Shown: one piece after another, positions 1-48,302 of the stretch
How the letters are laid out: each line of letters starts with the position of its first letter
Position numbering within the stretch: position 1 is the stretch's first letter
Sequence record: OL539451.1
Direction: 5' to 3' (one strand)
Source of the DNA: Escherichia phage vB_EcoD_Opt-719
Length of the DNA: 48,302 nucleotides
Notes under the pieces: model-generated
Database searches by the model: none
What the model saw: the letters and a program-made list of their open reading frames with translations, nothing else
Told to the model about the DNA's origin: nothing
Made by a program: the position numbers and the translations under genes

Positions 1-73
1 TATAGCATCAATATTTGGGGTTATTGTCGGATTTACTATAATTTACAACATCTGGAAGATTAGGAGTTAAGCT

Positions 74-589
74 ATGTCAGAAGAGAAAAAGATTCACCAG
101 AAGATAGGGAACTTCAAGGAGCTCTATAATAAGAAGTATGGCGACATTGCCAATCTGAAAATTAACCACAAGTTCACGCCAGAGCAGGTGTTCGATTTGG
201 CTGTTAAGTACTTCACGTGGGCAGAAGAACAAGCAATCAAAGCAATTGAGACGGCCAGCTTCCAGGGTATCGTAACTGAGAACCTTATTCACAAGCCGCG
301 AGTATTTACGATAACTGGGTTCCAGCTGTTCTGCGGCGTAGGTCATAATGCTATCAGCAAGTGGCGCTCATCGCCTGGGTTCGATGAGGTCATGGAGTTC
401 GTTGACTCGGTCATCTTTGAGCAGAAGTATCAGCTGGGTGTTAACAACATCGTCAACCCCGGACTGATTGGCAAAGACCTTGGCATCGATAAGCCGCAAG
501 AGGTTAACATCAACAATGCTTCTAATGCCGTGGTAAACGATGAGGAAGCAATGAAGGCCGCCCTGACTTCGGTAATGGAAAAACTATGA
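74..589 (+). CDS. putative terminase small subunit
   Basis: 171-aa ORF, AGGAG RBS at 62-66, immediately upstream of the terminase large subunit gene; assignment by position only. Confidence 0.45.
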   Translation: MSEEKKIHQKIGNFKELYNKKYGDIANLKINHKFTPEQVFDLAVKYFTWAEEQAIKAIETASFQGIVTENLIHKPRVFTITGFQLFCGVGHNAISKWRSSPGFDEVMEFVDSVIFEQKYQLGVNNIVNPGLIGKDLGIDKPQEVNINNASNAVVNDEEAMKAALTSVMEKL

Positions 590-690
590 AAATACTAAAA
601 TCTATACTGGCATACTACGTCCTTTCTTGCATGGCATTCACTAGCGGCTTTCTTATTGGTGTAATTATTGGAGCAATAAAAAATCTATGA
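586..690 (+). CDS. hypothetical small hydrophobic peptide (34 aa)
   Basis: ATG 586 overlaps upstream stop (ATGA) and its TGA overlaps ATG 687 (ATGA); MKILKSILAYYVLSCMAFTSGFLIGVIIGAIKNL is TM-like; below ORF-track cutoff. Confidence 0.3.
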   Translation: MKILKSILAYYVLSCMAFTSGFLIGVIIGAIKNL

Positions 691-2255
691 ATACATTAGC
701 ATGGGAGGAGATGACGCCAGCCGAAAAGCTGGCAGTTAAGGCGCTATCCACTCACAGCTTCGAGGCATTCCTTCGCGTATGGTTCCAGTTATCGCAGGGT
801 GAGAGATACATCCCTAACTGGCATCATAAATACCTTTGCCGAATCATTGACGAGGTTATTAGTGGGGAGCGCAGGGATACCATCATTAACGTAGCTCCTG
901 GGGCCGGTAAAACCGAGATTACATCTATTCACTTTCCGGTCTACTCAATGATCAGGCTACCAAAGGTTAGGAACCTTAGCTTGTCATTCTCAGACAGTCT
1001 GGTGAAGCGTAACTCCAAGCGTGTTCGCGACCTAATCAAGTCCCCTGAGTTCCAGGAACTATGGCCTTGCAAGTTTGGCACGTGCAAGGATGATGAAATT
1101 CAGGTTCTTGATGAGAGTGGAAAGGTTAGATTCGAAGCTATATCGAAAGCAATTGGCGGTCAGATTACTGGTGCAAGGGGTGGATACATTACAGATAGCT
1201 ACAGCGGCTGCTTGATGCTGGATGACCCCGACAAACCAGACGACATGCTCAGCAAGGTAAGGCGTGAGGCTGTGCACGTTTTACTCAAGAATACCATCCG
1301 CTCACGTAGGGCTAGTAGCGTTAAAGGTAAAGCTACGCCGATTCTGTCAATTCAGCAAAGGCTTCATACGCAGGATTCAACGTGGTTCATGACTTCTGGC
1401 GGTATGGGTATCGACTTTGATGTAGTGAAGATACCAGCGCTGGTTAATGAAGACTATGTGAACGAGCTTCCTGACTGGATTCGTGAGCAGTTCGAGAAGG
1501 ACGTGCTTTCATCTGAATCAGTTGAGCGTGATGGGGTCAGGTACTATAGCTATTTCCCTCAAAAGGAATCCGTGCATGATTTGATGGCAATGTGGGAATC
1601 AGACCCGTACACATTCCTAAGCCAGTACCAACAATCACCAGTAGCTCTAGGTGGAAACCTGATCAACGTCGATTGGTTCGTAAGACTTGATGAGAATAAC
1701 AGGCCGCCAGTCAAGTATGACTACCGATTCATTACTGCCGATACTGCCATGACTACGAAGAGTTATAGCGACTACTCTGTGTTACAGCTGTGGGGTCGTA
1801 AGGGTAACAAGCTTTACCTTCTGGACATGGTAAGAGGTAAGTGGGAAGCGCCTGAGCTTGAGCAAACTCTTCTGGACTTTGAGAGTAAGCACAGAGCCAC
1901 CAGTAAAGCGGACGGTATCTTACGCAAGGTTATTATCGAGAAAAAGGCATCTGGTATCGGTCTTATCCAGTCAGCGGGTCGGACGATGCGAACTCCTATC
2001 GAGCCTTTCGTTCCTGATACAGATAAGTTGACCAGGGTGATGAGCGCATTGCCACAAATTAAGGCGGGTAACGTAATTCTGCCAGACTCTGCTCCATGGC
2101 TTACATCTTTGCTAACTGAGTTCTCAGCATTCACTGCTGATGATTCTCATCCCCATGATGACATTGTGGATACCACAACGATGGCTATCAACTGTGAACT
2201 AAACTTAGCGGACGATCCAAGGGCTAGGTTGATGAGGTTAGCAGGTGTTAGATAG
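687..2255 (+). CDS. terL: terminase large subunit
   Basis: 522 aa; P-loop-like VAPGAGKTE near N-terminus, acidic nuclease-like C-terminal half; sits between terS-like and portal genes. Confidence 0.8.
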   Translation: MNTLAWEEMTPAEKLAVKALSTHSFEAFLRVWFQLSQGERYIPNWHHKYLCRIIDEVISGERRDTIINVAPGAGKTEITSIHFPVYSMIRLPKVRNLSLSFSDSLVKRNSKRVRDLIKSPEFQELWPCKFGTCKDDEIQVLDESGKVRFEAISKAIGGQITGARGGYITDSYSGCLMLDDPDKPDDMLSKVRREAVHVLLKNTIRSRRASSVKGKATPILSIQQRLHTQDSTWFMTSGGMGIDFDVVKIPALVNEDYVNELPDWIREQFEKDVLSSESVERDGVRYYSYFPQKESVHDLMAMWESDPYTFLSQYQQSPVALGGNLINVDWFVRLDENNRPPVKYDYRFITADTAMTTKSYSDYSVLQLWGRKGNKLYLLDMVRGKWEAPELEQTLLDFESKHRATSKADGILRKVIIEKKASGIGLIQSAGRTMRTPIEPFVPDTDKLTRVMSALPQIKAGNVILPDSAPWLTSLLTEFSAFTADDSHPHDDIVDTTTMAINCELNLADDPRARLMRLAGVR

Positions 2256-2269
2256 CACGAATTGCTAAA
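2252..2269 (+). promoter_or_regulatory. promoter-cassette motif copy (ATAGCACGAATTGCTAAA)
   Basis: inverted repeat TAGCA-N5-TGCTA; contains terL TAG stop; followed by GGATGG, TATAAT, A-rich leader and GAGAGGAG RBS before ATG 2325. Confidence 0.5.
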
Positions 2270-2324
2270 GACAATAGCCACGGATGGCATATAATTAACT
2301 CACTTAAACGAGAGGAGATAGTAA

Positions 2325-2681
2325 ATGTTTAAAGCTAAATTTGTAAATTACAAAACACCAGCATCTGGTTATATTGGTATTTTCACTCCTGGTAGGGAGT
2401 ACAAACTAGATGTCATTGAGAATGACAGATATTATAGAACATACGATGATTACGGCGTAGAGGTTAAGTTCAATTCACTTTTTTTAGATAATTATGTTTT
2501 TGAGCGAGTTTCAGATTCCGAGCTGTTTGACATGATTGAGGAGCCAGCAAGCCTAAAGTATTATATCAATGGCAACTTGGTGCAAAAAAGCTACTTCTAC
2601 GAGTTAATTGGCGAGCTAAATGAGGCTGATAGACTTGGCGCCAAAGTGTCTTCAGTCAAATTTGAAATCAAGTTCGAGTAA
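2325..2681 (+). CDS. hypothetical protein (118 aa), moron-like
   Basis: own promoter cassette upstream and rho-independent terminator downstream; inserted between terL and portal. Confidence 0.5.
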   Translation: MFKAKFVNYKTPASGYIGIFTPGREYKLDVIENDRYYRTYDDYGVEVKFNSLFLDNYVFERVSDSELFDMIEEPASLKYYINGNLVQKSYFYELIGELNEADRLGAKVSSVKFEIKFE

Positions 2682-2701
2682 TCAAAACTCTGTGATACAC
2701 T

Positions 2702-2725
2702 AGCCCCTACTCAGGGGCTTTTTTA
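2702..2725 (+). terminator. rho-independent terminator
   Basis: hairpin AGCCCC-loop-GGGGCT followed by TTTTTT. Confidence 0.7.
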
Positions 2726-2738
2726 TTGGAGAAATTAC

Positions 2739-4007
2739 ATGGTAAAAGCAGACAGCTACGCAAACATCTTTCTTAACGGGAGTGATGGTAGCGAGATTTA
2801 CGGAAGGTTTGGCGGCCTTGGCTTAACAGCTCCAGCGCAGCTTGAGCAGCTTTACGTCAGTAGCGCACTGGTTCGTCGAATTATTGATATCGTGCCAGAG
2901 GTTGCACTTGGCGCTGGCTTTAACATTGAGGGTATCGACGATGAAGGTGCTTTCTGGTCGCGCTGGGATGATTTAGACCTTTCAGATAGTGTAATCGACG
3001 CACTGGCGTGGGCAAGATTATACGGTGGAGCTGCTGTAGTGGCAATTGTCAAGGATGGCAGGGCGCTAACTAGCCAGGTTAGGGAGGGAGCTGAACTTGA
3101 AACTATCCGCGTCTACGACCGACAGCAAATTAAGGTTCAGACTCGAGAGGAGAATCCACGTAACGCGCGATTTGGAAAGCCAGTTACCTATCGCATTACG
3201 CCAAATGGTTCGGCCACATTCTACGACGTGCATTACACTCGCTGCCACATCATCGATGGCGAAAGGGTTCCGAACAACCTACGCCGCAACAACGATGGTT
3301 GGGGCGCAAGCGTGCTAACTGGTGACTTAATCGACGCGATTGACGACTATCAGAACTGTGAGAGACTGGCTACTCAGTTACTTCGTCGAAAGCAACAGGC
3401 TGTGTGGAAAGCGAAAGGTTTGGCTGATTTATGCGATGATTCTGATGGATTTGGTGCAGCTCGCTTACGCCTGGCGCAGGTTGATAATAACAGCGGCGTT
3501 GGTCAGGCTATTGGTATTGATGCAGAGAGTGAAGAATATGACGTTCTTAACTCTGACATTGGTGGTATTGATGCATTCTTGAGCCAGAAGTTCGACAGAA
3601 TCGTTGCCCTGAGCGGCATCCATGAAATCATTCTCAAGGCCAAGAATACTGGAGGTGTATCAGCTAGCCAAAACACAGCCCTTGAGACTTTCTATGGTTA
3701 TGTTGACCGCAAGCGCAAGTCAGACCTGCTTCCTTTACTTGGTTTCCTGATTCAATTTATTGTCACTCAGGACGAATGGTCAGTTGAATTTAATCCACTA
3801 TCTCAAGTTAGCGATAAAGATAAATCTGAGATTCTAGAGAAGAACGTTAACTCAGTTTCAGCTCTTGTTGCTGGTGGCGTGATGAATACTGATGAAGCCC
3901 GTGATACACTACGAGCTATTGCGCCAGAGGTTAAGCTGCAAGATGGTGATATTGAGCAAACCGCTCAGGGGAAAACAGTCGAGGAGGTAGTGATTAATGA
4001 AGAGTAA
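2739..4007 (+). CDS. putative portal protein
   Basis: 422-aa ORF directly after terminase region, acidic C-terminus; portal call by position and size, family not verified. Confidence 0.55.
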   Translation: MVKADSYANIFLNGSDGSEIYGRFGGLGLTAPAQLEQLYVSSALVRRIIDIVPEVALGAGFNIEGIDDEGAFWSRWDDLDLSDSVIDALAWARLYGGAAVVAIVKDGRALTSQVREGAELETIRVYDRQQIKVQTREENPRNARFGKPVTYRITPNGSATFYDVHYTRCHIIDGERVPNNLRRNNDGWGASVLTGDLIDAIDDYQNCERLATQLLRRKQQAVWKAKGLADLCDDSDGFGAARLRLAQVDNNSGVGQAIGIDAESEEYDVLNSDIGGIDAFLSQKFDRIVALSGIHEIILKAKNTGGVSASQNTALETFYGYVDRKRKSDLLPLLGFLIQFIVTQDEWSVEFNPLSQVSDKDKSEILEKNVNSVSALVAGGVMNTDEARDTLRAIAPEVKLQDGDIEQTAQGKTVEEVVINEE

Positions 4008-5106
4008 AATGCGTTATGACAGCGCTAAAGTAAAAGCCCGTTTCGATGAGAACGGGTTTCTAGTGGACACTCCAGTGGTTGCTCGTGTTGGTGTTCAAAC
4101 ATACTACATGCCAGATGGCTCAGAGCGCCGAGAGTTCCGACCAGCATCAGAGGTGTTTAAATCCGATTCCCTGCAAAGCTATCAGGGCAAGCCGCTTACG
4201 CTTGGTCATGTAGTTGTTAATTCAGATAACGCCAAGGATGTTGTAGTTGGAGCAGTATCTGGTGCAGCTATGCGTCAGGATTCTACAGTTGTCGTTCCTC
4301 TAACAGTTTACGATAAGCAGGCAATAGAAAAGGCTAAGTCTGGCGTTGCTGGTGAGCTATCGGTTGGCTATAACACTGTTGATATTGAGTCTCCTGGCTG
4401 GGGTAGTAACGAAACGGGTGAGTATAAGCTTGATGGAGAGTACGCAAGCCAGGATGATATCCCTGCTGATTGGGTACGCTTTGATGCCCTGCAAACAAAC
4501 ATCGTTGTGAACCACATTGCTCTGGTATATAAAGGCCGCGCGCAAGTAGCTAAACTGAATCTGGACGCGGAACAGGAAAACCCGTATACTGATACCGTTC
4601 AATCAAATAAAGAGGATAAATTGATGATTAAGATTAAACTGGATGGCGAGCAGGAGTTCGAAATCGCCCCGGAAGTTGCTAAGCACATCGAAGCTGTTAA
4701 AGCTGATGCAGAACAGGCAAAAGCAAAAGCTGACACCCTTGAAGCTGAGCGTGACGCACTGAAAGCTAAAGTTGATGGCATTCCTGCTGAAATTGAATCT
4801 GCCGTAGCGAAAGCTAAAGCTGATGCTGACGAACTGGCCGCTCTGGTTGCTACCGCTGCAGAAGCTGGCGTTAAAGCTGATGGTATGGATGCTAAAGCAA
4901 TCAAAGTTGCTTACGTTAAAGAAGTATCCGGCCTTGACGTTGCAGAGAAATCTGACGCATACATCGATGCGGCCTTTGATATCGCTAAAGATAGTGATAA
5001 AATGGCTGAAGTCCGCAAAGCAGTTGTTGCTGCGGATAAATCTGACGCTGCCGACGCGCCTAAGAAATTAGACCCGCGCGCTCGCCTCGCTAAATTGAAA
5101 AAATAA
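3997..5106 (+). CDS. putative head maturation protease/scaffolding protein
   Basis: 369 aa; globular N-terminal domain then long Ala/Lys/Glu/Asp-rich coiled-coil-like C-terminus; GAGGAGG RBS; between portal and capsid genes. Confidence 0.45.
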   Translation: MKSKMRYDSAKVKARFDENGFLVDTPVVARVGVQTYYMPDGSERREFRPASEVFKSDSLQSYQGKPLTLGHVVVNSDNAKDVVVGAVSGAAMRQDSTVVVPLTVYDKQAIEKAKSGVAGELSVGYNTVDIESPGWGSNETGEYKLDGEYASQDDIPADWVRFDALQTNIVVNHIALVYKGRAQVAKLNLDAEQENPYTDTVQSNKEDKLMIKIKLDGEQEFEIAPEVAKHIEAVKADAEQAKAKADTLEAERDALKAKVDGIPAEIESAVAKAKADADELAALVATAAEAGVKADGMDAKAIKVAYVKEVSGLDVAEKSDAYIDAAFDIAKDSDKMAEVRKAVVAADKSDAADAPKKLDPRARLAKLKK

Positions 5107-5117
5107 GGAGTCTTAAT

Positions 5118-5588
5118 ATGGCAATTCGTCGTCAAGCTACTGCTGGTATGGTTGCAGATACCTCTCTGTACAATATCGATGGTGCCTGTGTAATGTCTAC
5201 CGGCGTAGTCCAGGGTGTCGGTTATGCTGTTGGTGTCGGTTCTGTTGATGCTGATGGTCACAAAGTTCTGATTTCCGCTGTTGCTGATAACGTATACGGC
5301 GTCCTGGTGAAGTCACACTACGAAAGCCCGCGTGGTTCTTACGGTGGTGTTGTTGGTAACATTGATAACTTCCAGGTCGCAAACGTAATGACTCACGGTC
5401 GCATCTGGATGGTTACCGGCCTTCCTTCTGCTCCTGCATTTGGTAGTGCTGTTACCATTGATACTAATGGTTCCGCAACAAGCGGCGGCGCAGTCACTAC
5501 CAACTGGACCTTCGCCGGTGGTTTCCAGGCAGCTGACACTGTGTCTGGCGAACCAGCACTGGTTGAAGTTCAGGTTATTCAGAAATAA
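5118..5588 (+). CDS. putative head decoration or minor capsid protein
   Basis: 156 aa Gly/Val/Ala-rich; AAGGAG RBS; strong terminator downstream; function by position only. Confidence 0.35.
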   Translation: MAIRRQATAGMVADTSLYNIDGACVMSTGVVQGVGYAVGVGSVDADGHKVLISAVADNVYGVLVKSHYESPRGSYGGVVGNIDNFQVANVMTHGRIWMVTGLPSAPAFGSAVTIDTNGSATSGGAVTTNWTFAGGFQAADTVSGEPALVEVQVIQK

Positions 5589-5604
5589 TTAGCAAAGCTA
5601 AACT

Positions 5605-5628
5605 AAACCTCCTCCGGGAGGTTTTTTT
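5605..5628 (+). terminator. rho-independent terminator
   Basis: hairpin AAACCTCC-TCCG-GGAGGTTT followed by T-run. Confidence 0.75.
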
Positions 5629-5640
5629 ATGCCTGTAAAC

Positions 5641-5649
5641 TGGTACAAT
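5641..5649 (+). promoter_or_regulatory. extended -10 promoter element TGgTACAAT
   Basis: TGnTACAAT right after terminator and ~25 bp before RBS of the SGNH gene; identical element recurs at 48196-48204. Confidence 0.4.
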
Positions 5650-5678
5650 TAGTTTCACTTTAAATCGGAGGAATGAAA

Positions 5679-6965
5679 ATGGCTAGCTTCTTGGAATTGG
5701 TAAGAGATAACATTGATAAGGGTTTAGCGACAATGCAGCCCGTTCAGTTATCAACTGAGTTTACTGCAATTAAAGAGATTAGGGTAGCAACATCAATCAC
5801 CACGCCACAAACAATATCAAGGAGTGATGAAACAAAGCTAATGTATACAACTTACGGGCTTGCTAACGTAGCTGGTGGTTCATACACAGGACAATCGCCA
5901 AACGGAGTCCAGATGAAGGTTGAGTTTATGACTGACTCAACTTTGTTCGAAATCAAAACCATCGGCTCAATCGGCACTTACTCAATTTTTATTGACGGCA
6001 AACTGGTAAATGCTGATGCATTCGCTACGCCAAATGGAGAGGCGGTGAGCTGGATGCAAGTTAAAGCTAATGACGGAGTTATCAGCGGGAAACTTCGACA
6101 CGTTGAAATCTACGGCATCAACTCAGCATTCGGAGCCTTCGTGTTTGGTGCTGGCGACACGGTTAGTCGTGAAATCTCAATCAAGCGCCCGCTTATTTAT
6201 CAGATGGGTGATAGTTATACTTATGGAACTGGTGCTGGATTCAGGACTCAAGCTTACGGCTCATCTCCTGCCGTAAATGACTTCTATGCATTCACCAGGT
6301 CTCTTGGTTTTGATGGTATTGCTGAAGGAATTGGTGGATCAGGATGGAACTCAGCTGCCGGTCAGTATCCAATGTCTCGCGTGCAAACAAGGCTTGCAAA
6401 GCTAAATCGCAAGCCGTCAGTTATCTCCTGGGCGCTTGGATATAATGATGCCGCTGCCATCCTGACTGGAACAAATAGCCAAAAGCTACTAGTTTCGATG
6501 GGTGAGTGTCTCGCTGAGACTAGGAAGGTTTATAGTGACGTTCCAATCATCCAGATTAGCAGCGCAACGCCGAAGGGAATTACCACTGGAATTCAGAAGG
6601 TAATTGATTTGGTTAATGGTTTTTGTTCTGATAACGACATTCCAGTAATTAACATAAGTAGCTATGTTACTAATGCTAACTCGGCAATTTATACAGGAAC
6701 AGACAACGTTCACCCGGGAACTCTTGGCCATGAGTTTAGGGGAATGGCAATGGCTCGCGAGGTTCTGCTTGCAGCCTCGGGTCAGAAATCACTAACAGTC
6801 CCAGTTACGCCGCGTGCATTTAACGTGGTAGCAAGGCTGACTAAAAGTTTTGGAGTTACAATCTTCTCTGGTGTAGTAAATGCTATTGATGAGAATGATG
6901 TTGCCGGACAGCTATACTTGCAGACTGGTGCTCGAGTGGAAATTCTCTCAGTATCTCGCGCCTAA
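5679..6965 (+). CDS. SGNH/GDSL-family hydrolase domain protein
   Basis: ordered GDSL blocks in C-terminal half: GDSYTYG, GYND, DNVHPGTLGH; ~170-aa non-catalytic N-domain; start set to ATG 5679 (GGAGGA RBS spacing); track start 5673. Confidence 0.65.
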   Translation: MASFLELVRDNIDKGLATMQPVQLSTEFTAIKEIRVATSITTPQTISRSDETKLMYTTYGLANVAGGSYTGQSPNGVQMKVEFMTDSTLFEIKTIGSIGTYSIFIDGKLVNADAFATPNGEAVSWMQVKANDGVISGKLRHVEIYGINSAFGAFVFGAGDTVSREISIKRPLIYQMGDSYTYGTGAGFRTQAYGSSPAVNDFYAFTRSLGFDGIAEGIGGSGWNSAAGQYPMSRVQTRLAKLNRKPSVISWALGYNDAAAILTGTNSQKLLVSMGECLAETRKVYSDVPIIQISSATPKGITTGIQKVIDLVNGFCSDNDIPVINISSYVTNANSAIYTGTDNVHPGTLGHEFRGMAMAREVLLAASGQKSLTVPVTPRAFNVVARLTKSFGVTIFSGVVNAIDENDVAGQLYLQTGARVEILSVSRA

Positions 6966-6969
6966 TATC

Positions 6970-6992
6970 AAACCTCCTTCGGGAGGTTTTTT
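6970..6992 (+). terminator. rho-independent terminator
   Basis: hairpin AACCTCC-TTCG-GGAGGTT followed by TTTTTT. Confidence 0.75.
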
Positions 6993-7046
6993 ATTGCTCT
7001 TTTTCTGTTAGACTGTCAATGATTATTAACCAATCAGGAGATAAAG

Positions 7047-7577
7047 ATGGCTTACACAGAAATTGCTATGGCGGTAGGGAATTCACCTGAAATCTTAGCC
7101 AGGAACGTAAAAATGATGATGTCATCTGGATTTCAGCCATATGGTGACGTCCAGATGCTAAGCGGCACTCTCTTTGGCATGAAAATGGCCAAGGGAACAG
7201 CAAACAACGTTGAAGACTTTATGGTGACATCCGACACCACAGTTCAGGGATTGATTAACAGGGTTAACCGATATCTTTTGCAGGGCTGGAAAAGGTTTGG
7301 CAATGCTCACTTTGAGGATGGAGCATATCTTTCAGCACTTGCGAAAGGTGATTTTGTAAGTGATGAAGACGGAGGCTCAGGTGAAGCAGGCCCACAAGGT
7401 CCGATTGGTCCACAGGGTCCAGCAGGTCCCGCAGGCGCAGCTGGTCCGCAAGGTCCTCAAGGTCCAACTGGTGCAACTGGCCCAGCGGGTGCGGCAGGTG
7501 CTAAAGGTGACACTGGCCCACAAGGTCCGGCAGGTCCGCAAGGTCCTCAAGGTGAAACTGGCGAGGCTGGTCCATAG
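7047..7577 (+). CDS. collagen-like repeat protein, upstream segment ending at in-frame amber
   Basis: ~110-aa N-domain then ~22 uninterrupted Gly-X-Y triplets (GPQGP...); ends at TAG 7575-7577 inside the repeat. Confidence 0.6.
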
Positions 7578-8558
7578 GGTCCTATCGGCCCAACGGGCGC
7601 CACAGGTCCGGCTGGCCCAAAAGGTGATAAAGGTGATGCAGGCCCAGTTGGCCCGGCAGGATTAACTTTCCGCGGGATGTACGACGCAGCTACTGCTTAC
7701 GTTAAAGATGATGTGGTTACATTCAATAACTCTAGCTGGTTTGCTACCGCCGCTGTGACCGGAGAGAATCCAGATGTTAGCGATTCCTGGGAGTTGCTGG
7801 CCGCGCAGGGCGCTCCAGGTCCGCAAGGCGCAACTGGTCCAGCAGGCCCAACTGGCCCGGCAGGCCCTGCAGGTATTCAGGGACCTCAGGGAGAGAGAGG
7901 GCTTCATGGTGAGCAAGGTCCGTCAGGCCCGCAAGGCTTGCAAGGTGCAGCTGGTCCAGTTGGACCTCAAGGCCCAGCAGGTCCTCAGGGTGAGCGAGGA
8001 ATACAGGGTCCGGTTGGCCCTCAAGGATTGCAGGGTGTAAAAGGTGATCCAGGCGTTAATTCTACATATACACTACCTTTAAAAAACTACCTTGTAATAG
8101 CCCTTAATGAAGAGGAGGGGGCGAGGCAGACATTCAGGGTGCCAGAAGACAGTTCGGGAGCTGAAATAGCTTTTGTGGTCAGAAATAAAGATTCTTCAAA
8201 CACTTCACCATCTGGAGTTTATGAGCTGGGATGTGGAGTGACTGGTACGGCTTCAATGCACTTTTCAGGTTGGATTATTAGTAACCTTAACCAACCAGAT
8301 AAAATAAGATCAGCCTCTATGCTAATTGCTTCCATGACTAATAGTCAGCGATACTTTACGCAGTTAGCAATAGGAACAAGGGGTGATCTTTTTAAAGGTT
8401 GCTTAACCAATCAGGAAACTGGTGAGCTATGGTACATTGAGGCTTTTGGTACCAAGCCAAGAGGGGCAGGGCAAACCGACTTAGGTAGACTCTCAGTTAA
8501 GATTGAGAAAAGAGTTGATACAGTAGTTGGAAGCTTAACAAAATTCCCAAGAGTTTAA
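7578..8558 (+). CDS. collagen-like repeat protein, downstream segment in same frame (possible readthrough product or pseudogene remnant)
   Basis: frame open immediately after the TAG; Gly-X-Y phase continues for 10 triplets, second collagen run, then ~200-aa C-terminal globular domain; first ATG at 7677. Confidence 0.5.
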
Positions 8559-8598
8559 GCTTTGCTCAAGGATGAGCACCCATGCATTGATATAGCTA

Positions 8599-8626
8599 TT
8601 GTCCCAATCGAAATCTCGTGTATAAT
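8599..8626 (+). promoter_or_regulatory. sigma70-like promoter (-35 TTGTCC, -10 TATAAT)
   Basis: perfect TATAAT at 8621-8626 preceded by TG, 16-bp spacer to TTGTCC; ~40 bp upstream of capsid gene start. Confidence 0.45.
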
Positions 8627-8664
8627 TGACACGTAAACTCATAAACAAAAGGATGCATCTTAAT

Positions 8665-9612
8665 ATGACTATCAAACTTGACGCTTTCGAGCAAGAAAAG
8701 ATTACTAACCACCTGCGCGCTATGGGTGTTGATAAGGCTGATGCGGCTGGTATCTGGACTGTTAAGCAGCTCACCGCAAGCCTGAATAAAGCTTACGAAA
8801 CCGAGTACGACCAGAACTCCGTAGTAAATCTGTTCCCTGTAAGTAATGAAATCCCTGGCTACGCTAAATATTTTGAGTATCCGGTATTTGATGGCGTAGG
8901 TATTGCTCAGATCGTAGCTGATTACACTGATGACCTGCCGCTGGTTGATGCCTTGGCAACTGAACGTCAGGGTAAAGTTTTCCGCTTCGGTAACGCTTTC
9001 CTGATTTCCATTGATGAAATTAAAGTTGGTCAAGCTACCGGTCAGTCTCTGTCTACTCGCAAGCAGTCTCTTGCTTTCGAAGCTCACGACAAGCTTCTTG
9101 ATAAACTGGTGTGGTCCGGCTCTACTGCTCACGGCATCCCTAGCGTTTTCGACTACCCGAACATCAACAACGTTGTTAGCGCTGGCTCATGGTCTCAGCC
9201 AACTACTGCGGTAAGTGATATTACAAGTCTCTTGGATATTATCGAGACTTCAACCAATGGTCAGCACCGTGCGACTCACCTGCTTCTGCCTACTACCGCT
9301 CGTCGTATCATGCAGAACCTGGTACCTGGCACTTCTGTTAGCTACGGTGAATTCTTCCGTCAGAACAATAGCGGCGTAACAGTTGAGTTCGTTCAGTACC
9401 TGAATGATTACAATGGTTCTGGCACCTCTGCAGCTATCGCTTATGAGAAAGACCCTAACAACATGGCAATCGAGATTCCGGAAGCGACTAACGCACTGCC
9501 GGCTCAGCCGCGCGACTTGCACTTCCGTGTTCCGGTAACTTCTAAAGCAACTGGCTTGATCGTGTATCGTCCTTTGACCATGGCTGTAATGAAAGGCATC
9601 ACCTTCGCGTAA
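8665..9612 (+). CDS. putative major capsid protein
   Basis: ~316 aa from ATG 8665 (track start TTG 8626); own promoter and strong terminator; position in head module; family not verified. Confidence 0.6.
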   Translation: MTIKLDAFEQEKITNHLRAMGVDKADAAGIWTVKQLTASLNKAYETEYDQNSVVNLFPVSNEIPGYAKYFEYPVFDGVGIAQIVADYTDDLPLVDALATERQGKVFRFGNAFLISIDEIKVGQATGQSLSTRKQSLAFEAHDKLLDKLVWSGSTAHGIPSVFDYPNINNVVSAGSWSQPTTAVSDITSLLDIIETSTNGQHRATHLLLPTTARRIMQNLVPGTSVSYGEFFRQNNSGVTVEFVQYLNDYNGSGTSAAIAYEKDPNNMAIEIPEATNALPAQPRDLHFRVPVTSKATGLIVYRPLTMAVMKGITFA

Positions 9613-9634
9613 TAGCAATTATTGCTTACCACTT

Positions 9635-9660
9635 GCCACCCTTCGGGGTGGTATTTTTGT
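9635..9660 (+). terminator. rho-independent terminator
   Basis: hairpin CCACCC-TTCG-GGGTGG followed by T-rich run. Confidence 0.7.
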
Positions 9661-9704
9661 TTATATGACTATATAATCAAACAATCGAAACAAAGGAGGA
9701 AAGA

Positions 9705-9950
9705 ATGAAACTGTTACATAAAGGTGCTTGTGTTATCCGTCTTGGCGCAAAAGATTATCTTCCAGGCGACACCATCGAGGTTGAAGAGTTATCAGTTGGA
9801 TTAAAGATTCTGGTAGCTGAAGGCAAGCTTGAGGTTGAGGATGACCACAAGGCAACTAAAGAAATCGAGCAGGAAGTTAAAGCCAAGGCTAAGCCGAAGA
9901 AGCAACCAAAGAGTATTGATGAAGCTGAGAATGGCGGCGACTACAAATAA
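9705..9950 (+). CDS. hypothetical protein (81 aa)
   Basis: strong AGGAGG RBS; Lys/Glu-rich C-terminus; between capsid and head-tail genes. Confidence 0.4.
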   Translation: MKLLHKGACVIRLGAKDYLPGDTIEVEELSVGLKILVAEGKLEVEDDHKATKEIEQEVKAKAKPKKQPKSIDEAENGGDYK

Positions 9951-9994
9951 ACCAAGAGGGCGCTTCGGCGTCCTTTATTGTATGGAGATATAAA

Positions 9995-10396
9995 ATGAAT
10001 GAAGAAGTAATTGCGTACATGCGCACGCTTTACCCGCCTCTTAAGGGTCAGCCTGATGATGTTCTTAACGCATGGATTGAGGTGGCAAGGCTATTTATCT
10101 GCTTAGATAAGTTTGGCGACAAGCAGGTTCAGGCATTGGCATTCTACACGCTTCACTTGCTTAGCCAGGATATCGCACTGAAGACTGAGAATGATTCAAG
10201 CCAGACATCCTCTGACCGGGTTAAGTCCTACTCCCTTTCCGGCGAATACACTATTAGCTATGATACAAGCACAGCTTCCGCAAGCTCATCTAACCTTGAG
10301 GCTTCATCATGGGGTAAGCTTTACATTGATTTGATGCGTCGTAAAGTTGGCCGCTGGGGTTTGATTACGTCTGGTGGGTCGAGGTGCTGCCGATGA
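9995..10396 (+). CDS. putative head-tail connector/adaptor protein
   Basis: 133-aa ORF in head-tail joining position; GGAGA RBS; assignment by synteny only. Confidence 0.35.
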   Translation: MNEEVIAYMRTLYPPLKGQPDDVLNAWIEVARLFICLDKFGDKQVQALAFYTLHLLSQDIALKTENDSSQTSSDRVKSYSLSGEYTISYDTSTASASSSNLEASSWGKLYIDLMRRKVGRWGLITSGGSRCCR

Positions 10397-10761
10397 ATCA
10401 CGCACTCTTGCAGCAGCAGATCAAGGCTGGTATTAATCTCCTGTCAGATGGTGATGGCGCTTTCGAAGCTACTACCCAGCCAACCATCTCGATAGTAAAT
10501 GGCTACGAAGTGCGCACGCCTGGCACTTCATACGCAGTGAGGGGTGTTATCCGTGAATTCAAAGCGCGAGACATTGACGGTGACATCATCAAATTCGGTG
10601 ACCGTCGCGGAATTTTTACTGCTGATTCAGTTGTATCGGAAGGCGACCGCATCTACATTGACCAGGAGGCCTACACAGTCATTGACCCGCGACCAGTGAA
10701 GCCAACTGGCACGGTAATCGCCTACAGGCCAGTATTACGGAGGGCTGCTACTTATGGCTAA
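10384..10761 (+). CDS. putative head-tail joining protein
   Basis: 125-aa ORF overlapping neighbours by a few codons; synteny only. Confidence 0.35.
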   Translation: MLPMNHALLQQQIKAGINLLSDGDGAFEATTQPTISIVNGYEVRTPGTSYAVRGVIREFKARDIDGDIIKFGDRRGIFTADSVVSEGDRIYIDQEAYTVIDPRPVKPTGTVIAYRPVLRRAATYG

Positions 10762-11182
10762 TGACGTTGTAAGTTTCAGGAACTCAATTAACGCATGGAT
10801 TGATGGCGTCACTGATGGTGTAGAATTGATTGTGGAAGGCACGCTAACTAAGGCTGCCAACGACATAGTTAAGCTATCTCCAGTTGATACAGGTCGATTC
10901 AGGGGTAACTGGCAGGCCACTGGCAATTCACCAGCCGCACAGTCACTAAATAATTACGACCCTGACGGCAGTGAGACTCGTAACTCTCTTCGTAGGCAAA
11001 TCTACGCACTAGCAAGAGATACAAATACGAACGTAATTTACGTTACCAACCGGCTTGATTATGCGCAAGGACTTGAGTTTGGTTCATCCAATCAGGCGCC
11101 TTCTGGTGTTCTTGGTGTTGTCCAGAAGAGGCTTGGTCGTTACTTCGCCGAGGCGGTACAGGAGGCTAAACGTGCACTATGA
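10754..11182 (+). CDS. putative neck/tail completion protein
   Basis: 142-aa ORF; start overlaps upstream stop; synteny only. Confidence 0.35.
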   Translation: MANDVVSFRNSINAWIDGVTDGVELIVEGTLTKAANDIVKLSPVDTGRFRGNWQATGNSPAAQSLNNYDPDGSETRNSLRRQIYALARDTNTNVIYVTNRLDYAQGLEFGSSNQAPSGVLGVVQKRLGRYFAEAVQEAKRAL

Positions 11183-11570
11183 AATGATGGTAGCATCAAG
11201 AAAGCTGGTTAGCGATGCTGCGGTTGATATTGCCGGCGGACTACCAGTGGCTTACGAGAACTGCGGATTCACGCCGCCCAAAAACGGAAGTTCATGGCTG
11301 AAGTTTGACTACACGGAGGTTGATAGTGTTACGTGGGGATTGCAGAGAACATGTCGGTATTACGTTGGCATGGTTCAGGTCTCTATATTCTTTTCACCAG
11401 GTGAGGGTACTGATAGGCCTCGCCAATTGGCTGGGCGATTGTCAGAAGCTTTCGCCGATGGTACAATGCTTGACAGCGGATACATTTATGAAGGCGGTTC
11501 TGTGTTTCCTCCAGTGAAATCACAATCCGGCTGGTTCATTCCTGTCCGATTCTACGTACGTATGGATTAA
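11172..11570 (+). CDS. putative tail terminator-like protein
   Basis: start set to GTG 11172 with GGAGG RBS 6 nt upstream (track TTG/GTG start 11055 overlaps previous gene); synteny only. Confidence 0.3.
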   Translation: MHYEMMVASRKLVSDAAVDIAGGLPVAYENCGFTPPKNGSSWLKFDYTEVDSVTWGLQRTCRYYVGMVQVSIFFSPGEGTDRPRQLAGRLSEAFADGTMLDSGYIYEGGSVFPPVKSQSGWFIPVRFYVRMD

Positions 11571-11584
11571 TTAAGGAGATTTAC

Positions 11585-12235
11585 ATGGCCCATCTTAGCA
11601 ATGGCACACAAATTTTTTTGCAGGGTTCCAAATCTGAAGCGGTAGCCGTAACAGCTATCACTAACGCAGCTCAGCCAGTTATGACCGTAGCTGATGCCTC
11701 AACTTTCGCAGCTGGTGACTTCATTGTTGTTGAGTCATCGTCATGGTCTAAACTTTCAGAAAAACAGTTGCGAGTAGTAACATCAACGGATACAACAATT
11801 ACCGTTGAAGGCATTGACACTACCGACCCGCTTCAGTTCCCAGCTGGCGGAACGGCATCGATCTACAAGGTTCTTACCTGGTATGAGATGCCTTGTGTTC
11901 AGGACGTTTCAACTGATGGCGGCGAGCAGCAGTTCGTTACCTATCAGTGCTTGGCTGATGACCGTGAACAGCAGATTCCAACCTATAAGTCAGCGGTAAA
12001 TACGACCTATACGTTTGCTCATGAGTTCACCAACCCTATCTACCCGGTTCTCCGTAACTACGACGAGTCCGGCGCACTGATTGCGATTCGTGCATATGTA
12101 CCAAAAGCTGGCGAAGTTCGCCTGTGGACCGGAACTATTGCTTTTAACGAAACTCCAAACGTTTCAGTTAACGAAATCGAAACTGTATCCGTAGCAATTA
12201 CGGTACGTGGACGCTACAGCTTCCTCGCTGCATAA
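11585..12235 (+). CDS. putative major tail protein
   Basis: 216 aa; AAGGAG RBS; followed by strong terminator; directly upstream of chaperone and tape measure genes. Confidence 0.5.
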   Translation: MAHLSNGTQIFLQGSKSEAVAVTAITNAAQPVMTVADASTFAAGDFIVVESSSWSKLSEKQLRVVTSTDTTITVEGIDTTDPLQFPAGGTASIYKVLTWYEMPCVQDVSTDGGEQQFVTYQCLADDREQQIPTYKSAVNTTYTFAHEFTNPIYPVLRNYDESGALIAIRAYVPKAGEVRLWTGTIAFNETPNVSVNEIETVSVAITVRGRYSFLAA

Positions 12236-12241
12236 CAATCA

Positions 12242-12266
12242 AGCCCCTTCACAGGGGCTTTTTTTA
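12242..12266 (+). terminator. rho-independent terminator followed by extended -10 (TGtTATAAT 12267-12275)
   Basis: hairpin AGCCCC-TTCACA-GGGGCT plus T-run; TGnTATAAT immediately downstream. Confidence 0.7.
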
Positions 12267-12308
12267 TGTTATAATTTCAACTCAAACAAACACGAGAGGA
12301 TTATTTAA

Positions 12309-12623
12309 ATGGCTAAGTTCAAATTAAAATTAGGCGCACTCCCTGATTTCAAACTTCCTGTTAAGTTCCAGATGATCAACGGAGAAGAAGCTGAGGTTAT
12401 TTTCAACGCCAAGCATCGTAAGGCTAAAGAGATTCAGGAAGTATTCCAGACTGAAGGCCTTAAGGACTTTGACTTTGTTAAAGAGATTTGCAGCGGTTGG
12501 AACCTTGAAGAGGAATTTAACGACGAGAACATCGAGGAGCTGGTATCTCTGTTCCCAGCATCCGTTCTGGCACTGACTAACGCTTACATGCAAGCTCTGG
12601 CGGGCCAGCGCGCAAAGGTCTAA
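12309..12623 (+). CDS. putative tail assembly chaperone (G-like)
   Basis: 104-aa acidic ORF immediately upstream of tape measure gene; GAGAGGA RBS. Confidence 0.45.
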   Translation: MAKFKLKLGALPDFKLPVKFQMINGEEAEVIFNAKHRKAKEIQEVFQTEGLKDFDFVKEICSGWNLEEEFNDENIEELVSLFPASVLALTNAYMQALAGQRAKV

Positions 12624-12940
12624 AGCGCGCAGTATATCTACAATACCAAAGAGAGCCAACGGACGCCGAACTTGAAGCTATTGGCATGCGGCGTTCCGAT
12701 TATGAAGATGAAGAGCCAGAGGAGTTATACTTCGATGATGACATGATGCTGGCATGGACTGTTTACCAGGCAACTTCAACTCAATGGCGTGTAGGTATGA
12801 ACGGCGCTACCGGAATAGATTATTCAGTACTCCCTTTCCTCTTTGATGTGTATAATGTCAAGGACAAAGAGATGACTTTAAATGACTTGCGAATACTGGA
12901 GTGCAAAGCACTTGAGATGATGCAAGTAAGGCAAAAATAA
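12581..12940 (+). CDS. possible -1 frameshift extension of tail assembly chaperone (T-like) or independent 84-aa ORF
   Basis: -1 frame opens at 12581 and overlaps the 3' end of the G-like ORF by ~40 nt; no canonical slippery heptamer, only A-AAG at 12614-12617. Confidence 0.3.
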   Translation, partial: RLHASSGGPARKGLKRAVYLQYQREPTDAELEAIGMRRSDYEDEEPEELYFDDDMMLAWTVYQATSTQWRVGMNGATGIDYSVLPFLFDVYNVKDKEMTLNDLRILECKALEMMQVRQK

Positions 12941-12963
12941 CCTCCCTTTGTGGAGGTTTTTTT
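12939..12963 (+). terminator. hairpin/terminator overlapping tape measure RBS
   Basis: CCTCC-CTTTGT-GGAGG followed by TTTTTTT; GGAGG arm doubles as RBS for ATG 12975. Confidence 0.5.
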
Positions 12964-12974
12964 ATGGAGGTTAC

Positions 12975-15953
12975 ATGGCAGAATTTGCAGGTATCACTCT
13001 TGGCGTTGACGTTCGCCAGGTTGACCAGGGCACAAAGTCCCTGCAAGAATTTAAACGTGCCAATGAGCAGGCTGCGGCTGGTGTTAGCGAATTTGTTAAC
13101 GCTGAGCTAGTTGCGAAGAATCAGGCTCGCGATACTGCCAGATATCTTTCTGAGCAGCGAACTGCTTTCCGTCAGCTGCAAACCGCAATCGACCCAACGG
13201 CAGGAAAACTTCGCAAACTACAGGAAGCGGCTGACGCACTGGATAAATCCTTCTCCGCAGGAGTTGTTCCTGAGGCTGAATTCTACCGCTTAAGCGAGGC
13301 TCTTGAGACTCAGACTAACAGGCTTCGCAACTCACAGCGCGCATTGACTGAGGAAGGCAGGGCGGCAATTGAGGCATCAAAAGCCAAGGCTCAGGCAGCT
13401 ACACAGGCGGAAAGATTCCTTAAGTCTTTGCAGGCTGAAGCTCAGGCGGCAACATTAACGCGAGAGGAGCTGTTAAAGCTCAGGGCTGCTGAGTTAGGAG
13501 TCTCAAGCCAGGCTGCGCCAATTATTGCACAAATCGGAGCAGCAGCTGACCAGTCCGCAGCGGCATTAACAAGGCAGAGCCAGGCTTTGCAACGTTCCGG
13601 GCTATCTGTTGGCGCATATAAGAACGCAATACGCACACTTCCGGCGCAGATTACAGATATTGGAACCTCATTGGCTGGCGGCATTCCAATCTGGTTAATT
13701 GCAATTCAGCAGGGTGGCCAGATTAAGGATAGCTTTGGTGGTGTAGCTAACACATTCAGGTTTGCGCTTGCTGCATTAAACCCGTTCGTTGTTGCAGCTG
13801 GAGCTCTCGGTGTTGCTCTTGGTGCTCTTGGGCTATCAGCTTATCAGGCTTATCAGAACACATCACAGCTAAACCAGACGCTTACCCTGACCGGGCAATC
13901 AGCGAACTTATCAGCTGCAGCGGTTCAGAACCTAGCAAGGAATGCTGCTGAAGCTGCCGGAGCTACTCAGGGTTTAGGCCAGGAAATTGCTAATGGATTG
14001 GTCGCAAGTGGAAACCGCACGGTAGCTCAGATTTCAATTATCACTGAGGCAACTGCGCGCTGGGCTACGGTTACTGGTGATTCAGCTGACGATATCGTCA
14101 AGAACTTCGATAAAATCGCAAATGACCCGGTCAAAGGGCTGGCTGAGCTTGATAAGCAGTTTAATTTCTTAACCGCTGGTCAACTTAAGTACATCGAGCA
14201 GATTAGGGTTACAGAGGGTCAAACTCAAGCTGTAACGGCCGCCACGAAAATATTTGCTGATGTGATGGAGAATCGCTTAACCAAAGTTGCAGAGTCGCTA
14301 ACGCCGCTTGAGAGGGCTTGGGATAGCTTCAAAAACTTCGTTTCTCGGGTTTGGACAGATATCGGGAACAGAACGCTTGGCGCGCTAAACCTAATTGTAG
14401 ACGTTGTTGCTGGCACTATTGAGCAGATTCAGTTTCTGATTGGTCAGGGTGACGTTCTTATCAACAACTTCCTGATATCGACAATCAAAGCATTCCAGAA
14501 TATCCCTGGCGCTGATGGAGTTGGTAGTGAGTTGGTTCAGCAATTTGAGAAGCAAAACGAAGGGATAAAGAAAGCTAACGAGGAGTTAGTTAAGTCAGTA
14601 GCTGAGCGTGACGCAAGGATTCGTAAGGGTGAGCTTGGTTATGTCACCTCAACTCAGGAGGAGCAGCAAAGGAATGGAGAATCTGACGCTGAGTTCGAGA
14701 AACGCAGAAAGTCACGTGAGCAGGAACTTAAAGATATTGAGGCAGCGAATAAGGCAAGGAAGACTGGAGTTAAGGACCAGCAAGACCTTACTATCAACTA
14801 TGAGTCAGGCGTCTTAGCTCTACAGGCTCAGCTTAAGGTTCTTCAGGAACACCGCCAGATTAGTGATGTCATCAGTAACGAGCGAAAGCAGCTGTTCGCA
14901 GAAGAAGCAAGGTTTGCAATCCTTAATGAAAGGCTGGCTGATGGCACTATCACCAAACAGCAAAGGGCGTTACTGCTACAGCAAGATAAAATCTTAGGAC
15001 TGGCTCGTGAGAAAGCTGAGATTGGTGACCAGATTGTTCTGCAGGAAAGGGCCAATAAACTCCTTGATGATAACATCAAGAAGACTCGCCAGATTAACGC
15101 TGAAGCAGTATCAATAAGTGTTGGCGCTGGATTATCTCAGCGCGAAGCTGAAAGGAAGCGAGAGTTGGCGGCGCTAGAAGCCCAGCAGATTTCTAAAGGC
15201 GGCTCCGTAGATGACACTGACTTCCAAGCATTGTTGCAGGCTCGTCAGAATTTCTACAATCAGGAAGACGCATTACGTGGCAACTGGTTGGCTGGTGTTA
15301 AGTCTGCGTTTGCTGAGACGGCTGATGAATTAGCAAACTTCAATCAGATTGGTTCTGAATTGGCAATGAGTGCCTTCAATGGATTGACTGACCAGATTAC
15401 AAACCTGGTTACTACCGGAGAGGCAAACTTTAAAGAGTTTACCGCTTCAATTCTGAAGCAGATTGCACGCATTGCAACGCAATTACTTTTGATTAAAGCT
15501 ATTGAGTCAACCATATCTAGTTTTGGTGGTGGCGGCGGCTCAACAGGTACAGCTATAGCTAACTTTGGTAAATCTTTTGGCTTTGCATCTGGTGGCTACA
15601 CAGGTAGTGGTGGTAAGTACGAGCCAGCTGGCACGGTGCATAAAGGTGAATTCGTATTTACTAAAGAGGCAACCTCAAGGATTGGCGTTGATAACCTTTA
15701 CAAGTTGATGCGCGGATACGCAAACGGTGGGGTGGTTGGCTCTGGTCCTGGCTATGCGACTGGTGGACTTGTTGGTGGAAGCAACGTTAACGTTGGTGGA
15801 GTGAATGTTACCGTTCAGACAGGTCTTGGCGGTGGTGGCGGCAATGACGCTAAACAGTTAGAATCTGGTATCAGGGTTATCATCGCGGAAGAGATTACTC
15901 AATCTTTCCAGCAGGGCGGAACGGCTTACCAGTTCTTGCGTGGTTACAGTTAA
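12975..15953 (+). CDS. tail tape measure protein
   Basis: ~990 aa, Ala/Gln/Glu-rich coiled-coil-like regions and Gly-rich C-terminal segments; canonical position; start at ATG 12975 (track TTG 12948). Confidence 0.85.
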   Translation: MAEFAGITLGVDVRQVDQGTKSLQEFKRANEQAAAGVSEFVNAELVAKNQARDTARYLSEQRTAFRQLQTAIDPTAGKLRKLQEAADALDKSFSAGVVPEAEFYRLSEALETQTNRLRNSQRALTEEGRAAIEASKAKAQAATQAERFLKSLQAEAQAATLTREELLKLRAAELGVSSQAAPIIAQIGAAADQSAAALTRQSQALQRSGLSVGAYKNAIRTLPAQITDIGTSLAGGIPIWLIAIQQGGQIKDSFGGVANTFRFALAALNPFVVAAGALGVALGALGLSAYQAYQNTSQLNQTLTLTGQSANLSAAAVQNLARNAAEAAGATQGLGQEIANGLVASGNRTVAQISIITEATARWATVTGDSADDIVKNFDKIANDPVKGLAELDKQFNFLTAGQLKYIEQIRVTEGQTQAVTAATKIFADVMENRLTKVAESLTPLERAWDSFKNFVSRVWTDIGNRTLGALNLIVDVVAGTIEQIQFLIGQGDVLINNFLISTIKAFQNIPGADGVGSELVQQFEKQNEGIKKANEELVKSVAERDARIRKGELGYVTSTQEEQQRNGESDAEFEKRRKSREQELKDIEAANKARKTGVKDQQDLTINYESGVLALQAQLKVLQEHRQISDVISNERKQLFAEEARFAILNERLADGTITKQQRALLLQQDKILGLAREKAEIGDQIVLQERANKLLDDNIKKTRQINAEAVSISVGAGLSQREAERKRELAALEAQQISKGGSVDDTDFQALLQARQNFYNQEDALRGNWLAGVKSAFAETADELANFNQIGSELAMSAFNGLTDQITNLVTTGEANFKEFTASILKQIARIATQLLLIKAIESTISSFGGGGGSTGTAIANFGKSFGFASGGYTGSGGKYEPAGTVHKGEFVFTKEATSRIGVDNLYKLMRGYANGGVVGSGPGYATGGLVGGSNVNVGGVNVTVQTGLGGGGGNDAKQLESGIRVIIAEEITQSFQQGGTAYQFLRGYS

Positions 15954-15984
15954 TAAATGGGGCTTCGGCCCCTAAGGATTTTAG

Positions 15985-16335
15985 ATGGCATTGGAAACAT
16001 TTCGTTGGTGTACACAAATTCAAGGTGGATCAGCAAACTTCACCAACGCGAATAACGTTAGGGTGGTTAGCTTTGGTAATGGCTACGAGCAGCGTGGGAC
16101 TGGTGGCTATAGGACCAATAGGCGCACATACAATATGACCTACACTAACACTAACTGGAAGGAAGTGTTAGACTTCTGCTTTTCGCACATCATTACACCT
16201 TTTGCGTGGACAACTCCGCAAGGTGAACTTAAGCTGTTTGTTGTGGCTCAAGATAGCATCAGCGTCACACCAAATACTAAGGAAGTACAGACTGTATCAA
16301 TGCAGTTTGTAGAAGTTTTCACCTCGATGCAGTAA
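15985..16335 (+). CDS. putative minor tail protein (M-like)
   Basis: 116-aa ORF directly after tape measure gene; AAGGA RBS. Confidence 0.45.
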   Translation: MALETFRWCTQIQGGSANFTNANNVRVVSFGNGYEQRGTGGYRTNRRTYNMTYTNTNWKEVLDFCFSHIITPFAWTTPQGELKLFVVAQDSISVTPNTKEVQTVSMQFVEVFTSMQ

Positions 16336-16339
16336 ACTA

Positions 16340-16361
16340 AGACCCTACGGGGTCTTTTTTA
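16340..16361 (+). terminator. rho-independent terminator
   Basis: hairpin AGACCC-TACG-GGGTCT followed by TTTTTT. Confidence 0.7.
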
Positions 16362-16374
16362 TTGGAGAAATATC

Positions 16375-17139
16375 ATGGCAACGCCATTAAGCACTAAGTT
16401 TGAGAATCAATTACAAAGCTTGTTCCCTGGTGAGGTCGTTACGCTTATCGAGGTTGACGGAGGAAAGTTTGGCGCACCAGTTTACCGCTTTCATGGGGAG
16501 AATATCAGCTATACGCCAGAAGAAATCATGATGGCACAATCAACAGGTCAGCCACTGCCAGCAAAGGCAATCACTTTCCGTGGAGAAGAGTATGGCGCAA
16601 GGCCTTTTGGCATTCAGGGTATTAACATGACTTCTGACGGCAAGGCAAACAAGGTAACTCTGGTTGTATCAAACGTTGACCAGAACATCTCGGCGCTCAT
16701 CCGCACTTATAATGGTCTTGTTCAGGCTAAGGTTACTATCTGGATAACCCTTCGTGAGAATATTAATGAAGATGGCACCATTGCTGATGGGGATTACCGT
16801 AAGCTAGTTTACTTCATTGAGCGACCTAAGCAGGTTGACTACAACACGGCGTCATTTGAACTAACTAGCCCAATGGATATGGATGGTATCTACATTCCGG
16901 CTCGACTTGTTCAGTCTGTTTGTTATTGGGCACAGCGCAATCAGTACCGCTCAGGGAATGGATGTAACTACATGGGCAATCGATACTTCGATAAGGACAA
17001 CGTGCCTGTGACTGACCCATCCCAAGACTTCTGCGCCGGAACGGTGACCGCCTGTAAGTTAAGGTTTGGAGCTAACAATCAATTAGACTTTGGCGGTTGT
17101 GCGGCTGCAAGTCTGCAAGCGAAAGCCAACCAGAACTAA
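16375..17139 (+). CDS. putative minor tail protein (L-like)
   Basis: 254 aa; C-terminal cysteine cluster (CYW...C...C...C) reminiscent of Fe-S-binding L-type tail-tip proteins. Confidence 0.55.
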   Translation: MATPLSTKFENQLQSLFPGEVVTLIEVDGGKFGAPVYRFHGENISYTPEEIMMAQSTGQPLPAKAITFRGEEYGARPFGIQGINMTSDGKANKVTLVVSNVDQNISALIRTYNGLVQAKVTIWITLRENINEDGTIADGDYRKLVYFIERPKQVDYNTASFELTSPMDMDGIYIPARLVQSVCYWAQRNQYRSGNGCNYMGNRYFDKDNVPVTDPSQDFCAGTVTACKLRFGANNQLDFGGCAAASLQAKANQN

Positions 17140-17149
17140 GGAGTTGAAA

Positions 17150-17242
17150 ATGAAATTATTGTGTGCTTATTTGATATTTATATTTTTGTCAATGTTTGGA
17201 TTGTCATTAACATTAATTCTCAATATGGCTGGTGTTTTATGA
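17150..17242 (+). CDS. hypothetical small hydrophobic peptide (30 aa)
   Basis: AAGGAG RBS 6 nt upstream of ATG 17150; stop overlaps ATG 17239 (ATGA); MKLLCAYLIFIFLSMFGLSLTLILNMAGVL. Confidence 0.3.
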   Translation: MKLLCAYLIFIFLSMFGLSLTLILNMAGVL

Positions 17243-17985
17243 TTACACCTAAAGTTAAACTAGAAATATTTCGCCACGCCAACGAGGTTTACCCGCAGGA
17301 ATCTTGCGGGGTTGTAACTCAAAAGGGAATGGCGCAGAAATATCACAGGATTACCAATGTATCCAAAACTCCTGAGCAATCATTCATTCTTGACCCAGCA
17401 GAATTCATGGAGATTTCAGATAGTGAACAAATTGTTTACGTGGTTCATTCTCATACTGGTGACGGTGCCACTACTCGCCCTAGCGCTGCAGACATTTGTA
17501 GTTGTAATGAGTGCGAAATTCCTTATGTCATTGTTAGCATTCCCGAAGGCGATTTGCGAATTATTGAACCTAGCACAATGCCTTTAGCTGGCAGGCCGTG
17601 GGGTTTGGGCAGCTTCGATTGTTGGAGTTTGGTCATGGAATTTCACAAGCTACACGGCGTTAAGCTGAACGACTACCGAGTTGATTACCAGTGGTGGACG
17701 AATGAATACCCTGACAATATCTACGATGATAATTGGCAACTTGAAGGGTTTGAGTTAGTTCGAGGTAATGATATTCCCATTGGCTCAATGGTTATGATGC
17801 AGATTCAAAGCGAGAAGACAAACCACGCTGCAATCTACATTGGTGATAATAAAATCCTGCACCATTTATATGGTAAGATGAGTAAGGTTGATTTGTACGG
17901 TGATTACTATCGTGAGCGGACTGTGCGAATCGTAAGGCATAAAGATTTACCGGAGGATGCTGGTTATGACCCAGAACGTGATTGA
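17239..17985 (+). CDS. tail tip assembly protein (K-like; JAMM/MPN plus NlpC/P60-like)
   Basis: JAMM-like HSHTGDGATTRPSAAD and catalytic-Cys-like FDCWSL motifs; start at ATG 17239 (track GTG 17161). Confidence 0.65.
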   Translation: MITPKVKLEIFRHANEVYPQESCGVVTQKGMAQKYHRITNVSKTPEQSFILDPAEFMEISDSEQIVYVVHSHTGDGATTRPSAADICSCNECEIPYVIVSIPEGDLRIIEPSTMPLAGRPWGLGSFDCWSLVMEFHKLHGVKLNDYRVDYQWWTNEYPDNIYDDNWQLEGFELVRGNDIPIGSMVMMQIQSEKTNHAAIYIGDNKILHHLYGKMSKVDLYGDYYRERTVRIVRHKDLPEDAGYDPERD

Positions 17986-18532
17986 TGTTAAGTTAGGATT
18001 AGGTTTAGGCAGGAAGTTTGGAAAGCTACATAAACTGTGCGTTAAGACAGTTCCAGAAGCAATGCGGGCCCTATCTGTAAACATCCCTGAATTTAAGGAA
18101 TTCATGCGTAGTCATGTTGGCCAGAACACAAGGTTTGCTGTATTCGTTGACGGTAAAAATGTTAACGAACACAAGATTAACGACCTGCAGACTGTGCGTG
18201 AAATCAGGATTATGCCAATCCCACAAGGTCGAAAATCAGGAGGTTTATTCCAGACAATCCTTGGTGGCGTACTTCTGGTGGCATCTTACTTCTTCCCCGT
18301 TCTTTTGCCAGTGGCTGTAGGCCTTCTTGCTGGTGGCGTAGCTCAGTTATTGGCACCGCAAGCGACAGGATTGAATGACCAGGCATCACAAACAAGCAAC
18401 AGGGCTTCATACGCATTTGGCTCAGCAGTAAACACCATTGCTGCTGGTAACCCGGTTTGTTTGCCTTATGGTTACAGGACTGTTGGTGGCGCCGTGTTTA
18501 GCGCTGGTTCATTTGCTGAAGATATTGTTTAA
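17966..18532 (+). CDS. putative tail assembly protein (I-like)
   Basis: hydrophobic Gly/Ala/Leu-rich central segment; follows K-like gene; start ATG 17966 with GGAGG RBS. Confidence 0.5.
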   Translation: MTQNVIDVKLGLGLGRKFGKLHKLCVKTVPEAMRALSVNIPEFKEFMRSHVGQNTRFAVFVDGKNVNEHKINDLQTVREIRIMPIPQGRKSGGLFQTILGGVLLVASYFFPVLLPVAVGLLAGGVAQLLAPQATGLNDQASQTSNRASYAFGSAVNTIAAGNPVCLPYGYRTVGGAVFSAGSFAEDIV

Positions 18533-18538
18533 AATTAC

Positions 18539-18563
18539 AACCCGCCTAGTGCGGGTTTTTTAT
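18539..18563 (+). terminator. rho-independent terminator
   Basis: hairpin ACCCGC-CTAGT-GCGGGT followed by TTTTTT; TGTAGAAT -10-like element just downstream. Confidence 0.7.
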
Positions 18564-18612
18564 TTAGTGTAGAATGGCACAAATGGTTAAACAAACAACG
18601 AGGTTATATGAT

Positions 18613-21600
18613 ATGGCCGATTTGCCAAAGATTTATGGAAGCAAGGGTGGTGGCAAGAAGCCACACACACCTGTGGAGCAAGAAGATAACCTGGTTTCAC
18701 TAAACAAGATTAAGGTGCTGCTGGCCGTTGCTGATGGTGAGGTTGATTCTAGCTTCTCACTTAAGGATGTTTACCTTGCTGACGTTCCAGTGCAGAACCA
18801 GGACAACTCATTCAACTATGAAGGTGTAACCGCTGAGTTTCGCCCAGGCACTCAATCTCAAGATTACATCGCCGGGCTAGACGGTGAGGCATCAGAGATT
18901 CAGGTTAGTCGTGAGATTAACAATGATACACCTTACATCATCGCAGTTAACAACAGTCAGCTTTCAGCAATCCGAGTCAAGCTGTTCTGGCCTCGACTCG
19001 TTAAGCAAGAAGAGAATGGAGATTTAAATGGCACAACATGTGAATATGCAATCGATTTATCAGTTAATGGCTCAGCGTACACTGAATATACCAGAGGCGT
19101 GGCTAACGGTAAAACTACAACAGGTTACGACCGCAGTATCAGGGTTAACTTACCAGCCGAGTTTAGCAGCGCTCTTGTTCGTATTAGGAAGTTAACGCCA
19201 GACTCAACAAGCAGCACACTGGTTAACGGAATGCAGATTACAACCTATCAGGAAGTAATCGACGCTAAGTTCCGCTACCCTCTTACAGCGCTTGTTTACG
19301 TTGAGTTCAGCTCCGACCTATTCCCCAATGGCATCCCAACGATAGCTATTAAGAAAAAGTGGAAGCTTATCCGCGTACCGACAAACTACAATCCAGAGAC
19401 AAGGACTTATAGCGGCACATGGGATGGTACCTTTAAGATGGCGTGGTCTGACAACCCGGCCTGGGTTTTATATGACCTTGTGGTTAGTCAGCGTTACGGA
19501 TTAGATCAGCGAGAACTTGGTGTAGAGATTGATAAATGGGGTCTGTATGAAGCTGCGCAATTCTGTGACCAGATGGTTCCTGATGGTAAGGGTGGAATGG
19601 AGCCGCGATATACTTGCAACGTTGTAATTCAGCAGAAGGTTGAAGCATACCAGCTTATTCGTGACATCTGTTCTATATTCCGCGGTTTAACCTTCTATGA
19701 TGGTGAGCAAATCGGGATTGTTGTAGACAGGCCGCGCCAGCCAAGTTACGTGTTCACCAATGATAACGTTGTTGATGGATTGTTTAACAGGACATTCTCT
19801 AGCGATAAGTCTCTTTACACGACTGCAAACGTTCAGTTTGATGACGTAGAGAATAACTATCAGCAAGATGTTGAACCAGTGTTCGACCTTGAAGCAACTC
19901 GCCGCTTTGGTTATAACCCTGTAGACCTGACCGCAATTGGATGCGTAAGGCGTAGTGAAGCTAACCGTCGAGGTCGCTGGTTGCTGAAAACAAACCTTCG
20001 AAGTGAAACGGTAACGTTCACAACTGGCCTCGAAGGGATGATTCCTATGATTGGTGATGTAATTGCTGTCAATGACCAGGCTTGGTCAAGCAACTACACA
20101 TTGAACCTTTCGGGTCGAATCGTTGAGGCTACTGGTCTGCAGGTTTTTGTTCCTTTCGCTATTGATGCGGACCCAGGCGACAGGATTTTAATCAACAAGC
20201 CCGATGGAAGCCCGGAGTACAGGACTATCGCTTCAGTATCTGCAGATAAGCTTACGCTTGAACTGAACACAGCATTCAGTTTCACGCCGCAGCCGGATAC
20301 GGTATTCGCAATCGATAAGCAGAATCTGGCGTTGCAGCAGTATGTGGTGACCGGGATTCAAAAAGCTAACACGGATGGAGAGGACTCATTCCAGTACAGC
20401 ATCACAGCTGTTCAGTATGATCCTAACAAGTACGATGAGATTGACTACGGAGTAAACATCGATGACAGGCCAACAAGCATCGTTGACCCTGACAGGATTT
20501 TGCCACCGCAGAACATCACCGTTACTAGCTACAGCAAGGTAGTGCAGGGCTTAAGCGTTGAGACGATGGTTATTGGTTACGACAAAGTGCAGTATGCGAA
20601 AACATACAACGTACAATGGCGTAAGAATAACGGAAACTGGATTAACGTTCCTGAGACGGCTAACACTGAAGTTGATATTGAAGGTATCTACGCTGGCATT
20701 TACGACGTCAGGGTTCGTGCTGTAACTGACCAAAAATCAGTATCGGCATGGTCAGAAATCACAACTGTTAGCCTCACTGGCAAAATTGGAGAACCATCTG
20801 CGCCGCCTGTAATTACGGCTTCTGATGATGAGGTTTTCGGAATTAGGGTTAAGTGGGGCTTCCCTACTGACTCAGCGGATACTGCGTACACCGAGCTTCA
20901 GCAGGTTCCTGATAATGGTGACGGTACATACAATCCAGAGAATGCATCACTGCTTACCCTGGTTCCTTATCCTCAGTACGAATACTGGCACACAACTTTA
21001 CCAGCAGGTAACGTGAGGTGGTACAGGGCGAGGATTATTGACAGGATAGGTAACGTATCTCCATGGACTGATTTTGTCAGGGGTATGGCATCTGATGATG
21101 TAAGTGCAATCATTGGCGACATCAAGGTTGATATCGAAAACTCTGATGGTTACAAGTATCTTCTCCAGAACGCCATTGATGCAAATACTGACATCCAGAA
21201 CCAGGCCGAAGCAATAATTGAGAACGCATTAGCAAACGATACTGACGTGCGCGTTATGAAGCGCGAGAATGGAGCAAGGAAGGCTGAATATCGCCAGGCT
21301 GTTAGTTTGATTGCTGATGAAACTCAGGCGCGTGTAAATGCTCTCACAGAACTTAAAGCGCAGATTGATGATGAGATTGTTGGTCAGATTACGACAATTG
21401 AAACTGCTTTAGCTACAGAGACCGAGGCAAGGGCTACTGCTGATACCGCTCTAAGCGCAAGGCTTGGTGATAACGAGGCGGCTTTGAATCAGAAGCTTGA
21501 CTCTTACGCCACGGTCGAAGGCGTTGGTGTTCAGTACGGCGTTAAGCTAGGTCTGAAGTACAATGGAGTTGAGTATGGCGCTGGCATGAGCATGGAGTTA

Positions 21601-21969
21601 ACTGGTAGTGGTGGAAATGTTCGCAGTCAGTTCATTTTCGACGCCAACAGATTTGCAATCAGTAACGGCATTAGTTCTGGTTCCGGTCAGTGGTCACTGC
21701 CTTTTGTTGTCGATAATAACCAGGTTTTCATTCAAAGCGCTGTGATACAGGACGGTTCAATCACTAACGCGAAGATTGGAGACGCAATTCAGTCTAACAA
21801 CTTTGTAGCAAACTCTGTTGGCTGGAGGCTTGATAAGGCTGGAACTTTCGAAAATAACGGTTCTACGCCTGGCGAGGGTAAAATGAAGCAAACTAACCAG
21901 ACAATTTCGGTTGCTGATGCTAACGGAAGGCTTCGTGTTCAGATTGGCCGTTTGACTGGAGTTTACTAA
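18613..21969 (+). CDS. central tail fibre / host specificity protein (J-like)
   Basis: ~1118 aa; N-terminus GSKGGGKKPHTPVEQEDNL resembles lambda J N-terminus; start ATG 18613 (track 18574). Confidence 0.8.
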   Translation: MADLPKIYGSKGGGKKPHTPVEQEDNLVSLNKIKVLLAVADGEVDSSFSLKDVYLADVPVQNQDNSFNYEGVTAEFRPGTQSQDYIAGLDGEASEIQVSREINNDTPYIIAVNNSQLSAIRVKLFWPRLVKQEENGDLNGTTCEYAIDLSVNGSAYTEYTRGVANGKTTTGYDRSIRVNLPAEFSSALVRIRKLTPDSTSSTLVNGMQITTYQEVIDAKFRYPLTALVYVEFSSDLFPNGIPTIAIKKKWKLIRVPTNYNPETRTYSGTWDGTFKMAWSDNPAWVLYDLVVSQRYGLDQRELGVEIDKWGLYEAAQFCDQMVPDGKGGMEPRYTCNVVIQQKVEAYQLIRDICSIFRGLTFYDGEQIGIVVDRPRQPSYVFTNDNVVDGLFNRTFSSDKSLYTTANVQFDDVENNYQQDVEPVFDLEATRRFGYNPVDLTAIGCVRRSEANRRGRWLLKTNLRSETVTFTTGLEGMIPMIGDVIAVNDQAWSSNYTLNLSGRIVEATGLQVFVPFAIDADPGDRILINKPDGSPEYRTIASVSADKLTLELNTAFSFTPQPDTVFAIDKQNLALQQYVVTGIQKANTDGEDSFQYSITAVQYDPNKYDEIDYGVNIDDRPTSIVDPDRILPPQNITVTSYSKVVQGLSVETMVIGYDKVQYAKTYNVQWRKNNGNWINVPETANTEVDIEGIYAGIYDVRVRAVTDQKSVSAWSEITTVSLTGKIGEPSAPPVITASDDEVFGIRVKWGFPTDSADTAYTELQQVPDNGDGTYNPENASLLTLVPYPQYEYWHTTLPAGNVRWYRARIIDRIGNVSPWTDFVRGMASDDVSAIIGDIKVDIENSDGYKYLLQNAIDANTDIQNQAEAIIENALANDTDVRVMKRENGARKAEYRQAVSLIADETQARVNALTELKAQIDDEIVGQITTIETALATETEARATADTALSARLGDNEAALNQKLDSYATVEGVGVQYGVKLGLKYNGVEYGAGMSMELTGSGGNVRSQFIFDANRFAISNGISSGSGQWSLPFVVDNNQVFIQSAVIQDGSITNAKIGDAIQSNNFVANSVGWRLDKAGTFENNGSTPGEGKMKQTNQTISVADANGRLRVQIGRLTGVY

Positions 21970-22016
21970 CTGATAGAATGGGCAAATGGAATTGCCCTTA
22001 TCAACAGGAGGAATTT

Positions 22017-22325
22017 ATGGCTGAGTATGGGATTGCTACATATGATGCAAATGGTAATTACAATAACTATGGGATTAAGCCAGTTACGGTTGTTGGCTTT
22101 GATTTCCTTTCCGCTGGCAATAATTCTTACTCGTTTTCTTACTCAATACCAGAAGGCACAAAGGTTGGATTCACTATTAGTCTGGATGATGGGGCGATAT
22201 CTGGACCAGCAAGGAGAATAGTGGCAAGTGGGAACACAATAACGATAACACCAACATCAACACCAGGACCTGGTGTTTACCCATCATCAAATTGCTACCT
22301 CATAGCTTATCTGGAGAATCAATAA
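22017..22325 (+). CDS. hypothetical tail-associated protein (102 aa)
   Basis: AGGAGG RBS; N-terminus MAEYGIATYDANGNY paralogous to next gene; follows J-like gene. Confidence 0.45.
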   Translation: MAEYGIATYDANGNYNNYGIKPVTVVGFDFLSAGNNSYSFSYSIPEGTKVGFTISLDDGAISGPARRIVASGNTITITPTSTPGPGVYPSSNCYLIAYLENQ

Positions 22326-23017
22326 TGGCTGATTACGGAGCTTTTATAGATGTAAATGGAAATCCATTCATAACGCCACTATCAACACCATTCGCACTTT
22401 ACTCAAAAGGAACAATCGCATCAGGTAATGTTAACAACACCCAGTATGCTGATAGATATGTTGACATTCCTCTCAATGTTCCAGTGATAGCTTTTTGCAA
22501 AACGACAAACACAAACAATGGTACAGCTTTGTCAGCATTCACATTTAGGGAGGGATCCAACATTGGAAAGATCTACTTTCAGGGTGTTAATCCAGCAAAT
22601 CAGGCGTTTGTTATGACGTACTACATATTTGCGATATTCCCACAGACTCTACCTGATTGGGGTATGGCTATATGGGATGCGCAGGGTAAATTGATACTTA
22701 CAAATGAAACAAAGGTTCTTAGCGACCTAGCAACAATTGGCACGCCAGGTTATCAATCTGGTGGTTTAAATATAGACGTAACATTGCAAGGAAGTTGGGC
22801 CGTGGTTCCAACAACCCTGGGGAATAGTCAGATACAAATAGGAACGCTACCAACTGGTCAGCCAGTTATAACAAATGCGACAGCTGGAACATCCTGCAGG
22901 TACAACGGAGTGCAGACAAGAATAAACGCGCAGTCAACACGTGGCTCTGGAAATGTGTTAAGCACAACAAATAACGGAAATGTAATAACAGCAATTAACA
23001 CATCAGCATACGACTAA
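22325..23017 (+). CDS. hypothetical tail-associated protein (230 aa), paralog of 22017..22325
   Basis: N-terminus MADYGAFIDVNGNPF; ATG overlaps upstream TAA (TAATG). Confidence 0.45.
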   Translation: MADYGAFIDVNGNPFITPLSTPFALYSKGTIASGNVNNTQYADRYVDIPLNVPVIAFCKTTNTNNGTALSAFTFREGSNIGKIYFQGVNPANQAFVMTYYIFAIFPQTLPDWGMAIWDAQGKLILTNETKVLSDLATIGTPGYQSGGLNIDVTLQGSWAVVPTTLGNSQIQIGTLPTGQPVITNATAGTSCRYNGVQTRINAQSTRGSGNVLSTTNNGNVITAINTSAYD

Positions 23018-23040
23018 GCCCCTTTCGGGGCTTTTTCTTT
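23017..23040. terminator. bidirectional rho-independent terminator
   Basis: hairpin AGCCCC-TTTC-GGGGCT with T-run; separates convergent plus structural genes and minus lipoprotein gene. Confidence 0.7.
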
Positions 23041-23041
23041 A

Positions 23042-23263
23042 TCAACCTCCACAATCGTGGTCTTTAAAATTCCGCTCAGAGACGTACTGAAACGAGAATG
23101 GATATCCGGCCCTAAGTAAAAACTCCTCACCGCGCTTCTGCGTGCCAAAAACATAAACAGAGTAACTCATTCCGCTTGACTCATAAATCGCCGTACAAGT
23201 GCGCTCCGGCATCGTAGAGCACCCGCCTAACGTCATTGCTGCGATAACGATTAATTTTTTCAT
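23042..23263 (-). CDS. small lipoprotein, candidate Cor-like superinfection-exclusion factor
   Basis: 73 aa from ATG 23263 (track GTG 23272); signal peptide MKKLIVIAAMTLGGC with lipobox LGGC; AAGGTG RBS; small lipoprotein next to tail genes. Confidence 0.45.
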   Translation of the reverse strand: MKKLIVIAAMTLGGCSTMPERTCTAIYESSGMSYSVYVFGTQKRGEEFLLRAGYPFSFQYVSERNFKDHDCGG

Positions 23264-23273
23264 CTCATTCACC

Positions 23274-23378
23274 TTAGAAACCGTTAAAGTTTGAAGCCAG
23301 CAGCAGAACCCAAACGAAGAAGCTGGTAGTTGCTACGCCGAAGATTGCAGAGATTAAGTTAGTGGTTAAGTTAGTCAT
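23274..23378 (-). CDS. hypothetical small membrane peptide (34 aa)
   Basis: MTNLTTNLISAIFGVATTSFFVWVLLLASNFNGF; AAGGA RBS; stop abuts lipoprotein start; same minus-strand operon. Confidence 0.3.
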   Translation of the reverse strand: MTNLTTNLISAIFGVATTSFFVWVLLLASNFNGF

Positions 23379-23444
23379 TTTGTATTCCTTAGTAAGTATG
23401 TTTCGTTTCGATGGAGTAACTATAGCAAAGGCTTCAGCGGTAGT

Positions 23445-23465
23445 CTTTAGCAAATCGTGCTATTT
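23445..23465 (-). promoter_or_regulatory. promoter-cassette motif copy (minus orientation)
   Basis: reverse complement AAATAGCACGATTTGCTAAAG followed on minus strand by TATAGT and CATCGAAACGAAAC leader toward the lipoprotein operon. Confidence 0.45.
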
Positions 23466-23820
23466 GATATACGCGTAACCGATGTAACTCGATGTATACA
23501 ATCTCATCCGCGGAAAATTGTATACGCTTTTTTACGCGCAGATACGCATTAGTTACATTTATAAATCCTTATATAATAAGGTTTTAGAGTAGTATTATTA
23601 TTATATATATTACTATGTATATCTTGTAACTACTCTCTATAGCTATGTTGGTATGTTTTTCTAAAAGACTATGTTTGATTTCCTGTTAAGGAGGAAATGC
23701 ATATAGATATAGATAGGGTGCAAAATTGGTGGATACATTGGTTACAAGAGTTACATTCAGCATCCATGCGGCCTAGAGACTAGCAAGGCGTATTTAGGTG
23801 CGTTTTACACCGATATACAA

Positions 23821-23840
23821 AATAGCACGATTAATCAAAA
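23821..23840 (+). promoter_or_regulatory. promoter-cassette motif variant
   Basis: AATAGCACGATTAATCAAAA with GGGTATAGTG ~20 bp downstream; upstream of Rha-like gene. Confidence 0.4.
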
Positions 23841-23928
23841 CGGCTGCTTCTTGATTGGGTATAGTGCACTCATCGGCAGCAATGGTGCTGCGTCTATCTA
23901 CCAAAAAATGGTAGATACAAATGAAATA

Positions 23929-23947
23929 GCTCCTCAACTTGAGGAGC
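23929..23947 (+). promoter_or_regulatory. perfect 19-bp palindrome GCTCCTCAAcTTGAGGAGC (operator or hairpin)
   Basis: 9-bp arms around one central base, ~20 bp upstream of Rha-like gene ATG; second inverted repeat ATCTACC-N7-GGTAGAT at 23896-23916. Confidence 0.4.
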
Positions 23948-23966
23948 AAGGATAAGAGAGAAGATA

Positions 23967-24593
23967 ATGAACTTAATCAATACCAAGAAAGAAATGACCA
24001 TGACGACAACTGAGATTGCTAAGATTGTTGGTCAGCGACACGATAACTTAATGAATGATGTTAAATCAATGTACCTTGAGTTGTATGGTGAAAATCATTC
24101 TCCTGAGATTCAGGAGATTAAAATTCACAACAACAGAAGCCAAAAAATTGCAATTCTTGATAAAAAACACACACTATGCCTTGCTGCAAAGTACAGCGCA
24201 AAGGTTAGAATGAACATGATCGAGAAGATTGAGAGCCTTGAGCAGGAAAACAAATTACTGAAAGAGCATATGGCTAAGATGGTTTCAATTGACGAGATCA
24301 AAGTTTATAAGATAGAAGCTGCGTCAGCAAAAGCTGCACAGCACAGAGCTGAAGATAACTATTACGCAATTGAGAAGTTCATGTTTAAGAACATGGATAA
24401 GTGCGGAAATCCTGCAGAACTTGATGAGCAATACTTCGATGTTAAATTCGAGTCAAATCGTTACCATGACTCTCAAGAGGTTGTTTACAAGTACCAGGCC
24501 CAGCTTGAGGTTGCTTGCGAGAAGTTAAAGGCCAAAGATGAGCTGATTGCTAATCTGGTAGACAAGAATAGCGAGATTCTTAAGTTGAAATGA
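23967..24593 (+). CDS. Rha-family-like phage regulatory protein
   Basis: N-terminal TTEIAKIVGQRHDNLMNDV resembles Rha-domain signature; coiled-coil-like C-terminal half. Confidence 0.5.
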   Translation: MNLINTKKEMTMTTTEIAKIVGQRHDNLMNDVKSMYLELYGENHSPEIQEIKIHNNRSQKIAILDKKHTLCLAAKYSAKVRMNMIEKIESLEQENKLLKEHMAKMVSIDEIKVYKIEAASAKAAQHRAEDNYYAIEKFMFKNMDKCGNPAELDEQYFDVKFESNRYHDSQEVVYKYQAQLEVACEKLKAKDELIANLVDKNSEILKLK

Positions 24594-24666
24594 TAGGCAA
24601 AACCAATTGGATAAACTTATCCACGGATGGCATAGTTAAATCACACAAACAAAGAGAGATATAGAA

Positions 24667-24861
24667 ATGGCATACTTCATTATTCAAGAGCGAAACAATC
24701 CGATTTTCGGCACGGTATACTACTGCGAGGATGGTTCCGGATACTGCGACCACAAAGCTGACGCCAAGAGATTCGATACTAAAGCTGAGGCAATGGAATG
24801 GGGCAGCATTAACGATGAGGAGCTGGGTGGAATTGTTAAGGTGATTAAGGTTAAGGAGTAA
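24667..24861 (+). CDS. hypothetical protein (64 aa)
   Basis: GAGAGA RBS; compact ORF between Rha-like and exonuclease genes. Confidence 0.4.
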   Translation: MAYFIIQERNNPIFGTVYYCEDGSGYCDHKADAKRFDTKAEAMEWGSINDEELGGIVKVIKVKE

Positions 24862-24864
24862 TTC

Positions 24865-25824
24865 ATGAGCTTCAAGGTTTACACTAACGATGAGTTAACC
24901 AACGAAGCCTACCATGAGGAGTCTGACCATGTGTCTGGCTCTGGTCTGGCTCACATCTTCTCAACTTGCCCAGCCGCATACAAATACGCTGAGCATGATG
25001 ATAGCAGTAAAGCGTTAAAGTTCGGTACATTGGCTCACACGATGGTTTTGGAGAGCTCTGTATTTGATGCGACATACTATCGTCAGCCAGCGCAGGAAGA
25101 GTTTGAAGACCTGATTACCAGTAAGGCTGCATTAGCAGCAAGACTGAAAGCGATGGGAATTGCTGGAACTTCTGGAAAGGATTACCCTGAATTAATGGAG
25201 ATACTGGCACTGACTGGTGAATCACTCAACGTATGGTGGGATATCCAGCGCTCTAGCGAGATTAAAGCAGAAGGCCGCGAGATTGTATCAGCTAAGGACT
25301 TTGACACCGTACAGGCGATGCGAGAGGTTTTGTGTGGAATTCCTGCTTACAATGCAATAGTTAACAGTGAAACCGCTCAGCGTGAACTATCAATTTTCGG
25401 TGAGATTAACGATTGTGGAGTGAAGGTAAGACTGGACCATGTTGATGTAGTTGGTGATGTTGTTTATATCCGAGATTACAAAACAACTAGCGACGCTTCT
25501 CCGTCAGGTTTCGGTCGCCTCGCCTTTAAGCATGGTTACTTGTTAAAGATGGCACTTCAACATGACTTATTTGTGCGAGCCTTTAATGAAAAGAGGCGAG
25601 TTGTTGTTCAGCTATTGGCGCAGGAAAAAAAGAGCCCGTACCTACCAATGTGCTACACGATAACAAAAGAACAGTTAAGGGTTGGTAGGTTGCAATACAT
25701 GAGTGCGCTTTCTACATACAAGCATTGTAAGAAGCTTGATATCTGGCCTGGGTATGGGTTCGGTGAAACAGAGATGGAATTGCAGATACCTGAATATGAG
25801 ATGAAGAAATATGAATTGGCATGA
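24865..25824 (+). CDS. putative PD-(D/E)XK recombination exonuclease
   Basis: 319 aa; DHVDVVGDVVYIRDYKTT (D...DxK-like) and downstream QHDLF motif; adjacent to Erf-like and SSB genes. Confidence 0.5.
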   Translation: MSFKVYTNDELTNEAYHEESDHVSGSGLAHIFSTCPAAYKYAEHDDSSKALKFGTLAHTMVLESSVFDATYYRQPAQEEFEDLITSKAALAARLKAMGIAGTSGKDYPELMEILALTGESLNVWWDIQRSSEIKAEGREIVSAKDFDTVQAMREVLCGIPAYNAIVNSETAQRELSIFGEINDCGVKVRLDHVDVVGDVVYIRDYKTTSDASPSGFGRLAFKHGYLLKMALQHDLFVRAFNEKRRVVVQLLAQEKKSPYLPMCYTITKEQLRVGRLQYMSALSTYKHCKKLDIWPGYGFGETEMELQIPEYEMKKYELA

Positions 25825-26266
25825 TATTTTTGAGTATATAGATGGATGCATAATATGGCGTGCTAGTGGTAATGTTGCTGGTTACAAACGAAAGGATGGT
25901 TATGTGATTGTGACAATAAATGGTAAGAAAATACTAGCGCATCGGATAATATACGAAATGAATAACGGAGATATAGAGCCAGGTATGCAAATTGACCATA
26001 TTGACCACAATCCATCAAACAACAGGATTGAAAACCTTAGGGTGGTTAACCACCAGGAGAACCAATCCAATAAGTCAAAGCAGTCAAATAACACTTCAGG
26101 GGTTACTGGCGTTTGGCTACATAAGAAATCTGGAAGGTTTGTAGCTGAAATAATGGTTGAAAAGAAGAAGATACATATAGGCTACTTTGATGACAAGCTG
26201 AATGCGGCAAAGGCTAGAAAGGATGCTGAAATTAAGTTTGGGTTTCATAAAAATCATGGAAAATAG
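25811..26266 (+). CDS. HNH homing endonuclease with AP2-like DNA-binding domain
   Basis: HNH motif DHIDHNPSNNRIENLRVVNHQEN; C-terminal GVTGVW...GRFVAEI...IHIGYF AP2-like segment; inserted between exonuclease and Erf-like genes. Confidence 0.8.
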   Translation: MNWHDIFEYIDGCIIWRASGNVAGYKRKDGYVIVTINGKKILAHRIIYEMNNGDIEPGMQIDHIDHNPSNNRIENLRVVNHQENQSNKSKQSNNTSGVTGVWLHKKSGRFVAEIMVEKKKIHIGYFDDKLNAAKARKDAEIKFGFHKNHGK

Positions 26267-26280
26267 CACGAATAGCTAAA
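26261..26280 (+). promoter_or_regulatory. promoter-cassette motif copy
   Basis: AAATAGCACGAATAGCTAAA; contains TAG stop of HNH gene; TATAGT and CATCGACAACGAGAGGA leader downstream. Confidence 0.5.
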
Positions 26281-26333
26281 ACAACATTAAATCGGTGAGG
26301 TATAGTTACCTCATCGACAACGAGAGGAAAAGT

Positions 26334-26984
26334 ATGAATACCAGCGACAAAAACACAAACGTTTTAAAGGCTCTATTTGAAGCTAAGAGCAAGTTTGCCA
26401 AGGCTGAAAAGTCAAAGCAGAACTCGCACCTCAAGAACAAATATGCAACATTAGATGACGTACTCGCAGCTGTAGAGCCTGGATTGGAGGATAGCGGTCT
26501 TGTGATGTTCCAGAGCATGATTGAGTCAGAAGTTGCAAATCAGATTAAGGTTGAGACTAAGATTTATCATGCTGAGTCTGCTGAATGGGTTTCTTTCCTG
26601 ACTATCGTTCCGTTGGCTAAAAATGACTGCCAGGGAACCGGCTCGTCATTAACGTACGCTCGACGCTACGCTATTACGGCAGCTCTCGGTCTTAGTCAGG
26701 CTGATGATGACGGCAATCTTGCAGTCAAGAGCGTCAAGGACTGGCGTAAAGATGTGGAAAAAGCAGAGTCTCGCGATGAACTTGTAGAGGTTTACAAGGC
26801 TTGTAAATCACAAGCTGATGCAGCAACGTGGGGTATTGTAGAGAAGGCCATCATCGAAAAGCAGGCGGAGATTAAGATGGCATCTGCGAGCGGGTTCAAT
26901 CCAGCTAAACCAAAAGAAGTAACTAAAGTTGTTGCAAATGCACCGAGTGAAGCTGTAGAATCACAATCAATCGAACGGTTCTAA
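26334..26984 (+). CDS. Erf-like single-strand annealing protein
   Basis: KALFEAKSKFAKAEKSKQNSHLKNKYATLDDVLAAVEP and TYARRYAITAALGL resemble ERF-family motifs; start ATG 26334 with GAGAGGA RBS (track GTG 26295). Confidence 0.55.
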   Translation: MNTSDKNTNVLKALFEAKSKFAKAEKSKQNSHLKNKYATLDDVLAAVEPGLEDSGLVMFQSMIESEVANQIKVETKIYHAESAEWVSFLTIVPLAKNDCQGTGSSLTYARRYAITAALGLSQADDDGNLAVKSVKDWRKDVEKAESRDELVEVYKACKSQADAATWGIVEKAIIEKQAEIKMASASGFNPAKPKEVTKVVANAPSEAVESQSIERF

Positions 26985-27031
26985 ATTAAACGGGGCTTCG
27001 GCCCCAAAATCAAACGAGAAGAGAATATAAA

Positions 27032-27457
27032 ATGCATACTTTAACAGGCGTAATTCGCAAAGCTCCTTACACCAAAGATGGTCAGAATGCTAAAGGCAAA
27101 TGGAAGATGTACGCTATCGAGATGAGCGAATCCTACAAGACTAAAGACGGAGAGCGTAAATATACTAACTATCGAATAACGATGTTTGCTAGTGAGGCGC
27201 AGATTGGCTGGTATGATGAGGCATTTCAGGAAGGAAAAGTTATCTCTGTGAGTGGTGATTCATTGGTGGTTAATGAGCGTGAGCATAATGGTAAGGTCTA
27301 CATCACTCTGGAGTTTCAGAATCCTCGATTAATGTTTAGCCAGCGAGGTGGGGAATCGGAACCACAGCAACAACAACAACGCCAGCAGCCTCAGCCTCAG
27401 CAGCAGCGACAGCAGCCACAGCAGCAAAGCCAGTTCGATGACGATATTCCGTTCTGA
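27032..27457 (+). CDS. ssb: single-stranded DNA-binding protein
   Basis: 141 aa; Gln/Pro-rich linker and C-terminal DDDIPF tip identical to the canonical bacterial SSB tail. Confidence 0.8.
   Translation: MHTLTGVIRKAPYTKDGQNAKGKWKMYAIEMSESYKTKDGERKYTNYRITMFASEAQIGWYDEAFQEGKVISVSGDSLVVNEREHNGKVYITLEFQNPRLMFSQRGGESEPQQQQQRQQPQPQQQRQQPQQQSQFDDDIPF
27364..27432 (+). repeat. CAG/CAA/CAGC low-complexity tract (poly-Gln linker of SSB)
   Basis: encodes QQQQQRQQPQPQQQRQQPQQQSQ; imperfect trinucleotide repeats. Confidence 0.6.
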
Positions 27458-27467
27458 TGTAAAATAT

Positions 27468-27491
27468 AAAGCCCCTTTCGGGGCTTTTTTT
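27468..27491. terminator. bidirectional rho-independent terminator
   Basis: hairpin GCCCC-TTTC-GGGGC flanked by A-run and T-run; between convergent ssb and tail fibre genes. Confidence 0.75.
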
Positions 27492-30102
27492 ATATTGCTC
27501 TAACCTGCCACCTTTTATCATAAAAGTGAGCAAATCCACTATATGTTAATTTAAGGTGGCAAAGGAATGTGCTTACCGATGCAGTTGGTGTTAAAATCCT
27601 CAGGAATGTCTGACCACCAGTCACGTACTTAGTAATAGAAACCCCATCAAGAGAAGTGCTTTTTGAGCCAGTCGACTTAGCTATCTTGTTATACCAAGGT
27701 ATTCCTGATGAGACATTGGCCTTAGTGCTTCCAGATAAGCTAAATTGAATAATACCTCCTGATTCCTGACCGCCTAATCCATTCTTATTAATTGGTATAA
27801 GGCTCAACTCTCCAGCAATAAATGTTGACCCATACCTGGACTCCTCACCAACTGTAGTAAGAAGGATATCAAGCGCCCTGTTATAAGGCAGCAATAAAGT
27901 AGCATCCTCAGTTCTGACCTGATTGAAGTCCATTCCACTAGTAACATGAACAGCAGATAACGTAGTTCCGTTATATGAGTTCCTTGCTTCAACTGGTGAC
28001 TCGCCATATGTCACGTTGCCAACTTTAGTGCTCCTCAACGTGCTCTTTGAGAATGAACCAGTGTATTGACTGTTAATAATCCTGAAGTCATCACCAAAAT
28101 GAACAGAGTTACCTTCTGCAGTTGGGTTTGAAATGGTGTTTTCCATAATCATCAAGGCGTAATCAGACTTGAAATAACCATCGCTAAAACGTATCGATCC
28201 AACTGGCATTCTACTTTCATTAGCTGGCAATTTTATCATCCTAAGGACTCCAGTGTTCATGCTTGATTGAATCCAGCAAGAAAACCCCTTTACATCAAAT
28301 CCAAACTGATCGTCATCACCACCATAGTCGGAGAAATCAAATACAGTATCTCCATTAACACCCTCAACCCCAGCACCTACGATATTAACAGACCTTAACT
28401 GGCCACCAATCTTGTGTGGAGTTAAGCAACCATCAGCAGCTATGTTTGTCGCAGTGACATACATAACAGGAAAACCACCAGCTACAGGCTCCAGGGTTGT
28501 TGTGTTAATGCCGTAACCCCAAAGAAAGCCAACATCACAGTGGTGTGCCCATACAGAATCAAGGGCGGTACTTGTATTACCTGAAAGTCCAATGCCGTAT
28601 GTGCAATCGTACATGTATACATTTGAAATTTTAGAAACAAATGTCAGTGTTGATAATGCATACTTGTAATGATAAAACTCAACGTTATCTATTGTGTACT
28701 GCTTGCCGCCACCACCTTGACCTGAGTCATTTCCGCTAATTAGAGGTGAGCCGTTATAATCAGCATCTGCGTTCCTGAAGCCAATGTTTTTAACAAACAT
28801 ATTGTGACCCCAAGGCGAAACAATGAAGCCACCATTGCCAGATGTGTAAATCAAACACCTCCTAGGAGTTGCTGTACCTTCAATCCTAATTGTCTGTCCT
28901 GAGAACCTCTCACCAGATACGTTGACCCTTGTTGTGCCAATGTAGATAGGCCTATCAATGAGAATCTTCTTGTTTAATTTGATTGATGCTGTGTAGCACT
29001 TCTGCATAGCAACGCCATCGTTAGACACGCCAGTCAAATCAGCGGCGCCCATGCTTGGTGCTTTTGGATATGGCGTACCTTGGATTGTATTTCCATCAAT
29101 ATATGGCGCGTTCATCAGAGCACCAAACATCATTGGTGACAAGCCTTCAATCAATGAAAGATCTCGCTTCCATCTGTGGTTTCCGGTAGTGACAATAACA
29201 ACACCATCATCATCTGTGCTGGTTGAATCATTGGCATCGTAATAGAACCAGCCACCGCCAAGCATGCTAGTCCCTGAGTGACTAGATACATAAACCCGCT
29301 CACCGTCACGAAGTGGCACCAAGCCCCTCAAAATAGATAAGTTATCAACATTACGATCAGCAAATGACAAAGGCACCCATCCAGAAGATGAAACCCCTCC
29401 AGTTGACTCAGGGGTTGAGTTAGCCGGGACGGTTTTAGGAAGCGCGCCCGCCCAAATGTAAGGGACAGCAATACCAGATGAAATGTCAATTACCTGTTGA
29501 GTTGCTGATTGAATAGTTACGCCAGACTGAAATGAGCCAATGAGAGCACCAGAAACTGACTGAGCTGCTGACTCAGCACTTTGAGCAGAGGATGCTGCGT
29601 TAGATGCACTTAAACCCGCTGCATCCCTCGCCGCCTCAGCTTGAGATAATGAGGACTGAACATCTGCCTTATCTGCCGATACTTGCAAGGCATCACTGGC
29701 AACCTGCTGAGACTGGTTGTTTACGTTTGTGACATTTTGCTGGAATGCATCAGCATCAAACTGATTAAAAGCATCAACAGCTGCTGCGACTTCAGTCTCA
29801 TTTGACTGATAGTAACGCAAGGTTTCAGCAACATCCTGAGCAAGTCCCTGAACAGTAATCCCGTCGTGAGCAAGAATTGAGTACTGAGTACCAGTCGGAG
29901 CGGTAAATCCCTTGTCGTTAAAAACTCGAATTTCGGTATCACTGATTATTTCAGCAATGGTAACAATACTTGCTGGCGTGGTATTGAAAATCATTGTTGC
30001 GCCAACTCGAATTAGAGTTAACGGCTGCCTCCAGGTAGTACCAACACCAGTTACAGTTCCGTCAGCTGCAAGCGATGCTGTTCCCGCGTCATAAATTGCC
30101 AT
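27490..30102 (-). CDS. tail fibre/tailspike-like protein
   Basis: 870 aa; N-terminus MAIYDAGTASLAADGTVTGVGTTW typical of fibre anchors; Ser/Ala/Gln-rich stalk then large Gly/Asn/Thr-rich beta-rich C-domain; AGAGGAG RBS. Confidence 0.6.
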   Translation of the reverse strand: MAIYDAGTASLAADGTVTGVGTTWRQPLTLIRVGATMIFNTTPASIVTIAEIISDTEIRVFNDKGFTAPTGTQYSILAHDGITVQGLAQDVAETLRYYQSNETEVAAAVDAFNQFDADAFQQNVTNVNNQSQQVASDALQVSADKADVQSSLSQAEAARDAAGLSASNAASSAQSAESAAQSVSGALIGSFQSGVTIQSATQQVIDISSGIAVPYIWAGALPKTVPANSTPESTGGVSSSGWVPLSFADRNVDNLSILRGLVPLRDGERVYVSSHSGTSMLGGGWFYYDANDSTSTDDDGVVIVTTGNHRWKRDLSLIEGLSPMMFGALMNAPYIDGNTIQGTPYPKAPSMGAADLTGVSNDGVAMQKCYTASIKLNKKILIDRPIYIGTTRVNVSGERFSGQTIRIEGTATPRRCLIYTSGNGGFIVSPWGHNMFVKNIGFRNADADYNGSPLISGNDSGQGGGGKQYTIDNVEFYHYKYALSTLTFVSKISNVYMYDCTYGIGLSGNTSTALDSVWAHHCDVGFLWGYGINTTTLEPVAGGFPVMYVTATNIAADGCLTPHKIGGQLRSVNIVGAGVEGVNGDTVFDFSDYGGDDDQFGFDVKGFSCWIQSSMNTGVLRMIKLPANESRMPVGSIRFSDGYFKSDYALMIMENTISNPTAEGNSVHFGDDFRIINSQYTGSFSKSTLRSTKVGNVTYGESPVEARNSYNGTTLSAVHVTSGMDFNQVRTEDATLLLPYNRALDILLTTVGEESRYGSTFIAGELSLIPINKNGLGGQESGGIIQFSLSGSTKANVSSGIPWYNKIAKSTGSKSTSLDGVSITKYVTGGQTFLRILTPTASVSTFLCHLKLTYSGFAHFYDKRWQVRAI

Positions 30103-30153
30103 TTTATTTCTCCTCTTTGATAGATGAAACCTATTGTATCAGATTAGTTGTAA

Positions 30154-30175
30154 TAAAAAACCCTCCGAAGAGGGT
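30154..30175 (-). terminator. rho-independent terminator (minus strand)
   Basis: hairpin CCCTC-CGAA-GAGGG with A-run on plus strand (T-run on minus) just downstream of primase-like gene end. Confidence 0.6.
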
Positions 30176-30180
30176 AATTG

Positions 30181-31128
30181 TTATGAATGCTTATCTATCA
30201 GATCTTGCGGGTTATATAACTTTCGCTCAAGTCCCATTTTGAAGTTCCCACCGTTTGGAACTACAACTTTTAGGCCTCTATCATCAGCAACGTAAAGTGA
30301 TTCATTGTCATCAGGGAGGCAGGCTACCCGTAATTCGCGTTCACCTCCGAGATAACGATACGCCACTATTTCAAGATTTTCTGGCGTGAAAGTAACCCAA
30401 ACCTCCTGATTGGTTGCCACCTTAACACGATAACCATCAATCAGATCGCTTGTCATATATATAGCAGCATCAGGCTGGCCGCTTCCTAGCTTAACAACAG
30501 AGCCACGCGAATAATCACGCGCCAGAAATGTGTACTCACCATTATCATAAGCAAACATGACGTTACACATTTCATCATCAATACCGTCAGCGTGAACCAT
30601 GTGGCATGGCAATGCATGTATTAGCTCTTCAGAGCCATCATGGCGCAATTTAACACCAACGTCATAAGAATCTTCAGTTAGGCACTCATACACGCTTAAA
30701 TCGGTGTTCTCGCGCTTTTCCGTACGCTCCATTACTGCTACACACGATTCATGATCAGCCATCTTACCTAATCCTTTTTCAGGTACGCGTGACGCCCTGC
30801 GATAAGCCCTTGCCTTGTAATCCTGCGGAACTTTACCAAGGAATCGACCGAGAATGTTAATAACCTCACTATAAGGTTCTCCAGTCAACTTCATCATCCA
30901 GCCAACACCAGAGTCGTTACCGCATTGGTTACAGATGGCGCCACCGTCACCAGGGGAGTTAATATTGTCAGTCCAGCGGAAGCGGTCTTTTCCCGAGCAG
31001 TGAGGGCATGGGCCGTGCTTTTTGCTAAAGTATGAATCATTAAGCCCGCATATAGATTGCAGCGCCTCCCTCCAGAGGCCTTTCATGTACGGAAGAACCT
31101 CTTCTTTCTGGTAACTTATCTCGCTCAC
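30181..31128 (-). CDS. putative DNA primase (zinc-ribbon type)
   Basis: N-terminal CPHCSGKDRFRW...CNQCGN zinc-ribbon; acidic DxD-containing C-terminal half; next to helicase gene; GTG start. Confidence 0.4.
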   Translation of the reverse strand: MSEISYQKEEVLPYMKGLWREALQSICGLNDSYFSKKHGPCPHCSGKDRFRWTDNINSPGDGGAICNQCGNDSGVGWMMKLTGEPYSEVINILGRFLGKVPQDYKARAYRRASRVPEKGLGKMADHESCVAVMERTEKRENTDLSVYECLTEDSYDVGVKLRHDGSEELIHALPCHMVHADGIDDEMCNVMFAYDNGEYTFLARDYSRGSVVKLGSGQPDAAIYMTSDLIDGYRVKVATNQEVWVTFTPENLEIVAYRYLGGERELRVACLPDDNESLYVADDRGLKVVVPNGGNFKMGLERKLYNPQDLIDKHS

Positions 31129-31143
31129 TGTATTTACTCCAAT

Positions 31144-31180
31144 AAAAAAGGTTGCACCGATTATGGCACAACCTTAATTT
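31144..31180. terminator. bidirectional terminator hairpin
   Basis: 7-bp stem AAGGTTG/CAACCTT with A-run and T-run flanks between primase-like start and HTH gene end. Confidence 0.5.
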
Positions 31181-31663
31181 TTACTCTTTAGCTTTTCGTG
31201 CTGCTTCATTAGCTGCTTTAATTTTACGCCAAGAGCGACACTCTGGTTTGGTAGCTAACTCAGCATCAGTAACCACGCGCAGCATGTGACGCTTCTTGCA
31301 GCGCAGAGTAAGTGGCTTGCCGTTACCATCAAATTGAAGGTCTGGACGGCAGAATGTAGCGCGGAACCCTTCGCCAGTTCGCTTGTATCGATTGTGAGCA
31401 AGCTGGGCGCCACGTGCCGACATCATGCCGCGATTAAACCACTCCTCAACAGCCTGTCGAGTAACCTTTAATTGCTTCGCCATATTAGCCTTGCTGCCGT
31501 AGAAGTCTAAAACAATCTCAAGCCTCGCCCTTAAACCCGCTCTTACTTCATCCTTTAACACATAGTAACCTGACGGTCGTTTGCGAGGTTTTTTGTCTTC
31601 TGTTCGTATTGTTCCGTTATTACCGTTAAGGGTACGCTTATCAATTTCACACACTTTTATCAC
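31181..31663 (-). CDS. putative HTH DNA-binding protein
   Basis: 160 aa; helix-turn-helix-like segment SKANMAKQLKVTRQAVEEWFNRG; basic N- and C-termini; divergent from helicase gene. Confidence 0.4.
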   Translation of the reverse strand: MIKVCEIDKRTLNGNNGTIRTEDKKPRKRPSGYYVLKDEVRAGLRARLEIVLDFYGSKANMAKQLKVTRQAVEEWFNRGMMSARGAQLAHNRYKRTGEGFRATFCRPDLQFDGNGKPLTLRCKKRHMLRVVTDAELATKPECRSWRKIKAANEAARKAKE

Positions 31664-31665
31664 CT

Positions 31666-31685
31666 CGATAGCACTTTTTGTTAAA
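31666..31685 (+). promoter_or_regulatory. promoter-cassette motif copy
   Basis: CGATAGCACTTTTTGTTAAA then GATGGCTGTTATTATAAC and GTCAATCGAACGAAC leader before helicase ATG. Confidence 0.5.
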
Positions 31686-31747
31686 CATTGTCTTTGATGG
31701 CTGTTATTATAACGTCAATCGAACGAACATGAAAGGCATTTGAGAAC

Positions 31748-33691
31748 ATGACTATGCGATTGAAATCAATACAAAAACAAATTGAAGAACTAGGCAAAGA
31801 TAAGATTAAAGAGATTCAGGAAAAATTCACATCATCAAATGGCATGGTTCCTTACAGCTATCAGTGCGTGATGTATGACGAGATCGCCAAGCGCATTGGT
31901 AAATATAAATACCCATTCATCGCTATGGCTTCAGTATCCGCTGGTAAGACTCTGGTTTTCGCCATGGTCGCAAAGCGTTGCTCTGAACTTGGTTTGCCGA
32001 TGCTTTTACTTGCGAGACAGGCTGAGCTTGTTAGCCAGAGCGCCTCTGAAATTTCAGACTACGGCGTTCCTAACTCTGTCTATTGTTCAGGCCTTGGCAT
32101 TAAGTCCTCTTATTTCCCTGTAATTGTTGGCTCTGAAGGTACAGTTGTTGGTGGCCTTGATAAGGCGCTTGGTGACTTCTGCCCCGCAGTAGTCGCAATA
32201 GATGAATGTCACATGGTAGATGACCAGGATATCGCTGAAGCAATAGACAACAATGAGACATCTCAGCAAGCGAGAGATAAAGGACGAAGCCAGTACACAA
32301 TAATTATCCTTACATTGATGGAGAGATGCCGCGCTAAGTATGGTCGTGAATTGAGAATATTTGGCCTGACTGGTTCTCCTTTCCGCGGGACCGCGCCAAT
32401 TGTTGTAGAGAACCTTAAGGAACTTGGATTCTGGCGTGAAGCAGCGACTAACATTGATACCAACTATCTGGTTGAGTTTGGCTCTGTTGTTCCTACAAAT
32501 TTCGGGTCTACTGATGGTGTTGGCTATGACCTATCTGAGTTTGATACCTCAGCTGATGATGGTGTTCAGGACTTCACTAAATCCCAGCTAGAAGCAATGG
32601 AGAAGAAGATTCAGCAGTCGGGCACAATGACAGCTGAGATTATGAAGAAGGTGTGGTTGGCAGCTAAAGAACGAAACGGTGTTCTCGTGACGTGCGCTGG
32701 TGAGCGCCATTGCAAGGAGGCTGCAAGCTATCTTCCTGAAGGTGAAACTTACTGCATAATTACTGGAAAAACTGGTGAGAAGCAGCGTAAGGAACTACTG
32801 GATAAGTGCTTCACTGGAGAGATTAAATATTGCTTCCAGGTTCAGGCGCTTACTACTGGGGTTAACGTTCCAACATGGGATACTAGCGTAATTCTTCGCA
32901 AGATTGGCAGCCTAACTCTTCTAGTCCAACTTCTAGGTCGTGGAATGCGCAAACTGAAGAAGCTACATGAAGACAAGGGAATGGTTAAGAATGACCATTT
33001 AGTTTTAGATTTCGCTGGAACTATGGACTCGATGGCTTCACTGTACTTCAATCCCATTCTTGAGCAAGCTCAGTATCAGCTACGGAAGAGTAACGGCAAG
33101 GAGACTAAGCAGTGTCCAGTTTGCGGAACTGAGAACAGCTTCTTTGCTCGCCGCTGTATGCATGTTGACGAAAGCAATAATCGATGTGAATACTTCTGGG
33201 TTAGTCGCACATGCGAAGACCAGAAAGACCCTCGCACTGGTAAAGTTATAGTTAAAGGATGCGGGGTTCAGAATGACGTTGCAGCTAAGATTTGCAGGGG
33301 CTGTGATTGCACATTACTTGACCCGAACCTAAAGTTAAGCGGGAAACATTACAGAAAAAACGATTGGTTTGACGTTGTTGATTTTAAGGTTGGACTAACA
33401 AAGAACCAATCAGGAATCATCTATAACTATGTGCTTGATGATGGCATGGGCGGAACCTTCAAGGCTTATGAGGTTTTCTTCGTAGAGTCTGACCATAGAG
33501 TATGTAAAACTCTCTGGCTGAATAATGGAATTAAAGGTCACGTAGTTGATATGAATGCCAAGCGATATATGGCTGCATATCGAAATGCTCGCAAGATTAT
33601 GGAGTACGCGCAGTACATTCAGGCCCCGAAGCGAGTAACACACCGCAAGACCGCTAAAGGCGGAGATAACATGGCAAATAAGGAGTTCTGA
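31748..33691 (+). CDS. SF2 DNA helicase (DEAH-like) with C-terminal zinc ribbon
   Basis: Walker A SVSAGKTLV, DECH box, C-terminal CPVCGTEN...C...C...C cysteine cluster. Confidence 0.7.
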   Translation: MTMRLKSIQKQIEELGKDKIKEIQEKFTSSNGMVPYSYQCVMYDEIAKRIGKYKYPFIAMASVSAGKTLVFAMVAKRCSELGLPMLLLARQAELVSQSASEISDYGVPNSVYCSGLGIKSSYFPVIVGSEGTVVGGLDKALGDFCPAVVAIDECHMVDDQDIAEAIDNNETSQQARDKGRSQYTIIILTLMERCRAKYGRELRIFGLTGSPFRGTAPIVVENLKELGFWREAATNIDTNYLVEFGSVVPTNFGSTDGVGYDLSEFDTSADDGVQDFTKSQLEAMEKKIQQSGTMTAEIMKKVWLAAKERNGVLVTCAGERHCKEAASYLPEGETYCIITGKTGEKQRKELLDKCFTGEIKYCFQVQALTTGVNVPTWDTSVILRKIGSLTLLVQLLGRGMRKLKKLHEDKGMVKNDHLVLDFAGTMDSMASLYFNPILEQAQYQLRKSNGKETKQCPVCGTENSFFARRCMHVDESNNRCEYFWVSRTCEDQKDPRTGKVIVKGCGVQNDVAAKICRGCDCTLLDPNLKLSGKHYRKNDWFDVVDFKVGLTKNQSGIIYNYVLDDGMGGTFKAYEVFFVESDHRVCKTLWLNNGIKGHVVDMNAKRYMAAYRNARKIMEYAQYIQAPKRVTHRKTAKGGDNMANKEF

Positions 33692-34080
33692 TGATTAAGG
33701 TATTTTACGATAAGACAAGCACGGACAAGGCCAAAGAGTTTGTACACCAGGTTAACTGTATCGCATGGGTTCGCCATAACCACCCTGAGATATTTGCATG
33801 GCACGTGAAGAATGAAGGCTTAAAGTCAATCGGCACTGCAGTGAAGGATAAGCAGGAGGGCGTAATCAAGGGAGTGTCGGATATATTACTGATCGGGCCA
33901 AAAGGATTTGGAGCAATAGAACTTAAGCGAGCAATAAAATCAGATAGCAAAGTTTCGAAGGAGCAAAAGGAGTTTCTTGAAAAGGTATCAGAAACAGGCG
34001 GTTACGCAGCAATCTGCTACGGATTCGAAATGTTTAAACTGGCAATTGAGGATTATCTATCAAATAGCACGAATTGCTAA
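33691..34080 (+). CDS. putative VRR-NUC-like nuclease
   Basis: 129 aa; PD-(D/E)XK-like core GVSDILLIGPKGFGAIELKR; ATG overlaps helicase stop (ATGA). Confidence 0.45.
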   Translation: MIKVFYDKTSTDKAKEFVHQVNCIAWVRHNHPEIFAWHVKNEGLKSIGTAVKDKQEGVIKGVSDILLIGPKGFGAIELKRAIKSDSKVSKEQKEFLEKVSETGGYAAICYGFEMFKLAIEDYLSNSTNC

Positions 34081-34081
34081 A
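34063..34081 (+). promoter_or_regulatory. promoter-cassette motif copy
   Basis: AAATAGCACGAATTGCTAAA; supplies TAA stop (C-terminal NSTNC) of upstream gene; GGATGG, TGTATTAT and CATCGAAACGAAA downstream. Confidence 0.5.
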
Positions 34082-34146
34082 GACGAAAACCAAGGATGGT
34101 GTATTATCACTTCATCGAAACGAAACGCACAAATGAGGCAAACAAA

Positions 34147-34470
34147 ATGAAAAAGTTAATTATCGCAACTATCCTGATGGCGGCAGCAAGTGTTAATGCA
34201 GACGCGAAAGCTAACAACTGTCATGACATCGTTCAGTACGCTTACAACCTTGCAGTTAACGAATGGGGCGCTAACAAAACTGATGTGGTTAATGCTAAAA
34301 CTGTCAGTCTCTACCTGGATACATGTGAAATTGCTATCAAATCACGAGGCACTTACACTAAAGATGAACTTACAGCTAAGTATGATTCAGTAAAAACAAG
34401 CACTAAATCAGAGATGGATGTTCAGGATATTGTAATCCTTGTATCTAGAATCTCTTACGATAAGGCATAA
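34147..34470 (+). CDS. secreted/periplasmic protein (107 aa), hypothetical
   Basis: Sec-type signal peptide MKKLIIATILMAAASVNA with AxA cleavage site; start ATG 34147 (track TTG 34096). Confidence 0.5.
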   Translation: MKKLIIATILMAAASVNADAKANNCHDIVQYAYNLAVNEWGANKTDVVNAKTVSLYLDTCEIAIKSRGTYTKDELTAKYDSVKTSTKSEMDVQDIVILVSRISYDKA

Positions 34471-34474
34471 TTTT

Positions 34475-34702
34475 ATGAAACTTTCTTTAGAAACAAAGTG
34501 GGAACTGTTCCAGGGATTAGCAGCAAAGAAGCTGGTTGATAACGGATTTAATCAAGATCCTTTTGAAATGGCTAGCAGTCTAGATATGAGCTTTGAAGAA
34601 GATTACTTGCACGCTGATTTAGAGGATTGGGAAGATATGATGCAAGGTAACATTGAAGAGTTTAAAGAGGATGTGCCTGAACTTTTTGCGGAGATTCACT
34701 AA
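34475..34702 (+). CDS. hypothetical acidic protein (75 aa)
   Basis: start ATG 34475 (track TTG 34439); Asp/Glu-rich C-terminal half. Confidence 0.4.
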   Translation: MKLSLETKWELFQGLAAKKLVDNGFNQDPFEMASSLDMSFEEDYLHADLEDWEDMMQGNIEEFKEDVPELFAEIH

Positions 34703-35004
34703 TGAGTGAGGAACTTAAAGTATTCTATAAAGCCTATGCCGCTTGGCTTGACGCTGGCGCTGTTAACAAGGGTGCATTCTGGCGTGACTGTGGTTTGTGT
34801 ACGTGTATCGTGTCTTGGACGAACGACGATGAAGGTTATGAGTTACTGAATGAAATGAAATCGCAGTTTACCGCCGCTGGTCTGAGCGATCGATTCCCGT
34901 TCAACGTTAGCGACGAGGATTACGCCCGGGAGCATCTCAATAGCGCCATGCACCTTAACGAAGACCGCGTAGCCTGGGTACGCAAACATGTGGAGATCCA
35001 CTAA
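34702..35004 (+). CDS. hypothetical protein (100 aa)
   Basis: ATG overlaps upstream TAA (TAATG); contains CGLCTC cysteine cluster. Confidence 0.45.
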   Translation: MSEELKVFYKAYAAWLDAGAVNKGAFWRDCGLCTCIVSWTNDDEGYELLNEMKSQFTAAGLSDRFPFNVSDEDYAREHLNSAMHLNEDRVAWVRKHVEIH

Positions 35005-35141
35005 TGAAGATTGATAGAAAGCAATTCTCAAAAGCTCAAATTAACGCATGGATTGCAACGCAGTTTAATAACTCAGAACATTGGATTAAAGCAATCGAAC
35101 AGCTTAGGTGTGCTTATGATACTAAAAACCGGAAGGGCTGA
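35004..35141 (+). CDS. hypothetical small basic protein (45 aa)
   Basis: ATG overlaps upstream TAA (TAATG); alternative to the TTG-initiated track ORF 35011..35355. Confidence 0.3.
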   Translation: MKIDRKQFSKAQINAWIATQFNNSEHWIKAIEQLRCAYDTKNRKG

Positions 35142-35355
35142 GGTCTGGAAGCACTGCGGAGAGGCTGGACTACAGGATGATATCAAGATAATAAGTAAGT
35201 ACTTTGACATTGATGATATCTCTGTAGTTTATGATGGAAAATTCAGCTATATGAACCAGCGCCCTCGAAAGTATGTAAGAGTTCCGGCAACCCCAAGCCT
35301 TGCGATGTATCGCGAGGAAGGTAAGAAGATATTTAAGAAAGGTGCTAAGAAATGA
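35116..35355 (+). CDS. hypothetical protein (80 aa)
   Basis: ATG 35116 with AGGTG RBS; same frame as track ORF 35011..35355 whose TTG start lacks RBS. Confidence 0.4.
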   Translation: MILKTGRAEVWKHCGEAGLQDDIKIISKYFDIDDISVVYDGKFSYMNQRPRKYVRVPATPSLAMYREEGKKIFKKGAKK

Positions 35356-35609
35356 ATTTACCTGGACTTGATTTTGATGAGAGTAAGTATCCAGTTGTCT
35401 TTTTTGGTGAGAAGCCTTACCGGAAGATCCCTTTTGCTGATTGGATTCCACCAGACTATCTTGATGTGCTGGTTCAGATTGAAGTTGGTAAGGCTGAACT
35501 CATGTATTACTCACCAGGCTGCAACATGATGATGCCTAGTGAATACTCTCCGGCAATAGCCGCGCTTGAAACTGAGTTTCTTGATTACTGGCTAAAAGAA
35601 GTTAAATAG
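35352..35609 (+). CDS. hypothetical protein (85 aa)
   Basis: ATG overlaps upstream stop (ATGA); stop TAG lies inside promoter-cassette motif. Confidence 0.45.
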   Translation: MNLPGLDFDESKYPVVFFGEKPYRKIPFADWIPPDYLDVLVQIEVGKAELMYYSPGCNMMMPSEYSPAIAALETEFLDYWLKEVK

Positions 35610-35623
35610 CACTTTTTGTTAAA
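35604..35623 (+). promoter_or_regulatory. promoter-cassette motif copy
   Basis: AAATAGCACTTTTTGTTAAA; GGATGG, CGTATAGT and CATCGAAACGAGAGAAG leader downstream. Confidence 0.5.
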
Positions 35624-35677
35624 ACGCACCGCCAAGGATGGCGTATAGTGTGTTCATCGAAACGAGAGAAGCTTTAG

Positions 35678-35746
35678 ATGAAAACATTACTACCGTTGAT
35701 GGCTATGCCATTAACCTTTATAATCATGTACTTCATAATCTGCTAA
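35678..35746 (+). CDS. hypothetical leader micro-ORF (22 aa, hydrophobic)
   Basis: occupies the usual first-cistron position of the promoter cassette (GAGAGAAG RBS); MKTLLPLMAMPLTFIIMYFIIC; precedes the HTH-phosphoesterase gene. Confidence 0.3.
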   Translation: MKTLLPLMAMPLTFIIMYFIIC

Positions 35747-35760
35747 CAGGAAATTAAATA

Positions 35761-36894
35761 ATGGCTATTGCTAAAATTACGAACGAACAACTTAAAGAAG
35801 AACTAGCTAACGGTATGACTAACAAATCAATCGCAGAGAAGTACGGTATGAATATTCGTAACGTAGAACTGCGTCGCAGCAAGCTGGCTAAGGCTGGGGA
35901 TGGTCACGGTCGCGATGTTAGTAACCTAATTCCTCAAGGCTACATGGTTAAGGGTGTATCTAGCCTCGTTGATAATGATGGAAATGTAAAGTTGCAGTGG
36001 GTTAAGTCCTCCATTGATGCAGAAAAGCTTGAAGAGATTATGAATCAAGCGCGAGAGGCATTTTCTAGTGAGTTACCAAAAGAAAAAGCAGTGAAGTCTG
36101 AAGGTCTGGATTTTGATGAAGATACTTTAGCCATGTATCCAGTGTTTGACCTTCATATTGGCGCGATGGCTCATAAGCATGAGTGTGGAGAAAACTACGA
36201 CACAGCAACAGCTGAGAAAGTAATGAATGACTACTTTGATTACGCTGTTCAGAAAGCTCCAAATTCAAAGAATGCGGTACTAGTTCTTGGAGGAGATTTA
36301 CTTCACTATGATTCTCTAGAGGCTAAAACTCCAGCTAGTGGTCACATCCTTGATAGTGACAGTCGCTACGCTAAAATTGTTTATGTTTGCATACGTTCGG
36401 TTCGTCGTGCAATTAGAAACATGCTTAGCAAACATGAAAATGTAGAGGTTAAAGTTATATCCGGGAATCATGATGAAAGTGGTATGGTTTGGTTGCGAGC
36501 TGCACTTGCGGCATTTTATGAGGAAGAACCACGCGTAAGTATTGATGTTAGCCCCGCGGCAATGATGGTAACTAAGTTTGGTTCTACAATGCTCGGGTTC
36601 ACTCACGGCCATCAAATGCGGAAAGCTGATACTCGCCTTACGGTTATGGCTACTGACTGGCGACGTGACTTTGGCTTAAGTGATTATGTATACACCCACT
36701 CAGGCCACTGGCATTCACAGAAGATTACAGAAACAAATCTTGGTATTGATGAGGTTCATGGTCAGCTTGGTTCACCAGATGCATATAGTGCGAATGGTGG
36801 ATGGCGCTCACAAAGGCAGGCTGCGGTAATCATATATCATAAAGAGTTTGGTGAAGTTGGTCGCTTTATCTGTCGCCCTGAAATGTTTAAATAA
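35761..36894 (+). CDS. calcineurin-like metallophosphoesterase (Mre11/SbcD-like motifs) with N-terminal HTH
   Basis: ordered motifs DLHIG, GGDLLH, GNHDE, THGH, GHWH; N-terminal HTH-like NKSIAEKYGMNIRNVELRRSKL. Confidence 0.6.
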   Translation: MAIAKITNEQLKEELANGMTNKSIAEKYGMNIRNVELRRSKLAKAGDGHGRDVSNLIPQGYMVKGVSSLVDNDGNVKLQWVKSSIDAEKLEEIMNQAREAFSSELPKEKAVKSEGLDFDEDTLAMYPVFDLHIGAMAHKHECGENYDTATAEKVMNDYFDYAVQKAPNSKNAVLVLGGDLLHYDSLEAKTPASGHILDSDSRYAKIVYVCIRSVRRAIRNMLSKHENVEVKVISGNHDESGMVWLRAALAAFYEEEPRVSIDVSPAAMMVTKFGSTMLGFTHGHQMRKADTRLTVMATDWRRDFGLSDYVYTHSGHWHSQKITETNLGIDEVHGQLGSPDAYSANGGWRSQRQAAVIIYHKEFGEVGRFICRPEMFK

Positions 36895-36911
36895 TAGCAC
36901 TTTTTGCTAAA
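36893..36911 (+). promoter_or_regulatory. promoter-cassette motif copy with adjacent hairpin
   Basis: AATAGCACTTTTTGCTAAA immediately followed by hairpin GCCCTCCGGGGC and TTTT. Confidence 0.45.
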
Positions 36912-36960
36912 GCCCTCCGGGGCTTTTGAAAGGTGTCAATTACAGACTGAGGAATCAAAA

Positions 36961-37158
36961 ATGATTACAGAGATGATTTTAGTTGCAAGCCTGTCGTCTC
37001 CATTGGCATCTCATCAGTATTGTGAGCTTGGCAAAGAGATTTATCACGATGGAGTGGAAGTAAACACAGTTGTTGAGTGGCTAAATCACAGTACGATGAA
37101 CATTGATGATAAGAAGGTTGTCCTTGAGTGCTATCTGGTGGAGGCAAATAAAGTTTAA
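36961..37158 (+). CDS. hypothetical protein (65 aa)
   Basis: start ATG 36961 (track TTG 36904); GAGGAA RBS. Confidence 0.4.
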   Translation: MITEMILVASLSSPLASHQYCELGKEIYHDGVEVNTVVEWLNHSTMNIDDKKVVLECYLVEANKV

Positions 37159-37176
37159 ATAGCACGAATTGCTAAA
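37157..37176 (+). promoter_or_regulatory. promoter-cassette motif copy
   Basis: AAATAGCACGAATTGCTAAA; TATAGT and CATCGAAACAAACGAGAGGA leader downstream. Confidence 0.5.
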
Positions 37177-37234
37177 ACACAAATTAAAAGATTGGGTATA
37201 GTTACTCCATCGAAACAAACGAGAGGATACAAAT

Positions 37235-37420
37235 ATGGCTAAGTTCACACAATCAGATGCACAAATCGAAGTTAAAGATGTTGGTTTTGGTAAGGCATTC
37301 AAGATTGCGCAGGCGTACGGGTCTAGCGAAGAAGATGTGAAAGTTGACACTATTAACCTTACTGCTAAGAATGCACGTGAGATCGCTTATGCAATCCTTG
37401 CAGCACTTGGAGAAAAATGA
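37235..37420 (+). CDS. hypothetical protein (61 aa)
   Basis: GAGAGGA RBS; first cistron after promoter cassette. Confidence 0.45.
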   Translation: MAKFTQSDAQIEVKDVGFGKAFKIAQAYGSSEEDVKVDTINLTAKNAREIAYAILAALGEK

Positions 37421-37421
37421 A

Positions 37422-37595
37422 ATGACTAAATTATTTTGCGTAATCAACAAATCAAAAACTCTGCCGTTCACTGTAAACAATCCGTATAGCGCTGAGTATC
37501 AGGGTGAAGGAAACTACAAGATTTATGGCGATGACATGACATGGATTTTTGCGCCAATCGATGGAGCTTTGTTGGAATTCATTATCGCAGACTAA
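37422..37595 (+). CDS. hypothetical protein (57 aa)
   Basis: ATG 2 nt after upstream TGA; same frame as track ORF 37344..37595. Confidence 0.35.
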   Translation: MTKLFCVINKSKTLPFTVNNPYSAEYQGEGNYKIYGDDMTWIFAPIDGALLEFIIAD

Positions 37596-37621
37596 GTTAT
37601 TAAAAACATTAACTTGCAAAT

Positions 37622-37648
37622 AGGCGGCCTTTAAGGCTGCCTTTTTTC
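37622..37648 (+). terminator. rho-independent terminator
   Basis: hairpin AGGCGGCC-TTTAA-GGCTGCCT (one G-U) followed by TTTTTT; precedes lysis cassette. Confidence 0.65.
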
Positions 37649-37709
37649 GTTTATGTCAAAGGCTAATGTCTGGTATTATTTAACCAAATCAACTAAACAA
37701 GGCCGCAAC

Positions 37710-37925
37710 ATGAAACATTTCTATGACGCAGCCGCCTTGTCCGGTAGCGGAGTAGCTATGGGCGGCGGTTTATCTGACAACACAATCATCGGCATTATCG
37801 GATTAGTTATCGCCGTATGCTTTGGTATTTTTGGCGCATGGCTGCGCTGGCGTGACAGTAAAGCGCTCCATAAGGCACTTGAAGATGGAGACATCCGAGA
37901 GGCAATGAGAATCAGGAGCAAATGA
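37710..37925 (+). CDS. putative holin (single-TM, possibly pinholin)
   Basis: 71 aa from ATG 37710; one hydrophobic helix IIGIIGLVIAVCFGIFGAWL and charged C-terminus; immediately upstream of lysozyme; alternative upstream ATG 37653. Confidence 0.55.
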   Translation: MKHFYDAAALSGSGVAMGGGLSDNTIIGIIGLVIAVCFGIFGAWLRWRDSKALHKALEDGDIREAMRIRSK

Positions 37926-38407
37926 TGAGCATCAAAAATAAGGTAATTGGTTCGGCAGTAGCTGGTGCCATGGCGTTAGCGGTTCCGTTCCTTAATGAGC
38001 ATGAAGGCGTTGAGTACAAGCCTTACAGAGATATTGCTGGGGTATGGACCACATGCGCTGGAATTACTGGTCCTGACGTTATTCTAGGTAAGGTTTATAC
38101 TAAGAAAGAGTGTGACGCGCTTCTTGCAAAGCACTTAGCAATTCATCAGCGCGCTGTTGATAAAGCTCTGAATGTTAATGTTCCAGTTAGCACCAGGGCG
38201 GCACTGTACAGTTTTTCATTCAATGTGGGAACCAGTGCAATGCGCAACTCGACTGTTATTAGGCGCATGAATCGTGGCGATATCCGCGGAGGATGCGAGG
38301 CGCTATCTATGTGGAATAAAATTAGCGTTGGTGGCAAGAAGGTTGTTAGTAAAGGCCTGGTTAACAGGCGTAACGCGGAGATTAAACTATGCGTCTCGGA
38401 ATTGTAA
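37922..38407 (+). CDS. endolysin, phage lysozyme (GH24-like), probable SAR type
   Basis: EGVEYKPYRDIAGVWTTCAGITG resembles P22/T4-type lysozyme catalytic region; Gly/Ala-rich weakly hydrophobic N-terminus VIGSAVAGAMALAVPF. Confidence 0.8.
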   Translation: MMSIKNKVIGSAVAGAMALAVPFLNEHEGVEYKPYRDIAGVWTTCAGITGPDVILGKVYTKKECDALLAKHLAIHQRAVDKALNVNVPVSTRAALYSFSFNVGTSAMRNSTVIRRMNRGDIRGGCEALSMWNKISVGGKKVVSKGLVNRRNAEIKLCVSEL

Positions 38408-38793
38408 TTATTGCAACTGTATTACTGACTGGTTGCTCTGGCCTATCGGCTATTTCTGATTTTTTACCAGCAAAGGATGGCGTCGAGGCAACAGCGCAGG
38501 TGGGTGAATCTAACCAGAAAACAGGGGTTGGGCTATCAAATCAGACAGACAAATCTAGCTCTATAGAAAGCGATATGCGCAACTCAACTAACAGAGACGT
38601 GGACTCATCAAGCCAGAAAAAGACCGCCGCTACTGGCCTATCAGCTAACACAATAACGGCTGAAAAGATTGAAATTCATAGTACTGAAAACTCAGGGGTA
38701 GATTCATTAGTCTGGGGTATTCTTGCCGGGCTAGTTTCTTGTTTGTTAACTTACTTCACTTTAAGATTTGCAGGAAACAAAAAAGGAGCCTAA
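38389..38793 (+). CDS. unimolecular spanin-like protein (lipoprotein with C-terminal TM)
   Basis: N-terminal lipobox LLTGC and C-terminal TM helix LVWGILAGLVSCLLTYFTL; last gene of lysis cassette. Confidence 0.65.
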   Translation: MRLGIVIIATVLLTGCSGLSAISDFLPAKDGVEATAQVGESNQKTGVGLSNQTDKSSSIESDMRNSTNRDVDSSSQKKTAATGLSANTITAEKIEIHSTENSGVDSLVWGILAGLVSCLLTYFTLRFAGNKKGA

Positions 38794-38806
38794 TGGCTCC
38801 TTTCTC
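38778..38806. terminator. bidirectional rho-independent terminator
   Basis: hairpin AGGAGCC-TAAT-GGCTCCT flanked by A-run and T-run; between convergent lysis genes and minus-strand block. Confidence 0.7.
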
Positions 38807-38808
38807 TA

Positions 38809-39006
38809 TTAATAATCATCCTCCTCGAGGTTGTCACCCTCATACACTAAAAAGAACCCAAGCCTTTGTAATTCAGCTCCCGCCATGAAGTAACCCAACG
38901 CTTCGGCTCGCTCTGAGTCATTTTTTAAACCATCTAAAGGGTATCTCTCATAAAATTTATTAATCAACATAGCTTGGTCAAACTTGCTTGAATTGTATTC
39001 TTTCAT
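38809..39006 (-). CDS. hypothetical protein (65 aa)
   Basis: minus-strand ORF, acidic C-terminus; last gene of minus block. Confidence 0.35.
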   Translation of the reverse strand: MKEYNSSKFDQAMLINKFYERYPLDGLKNDSERAEALGYFMAGAELQRLGFFLVYEGDNLEEDDY

Positions 39007-39338
39007 TTAAATAATTCCTCGTCTGTCATTTCTTTTATCGTCATCATCTCATTGGTGTACTTATCACTCTCACCATTAAGGCATCTGAAGCTAAATCCGA
39101 ATGGTCGCTTCATGCTTCCTTTACTCCAGTAATTACCATTAACTCCATCGATGTAACCTTCAGTCATACATCTTGCCAGAAACTCCTTTGACGCGGATGA
39201 TGCAAAGTAACGCGTAGTAACTCCAGCCGCTTTAGCCATTCTTTCACAGTCTTTATGGCGGTAAATGAACACCGCCAGATGCTGCCTGTTAAATCTCTCG
39301 TAGCTCTCGCAGAACTTGAACACATCTAGTAAAAACAT
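39003..39338 (-). CDS. hypothetical protein (111 aa)
   Basis: minus-strand ORF with GGGTGA RBS; overlaps downstream gene start. Confidence 0.4.
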   Translation of the reverse strand: MFLLDVFKFCESYERFNRQHLAVFIYRHKDCERMAKAAGVTTRYFASSASKEFLARCMTEGYIDGVNGNYWSKGSMKRPFGFSFRCLNGESDKYTNEMMTIKEMTDEELFK

Positions 39339-39437
39339 AAATCACCCATAAATTAATGATAATATGCAAAACAAAATACTCATCAAATGAATAGGAATTA
39401 GAGAGTACATGACAAAATTTTCAACCTTTCTCATAAA

Positions 39438-41021
39438 TCACCCCAGCAGTCGTGGATTAATGTAAACCTTATCACCAATCAGGCAGGTGTAGTTTTTCTC
39501 ATCAAGCATCGGAAGTAAATGGTCTTTAATCTTAGCCATTACGCCAGCCTGAGCCTCAAACGGTCTAACCTTACGTGCCGCTTCATAGAGTGATCGCAAC
39601 CCCACCACTCCTTTACTGTTCTTTCCTTGCTTAATAAGAATATCAATTAGCTTGTTCATCTCTGCATTATCACCAGCGTGACCAGCAGCATTAGCGGAAG
39701 ACAAGTAAGTCTTACTCAGTTCTTCAAACATAAGAAGAGCTTCTTGCATCGTTTCAAGCCCAATCTCCCTGGACTTCTGCGGACTCCCTCCGTTTGGATT
39801 AAACCAGTTACGGATAGTGTGAAGAACTGCCGCTATCCTGATTACCTGCTTATCCATTTTACCTAACGCTCCGCGCAACATTGTGTGCGAGTACTTACCG
39901 CCATCTGCAAGGTGCGGCTCCATTTCCTGACGAGCACGGTTGAGGTGCTTCATTGCTGAATTACTGACAGTTAGTTTTACATCTTGCTCGCTCATTATTT
40001 CATGAACAAGACGAAAGTAATCTGCCTTTAATCCACCATCAATTGGTTTATATGTTGACTCGCCCTCATCATCAACAAACACACGCTCACCAAGGAATGA
40101 CTTCTCGCGCACAAGAAGGAAACGCTCTGATACACCGATACCGCGAGCGCCAGCATTCATGATTGCGACGATTGTTTCATCCTGCGCAATTACAGAAATG
40201 CAACCCATAGCAATAAAGCTCATGTTGTTCTCTGCGTTCGCACGCGCGATAGATACGTTACCAGCATCCCAGGCCTTCAGAACAAGTTCGCTGTTAGTTT
40301 TCTTCGAGCCATCACCGTAAGTCATACCAAGAAGTGAGTTAACACTTGTCGCTTCATCAGAAATCACGGAGAAGTTGCCCTGGCGGTTGTTGATTCGCGC
40401 AAGACCTTCCGGGGTAGTATCAGATACCGGAAACACAATGTCGCACAGCTTTTCTAACTTCTCTTCCAACTCCTCTTTATCTTCGAATAATCCAGCCATC
40501 TCAGATGGTGACTTCTCTTGCTTCATTTCTTTTGCCAGGGCTGACAATTTAGCCATAATCTTCTTACGGTCACGCTTGCGTAATTCGTTCAATCGCTCAG
40601 TCTCAGCAATCATTGGCGCTAGTGCGAGTGAGTTAATAGCTGACTTACCAGTTGATGGAGGCTGACTGGTTACTACGTACAGCGCGGTAGGCTGCTGAGT
40701 TCCATGATACTCAACCGTAAAGCGACCAAGCATTGCTGCTGAAATACACCCAAGGAAGTGCATGTAAGCTGAAGACTCTGGGAACTGAACTGAGCGTGCG
40801 ATATTGCTTGATAATTTACCAACGACATCACAATCATTTCCTAGCGAGATGACCGGATATTTGTCACCAGTTGAATCAATTTCTACCGGAGCCTTCCAGA
40901 ATGATGCACTCTGTCGATAACCATTGGCATTAATAGCAACTCGCAATGGTGGTAAATTTTCAGCTGCCGCAACAGACATTACTTGTTCGACTGATAATTT
41001 ATCTTCGTTAAAATCAAACAT
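39438..41021 (-). CDS. P-loop NTPase with N- and C-terminal modules shared with mini-paralog 43328..43870
   Basis: 527 aa; deviant Walker A QPPSTGKS (aa ~120-127) and Walker B FSVISDEAT (aa ~218-224); N-terminal 45 aa and C-terminal ~75 aa ~60-65% identical to the 180-aa plus-strand protein. Confidence 0.55.
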   Translation of the reverse strand: MFDFNEDKLSVEQVMSVAAAENLPPLRVAINANGYRQSASFWKAPVEIDSTGDKYPVISLGNDCDVVGKLSSNIARSVQFPESSAYMHFLGCISAAMLGRFTVEYHGTQQPTALYVVTSQPPSTGKSAINSLALAPMIAETERLNELRKRDRKKIMAKLSALAKEMKQEKSPSEMAGLFEDKEELEEKLEKLCDIVFPVSDTTPEGLARINNRQGNFSVISDEATSVNSLLGMTYGDGSKKTNSELVLKAWDAGNVSIARANAENNMSFIAMGCISVIAQDETIVAIMNAGARGIGVSERFLLVREKSFLGERVFVDDEGESTYKPIDGGLKADYFRLVHEIMSEQDVKLTVSNSAMKHLNRARQEMEPHLADGGKYSHTMLRGALGKMDKQVIRIAAVLHTIRNWFNPNGGSPQKSREIGLETMQEALLMFEELSKTYLSSANAAGHAGDNAEMNKLIDILIKQGKNSKGVVGLRSLYEAARKVRPFEAQAGVMAKIKDHLLPMLDEKNYTCLIGDKVYINPRLLG

Positions 41022-41057
41022 CTTATTCTCTCTATTTGTTATCGATGGGTATAAATA

Positions 41058-41075
41058 TACCCGCCGAAGCGGGTA
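41058..41075 (-). other. hairpin within promoter cassette (ACCCGC-CGAA-GCGGGT)
   Basis: perfect 6-bp stem between motif copy and ATPase gene RBS. Confidence 0.4.
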
Positions 41076-41081
41076 GTGTCA

Positions 41082-41100
41082 TTAACAAAAAGTGCTATTT
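41082..41100 (-). promoter_or_regulatory. promoter-cassette motif copy (minus orientation)
   Basis: reverse complement AAATAGCACTTTTTGTTAA; abuts stop of 41099..41452. Confidence 0.5.
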
Positions 41101-41452
41101 ACTTATACTGAGCTTCAAACTTATACATCCCATAACCAACATCATAGCCAACTTCATCATCGCGAGTAAGTTGCCAGCCGTCACCTTCGTTGTCGTAGAT
41201 GTAGCCAGCATTACGACCTAATCCAGCGTGCATGGAGACCTGGTAACGCTTACCTTCAGTAAATGATTTCTTGAGCGGATTGCTGTGGTCAACCCTGGTG
41301 CACAGTAGTGTCTTTGTCTTAATGTAGTGACCGTTCATGTCTATATTAACCCATTTGCCATCGACCTTAATTTGTTCAACTCCATCTTTTGCTCGAGCTT
41401 TAAATAATTTGTTATCGCTGCTTACCCAGTTCTTTGTGATGGTAGTGGCCAT
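41099..41452 (-). CDS. hypothetical protein (117 aa)
   Basis: AAAGGAAAG RBS; first gene after motif/hairpin cassette on minus strand. Confidence 0.45.
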   Translation of the reverse strand: MATTITKNWVSSDNKLFKARAKDGVEQIKVDGKWVNIDMNGHYIKTKTLLCTRVDHSNPLKKSFTEGKRYQVSMHAGLGRNAGYIYDNEGDGWQLTRDDEVGYDVGYGMYKFEAQYK

Positions 41453-41517
41453 TATTACTTTCCTTTTATGCGTGTCATTTCAGTGATTTCAATATACATC
41501 ATAAGCCCCGAAGGGCT

Positions 41518-41536
41518 TTAACAATTAGTGCTATTT
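41518..41536 (-). promoter_or_regulatory. promoter-cassette motif copy (minus orientation) with adjacent hairpin
   Basis: reverse complement AAATAGCACTAATTGTTAAA followed by hairpin GCCC-CGAA-GGGC. Confidence 0.45.
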
Positions 41537-41683
41537 CTTTGCTGCTTTTGCAATTGCTTTCTGAACAATGTCGAAACTCTCAATCAAATCTTCTTTAAAG
41601 TAGTCACCAACAGGCCAGCCCTTGCCGCTGTACTTTGCTATGGTTTCTAGATCGTAATAGTTCAAATCAGATGGCTTAAGCAT
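41531..41683 (-). CDS. hypothetical small protein (50 aa)
   Basis: GAGGTGAG RBS; ATG immediately follows upstream TAA; stop lies in motif. Confidence 0.3.
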   Translation of the reverse strand: MLKPSDLNYYDLETIAKYSGKGWPVGDYFKEDLIESFDIVQKAIAKAAKK

Positions 41684-41923
41684 TTATCTCACCTCATCAA
41701 AAGTGGCGATTCCAGGGATGAACATACCAACCTTCCAGCCAGCTATAGCAATCCACCCCGAATCGTGCTTGTGCGGACGCTCAGCGCCATTAATCACCCA
41801 TTCGTTCGGGATTGTCTTACCGTTAATGATAAGCGGCTCAGCGTCGTATACAGAGTCTTTTACGAACGGTGTTAAAACCTTCTTATCCGTGCTTTGGATA
41901 ACGTTAGTGCAGCGAATCTTCAT
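41684..41923 (-). CDS. hypothetical protein (79 aa)
   Basis: GAGGT RBS; overlaps stop of upstream acidic gene. Confidence 0.45.
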   Translation of the reverse strand: MKIRCTNVIQSTDKKVLTPFVKDSVYDAEPLIINGKTIPNEWVINGAERPHKHDSGWIAIAGWKVGMFIPGIATFDEVR

Positions 41924-42138
41924 GCTAATACCTCGATTTCTTCTTCCGTAACGCTGAATTCTTCACCTTCATAAACAGCCGTGATGCCATCAATTACAAC
42001 ATCGCGCTTCGCATCAATGAAGTACTCACCTTCAAGTTCAAACACCTCAACCTCTTCACCAACTTCATAGCCCATCTCAGCCAGGCTTAATGCATCTTCG
42101 TCAAACTTGATTTCGTTGTTGATAATAATCGCTTTCAT
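41920..42138 (-). CDS. hypothetical acidic protein (72 aa), paralog of 46598..46810
   Basis: start ATG 42138 with GAGGAG RBS (track TTG 42177); MKAIIINNEIKFDED...GYEVGEEVEV versus MKIKIIDVDYVTDDE...GFEIGDVVEV. Confidence 0.45.
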   Translation of the reverse strand: MKAIIINNEIKFDEDALSLAEMGYEVGEEVEVFELEGEYFIDAKRDVVIDGITAVYEGEEFSVTEEEIEVLA

Positions 42139-42191
42139 CTGATATCTCCTCGTTGTCGATGTGATAACTATAACCAATCAGGGCTGAATGG

Positions 42192-42211
42192 TCATTAGCA
42201 AAAAGTGCTAT
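42192..42211 (-). promoter_or_regulatory. promoter-cassette motif copy (minus orientation)
   Basis: reverse complement AATAGCACTTTTTGCTAATG with TATAGT and CATCGACAACGAGGAG leader toward 41920..42138. Confidence 0.5.
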
Positions 42212-42214
42212 TCG

Positions 42215-42345
42215 TTCGATTTATGGATTGTTGCAGATATTGCAATGATTCACTTCACTATTGCATGTATAGCAATATTGCATCGATTGCAATGATTTTC
42301 TGGACTGTTGCGAAATTTAGCAATGATTGATGGATTGATGGAATG
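42215..42345. repeat. iteron-like array (GCAATGATT x3, ATTGCAAT palindromes, ATTGATGG x2); candidate origin/operator
   Basis: approx. coordinates; three direct GCAATGATT copies near 42241, 42288, 42319, two perfect ATTGCAAT palindromes and several ATTGCA/TAGCAAT half-sites in an ORF-free divergent region. Confidence 0.5.
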
Positions 42346-42509
42346 AAGGAGGGCGCATCAACTAGTTGGTTGGTTTTAGCTTACACGAGGAGCTTTCCTT
42401 TATATACGCGTTATGGCTTGTTCAACCGTGTGGAGAAATTGCCATATTTACGCCATCCACGCCAGTTTACGCGCTGGTTACAAAATAAATCCCTTATATA
42501 ACAACCTTT

Positions 42510-42540
42510 TAGATTTATTATTATTATTATTATTATATAT
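42510..42540. repeat. (TTA)n microsatellite in AT-rich spacer
   Basis: approx. coordinates; TTATTATTATTATTATTAT followed by ATATATG; candidate DNA-unwinding element next to iterons. Confidence 0.4.
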
Positions 42541-42812
42541 GTTATCCCGTAACCATGATTATCCAAGATATTGGTGATATTTTTTTGATATTGCGCGGCG
42601 CATAAAGATTTAGATAAAGAGATAGGGATGCAAGTGGGGTGGAGAAAATGGCTTAACAGACCATAACGGCAATAACAGCCTTGATATGACTAGCGTCAGC
42701 ATGTAACAATTTAGCATAACGTGCGATTACTGAGTTGAACGTGTAAATAATGCTTGCGACATTCACCCATCATGGTAAGATGCTCTCACACTAAACGAGA
42801 GGAGTAGTAAAA

Positions 42813-43328
42813 ATGAGTAATACAATTCGTGAAGCAAACCCGACACTTGGCGACCTGGTGCGCCACCTTGTTAAGATGGCACTCAATTCAGAGGATGGAA
42901 GCGTAACAGTTCCCGTTAAGTTGCTTTACAAGAATCTTTACGGAGAAATTGATAACGGCTATGTAGCAGCCGACTTTAGACCTGGCGGCAAATATTCACT
43001 TCCAAAGCTTAAGGCTTCCTATGTTTCAAATACAGCCAGTAGAATGCAGGAAGTTAAAGACGCAGATAAGCGCGCAAGGTTCTCTTGTGGAGAGATGGAT
43101 TATAATGGTGATGAGCATTATTGCGTAAAAATCACAATGGTCGACGGAGCTGTTAAGAATGGAACCCGAGCTAAGACAAGCAGTCAATTAGAGGAGAAAG
43201 CGGTAAGCGAGTTTAAAGCCAGGCTACTTAAGCTTTCCCCTAGCGTTGCAGGCATGAGTGGTGATGAACTTAAGGGCGCGGTAACTATGATTAACGCATA
43301 TCAGGAAATGATTAAGGAGACTAAATAA
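42813..43328 (+). CDS. hypothetical protein (171 aa)
   Basis: first gene of rightward early block; GAGAGGAG RBS. Confidence 0.5.
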   Translation: MSNTIREANPTLGDLVRHLVKMALNSEDGSVTVPVKLLYKNLYGEIDNGYVAADFRPGGKYSLPKLKASYVSNTASRMQEVKDADKRARFSCGEMDYNGDEHYCVKITMVDGAVKNGTRAKTSSQLEEKAVSEFKARLLKLSPSVAGMSGDELKGAVTMINAYQEMIKETK

Positions 43329-43870
43329 TGTTTGATTTCAAAGAGGATAAACTTACTTATGAGCAGGTGTTAGCAGCAGCAGCGGCAGACAATCTGCCTC
43401 CCTTGCGAGTATCAATAATTGCAAATGGTTACCGACAATCTGCAAATCTATGGCCTGAACTGGATAAGGTCAAAGATTTCGAACTAGACACTGGAGCTTT
43501 AAAGATTATAGAAATCCTCATTAATCAAGGAATGAGCAGTAAAGGTGTCGTTGGTCTCGGGTCACTATATAATACAGTAAGGAAAGTTAAACCATTCGAA
43601 GGTAAAAGTGAAGTAATTATGGATATCAGAGATGTCATCATCCCAAACCTTGATAAGCTTGGCTATGCATGCCTAATCGGAGATAAGATTTACATCAACC
43701 CTAAACTGCTTGATGGCAACCAGGACTGGACTTACAAGGTTAAGCTGCTGGAAGATGATTTCAACATCGACGATTGCGAGAAGATTGTTGACGAGATTAC
43801 TATCAAGGCAATTGATGAGCAAATCGAGAGGCTCAAGCGGAAGAAGAAGTACCTCCTGACCGGTAAATAG
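43328..43870 (+). CDS. ATPase-less mini-paralog of the 39438..41021 P-loop protein
   Basis: 180 aa; MFDFKEDKLTYEQVLAAAAADNLPPLRVSIIANGYRQSA and KGVVGLGSLY...CLIGDKIYINPKLL match the N- and C-termini of the 527-aa protein; ATG overlaps upstream TAA. Confidence 0.55.
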   Translation: MFDFKEDKLTYEQVLAAAAADNLPPLRVSIIANGYRQSANLWPELDKVKDFELDTGALKIIEILINQGMSSKGVVGLGSLYNTVRKVKPFEGKSEVIMDIRDVIIPNLDKLGYACLIGDKIYINPKLLDGNQDWTYKVKLLEDDFNIDDCEKIVDEITIKAIDEQIERLKRKKKYLLTGK

Positions 43871-43884
43871 CACGAATTGCTAAA
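43865..43884 (+). promoter_or_regulatory. promoter-cassette motif copy
   Basis: AAATAGCACGAATTGCTAAA; contains TAG stop; GGGATGCG, TTATAGT and CATCGAAACGAAA downstream. Confidence 0.5.
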
Positions 43885-43948
43885 CCAGTTCCGCAGGGAT
43901 GCGTTATAGTTATTTCATCGAAACGAAATGGTTAATAGAGGAAGGCAA

Positions 43949-44107
43949 ATGAGTTATTACGAAGTTATCGACACTGGCAATAAATCATTACTTGGCTCAA
44001 AGCGCTTTAAATGTACCGGCCAAGGGTTCACTGGATACGGCTTTGACGAGAAAGATGCCATCCTGGAATGGAAAGAAGCTAAATACATTGGGGAGTTCGA
44101 CGAATGA
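43949..44107 (+). CDS. hypothetical small protein (52 aa)
   Basis: first cistron after promoter cassette (GAGGAAGG RBS); below ORF-track cutoff. Confidence 0.35.
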   Translation: MSYYEVIDTGNKSLLGSKRFKCTGQGFTGYGFDEKDAILEWKEAKYIGEFDE

Positions 44108-44247
44108 AACACATTGGATGGCTGGTAAACGGAACGTTCTACTCACTAACCGACGCAGTAAGGGTGGAAAGAATTAGAGTTAACTGCGGACGAAATGTCC
44201 AGATTCTTGAAATTTACGCAGAGGAGGAAGTATGCGTAAGGTACTGA
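44104..44247 (+). CDS. hypothetical small protein (47 aa)
   Basis: ATG overlaps upstream TGA (ATGA); 3' end overlaps start of membrane-protein gene; GGAG RBS. Confidence 0.3.
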   Translation: MKHIGWLVNGTFYSLTDAVRVERIRVNCGRNVQILEIYAEEEVCVRY

Positions 44248-44708
44248 TGATATGCGTCTATGTTGCCATATTCTTATTGGCAAACCTCCTGGTAGCCTCA
44301 TTTGGTCCAGCGGTAACTCCATTTAACGCACTTTTTCTTATAGCGGCAGACATGGTATTAAGGGACAGGATTCAGTTTGAGAGCGGTGCGGCATGGTCAA
44401 TACTAGCATGCTTCCTTGCCGGATTTGCGACTGTATTAATAGCGCCAGGTTCAGAGATGATTGCTTTAGCATCTGGCCTATCATGCTTACTTGCTGGATC
44501 AGCTTCAGCGATTGCATTCAAATTAAAGTCTGGTGGATTTTTTCAGAAGGCGTTGCCAGCAAACGTAATTGCTGCTGCGGTAGATTCAATTGCATTCCCA
44601 TTAATTGCTTTCGGGTCTATAATGCCAGGCATAACAGCAGCCCAGTTTGCCGCTAAAACTATTGGCGCATCAATCATACTATTAATCATAAGGAAATTAT
44701 CTAAGTGA
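44232..44708 (+). CDS. polytopic inner-membrane protein, tentatively YhhQ/Vut-like (DUF165) transporter
   Basis: 158 aa, ~5 predicted TM helices, GAGGAGG RBS; family guess from size, topology and conserved-looking Asp/Arg residues (AADMVLRDR, AVDSIAFPLIAF); unverified. Confidence 0.4.
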   Translation: MRKVLMICVYVAIFLLANLLVASFGPAVTPFNALFLIAADMVLRDRIQFESGAAWSILACFLAGFATVLIAPGSEMIALASGLSCLLAGSASAIAFKLKSGGFFQKALPANVIAAAVDSIAFPLIAFGSIMPGITAAQFAAKTIGASIILLIIRKLSK

Positions 44709-45535
44709 CAATTCACTTCCATGGCTCCCCTATAACGGGGGGCAAGGGCGATGCACTTGCTCGGACCGCGTATACAAATGGCGGTGCTTTCGTGTCATTC
44801 GCCCACCCGCAGCAGATAGAATTGGCGTTTAAGGTAGCGAATGCAGTATGCATAGATAATGGTGCGTTCTCTAAGAAGAATAGCGGCAAAGCTACTGACT
44901 GGCATAAATTCTATAATGACTTTTTACCCAGATTTATCGACAGAGAAAAGTTACGATTCTTTGTTATACCTGATGATATCAGCGGGTGCGACAAAGAGAA
45001 CGACAGATTAATAAGCGAACTTCCATTACACCTAAAGCACAAAGGAGCTCCAGTCTGGCATATGCATGAGAGCTTAGACAGGCTAGTCCACCTTGCCAAC
45101 GAGTGGGAATACATGTGTATAGGCTCGTCAGGCGAGTACTACTCTATCCGTTCAGAGAAATGGAAGCGGCGCATGAATGATGCCTTTAACGCTCTAATTC
45201 AGAGGGGCTACTCAGCAAAAATTCACGGCCTCAGAATGCTGGATGGTCGAGTTCTTGGCAACTACCCACTGGATCAGGCTGACTCAACAAACCTGGCTAT
45301 TAATGCGCCTAAGTGGATATGCAAATATATAGATATGACCATTGAGGCGTGCCGAGCTCAGACTCACAGAGACGCATGGATTTCAACCTCAGATCCGAAG
45401 TTTGCACTTGAGCAATTAATCGCAGACGGCGGCACAAGGGAGCAGATGCTGGCACAGAGATGCGCGATACTCAGGAATTGCATAGAAGCAGTAAGGCCAC
45501 CATCAAGGGATTCATGGAATAGCACGAATTGCTAA
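44705..45535 (+). CDS. hypothetical enzyme, tentatively TGT/DpdA-like transglycosylase
   Basis: 276 aa; GTG start overlapping upstream TGA (GTGA); motif VCIDNGAFS loosely resembles TGT catalytic DSGGFQ; call rests mainly on gene context; unverified. Confidence 0.3.
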   Translation: MTIHFHGSPITGGKGDALARTAYTNGGAFVSFAHPQQIELAFKVANAVCIDNGAFSKKNSGKATDWHKFYNDFLPRFIDREKLRFFVIPDDISGCDKENDRLISELPLHLKHKGAPVWHMHESLDRLVHLANEWEYMCIGSSGEYYSIRSEKWKRRMNDAFNALIQRGYSAKIHGLRMLDGRVLGNYPLDQADSTNLAINAPKWICKYIDMTIEACRAQTHRDAWISTSDPKFALEQLIADGGTREQMLAQRCAILRNCIEAVRPPSRDSWNSTNC

Positions 45536-45536
45536 A
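45517..45536 (+). promoter_or_regulatory. promoter-cassette motif copy
   Basis: GAATAGCACGAATTGCTAAA; supplies TAA stop (C-terminal NSTNC) of upstream gene. Confidence 0.5.
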
Positions 45537-45592
45537 CAATAAATCGGGTAGTCAGCTATGATTACCCTATCAACAACGAAGAGGAAATGATT

Positions 45593-45805
45593 ATGGATAC
45601 TGGAATTTTACGCATTGACGATGTTCACTTTGACCAGGCTGAGGTCAGTGTCACCAAGTTAACCTTTCGAGGTAATGTTGTTAGCCTTGACTTCGATCCT
45701 GACGACTACGGCGACGGTCAAACACTTATGCAATACTCACCTGTTGCGGCCCGCAAATTAGCGGCGGCATTAATCCTGGCGGCAGAAGAGGCGGAAGAGC
45801 AATGA
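45593..45805 (+). CDS. hypothetical protein (70 aa)
   Basis: start ATG 45593 with GAGGAA RBS (track ATG 45587 has no spacing); Ala-rich acidic C-terminus. Confidence 0.4.
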   Translation: MDTGILRIDDVHFDQAEVSVTKLTFRGNVVSLDFDPDDYGDGQTLMQYSPVAARKLAAALILAAEEAEEQ

Positions 45806-46041
45806 TTACCATTAACCTGTCTTATGAACAAGCTGCAGAGCTAAAAGATATAATGCAGCACTCACTCATTAACAAGAATTATAGCTGCACAGAGGTGCTA
45901 TCAGAAGCGATTACACAGATTCAGAACCAACAGATAGCTGACGATGATGAACTCCCATGGGACACTGATACCGCCTGGAGCCGATACGAGCAGATTTGCA
46001 CAGCGCTATCAGGTTGTCAGCTGGCTAGCCAATACAAATGA
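45802..46041 (+). CDS. hypothetical protein (79 aa)
   Basis: ATG overlaps upstream TGA (ATGA). Confidence 0.4.
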   Translation: MITINLSYEQAAELKDIMQHSLINKNYSCTEVLSEAITQIQNQQIADDDELPWDTDTAWSRYEQICTALSGCQLASQYK

Positions 46042-46163
46042 CAATATACGAACACAAATTCAGTAGCAGGGGTATTGATATGCTCCTGCATTATGTAGAC
46101 GAGAGATACGCCATGTTGATGCAGAAGACGCATGGCGGCACAATAACGAGGATTGAGATATGA
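46038..46163 (+). CDS. hypothetical micro-ORF (41 aa)
   Basis: ATG overlaps upstream stop (ATGA); translationally coupled chain. Confidence 0.25.
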   Translation: MTIYEHKFSSRGIDMLLHYVDERYAMLMQKTHGGTITRIEI

Positions 46164-46294
46164 AGATTCATAATGGCGAATACAGTAATTTTTACATTGA
46201 TGAGTGCGTTGAACTATATGAAGGATATGGCGAGCCAACTGCGTGCCATGGAGATGAGCTTGGTATCAGCTTTCCCGAAGAGCGTGAGGATTGA
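46160..46294 (+). CDS. hypothetical micro-ORF (44 aa)
   Basis: ATG overlaps upstream stop (ATGA); GAGG RBS. Confidence 0.25.
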   Translation: MKIHNGEYSNFYIDECVELYEGYGEPTACHGDELGISFPEERED

Positions 46295-46297
46295 TAT

Positions 46298-46540
46298 ATG
46301 AGCAAGTACAACCGAGAGATTATCGGCCTGGATGGAACGTTAACGACAGTCGATGTATATCGTGTTCTGGATGCATTCCAGGTAACAGACCCAGCAATTC
46401 AGCACGCAATCAAGAAAATGCTCTGTACTGGGTTGCGAGGCCACAAGGATTACCTCACCGACATTGATGACTCAATAGAATCACTTAGGAAAGCAAAGGA
46501 GCTTTACGGTCAGAAGAAGATAAATAGCACGAATTGCTAA
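46298..46540 (+). CDS. hypothetical protein (80 aa)
   Basis: track ORF; C-terminus NSTNC supplied by promoter-cassette motif. Confidence 0.45.
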   Translation: MSKYNREIIGLDGTLTTVDVYRVLDAFQVTDPAIQHAIKKMLCTGLRGHKDYLTDIDDSIESLRKAKELYGQKKINSTNC

Positions 46541-46541
46541 A
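46522..46541 (+). promoter_or_regulatory. promoter-cassette motif copy
   Basis: AAATAGCACGAATTGCTAAA; GGGATGCG and CTAAATCGAAACGAA downstream. Confidence 0.5.
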
Positions 46542-46597
46542 CATCAATCGCAGGGATGCGTTACTATTACTAAATCGAAACGAACTAGGAAGAAGAA

Positions 46598-46810
46598 ATG
46601 AAAATTAAAATTATCGATGTTGATTATGTTACTGATGACGAGTCTATCACGCTTCGCGAATGCGGCTTCGAGATTGGCGATGTTGTAGAGGTGTCTGGTA
46701 AGTACAACAACGGAGAGCTTTCAATCCAGGCAATCCGTGAGACTGATTTTGTTAATGTTGGCAATGAGGTTAGTATAAGCGAATTTGAATATGAGGTAGT
46801 GGAAGAATGA
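46598..46810 (+). CDS. hypothetical acidic protein (70 aa), paralog of 41920..42138
   Basis: GGAAGAAG RBS; MKIKIIDVDYVTDDE...GFEIGDVVEV...EYEVVEE. Confidence 0.45.
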   Translation: MKIKIIDVDYVTDDESITLRECGFEIGDVVEVSGKYNNGELSIQAIRETDFVNVGNEVSISEFEYEVVEE

Positions 46811-46923
46811 AACCCTCTGAGTGGTGCAAAAAGATGATGGATGAGGCAAAAGACGGCGAGGAGGCGATGACATACTTTGAGTTGATGAATATGTGGCGTG
46901 AGCGCGAGGAGAAGAAATCGTGA
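46807..46923 (+). CDS. hypothetical micro-ORF (38 aa)
   Basis: ATG overlaps upstream TGA (ATGA); Glu/Lys-rich. Confidence 0.25.
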   Translation: MKPSEWCKKMMDEAKDGEEAMTYFELMNMWREREEKKS

Positions 46924-47054
46924 TTTGGATTCACACGTACTATACTGGCAAGTTCAATAGCGTAATGCACAAGAGGATGTATGACAGCTATGAAGCAGCA
47001 AAAGCACAACACGCAGTTCTCGGTGGCGACATTCAATCTTACAAGAAGGCTTAA
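46920..47054 (+). CDS. hypothetical micro-ORF (44 aa)
   Basis: GTG overlapping upstream TGA (GTGA); fills gap before ATG 47057. Confidence 0.2.
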   Translation: MIWIHTYYTGKFNSVMHKRMYDSYEAAKAQHAVLGGDIQSYKKA

Positions 47055-47056
47055 TT

Positions 47057-47296
47057 ATGTTCGGACTTACTCAACCGCAATTCAATGCAGTGCGCGCCCA
47101 GGCTAAGAAGCTAAACGAGGCAGTGGATAAGCTAACAGCCAAGCAGAAGCAGGATAACGATATCATGAAGGCAGTTATCTGTGAGTTCCATAGCCCGGTC
47201 AGTACAATCATCGAGAAGATGCGGTTCGTCTGGGTTGCTGGTTATCTGGCTGGCCGCGTTGGTAAGCGTGAAGATGGGAGTAATATCTATGATTAA
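47057..47296 (+). CDS. hypothetical protein (79 aa)
   Basis: track ORF; ATG 2 nt after upstream stop. Confidence 0.4.
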   Translation: MFGLTQPQFNAVRAQAKKLNEAVDKLTAKQKQDNDIMKAVICEFHSPVSTIIEKMRFVWVAGYLAGRVGKREDGSNIYD

Positions 47297-47489
47297 TCCA
47301 TTCAAGAGTTTCGCTGTTTCTATGGGATGGACTTGCAGGAAGCATGTATTCGTACTCTTTAGGCATATCAAGTGGTATGAGATTGAGTACTACCGCAAAG
47401 GATATAGAAGTAAGCTGGTATGTCGCAATTGCAATAAAATGATTTACTCTAAGATTGATTTTAATGATAAATTTGGATTGCCACTATGA
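47289..47489 (+). CDS. hypothetical protein (66 aa), possible Cys-containing small zinc-binding protein
   Basis: start ATG 47289 (track TTG 47181 overlaps previous gene); contains WTCRKH and CRNCNK. Confidence 0.35.
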   Translation: MINPFKSFAVSMGWTCRKHVFVLFRHIKWYEIEYYRKGYRSKLVCRNCNKMIYSKIDFNDKFGLPL

Positions 47490-47554
47490 CTGAACTATCA
47501 ATATGGTTCCTGGCTGGCATGCTGACTTGGATTTATTTCGTGGTCATGGCTTGA
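47486..47554 (+). CDS. hypothetical hydrophobic micro-ORF (22 aa)
   Basis: ATG overlaps upstream TGA (ATGA); MTELSIWFLAGMLTWIYFVVMA. Confidence 0.25.
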   Translation: MTELSIWFLAGMLTWIYFVVMA

Positions 47555-47746
47555 CTCAAATGTTTAATATGGTTAGTATTAAACACGTAGACGGCAATGA
47601 CCGTAACGCGCATCGCGGAGATGAAAGCCGATAGCCGGGCTGGATAAAGATACGAGGCAACTACCGCATCGCCAAAAGCAAAGTGTAAGTCGGACTTGCG
47701 GAGCATTGTGAAAGCTCGCCGGATTCCGTAACCGGCACCTATTCAA

Positions 47747-47822
47747 GTTCTGTTAGTGTAAGTGGACAGCACGAAGACCTCCTAAGTCTTAGGTACTGGT
47801 TCAAGTCCAGTGCGGAACGCCA
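47747..47822 (+). tRNA. tRNA-Arg (anticodon CCU)
   Basis: 76 nt cloverleaf by hand: 7-bp acceptor (GTTCTGT/GCGGAAC, two G-U), D-stem GTGT/GCAC with GG in loop, anticodon loop CUCCUAA, T-arm ACTGG-TTCAAGT-CCAGT, encoded CCA. Confidence 0.8.
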
Positions 47823-47827
47823 AATAT

Positions 47828-47929
47828 GCTCACGTTGCTAATGTTGGCCTAAGGGTGGAGCTTATACCTCCATAAAGCAATCACCAGATAAGTGATGTAA
47901 CGCAGGTTCGATTCCTGCCGTGAGCACCA
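47828..47929 (+). tRNA. atypical tRNA-like element (102 nt incl. CCA)
   Basis: perfect 7-bp acceptor pairing GCTCACG/CGTGAGC, T-arm GCAGG-TTCGATT-CCTGC, discriminator A plus CCA; two candidate anticodon stem-loops (CUUAUAC, CAGAUAA); D-region ~26 nt too long. Confidence 0.35.
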
Positions 47930-47945
47930 ATCATGGAGCATCCTA

Positions 47946-48131
47946 GTGAATAACTACGAAGTCCGTTTAACTTCCCGCCTAATGGGCAGGCAATGCAAAT
48001 CTTGCCAGCAATCCTACGAAGGTAGGTTCCCTGCTAACAGCCCTGAAGAAGCAGTTGCAGCCGCAAAGGCAGCATTTAAGATTGACCTGACGGTTCACAA
48101 AGTCAGCGTTGATAAAGTATCCCTCGTTTGA
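47946..48131 (+). CDS. hypothetical protein (61 aa)
   Basis: GTG start with GGAG 8 nt upstream; Ala/Lys-rich; followed by strong terminator. Confidence 0.35.
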   Translation: MNNYEVRLTSRLMGRQCKSCQQSYEGRFPANSPEEAVAAAKAAFKIDLTVHKVSVDKVSLV

Positions 48132-48159
48132 GATTGGTAATCTCGCAATGTAGTGTTTC

Positions 48160-48183
48160 GCCCTCCTCGTGAGGGCTTTTTTT
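48160..48183 (+). terminator. rho-independent terminator
   Basis: hairpin GCCCTC-CTCGT-GAGGGC followed by TTTTTTTT. Confidence 0.7.
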
Positions 48184-48195
48184 CGTCTCTACTCA

Positions 48196-48204
48196 TGGTA
48201 CAAT
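48196..48204 (+). promoter_or_regulatory. extended -10 promoter element TGgTACAAT
   Basis: same TGnTACAAT element as at 5641-5649; ~20 bp upstream of AGGAGG RBS. Confidence 0.4.
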
Positions 48205-48229
48205 GACTTTTAAAACAGGAGGAATGACA

Positions 48230-48292
48230 ATGACAGGCTATCAACCAAAACCACACGATGGCGAAATAAAACCACCGCCAAGGAGACCTTGA
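48230..48292 (+). CDS. hypothetical micro-ORF (20 aa, Pro-rich)
   Basis: AGGAGG RBS 7 nt upstream; TGA overlaps next ATG (ATGA). Confidence 0.25.
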   Translation: MTGYQPKPHDGEIKPPPRRP

Positions 48293-48302
48293 TGATTGAG
48301 TC
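48292..48302 (+). CDS. 5' end of a gene truncated by the window edge (continues in frame at 1..70 if the molecule is circular)
   Basis: AGGAG RBS 6 nt upstream of ATG 48292; joined to window start gives 26-aa TM-like ORF MIESIASIFGVIVGFTIIYNIWKIRS ending at TAA 68-70. Confidence 0.35.

Follow-up and report, generated by a model that had tools for sequence, protein, structure and literature searches.

A probable class-II-like phage tRNA-Ile(UAU) whose GAU-bearing extra arm is a candidate isoleucine identity element

Two tRNA-like elements lie 5 nt apart in Escherichia phage vB_EcoD_Opt-719 (OL539451.1; the window analyzed is the whole stretch of 48,302 nt), and the second of these is oversized and presents two hairpin loops, each with an isoleucine-type triplet. 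This raises the questions of whether the second element is a tRNA, which of its hairpins decodes, and what the other one contributes. The original prediction of two adjacent tRNAs is confirmed. The first is indeed a 76-nt tRNA-Arg(CCU) with an encoded CCA, called by ARAGORN at exactly the predicted ends and scoring 52 bits against Rfam RF00005 (gathering score 29); relatives have either Arg(CCU) or Arg(UCU) in the same place. Given the 5-nt spacer, we infer that both tRNAs come from a single precursor transcript, which RNase P and enzymes of 3' processing would separate. The features of the locus are listed in Table 1. Small ORFs homologous to the 61-aa ORF also come after the tRNAs in relatives, although for the ORF this is context only. 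The downstream hairpin closes a unit composed of the two tRNAs and the small ORF, and is located just upstream of the small-terminase gene region.

Table 1. Features of the tandem tRNA locus of Opt-719 (positions in the window)
Feature	Coordinates	Strand	Remarks
tRNA-Arg(CCU)	47747..47822	+	76 nt, CCA encoded; canonical anticodon loop CUCCUAA; reader of AGG
Spacer AAUAU	47823..47827	+	5 nt between the two tRNAs; tandem order kept in relatives
Proposed class-II-like tRNA-Ile(UAU) with GAU-presenting extra arm (whole gene)	47828..47929	+	102 nt; A73 47926, CCA 47927-47929
Acceptor stem, 5' strand GCUCACG	47828..47834	+	7/7 pairs with CGUGAGC 47919-47925
U8 U9 and degenerate D region GCUAAUGUUGGCCUAAGG	47835..47854	+	Invariant columns UUGCUAAU and UGG (G18 G19); R15 equivalent G47843
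Hairpin 2, proposed anticodon arm	47855..47873	+	Stem G.U + UGGAG/CUCCA; loop CUUAUAC (C32 U33 U34 A35 U36 A37 C38) 47861-47867; anticodon UAU 47863-47865
Linker AAAGCA	47874..47879	+	AGC 47876-47878 invariant, complementary to G10 C11 U12; resembles a duplicated D-stem 3' strand plus N26
Hairpin 3, proposed extra (variable) arm	47880..47896	+	Stem AUCAC/GUGAU; loop CAGAUAA 47885-47891; GAU 47887-47889 copies the tRNA-Ile(GAU) anticodon
3' part of variable region GUAAC	47897..47901	+	C47901 is the Y48 partner of G47843
T arm GCAGG-UUCGAUU-CCUGC	47902..47918	+	T loop invariant; 3/5 stem pairs covary
Conserved 61-aa ORF, function unassigned	47946..48131	+	Directly 3' of the tRNAs; phrog_2919, E = 8.9e-29
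Intrinsic-terminator-like hairpin and T run	48160..48183	+	From terminator scan; terminator annotated at the equivalent spot in relatives

The second element has the parts that had been described for it, with a 7-bp acceptor stem, a T arm, A73 followed by CCA, and two hairpins with 5-bp stems and 7-nt Ile-type loops, and it scores 42.7 bits against RF00005 (gathering score 29). ARAGORN, one of the checks proposed with the original prediction, found the tRNA-Arg exactly but returned only a nonsense 'tRNA-???' at 47837-47929 for its neighbor. The fold of the element beats all 200 shuffles (z = -2.79). A chance fold is excluded by conservation, because the element belongs to a family of 98 copies (75 distinct) in unrelated phages in which compensatory changes occur. 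Among the distinct sequences, 20 of the 27 pairs of the structure show such changes, with double changes at 7/7 pairs of the acceptor stem, 5/6 of hairpin 2, 5/5 of hairpin 3 and 3/5 of the T stem; 94.8% of cells are paired, compared with 37-52% when the partners are slid by 1-3 columns. The acceptor stem is paired in 99.8% of cells and at all seven positions in 74 of the 75 sequences, A73 is present in all 75 and CCA in 74, and GGUUCGAUUCC is invariant across the family, with a 5-bp T stem and a consensus T loop. The tertiary core is likewise retained: UGG (G18G19) is invariant, and a Levitt-type R15-Y48 pair (columns 16 and 78) is found in 75/75, as A-U in 46 and G-C in 29 without exception. 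Both hairpin loops are strongly constrained, hairpin 2 as YUUAUAN with positions 33-37 invariant (T34 in 75/75), and hairpin 3 as YAGAUAA, with AGAUAA in 75/75 including those sequences where the search had not imposed it.

We conclude from these patterns of conservation that the element is almost certainly a real, functional member of the tRNA family. The suggestion that it is a decaying pseudogene is refuted by the covariation in four helices and the perfectly conserved tertiary pair, which also dispose of a chance fold, and the option of a tRNA-derived regulatory RNA found no support in the sequences compared. Two other pairings were considered and rejected. The GCUA/UGGC hairpin of the minimum free energy fold takes up G18G19, has no covariation behind it and is disrupted in PhiM1, and a longer hairpin-3 stem formed through GCA/UGU is not kept in the UAGAUAA subfamily.

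Phages from a wide range of hosts and environments carry members of the family, and it is phage-specific. A blastn search of 5,426 E. coli genomes gave no match to the element, and kinship with the ile tRNAs of lambdoid or Stx prophages was rejected accordingly; only four genuine copies were found in 185,579 species genomes, and a cellular origin was likewise rejected. Three of these four are on contigs of 10-14 kb (two of them in MAGs), and the fourth is on a 207-kb Actinobacillus contig and is possibly in a prophage. A 90-nt environmental family member has no blastn match among cultured phages.

The next question is which hairpin serves as the anticodon arm. The excess length of about 26 nt had been assigned to the D-arm region, with an insertion as one option, and this parse is probably wrong. 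In relatives of 89-94 nt the D arm is perfectly canonical, the anticodon arm presents UAU, and the AGAUAA hairpin takes the place of the variable arm; ARAGORN labels them tRNA-Ile(tat). By homology to these shorter forms the Opt-719 element is probably a class-II-like tRNA-Ile(UAU) and not a D-arm insertion. Intermediates of 99-101 nt share the G10.A25 D stem, with GCUU/AAGA D stems among the intermediates. Hairpin 2 would thus be the anticodon arm, and hairpin 3 a long variable arm whose single-stranded tethers are unusually long (6-7 nt at the 5' foot, ~5 nt at the 3' foot). The variable region so defined is 28-29 nt (47873/47874-47901), exceeding the paired arm of >10 nt that is expected of class II. 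Other class II features are absent, in that the anticodon is UAU in every member rather than that of a bacterial Leu, Ser, Tyr or Sec isotype, the D stem has no more than two Watson-Crick pairs rather than a regular three, and the foot of the arm has more than 1-2 unpaired bases. This topology gives the 102-nt subfamily a weak D stem, consisting of C11-G24 and U12-A23 (paired in 67/75), with G10.R25 mismatched in 75/75 and 13-22 mostly unpaired. Among the four options offered by the original prediction, its 'unusual type-II-like architecture' is the one we favor, and we consider it probable that the element is a UAU decoder of AUA with the variable-arm topology.

An alternative is that the 102-nt form carries an insertion in its D loop, such that G10 C11 U12 pair with A47876 G47877 C47878, hairpin 3 acts as the anticodon arm and reads AUU and AUC through GAU, GUAAC is a normal 5-nt variable loop, and hairpin 2 is an extra arm leaving the D loop. 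This parse is formally possible because GCU(10-12) and AGC(47876-47878) are invariant and complementary, giving three Watson-Crick pairs in 75/75. Rfam aligns the Opt-719 copy in just this way, with GAU as the anticodon, and takes hairpin 2 as the anticodon arm in the PCEc3 homologue. Moreover, the order AAGC-A-stem-CAGAUAA-stem-5 nt reproduces, element by element, a class I tRNA-Ile(GAU) from the D-stem 3' half through the anticodon arm to the variable loop. Some class I genes for tRNA-Ile(GAU) in phages have the identical A33 loop, so A33 is no bar to decoding by hairpin 3. However, the parse is impossible in the shorter homologues, where the D-stem pairs are already complete and hairpin 3 would shrink to 2-3 bp, and 93-nt and 102-nt forms swap within one phage genus (Vibrio phage Pontus has the former, its genus-mate River4 the latter). 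It also leaves the invariant, perfect U33-UAU-A37 loop of hairpin 2 unexplained. The gene furthermore occurs in phages in addition to a canonical tRNA-Ile(GAU) (20 loci), and neither AUU nor AUC is rare in the hosts. Nearest-neighbor energies do not discriminate between the D-stem models (means of -26.3 and -25.5 kcal/mol, and -26.9 kcal/mol without a D stem). On balance we regard a D-loop insertion as improbable.

Slightly less probable still is that both parses are used. In the 99-104-nt subfamily only, GCU could re-pair with either the AG preceding hairpin 2 or the AGC following it, giving a bistable tRNA of which the GAU-anticodon conformer is charged by IleRS and the UAU-anticodon conformer decodes AUA; the 102-nt subfamily may toggle between two cloverleaves in this way. 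The two partner strands are both conserved (AGC in 75/75; G24 in 75/75 and A23 in 67/75), the folds are nearly isoenergetic, the architecture looks like that of a duplicated segment, and UAU is charged only poorly by the IleRS of E. coli, all of which fits such a switch. Against this, the shorter members have the same two loops and cannot switch, covariation is unobtainable because all of the bases concerned are invariant, and we know of no natural tRNA that works by switching conformers.

We return to the variable-arm topology and to the role of hairpin 3. Its GAU loop, whose significance had been missed, is conserved and marks out a large phage-specific family. When long-arm UAU tRNAs were sought with no constraint on the sequence of the extra arm, 43-46 of 52 (83-88%) had a centered GAU, in loops such as CAGAUUA, UAGAUAG, CUGAUAA and CCGAUUA, with arm stems ranging from 3 to 7 bp. 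The GAU hairpin is in turn nearly always found on a UAU tRNA (~100 of 120 hits), and those hairpin-3 loops with A33 recur unchanged as anticodon loops in phage genes for class I tRNA-Ile(GAU). A kissing-loop or 'codon mimic' interaction, in which AUA in hairpin 3 pairs with the UAU anticodon, was rejected because the loops of relatives (CAGAUUA, UAGAUCG, CAGAUGG) conserve GAU and not AUA.

UAU tRNAs are charged poorly by E. coli IleRS, and an unmodified UAU misreads AUG on E. coli ribosomes. The identity set of E. coli tRNA-Ile, reportedly defined by Nureki et al. in 1994, comprises A73, U12-A23 and G34/L34-A35-U36-t6A37-A38. In the family, A73 is present in 75/75 and U12-A23 in 67/75, C4-G69 and C29-G41 are not conserved, and the G-A-U-A-A series occurs, though on the extra arm rather than in the decoding loop. 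Because an E. coli-type IleRS would recognize G34 or lysidine34 followed by A35-U36, leaving UAU tRNAs as poor substrates, the extra arm may supply the GAU loop as a displaced identity element, showing the enzyme a copy of the tRNA-Ile(GAU) anticodon loop. Charging with isoleucine would then proceed via the GAU arm and decoding via the UAU arm, independently of the host lysidine enzyme TilS. We put the GAU loop as an IleRS handle not far short of an even chance; arm stems of 3-7 bp fit awkwardly with a single fixed docking geometry. That the element is a natural 'split-identity' tRNA, with the synthetase-read triplet (GAU, on a tethered arm) set apart from the ribosome-read triplet (UAU), is put forward tentatively, as somewhat below even, and such a model leaves unexplained how a phage UAU tRNA avoids misreading AUG. 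For the account as a whole, a class-II-like tRNA-Ile(UAU) for host-rare AUA with the GAU arm as its IleRS identity element, we see the chances as evenly divided.

The GAU hairpin could instead be directed at host defenses, with it or the whole tRNA countering anticodon nucleases that act on tRNA-Ile(GAU), either as a competitive pseudo-substrate or as a nuclease-insensitive donor of isoleucine. One such enzyme, the prophage HEPN anticodon nuclease HepS, is triggered by the siphophage tail-tip protein J and cleaves tRNA-Thr, tRNA-Ile(GAU) and tRNA-Ser(GCU) (PMC13043305). Confinement of the family to phages is consistent with a role of this kind, as is the frequent lack of U33 (replaced by A33 or C33) in phage tRNA-Ile(GAU) and extra-arm loops, which is expected under nuclease pressure. 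However, a UAU tRNA is no substitute for tRNA-Ile(GAU) on AUU and AUC, a single nuclease specificity is unlikely across so many hosts and environments, and the association of the hairpin with UAU tRNAs and not with others fits an identity problem specific to UAU. We therefore consider an anti-defense tRNA or decoy unlikely, on a par with the conformational switch.

The point that a UAU anticodon would serve AUA decoding was correct, and the proposed codon count was performed for Opt-719. AUA is used at 11.0 per 1000 codons (17.5% of Ile) and AGG at 12.0 per 1000 (25.5% of Arg), so both codons are heavily used, and the element and the adjoining tRNA-Arg(CCU) most likely decode host-rare AUA and AGG respectively. 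Aligned to the relative Rogue1, AUA positions of Opt-719 correspond to Ile in 77% and Leu in 6% of cases, compared with 82% and 5% for AUU positions, and 31 of 90 AUA positions have AUU or AUC in Rogue1. The gene does not track AUA load, as Rogue1 lacks it and uses AUA slightly more (13.3 per 1000); similar AUA use in its absence limits the tRNA to an accessory role at most. The discriminator A73 of this element is also that of tRNA-Leu and tRNA-Tyr in E. coli. It is nonetheless very improbable that the element is, through its long arm, recognized by LeuRS (or SerRS or TyrRS), with AUA partly read as Leu or Ser, even though two reports describe leucine charging in vitro of a nematode tRNA-Ile(UAU) with a variable arm (PMC3333845, PMC4300185), because AUA positions behave like AUU positions in the Rogue1 alignment, the conserved trait of the arm is its GAU triplet and not its length or orientation, and its long single-stranded tethers are unlike those of Ser, Leu and Tyr tRNA arms.

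Our searches of the full-text literature outside subscription journals turned up no account of a tRNA-Ile(UAU) of phages whose extra arm bears GAU. The design is thus undescribed in the literature we found, and it is mostly missed by gene finders. ARAGORN missed 92 of the 98 family copies, Rfam detection is uneven (the ETEP102 and ESCO41 copies are not reported at the gathering threshold), and among 24 GenBank phage records the homologue is annotated as tRNA-Ile in 6 and unannotated in 18. Censuses of phage tRNAs, and conclusions on AUA decoding drawn from them, are consequently biased.

To our knowledge, all cellular organisms have Ile tRNAs of class I, and IleRS identity depends on the anticodon. 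A widespread class-II-like phage tRNA-Ile with a second, invariant GAU loop would break both rules, and it offers a testable answer to how AUA might be read by a UAU tRNA where the host IleRS rejects UAU and the usual route needs the essential TilS. If this is true, identity for an anticodon-dependent aminoacyl-tRNA synthetase can come from outside the anticodon arm, and phages can bring in a codon reader otherwise unacceptable to the host IleRS, with no need of TilS. If confirmed, such tRNAs would be a natural template for engineered tRNAs in which decoding and charging are uncoupled.

Comparison with known systems places the element between several classes. With bacterial class II tRNAs (Leu, Ser, Tyr, Sec) it shares a paired arm between the anticodon and T stems, the 7/5 branch, the R15-Y48 tertiary pair and a short D stem. 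It differs in its UAU (Ile) anticodon, the Ile isotype being, as far as we know, class I everywhere in bacteria; in its 7-nt, anticodon-like arm loop with an invariant GAU, where theirs are 3-5 nt of free sequence; and in its tethers, which are 1-2 nt in those tRNAs. The lysidine-type tRNA-Ile2 (CAU modified to lysidine, such as E. coli ileX and ileY) occupies the same niche of a minor Ile tRNA for rare AUA and, like the element, is often found on mobile elements alongside rare-Arg tRNAs. The phage gene has TAT rather than the CAT from which TilS makes k2C-A-U, and would need no TilS step; its product also has a class-II-like shape.

An unmodified-type UAU that decodes AUA without lysidine or TilS is found in Mycoplasma mobile tRNA-Ile2(UAU) (PMC3575796), and the phage tRNA would share this property. 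The M. mobile tRNA is class I and needs a changed IleRS (Arg865 for Trp) and an AUG-rejecting ribosome (PMC3575796), whereas the phage tRNA must use an unaltered host IleRS and has the added GAU hairpin. Nematode nev-tRNA-Ile(UAU) (PMC3333845, PMC4300185) similarly combines a UAU anticodon with a long variable arm and departs from the class I rule; those eukaryotic tRNAs descend from tRNA-Leu and accept leucine in vitro, whereas the element has a GAU arm loop and the AUA positions, judged by the alignment proxy, are Ile-like. Allo-tRNAs (PMC5389517) are also non-canonical long-arm tRNAs of metagenomes and phages with UAU as a frequent anticodon, although they have an 8/4 or 9/3 acceptor/T branch and Ser identity, and the family described here has a 7/5 branch throughout, and A73. 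Phage genes for class I tRNA-Ile(GAU) with A33 or C33 loops (L337:5027-5102, L355:2868-2943 and, in Pontus, L238:604-679) are 76 nt with one anticodon arm and, unlike the element, no UAU hairpin. Their loop is that of hairpin 3 (UAGAUAA or CAGAUAA), and they can be aligned to the element over the T arm and the 3' half. They are the probable source of the extra arm, which would have arisen by duplication of the segment comprising the D-stem 3' strand, N26 and the anticodon arm.

The window appears to be the complete genome of a T1-like (Drexlerviridae) phage, and its 261-nt tRNA region is 100% identical to those of Escherichia phage vB_EcoD_Phleasolo, Klebsiella phage vB_KpnD_Opt-79 and phage vB_EcoD_Sadiya. 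The original prediction described a tRNA-Arg(CCU) followed by an oversized tRNA-like gene (the long element) with two anticodon-like stem-loops, hairpins 2 and 3, and we recover both genes with the same arms and loops. The predictors divide on the long element: the Rfam tRNA model accepts it (gathering score 29), but ARAGORN returns only a meaningless 'tRNA-???'. The fold of the long element beats 200 of 200 shuffles (z = -2.79).

Features of the tRNA region and of other genes in the window
Feature	Position	Strand	Detail
158-aa membrane ORF	44232-44708		hydrophobic
276-aa ORF	44705-45535	+	PHROG family 'queuine tRNA-ribosyltransferase', phrog_887, E = 7e-71
tRNA-Arg(CCU)	47747-47822	+	ARAGORN, exact span; Rfam 52 bits, 47747-47819
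Long element	47828-47929	+	102 nt; Rfam 42.7 bits, 47828-47926; ARAGORN 'tRNA-???', 47837-47929
Acceptor stem of long element			GCUCACG/CGUGAGC, then A73, encoded CCA (sequence)
Hairpin 2	47855-47873		5 bp plus a G.U pair, 7-nt loop CUUAUAC (sequence)
Hairpin 3	47880-47896		5 bp, 7-nt loop CAGAUAA (sequence)
T arm of long element			GCAGG-UUCGAUU-CCUGC (sequence)
61-aa ORF	47946-48131	+	conserved, phrog_2919 (unknown function)
Strong terminator	48160-48183		3' of the 61-aa ORF

Elsewhere in the window, the 276-aa ORF looks like a DpdA-type enzyme; some phages use these to place 7-deazaguanines in their own DNA. The 158-aa ORF lies upstream of it and overlaps it, and could be a precursor transporter. 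The 61-aa ORF is always 3' of the tRNA cassette. Comparison of window 47747-47929 with Shigella phage Sd1 (L004:648-802), Sf12 and Rogue1 (L005 and L006) places the variable Drexlerviridae cassette in a slot upstream of a small ORF and the terminase genes; the cassette consists of Arg(CCU) alone, of Trp(CCA)+Arg(CCU), or of a long Ile gene behind either Arg(UCU) or Arg(CCU).

Using the element alone as a blastn query, we found it in 24 cultured-phage records of unrelated groups: T1-like coliphages, an N4-like and a T5-like Vibrio phage, a 144-kb Klebsiella phage, a 309-kb Xanthomonas jumbo phage, and a T7-like and several FelixO1-like Pectobacterium phages. The copies usually sit within tRNA arrays, and only 6/24 records annotate them, each time as tRNA-Ile. 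With the matches from two IMG/VR pattern scans added, the set grew to 98 copies (75 distinct), 92 of which ARAGORN misses. The family was not found in 5,426 complete E. coli genomes, and 185,579 species-representative genomes held only four genuine copies: one lies on an Actinobacillus contig of 207 kb, the other three on contigs of 10-14 kb.

Across the 75 distinct sequences the acceptor stem is paired 7/7 in all but one, despite quite different stem sequences, with A73 in 75/75 and CCA in 74/75. Double, compensatory changes are seen in 7/7 acceptor, 5/6 hairpin-2, 5/5 hairpin-3 and 3/5 T-stem pairs, and 94.8% of all cells form pairs, against 37-52% when partners are slid by 1-3 columns. A mutual-information scan also matched the D-loop purine G47843 with the last variable-region base, C47901, outside any helix; these columns are A-U in 46 and G-C in 29 sequences with no exceptions, a pattern diagnostic of the purine15-pyrimidine48 pair in the tRNA core. 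Compensatory changes in four helices and this exceptionless pair refute the decaying pseudogene first entertained, and by its substitution pattern the long element is a conserved gene family and not a relic.

Several positions depart from convention. Acceptor pair 1-72 (columns 1/103 of the 75-sequence alignment) is a G.U wobble in 42/75, A-U in 16/75 and G-C or C-G in only 17/75, the window copy having G1-C72; elongator tRNAs do not usually have so weak a 1-72 pair. The pair closing the hairpin-2 loop (columns 33/41, tRNA positions 31-39) is mismatched (C.A, A.A or A.C) in 44/75, giving an effective 9-nt loop, and covaries with loop position 38; in the window G47860-C47868 is paired. The phage ESCO41 copy (L003:727-828, also L049) falls below Rfam reporting at the gathering threshold, and would need 3'-end repair or be a slightly damaged gene, because it ends in CUA instead of CCA.

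Loop conservation was judged from the scan pattern that imposes neither loop. The hairpin-2 loop is fixed as Y-U-U-A-U-A-N, with positions 32 and 38 varying freely; as in any textbook anticodon loop, U33 precedes the anticodon, here UAU, and A37 follows it. The hairpin-3 loop, fixed as Y-A-G-A-U-A-A, corresponds by sequence to the anticodon loop of the major tRNA-Ile(GAU) with A for U at position 33.

Two cloverleaves contest G10 C11 U12, and folding energies do not decide between them. We assign, from homologues, the one in which GCU pairs with AG before hairpin 2, which would make hairpin 2 the anticodon arm and turn hairpin 3 into a long variable arm; its D stem has C11-G24 in 75/75 and U12-A23 in 67/75, with G10.R25 always mismatched. 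A scan requiring only TTATA, AGATAA and the T loop yielded many 89-94-nt phage tRNAs with a UAU anticodon arm, the AGAUAA hairpin as variable arm and a perfectly ordinary D arm (e.g. GCUC-AGUUGGUA-GAGC), 81 of them called tRNA-Ile(tat) by ARAGORN. Cultured phages with this short form include Vibrio phage henriette 12B8 and Thalassavirus phages; Pontus carries a 93-nt gene directly 3' of a canonical tRNA-Ile(GAU), and the congeneric River4 has the 102-nt form in its place. In intermediates of 99-101 nt the D stem is GCUU/AAGA and again mismatched, at G10.A25; everything else in them aligns with the window element base for base. Because these homologues show that architecture, we assign the long element as a class-II-like tRNA-Ile(UAU), which favours the type-II-like option of the original prediction over its D-arm insertion. 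The insertion, in which GCU pairs with AGC after hairpin 2 and hairpin 3 is the anticodon arm, is how Rfam aligns the window copy, and its three pairs form in 75/75 sequences, but they never vary; we consider it unlikely. Switching between the two folds, confined to the 99-104-nt subfamily, seems rather improbable. The sequence suggests that the long form is a tRNA-Ile(GAU) with the block of D-stem 3' strand, N26 and anticodon arm duplicated, and therefore both folds can be drawn; the first copy would now carry UAU and the second still GAU.

To avoid circularity, we scanned for UAU tRNAs blind to the arm (TTATA, then 25-45 nt, T loop, ACCA). Among 52 distinct well-formed tRNAs, all at loci new to the analysis, the extra-arm hairpin has a centred GAU in 43 (46 on inspection), in loops including CAGAUUA, UAGAUAG, UAGAUCG, CUGAUUA, CCGAUUA and CUGAUAA. 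The arm loop as an AUA-codon mimic pairing with the anticodon is ruled out, because any of the four bases can stand 3' of GAU. In the converse scan (AGATAA upstream of the T arm) about 100 of 120 matches are UAU-plus-arm tRNAs, so that the GAU arm goes with UAU tRNAs and hardly any others. A few others among the matches are phage tRNA-Ile(GAU) genes of class I that have UAGAUAA or CAGAUAA as the anticodon loop itself, and we infer from these that the extra arm is a copy of the phage-type loop, including its unusual A33. Canonical-length phage tRNA-Ile(GAU) genes without the near-universal U33 occur in Pontus (L238:604-679), River4 (L011:1227-1302), L337:5027-5102 and L355:2868-2943, with loops CCGAUAA (C33), UAGAUAA and CAGAUAA (A33); this may reflect anticodon-nuclease pressure or a decoding feature peculiar to phages. 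The AGATAA scan also picked up a 93-nt tRNA-like gene with a long arm (L343, IMG/VR contig 3300045538_000441, ~6900-6990), whose anticodon appears to be CUA, that of an amber suppressor.

Codon use points to rare-codon supply, in keeping with the codons originally proposed for the two genes: in a crude ORF set AUA makes up 17.5% of Ile codons (11.0 per 1000 codons overall) and AGG 25.5% of Arg codons (12.0 per 1000), against roughly 4-5 and 1-2 per 1000 in E. coli, where both are among the rarest codons. The long element is not redundant with canonical tRNA-Ile(GAU), since the two co-occur in 20 loci. G-A-U(-A-A) is the anticodon-loop part of the isoleucyl-tRNA synthetase (IleRS) identity set, and hairpin 3 would present it to IleRS as a displaced identity element. 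This is the simplest reading and a serious but tentative one: IleRS would have to read a loop on a variable arm, and the arm stem ranges from 3 to 7 bp across homologues. IleRS of E. coli charges UAU tRNAs poorly, and in Mycoplasma mobile a UAU tRNA-Ile requires an altered IleRS (PMC3575796). A role of the arm or tRNA in evading or decoying anticodon nucleases is improbable, even though HepS cleaves tRNA-Ile(GAU) on sensing siphophage J protein (PMC13043305). A UAU tRNA misreads AUG on E. coli ribosomes (PMC3575796), an error that the phage tRNA would have to avoid. AUA most likely means Ile in this phage, because its positions align with Ile in Rogue1, a related phage without the long element (Ile 77%, Leu only 6%; AUU positions give 82% Ile), 31/90 lying opposite AUU or AUC. 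Mischarging with Leu or Ser, of the type that nematode V-arm tRNA-Ile(UAU) is reported to show (PMC3333845 and PMC4300185), is thus very improbable here.

The full-text literature searched, with subscription journals outside its coverage, held no description of a phage tRNA-Ile(UAU) with a GAU-bearing extra arm. Biologists working on tRNAs or on phages should find the family highly interesting; the mechanism put forward for it is a proposal. The long element differs from ordinary class II tRNAs in its isotype, its anticodon-like arm loop and its long tethers; it is no member of the allo-tRNAs, as its branch is 7/5, and its context is Ile whereas that of nev-tRNAs is Leu. Its anticodon is TAT, unlike the CAT of lysidine-type tRNA-Ile, and it would work like a minor AUA-reading tRNA-Ile.

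Follow-up and report, generated by a model that had tools for sequence, protein, structure and literature searches.

Phages of the T1 group have terminally redundant, circularly permuted genomes, and it is routine to open their records at the start codon of terS, the gene for the small terminase (PMC4070988). For phage TLS, restriction mapping revealed headful packaging from a pac site, which yields three to four successively shifted molecules (PMC11447400), and PhageTerm called headful packaging with a pac site for the Rogunavirus UDF157lw (PMC10838988). Digests of phage SU57 indicated permuted DNA and no cos site (PMC7718038). In the T1 reference record, a repeat_region of 2.8 kb (1..2800) is marked at the left end, and nothing is stated on termini in the Rogue1 paper.

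Here we analyzed the complete record of Escherichia phage vB_EcoD_Opt-719 (OL539451; 48,302 bp, 44.69% GC), which we refer to at its full length as the window. The ends of T1 have been mapped experimentally (∼2.8 kb of redundancy, limited permutation), whereas those of the phage in the window are predicted from its relatives. All 22 genomes of the phage set from which Opt-719 comes circularised upon assembly (PMC9119101). The original prediction, made from the letters of the window, was that an open reading frame (ORF) at the window end runs on at the window start, and this seamless join was taken as a sign of a circularised assembly of a terminally redundant, permuted genome.

Relationship to T1-like phages and the terminase genes

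The region around the end-to-start join was matched by 92 phage records, foremost those of Rogunavirinae, and three Rogunavirinae records were collinear with the window over its full length at 99.99% identity. The T1-type small terminase subunit (TerS), large terminase subunit (TerL) and portal are all present, with matches to PF16677, PF17289 and PF06381. We conclude that the window holds one genome length of a virulent, T1-like siphophage (Drexlerviridae, Rogunavirinae). Its terS gene (74..589, + strand), annotated as terS in the sister records too, encodes a P22 gp3-like TerS that matches PF16677 (GP3_package) with an E value of 2e-8, above the curated cut-off, and terL (687..2255, +) matches PF17289 (Terminase_6C). 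TerS and TerL are each 57% identical to their T1 counterparts, and TerL is 82% identical to that of UDF157lw. The layout is also that of T1, leading from a divergent intergenic region through a small-gene block to terS.

Between terS and terL lies a hydrophobic micro-ORF of 34 amino acids (MKILKSILAYYVLSCMAFTSGFLIGVIIGAIKNL; 586..690, +), which has ATGA overlaps at both ends and is annotated as SADIYA_2, PHLEASOLO_2 and OPT719_2, the last name agreeing with terS as the first gene of OL539451. The same slot holds an unrelated hydrophobic ORF of 37 amino acids in Sd1, nothing in Rogue1 and a 162-amino-acid "DNA-binding protein" in UDF157lw; the terminase region of phiEB49 contains an annotated HNH endonuclease. 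The flanks of terS look like an insertion hot spot in Rogunavirinae. Rogue1, Jk06, Sd1, Sf12, UDF157lw and other relatives are otherwise syntenic with the window and share with it the terminator, the extended -10 element, the AGGAGG sequence and the terS-terL module that are described below. They differ in that the content of the terS-terL slot varies and in that terS follows directly on the Shine-Dalgarno (SD) sequence, the 145-nt insertion found in the window being absent.

Circular continuity and the origin of the record boundary

Reading and translating the joined ends confirmed that the frame is continuous. The ATG at 48292 and the last 11 nt of the window (48292..48302, +) join in frame to position 1 and stay open until the TAA at 68-70, 3 nt before the terS ATG at 74, and the joined product is the predicted 26-amino-acid, transmembrane (TM)-like peptide, MIESIASIFGVIVGFTIIYNIWKIRS*. 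Taken alone, this continuation is weak evidence of circularity. A run of 23 further stop-free codons has a probability of ∼0.25 given the base composition and of 0.13 when the first 70 nt are shuffled, so that an open frame across the join would arise by chance 13 to 25% of the time; in this gene-dense genome, at least 26 open codons lie ahead at 36% of all + strand positions. No direct repeat links the two window ends (exact matches, k ≥ 8).

The comparison with related genomes opened elsewhere, which had been proposed as a check, gave a positive result. Whole-genome comparison revealed that the records of Sadiya, PhleaSolo and Opt-79 are rotations of the window by -9, +70 and +686 nt, respectively, at 99.99 to 100% identity. 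Escherichia phage vB_EcoD_Sadiya (OL539467) opens at window position 48294, 82 nt before the terS ATG; Escherichia phage vB_EcoD_PhleaSolo (OL539447) opens at position 71, 3 nt before it; and Klebsiella phage vB_KpnD_Opt-79 (OL539453) opens at position 687, the terL ATG itself. The three share with the window the gene order, the 145-nt insertion and the micro-ORFs, and differ from it in their linearisation points and in one to two indels. In Opt-79, the sequence continues across the join of window end and window start with 100% identity, and the wrapped ORF is annotated as a contiguous coding sequence (OPT79_84, 47602..47685) of 27 amino acids with a TTG start.

Consistently, the region around the join is internal in the records of at least 10 relatives. 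The same block of terminator, promoter, SD sequence and terS lies deep within the records of Sd1 (at ∼39.2 kb), Jk06 (21.8 kb), phiJLA23 (21.7 kb), C119 (42.7 kb) and Rogue1 (3.6 kb). An exact 34-mer spanning the junction was absent from IMG/VR, and a TerS-based locus search of the same resource returned already known isolates only. That four near-identical genomes are opened at four points within ∼770 nt of terS/terL is the signature of convention rather than of terminase cleavage. We thus conclude that the window boundary is an editorial linearisation and neither a physical end nor a terminase cut site. The proposal of a circularised assembly is supported by these comparisons and by the published circularisation, the open frame itself contributing little.

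Several further differences among the sister records were observed. In PhleaSolo, a 133-nt segment (window 46173-46305) is missing from its syntenic place and is found instead at 43400-43531 of that record, ∼2.8 kb upstream, owing to a genuine small transposition or else to an error of assembly. The GenBank host fields of the three 99.99%-identical sisters name Serratia marcescens, Escherichia coli and Klebsiella pneumoniae. According to the paper (PMC9119101), the isolation host of Sadiya was E. coli BW25113; the length is given there as 48,403 bp but in GenBank as 48,303 bp. These mismatches in host and length are probably metadata errors; otherwise, the host range would have to be very broad.

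Very probably, the window is the unit genome of a pac/headful T1-like phage that was circularised and then cut editorially near terS, with the second of two micro-ORFs (micro-ORF2) split by the cut. The virions would contain linear DNA with terminal redundancy and partial circular permutation. Together with TerL, the P22-gp3-like TerS would cut the concatemer at pac and start packaging, and a few successive heads would then be filled, each with slightly more than one genome length. Shotgun reads of such a DNA population would assemble into a circle, which the submitters would have opened just upstream of terS, as is the convention. The cut would have fallen 11 nt into micro-ORF2, so that the ORF seems to leave the window at its end and to resume at position 1. 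The predicted terminal redundancy and permutation are supported by homology with the T1-like relatives: TerL is closely similar to that of PhageTerm-typed UDF157lw and more distantly to that of T1, and on this basis we infer the same physical DNA form for the isolate.

Fixed, exact direct terminal repeats (T7/T5-style and non-permuted) that collapsed in assembly would likewise yield a circular contig, since any terminally repeated linear genome circularises; circularisation is all that the report on the source phages gives (PMC9119101), and SU57 showed no sub-molar pac fragment. Nevertheless, T1 and TLS package by the headful mechanism from pac with limited permutation, as was established experimentally, the UDF157lw phage with its closely related TerL was typed as headful/pac, and TerS belongs to the P22 gp3 family, all of which makes fixed repeats very improbable here. 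That the boundary might be a genuine physical end (cos or a defined terminus), with the in-frame continuation a coincidence of the kind expected at 13 to 25% of random joins, is scarcely credible, as the three independently sequenced sisters opened elsewhere read through this point, the region is internal in so many relatives, a cut here would part terS from its conserved promoter and SD sequence, the window has no terminal repeat (although an assembler would have collapsed one) and SU57, a relative, gave no sign of cos.

If packaging of the editorially opened genome indeed starts at pac, the first cut most likely lies ∼6 kb upstream of the boundary, at 42.2 to 42.8 kb. The candidate is a divergent intergenic region (42178..42812) of 635 non-coding nt between the leftward and the rightward gene blocks. 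Position 1 of the UDF157lw record, which was reorganised by PhageTerm, aligns to ∼42354 of the window, and the start of the Rogue1 record aligns to ∼42277; the divergent intergenic region at the syntenic place in T1 contains position 1 of that phage, where its 2.8-kb terminal repeat begins. This placement is based on an alignment of 77% identity with a single PhageTerm-reorganised record and on record-start conventions, and nucleotide alignment of the T1 pac/junction region with the window gave no match. We regard 42178-42812 as a candidate pac, origin or regulatory region. Several repeats of the GCAATGATT and GATTGATGGATTGATGG types (∼42230-42345) and an (ATT)7 microsatellite (42517-42537) were observed in this interval.

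Two micro-ORFs between the ancestral Shine-Dalgarno sequence and terS

The upstream small-gene/tRNA block ends in a Rho-independent terminator (48160..48183, +; GCCCTCCTCGTGAGGGC followed by T7) with a GCCCTC/GAGGGC stem, which is kept in Sd1 and Rogue1. It had been predicted at exactly this place, was confirmed by reading, and its hairpin and T7 run were also found by a terminator scan. Directly after tRNA-Arg(CCT) in this block, we observed a second tRNA-like gene (47828-47926, +), which scores 42.7 bits in the Rfam tRNA model, above the gathering threshold. ARAGORN predicts a length of 93 nt and a long extra arm but could not assign the anticodon. The gene is unannotated in all three sisters; in Sd1, tRNA-Arg is preceded by a tRNA-Trp instead. 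When 47300-48302 was scanned with Rfam, the only matches were two of the tRNA type.

Downstream of the terminator, the extended -10 promoter-like element TGgTACAAT is read directly at 48196..48204 (+), and we take it to be the putative promoter of the packaging/late operon. The block CATGGTACAATGACTTTTAAAACAGGAGGAAT is identical in the alignment with Sd1 and Rogue1, as is the promoter block CATGGTACAATGAC, and the flanks are variable. The sequence of the element was thus as originally described, but a two-hexamer promoter scan did not list it, because its -35 region is poor. An AGGAGG SD sequence follows at 48217..48222 (+). In the relatives, AGGAGG is the SD sequence of terS itself: their aligned sequence reads AGGAGGAATATCA(A/C)ATG(T/C)CAGAAG, straight into terS, and that of Sd1 and Rogue1 runs TTTTAAAACAGGAGGAATATCA(A/C)ATG(T/C)CAGAAGAG, so that the relatives pass from AGGAGGAAT directly to the terS ATG.

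In the window, the same AGGAGG precedes a micro-ORF instead. Alignment revealed a lineage-specific insertion with a 5' part at 48226..48302 (+) and a 3' part at 1..73 (+), amounting to a net gain of 145 nt in the window and its three sisters, placed exactly between the ancestral terS SD sequence and the terS ATG. This insertion is absent from Sd1, Sf12, Rogue1, Jk06, phiJLA23, C119, phiKP26, UDF157lw, BECP10 and e4/1c. The insert has an ATG(A/T)CAG motif at its left edge, and the motif is seen again at the start of terS; this recurrence could be microhomology that was used in acquiring it.

The insertion carries two micro-ORFs, both of which had been correctly located from the letters. Micro-ORF1 (48230..48292, +; MTGYQPKPHDGEIKPPPRRP*) encodes a proline-rich peptide of 20 amino acids, 7 nt downstream of the AGGAGG SD sequence. 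It carries no annotation in any sister record, and its tblastn matches are confined to the sisters. Micro-ORF2 comprises the 11 nt at the window end and the remainder at 1..70 (+), and its ATG lies 6 nt downstream of an AGGAG SD sequence at 48281-48285. The overlap between the two is not ATGA, as had been claimed, but TGATG, in which stop and start share one A (1 nt). The last codons of micro-ORF2 do contain, as predicted, the SD sequence of the downstream gene: AGGAG at 62-66, 7 nt before the terS ATG. Further in-frame starts are an ATG at 48224 and a TTG at 48289, the latter being the one used in Opt-79 to give 27 amino acids. The ATG at 48224 is 6 nt upstream of the micro-ORF1 start and 1 nt from the SD sequence (ATGACAATGACA, window 48224-48232).

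The predicted product of micro-ORF2 has the features of a single-pass membrane protein, namely a canonically spaced SD sequence in front of its gene, a hydrophobic segment of ∼19 residues and flanking positive charge. Its clean hydrophobic core reaches a best 19-residue Kyte-Doolittle mean of 1.94 and is followed by KIRS at the C terminus. Phage late operons are known to contain upstream micro-ORFs with translational coupling as well as small membrane "moron" peptides. With these, the two micro-ORFs share the stop-start overlap, the embedded downstream SD sequence and a single-TM peptide of fewer than 30 amino acids; the likeness of micro-ORF2 to "moron" peptides is a general resemblance and not homology, a family being unassignable where homologues are missing.

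Together, the ORFs cover 143 nt of the 153-nt interval from the upstream SD sequence to the terS ATG, each with a canonically spaced SD sequence and a stop-start overlap. An SD-equipped ORF relay tiling these 153 nt arose in 0.6% of shuffles, and such a relay plus an SD sequence before terS in 0.02%. By this test, which is post hoc, the whole SD/ORF arrangement before terS is non-random.

We consider it reasonably probable that both micro-ORFs are translated in relay, thereby maintaining terS expression, and that micro-ORF2 gives rise to a small inner-membrane peptide, translation being suggested by the arrangement of SD sequences and overlaps. In such a relay, micro-ORF1 would use the old terS SD sequence, micro-ORF2 would start on the stop codon of micro-ORF1 (TGATG), and its last codons would supply the new SD sequence for terS; ribosomes would most likely be passed through both micro-ORFs to terS.

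A less likely but still appreciable possibility is that the micro-ORFs are not genes and that the insertion is non-coding filler, for example, the remnant of a lost mobile element, for which only a new terS SD sequence was needed. The searches are compatible with such filler, as no homologue was found in any of the collections searched. The 150-nt insert gave no blastn match in 5,426 complete E. coli genomes, and, among 50,697 phage records, the insert as DNA and both peptides by tblastn matched the three sisters only. A degenerate back-translation of the micro-ORF2 core had no match beyond the sisters in JGI metagenome contigs and IMG/VR, and an exact protein look-up placed the 27-amino-acid product in a singleton cluster among ∼15 billion proteins. 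The four known, near-identical carriers show zero variation in the micro-ORF sequences. Filler would also agree with the apparent insertion hot spot at the terS flanks and with the sister annotations, in which micro-ORF2 is called in one of three and micro-ORF1 in none. However, the extent of the tiling with its SD sequences and stop-start overlap, rare among shuffles, and the hydrophobic core of micro-ORF2 ending in KIRS both speak against filler. So does the RNA: the leader showed nothing unusual in its structure (fold z-score of +0.55) and thus no hint of an RNA function.

Going beyond a translated relay, one might suppose that the 145-nt cassette was gained recently as a functional module, that TerS synthesis depends on the two-ORF translational relay, and that the cassette tunes TerS dosage or provides the packaging operon with a small membrane effector, with the polyproline stretch of micro-ORF1 (KPPPRRP-stop) potentially making it EF-P sensitive. 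We regard this larger scenario as speculative and rather unlikely.

Significance of the boundary and of the cassette

Circularity and headful packaging are already published for this group of T1-like phages, and the wrapped ORF is already annotated in Opt-79. Only mildly new is that both micro-ORFs lie in an orphan insertion of 145 nt, which separates the ancestral ribosome-binding site of terS from the start codon. For users of the record, the ends of the window are not biological ends, and the record should be treated as circular in ORF calling, in analyses of operon structure and in repeat searches. The promoter and the ancestral SD sequence of terS are located at the other end of the record from the gene. 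Because the cut divides the ORF of 26 to 27 amino acids, the window record does not annotate it; it is also unannotated in two of the three sisters, being intact and merely uncalled in PhleaSolo. For the biology of these phages, the micro-ORF cassette illustrates how tiny genes, if such they are, may enter an essential operon without breaking downstream translation.
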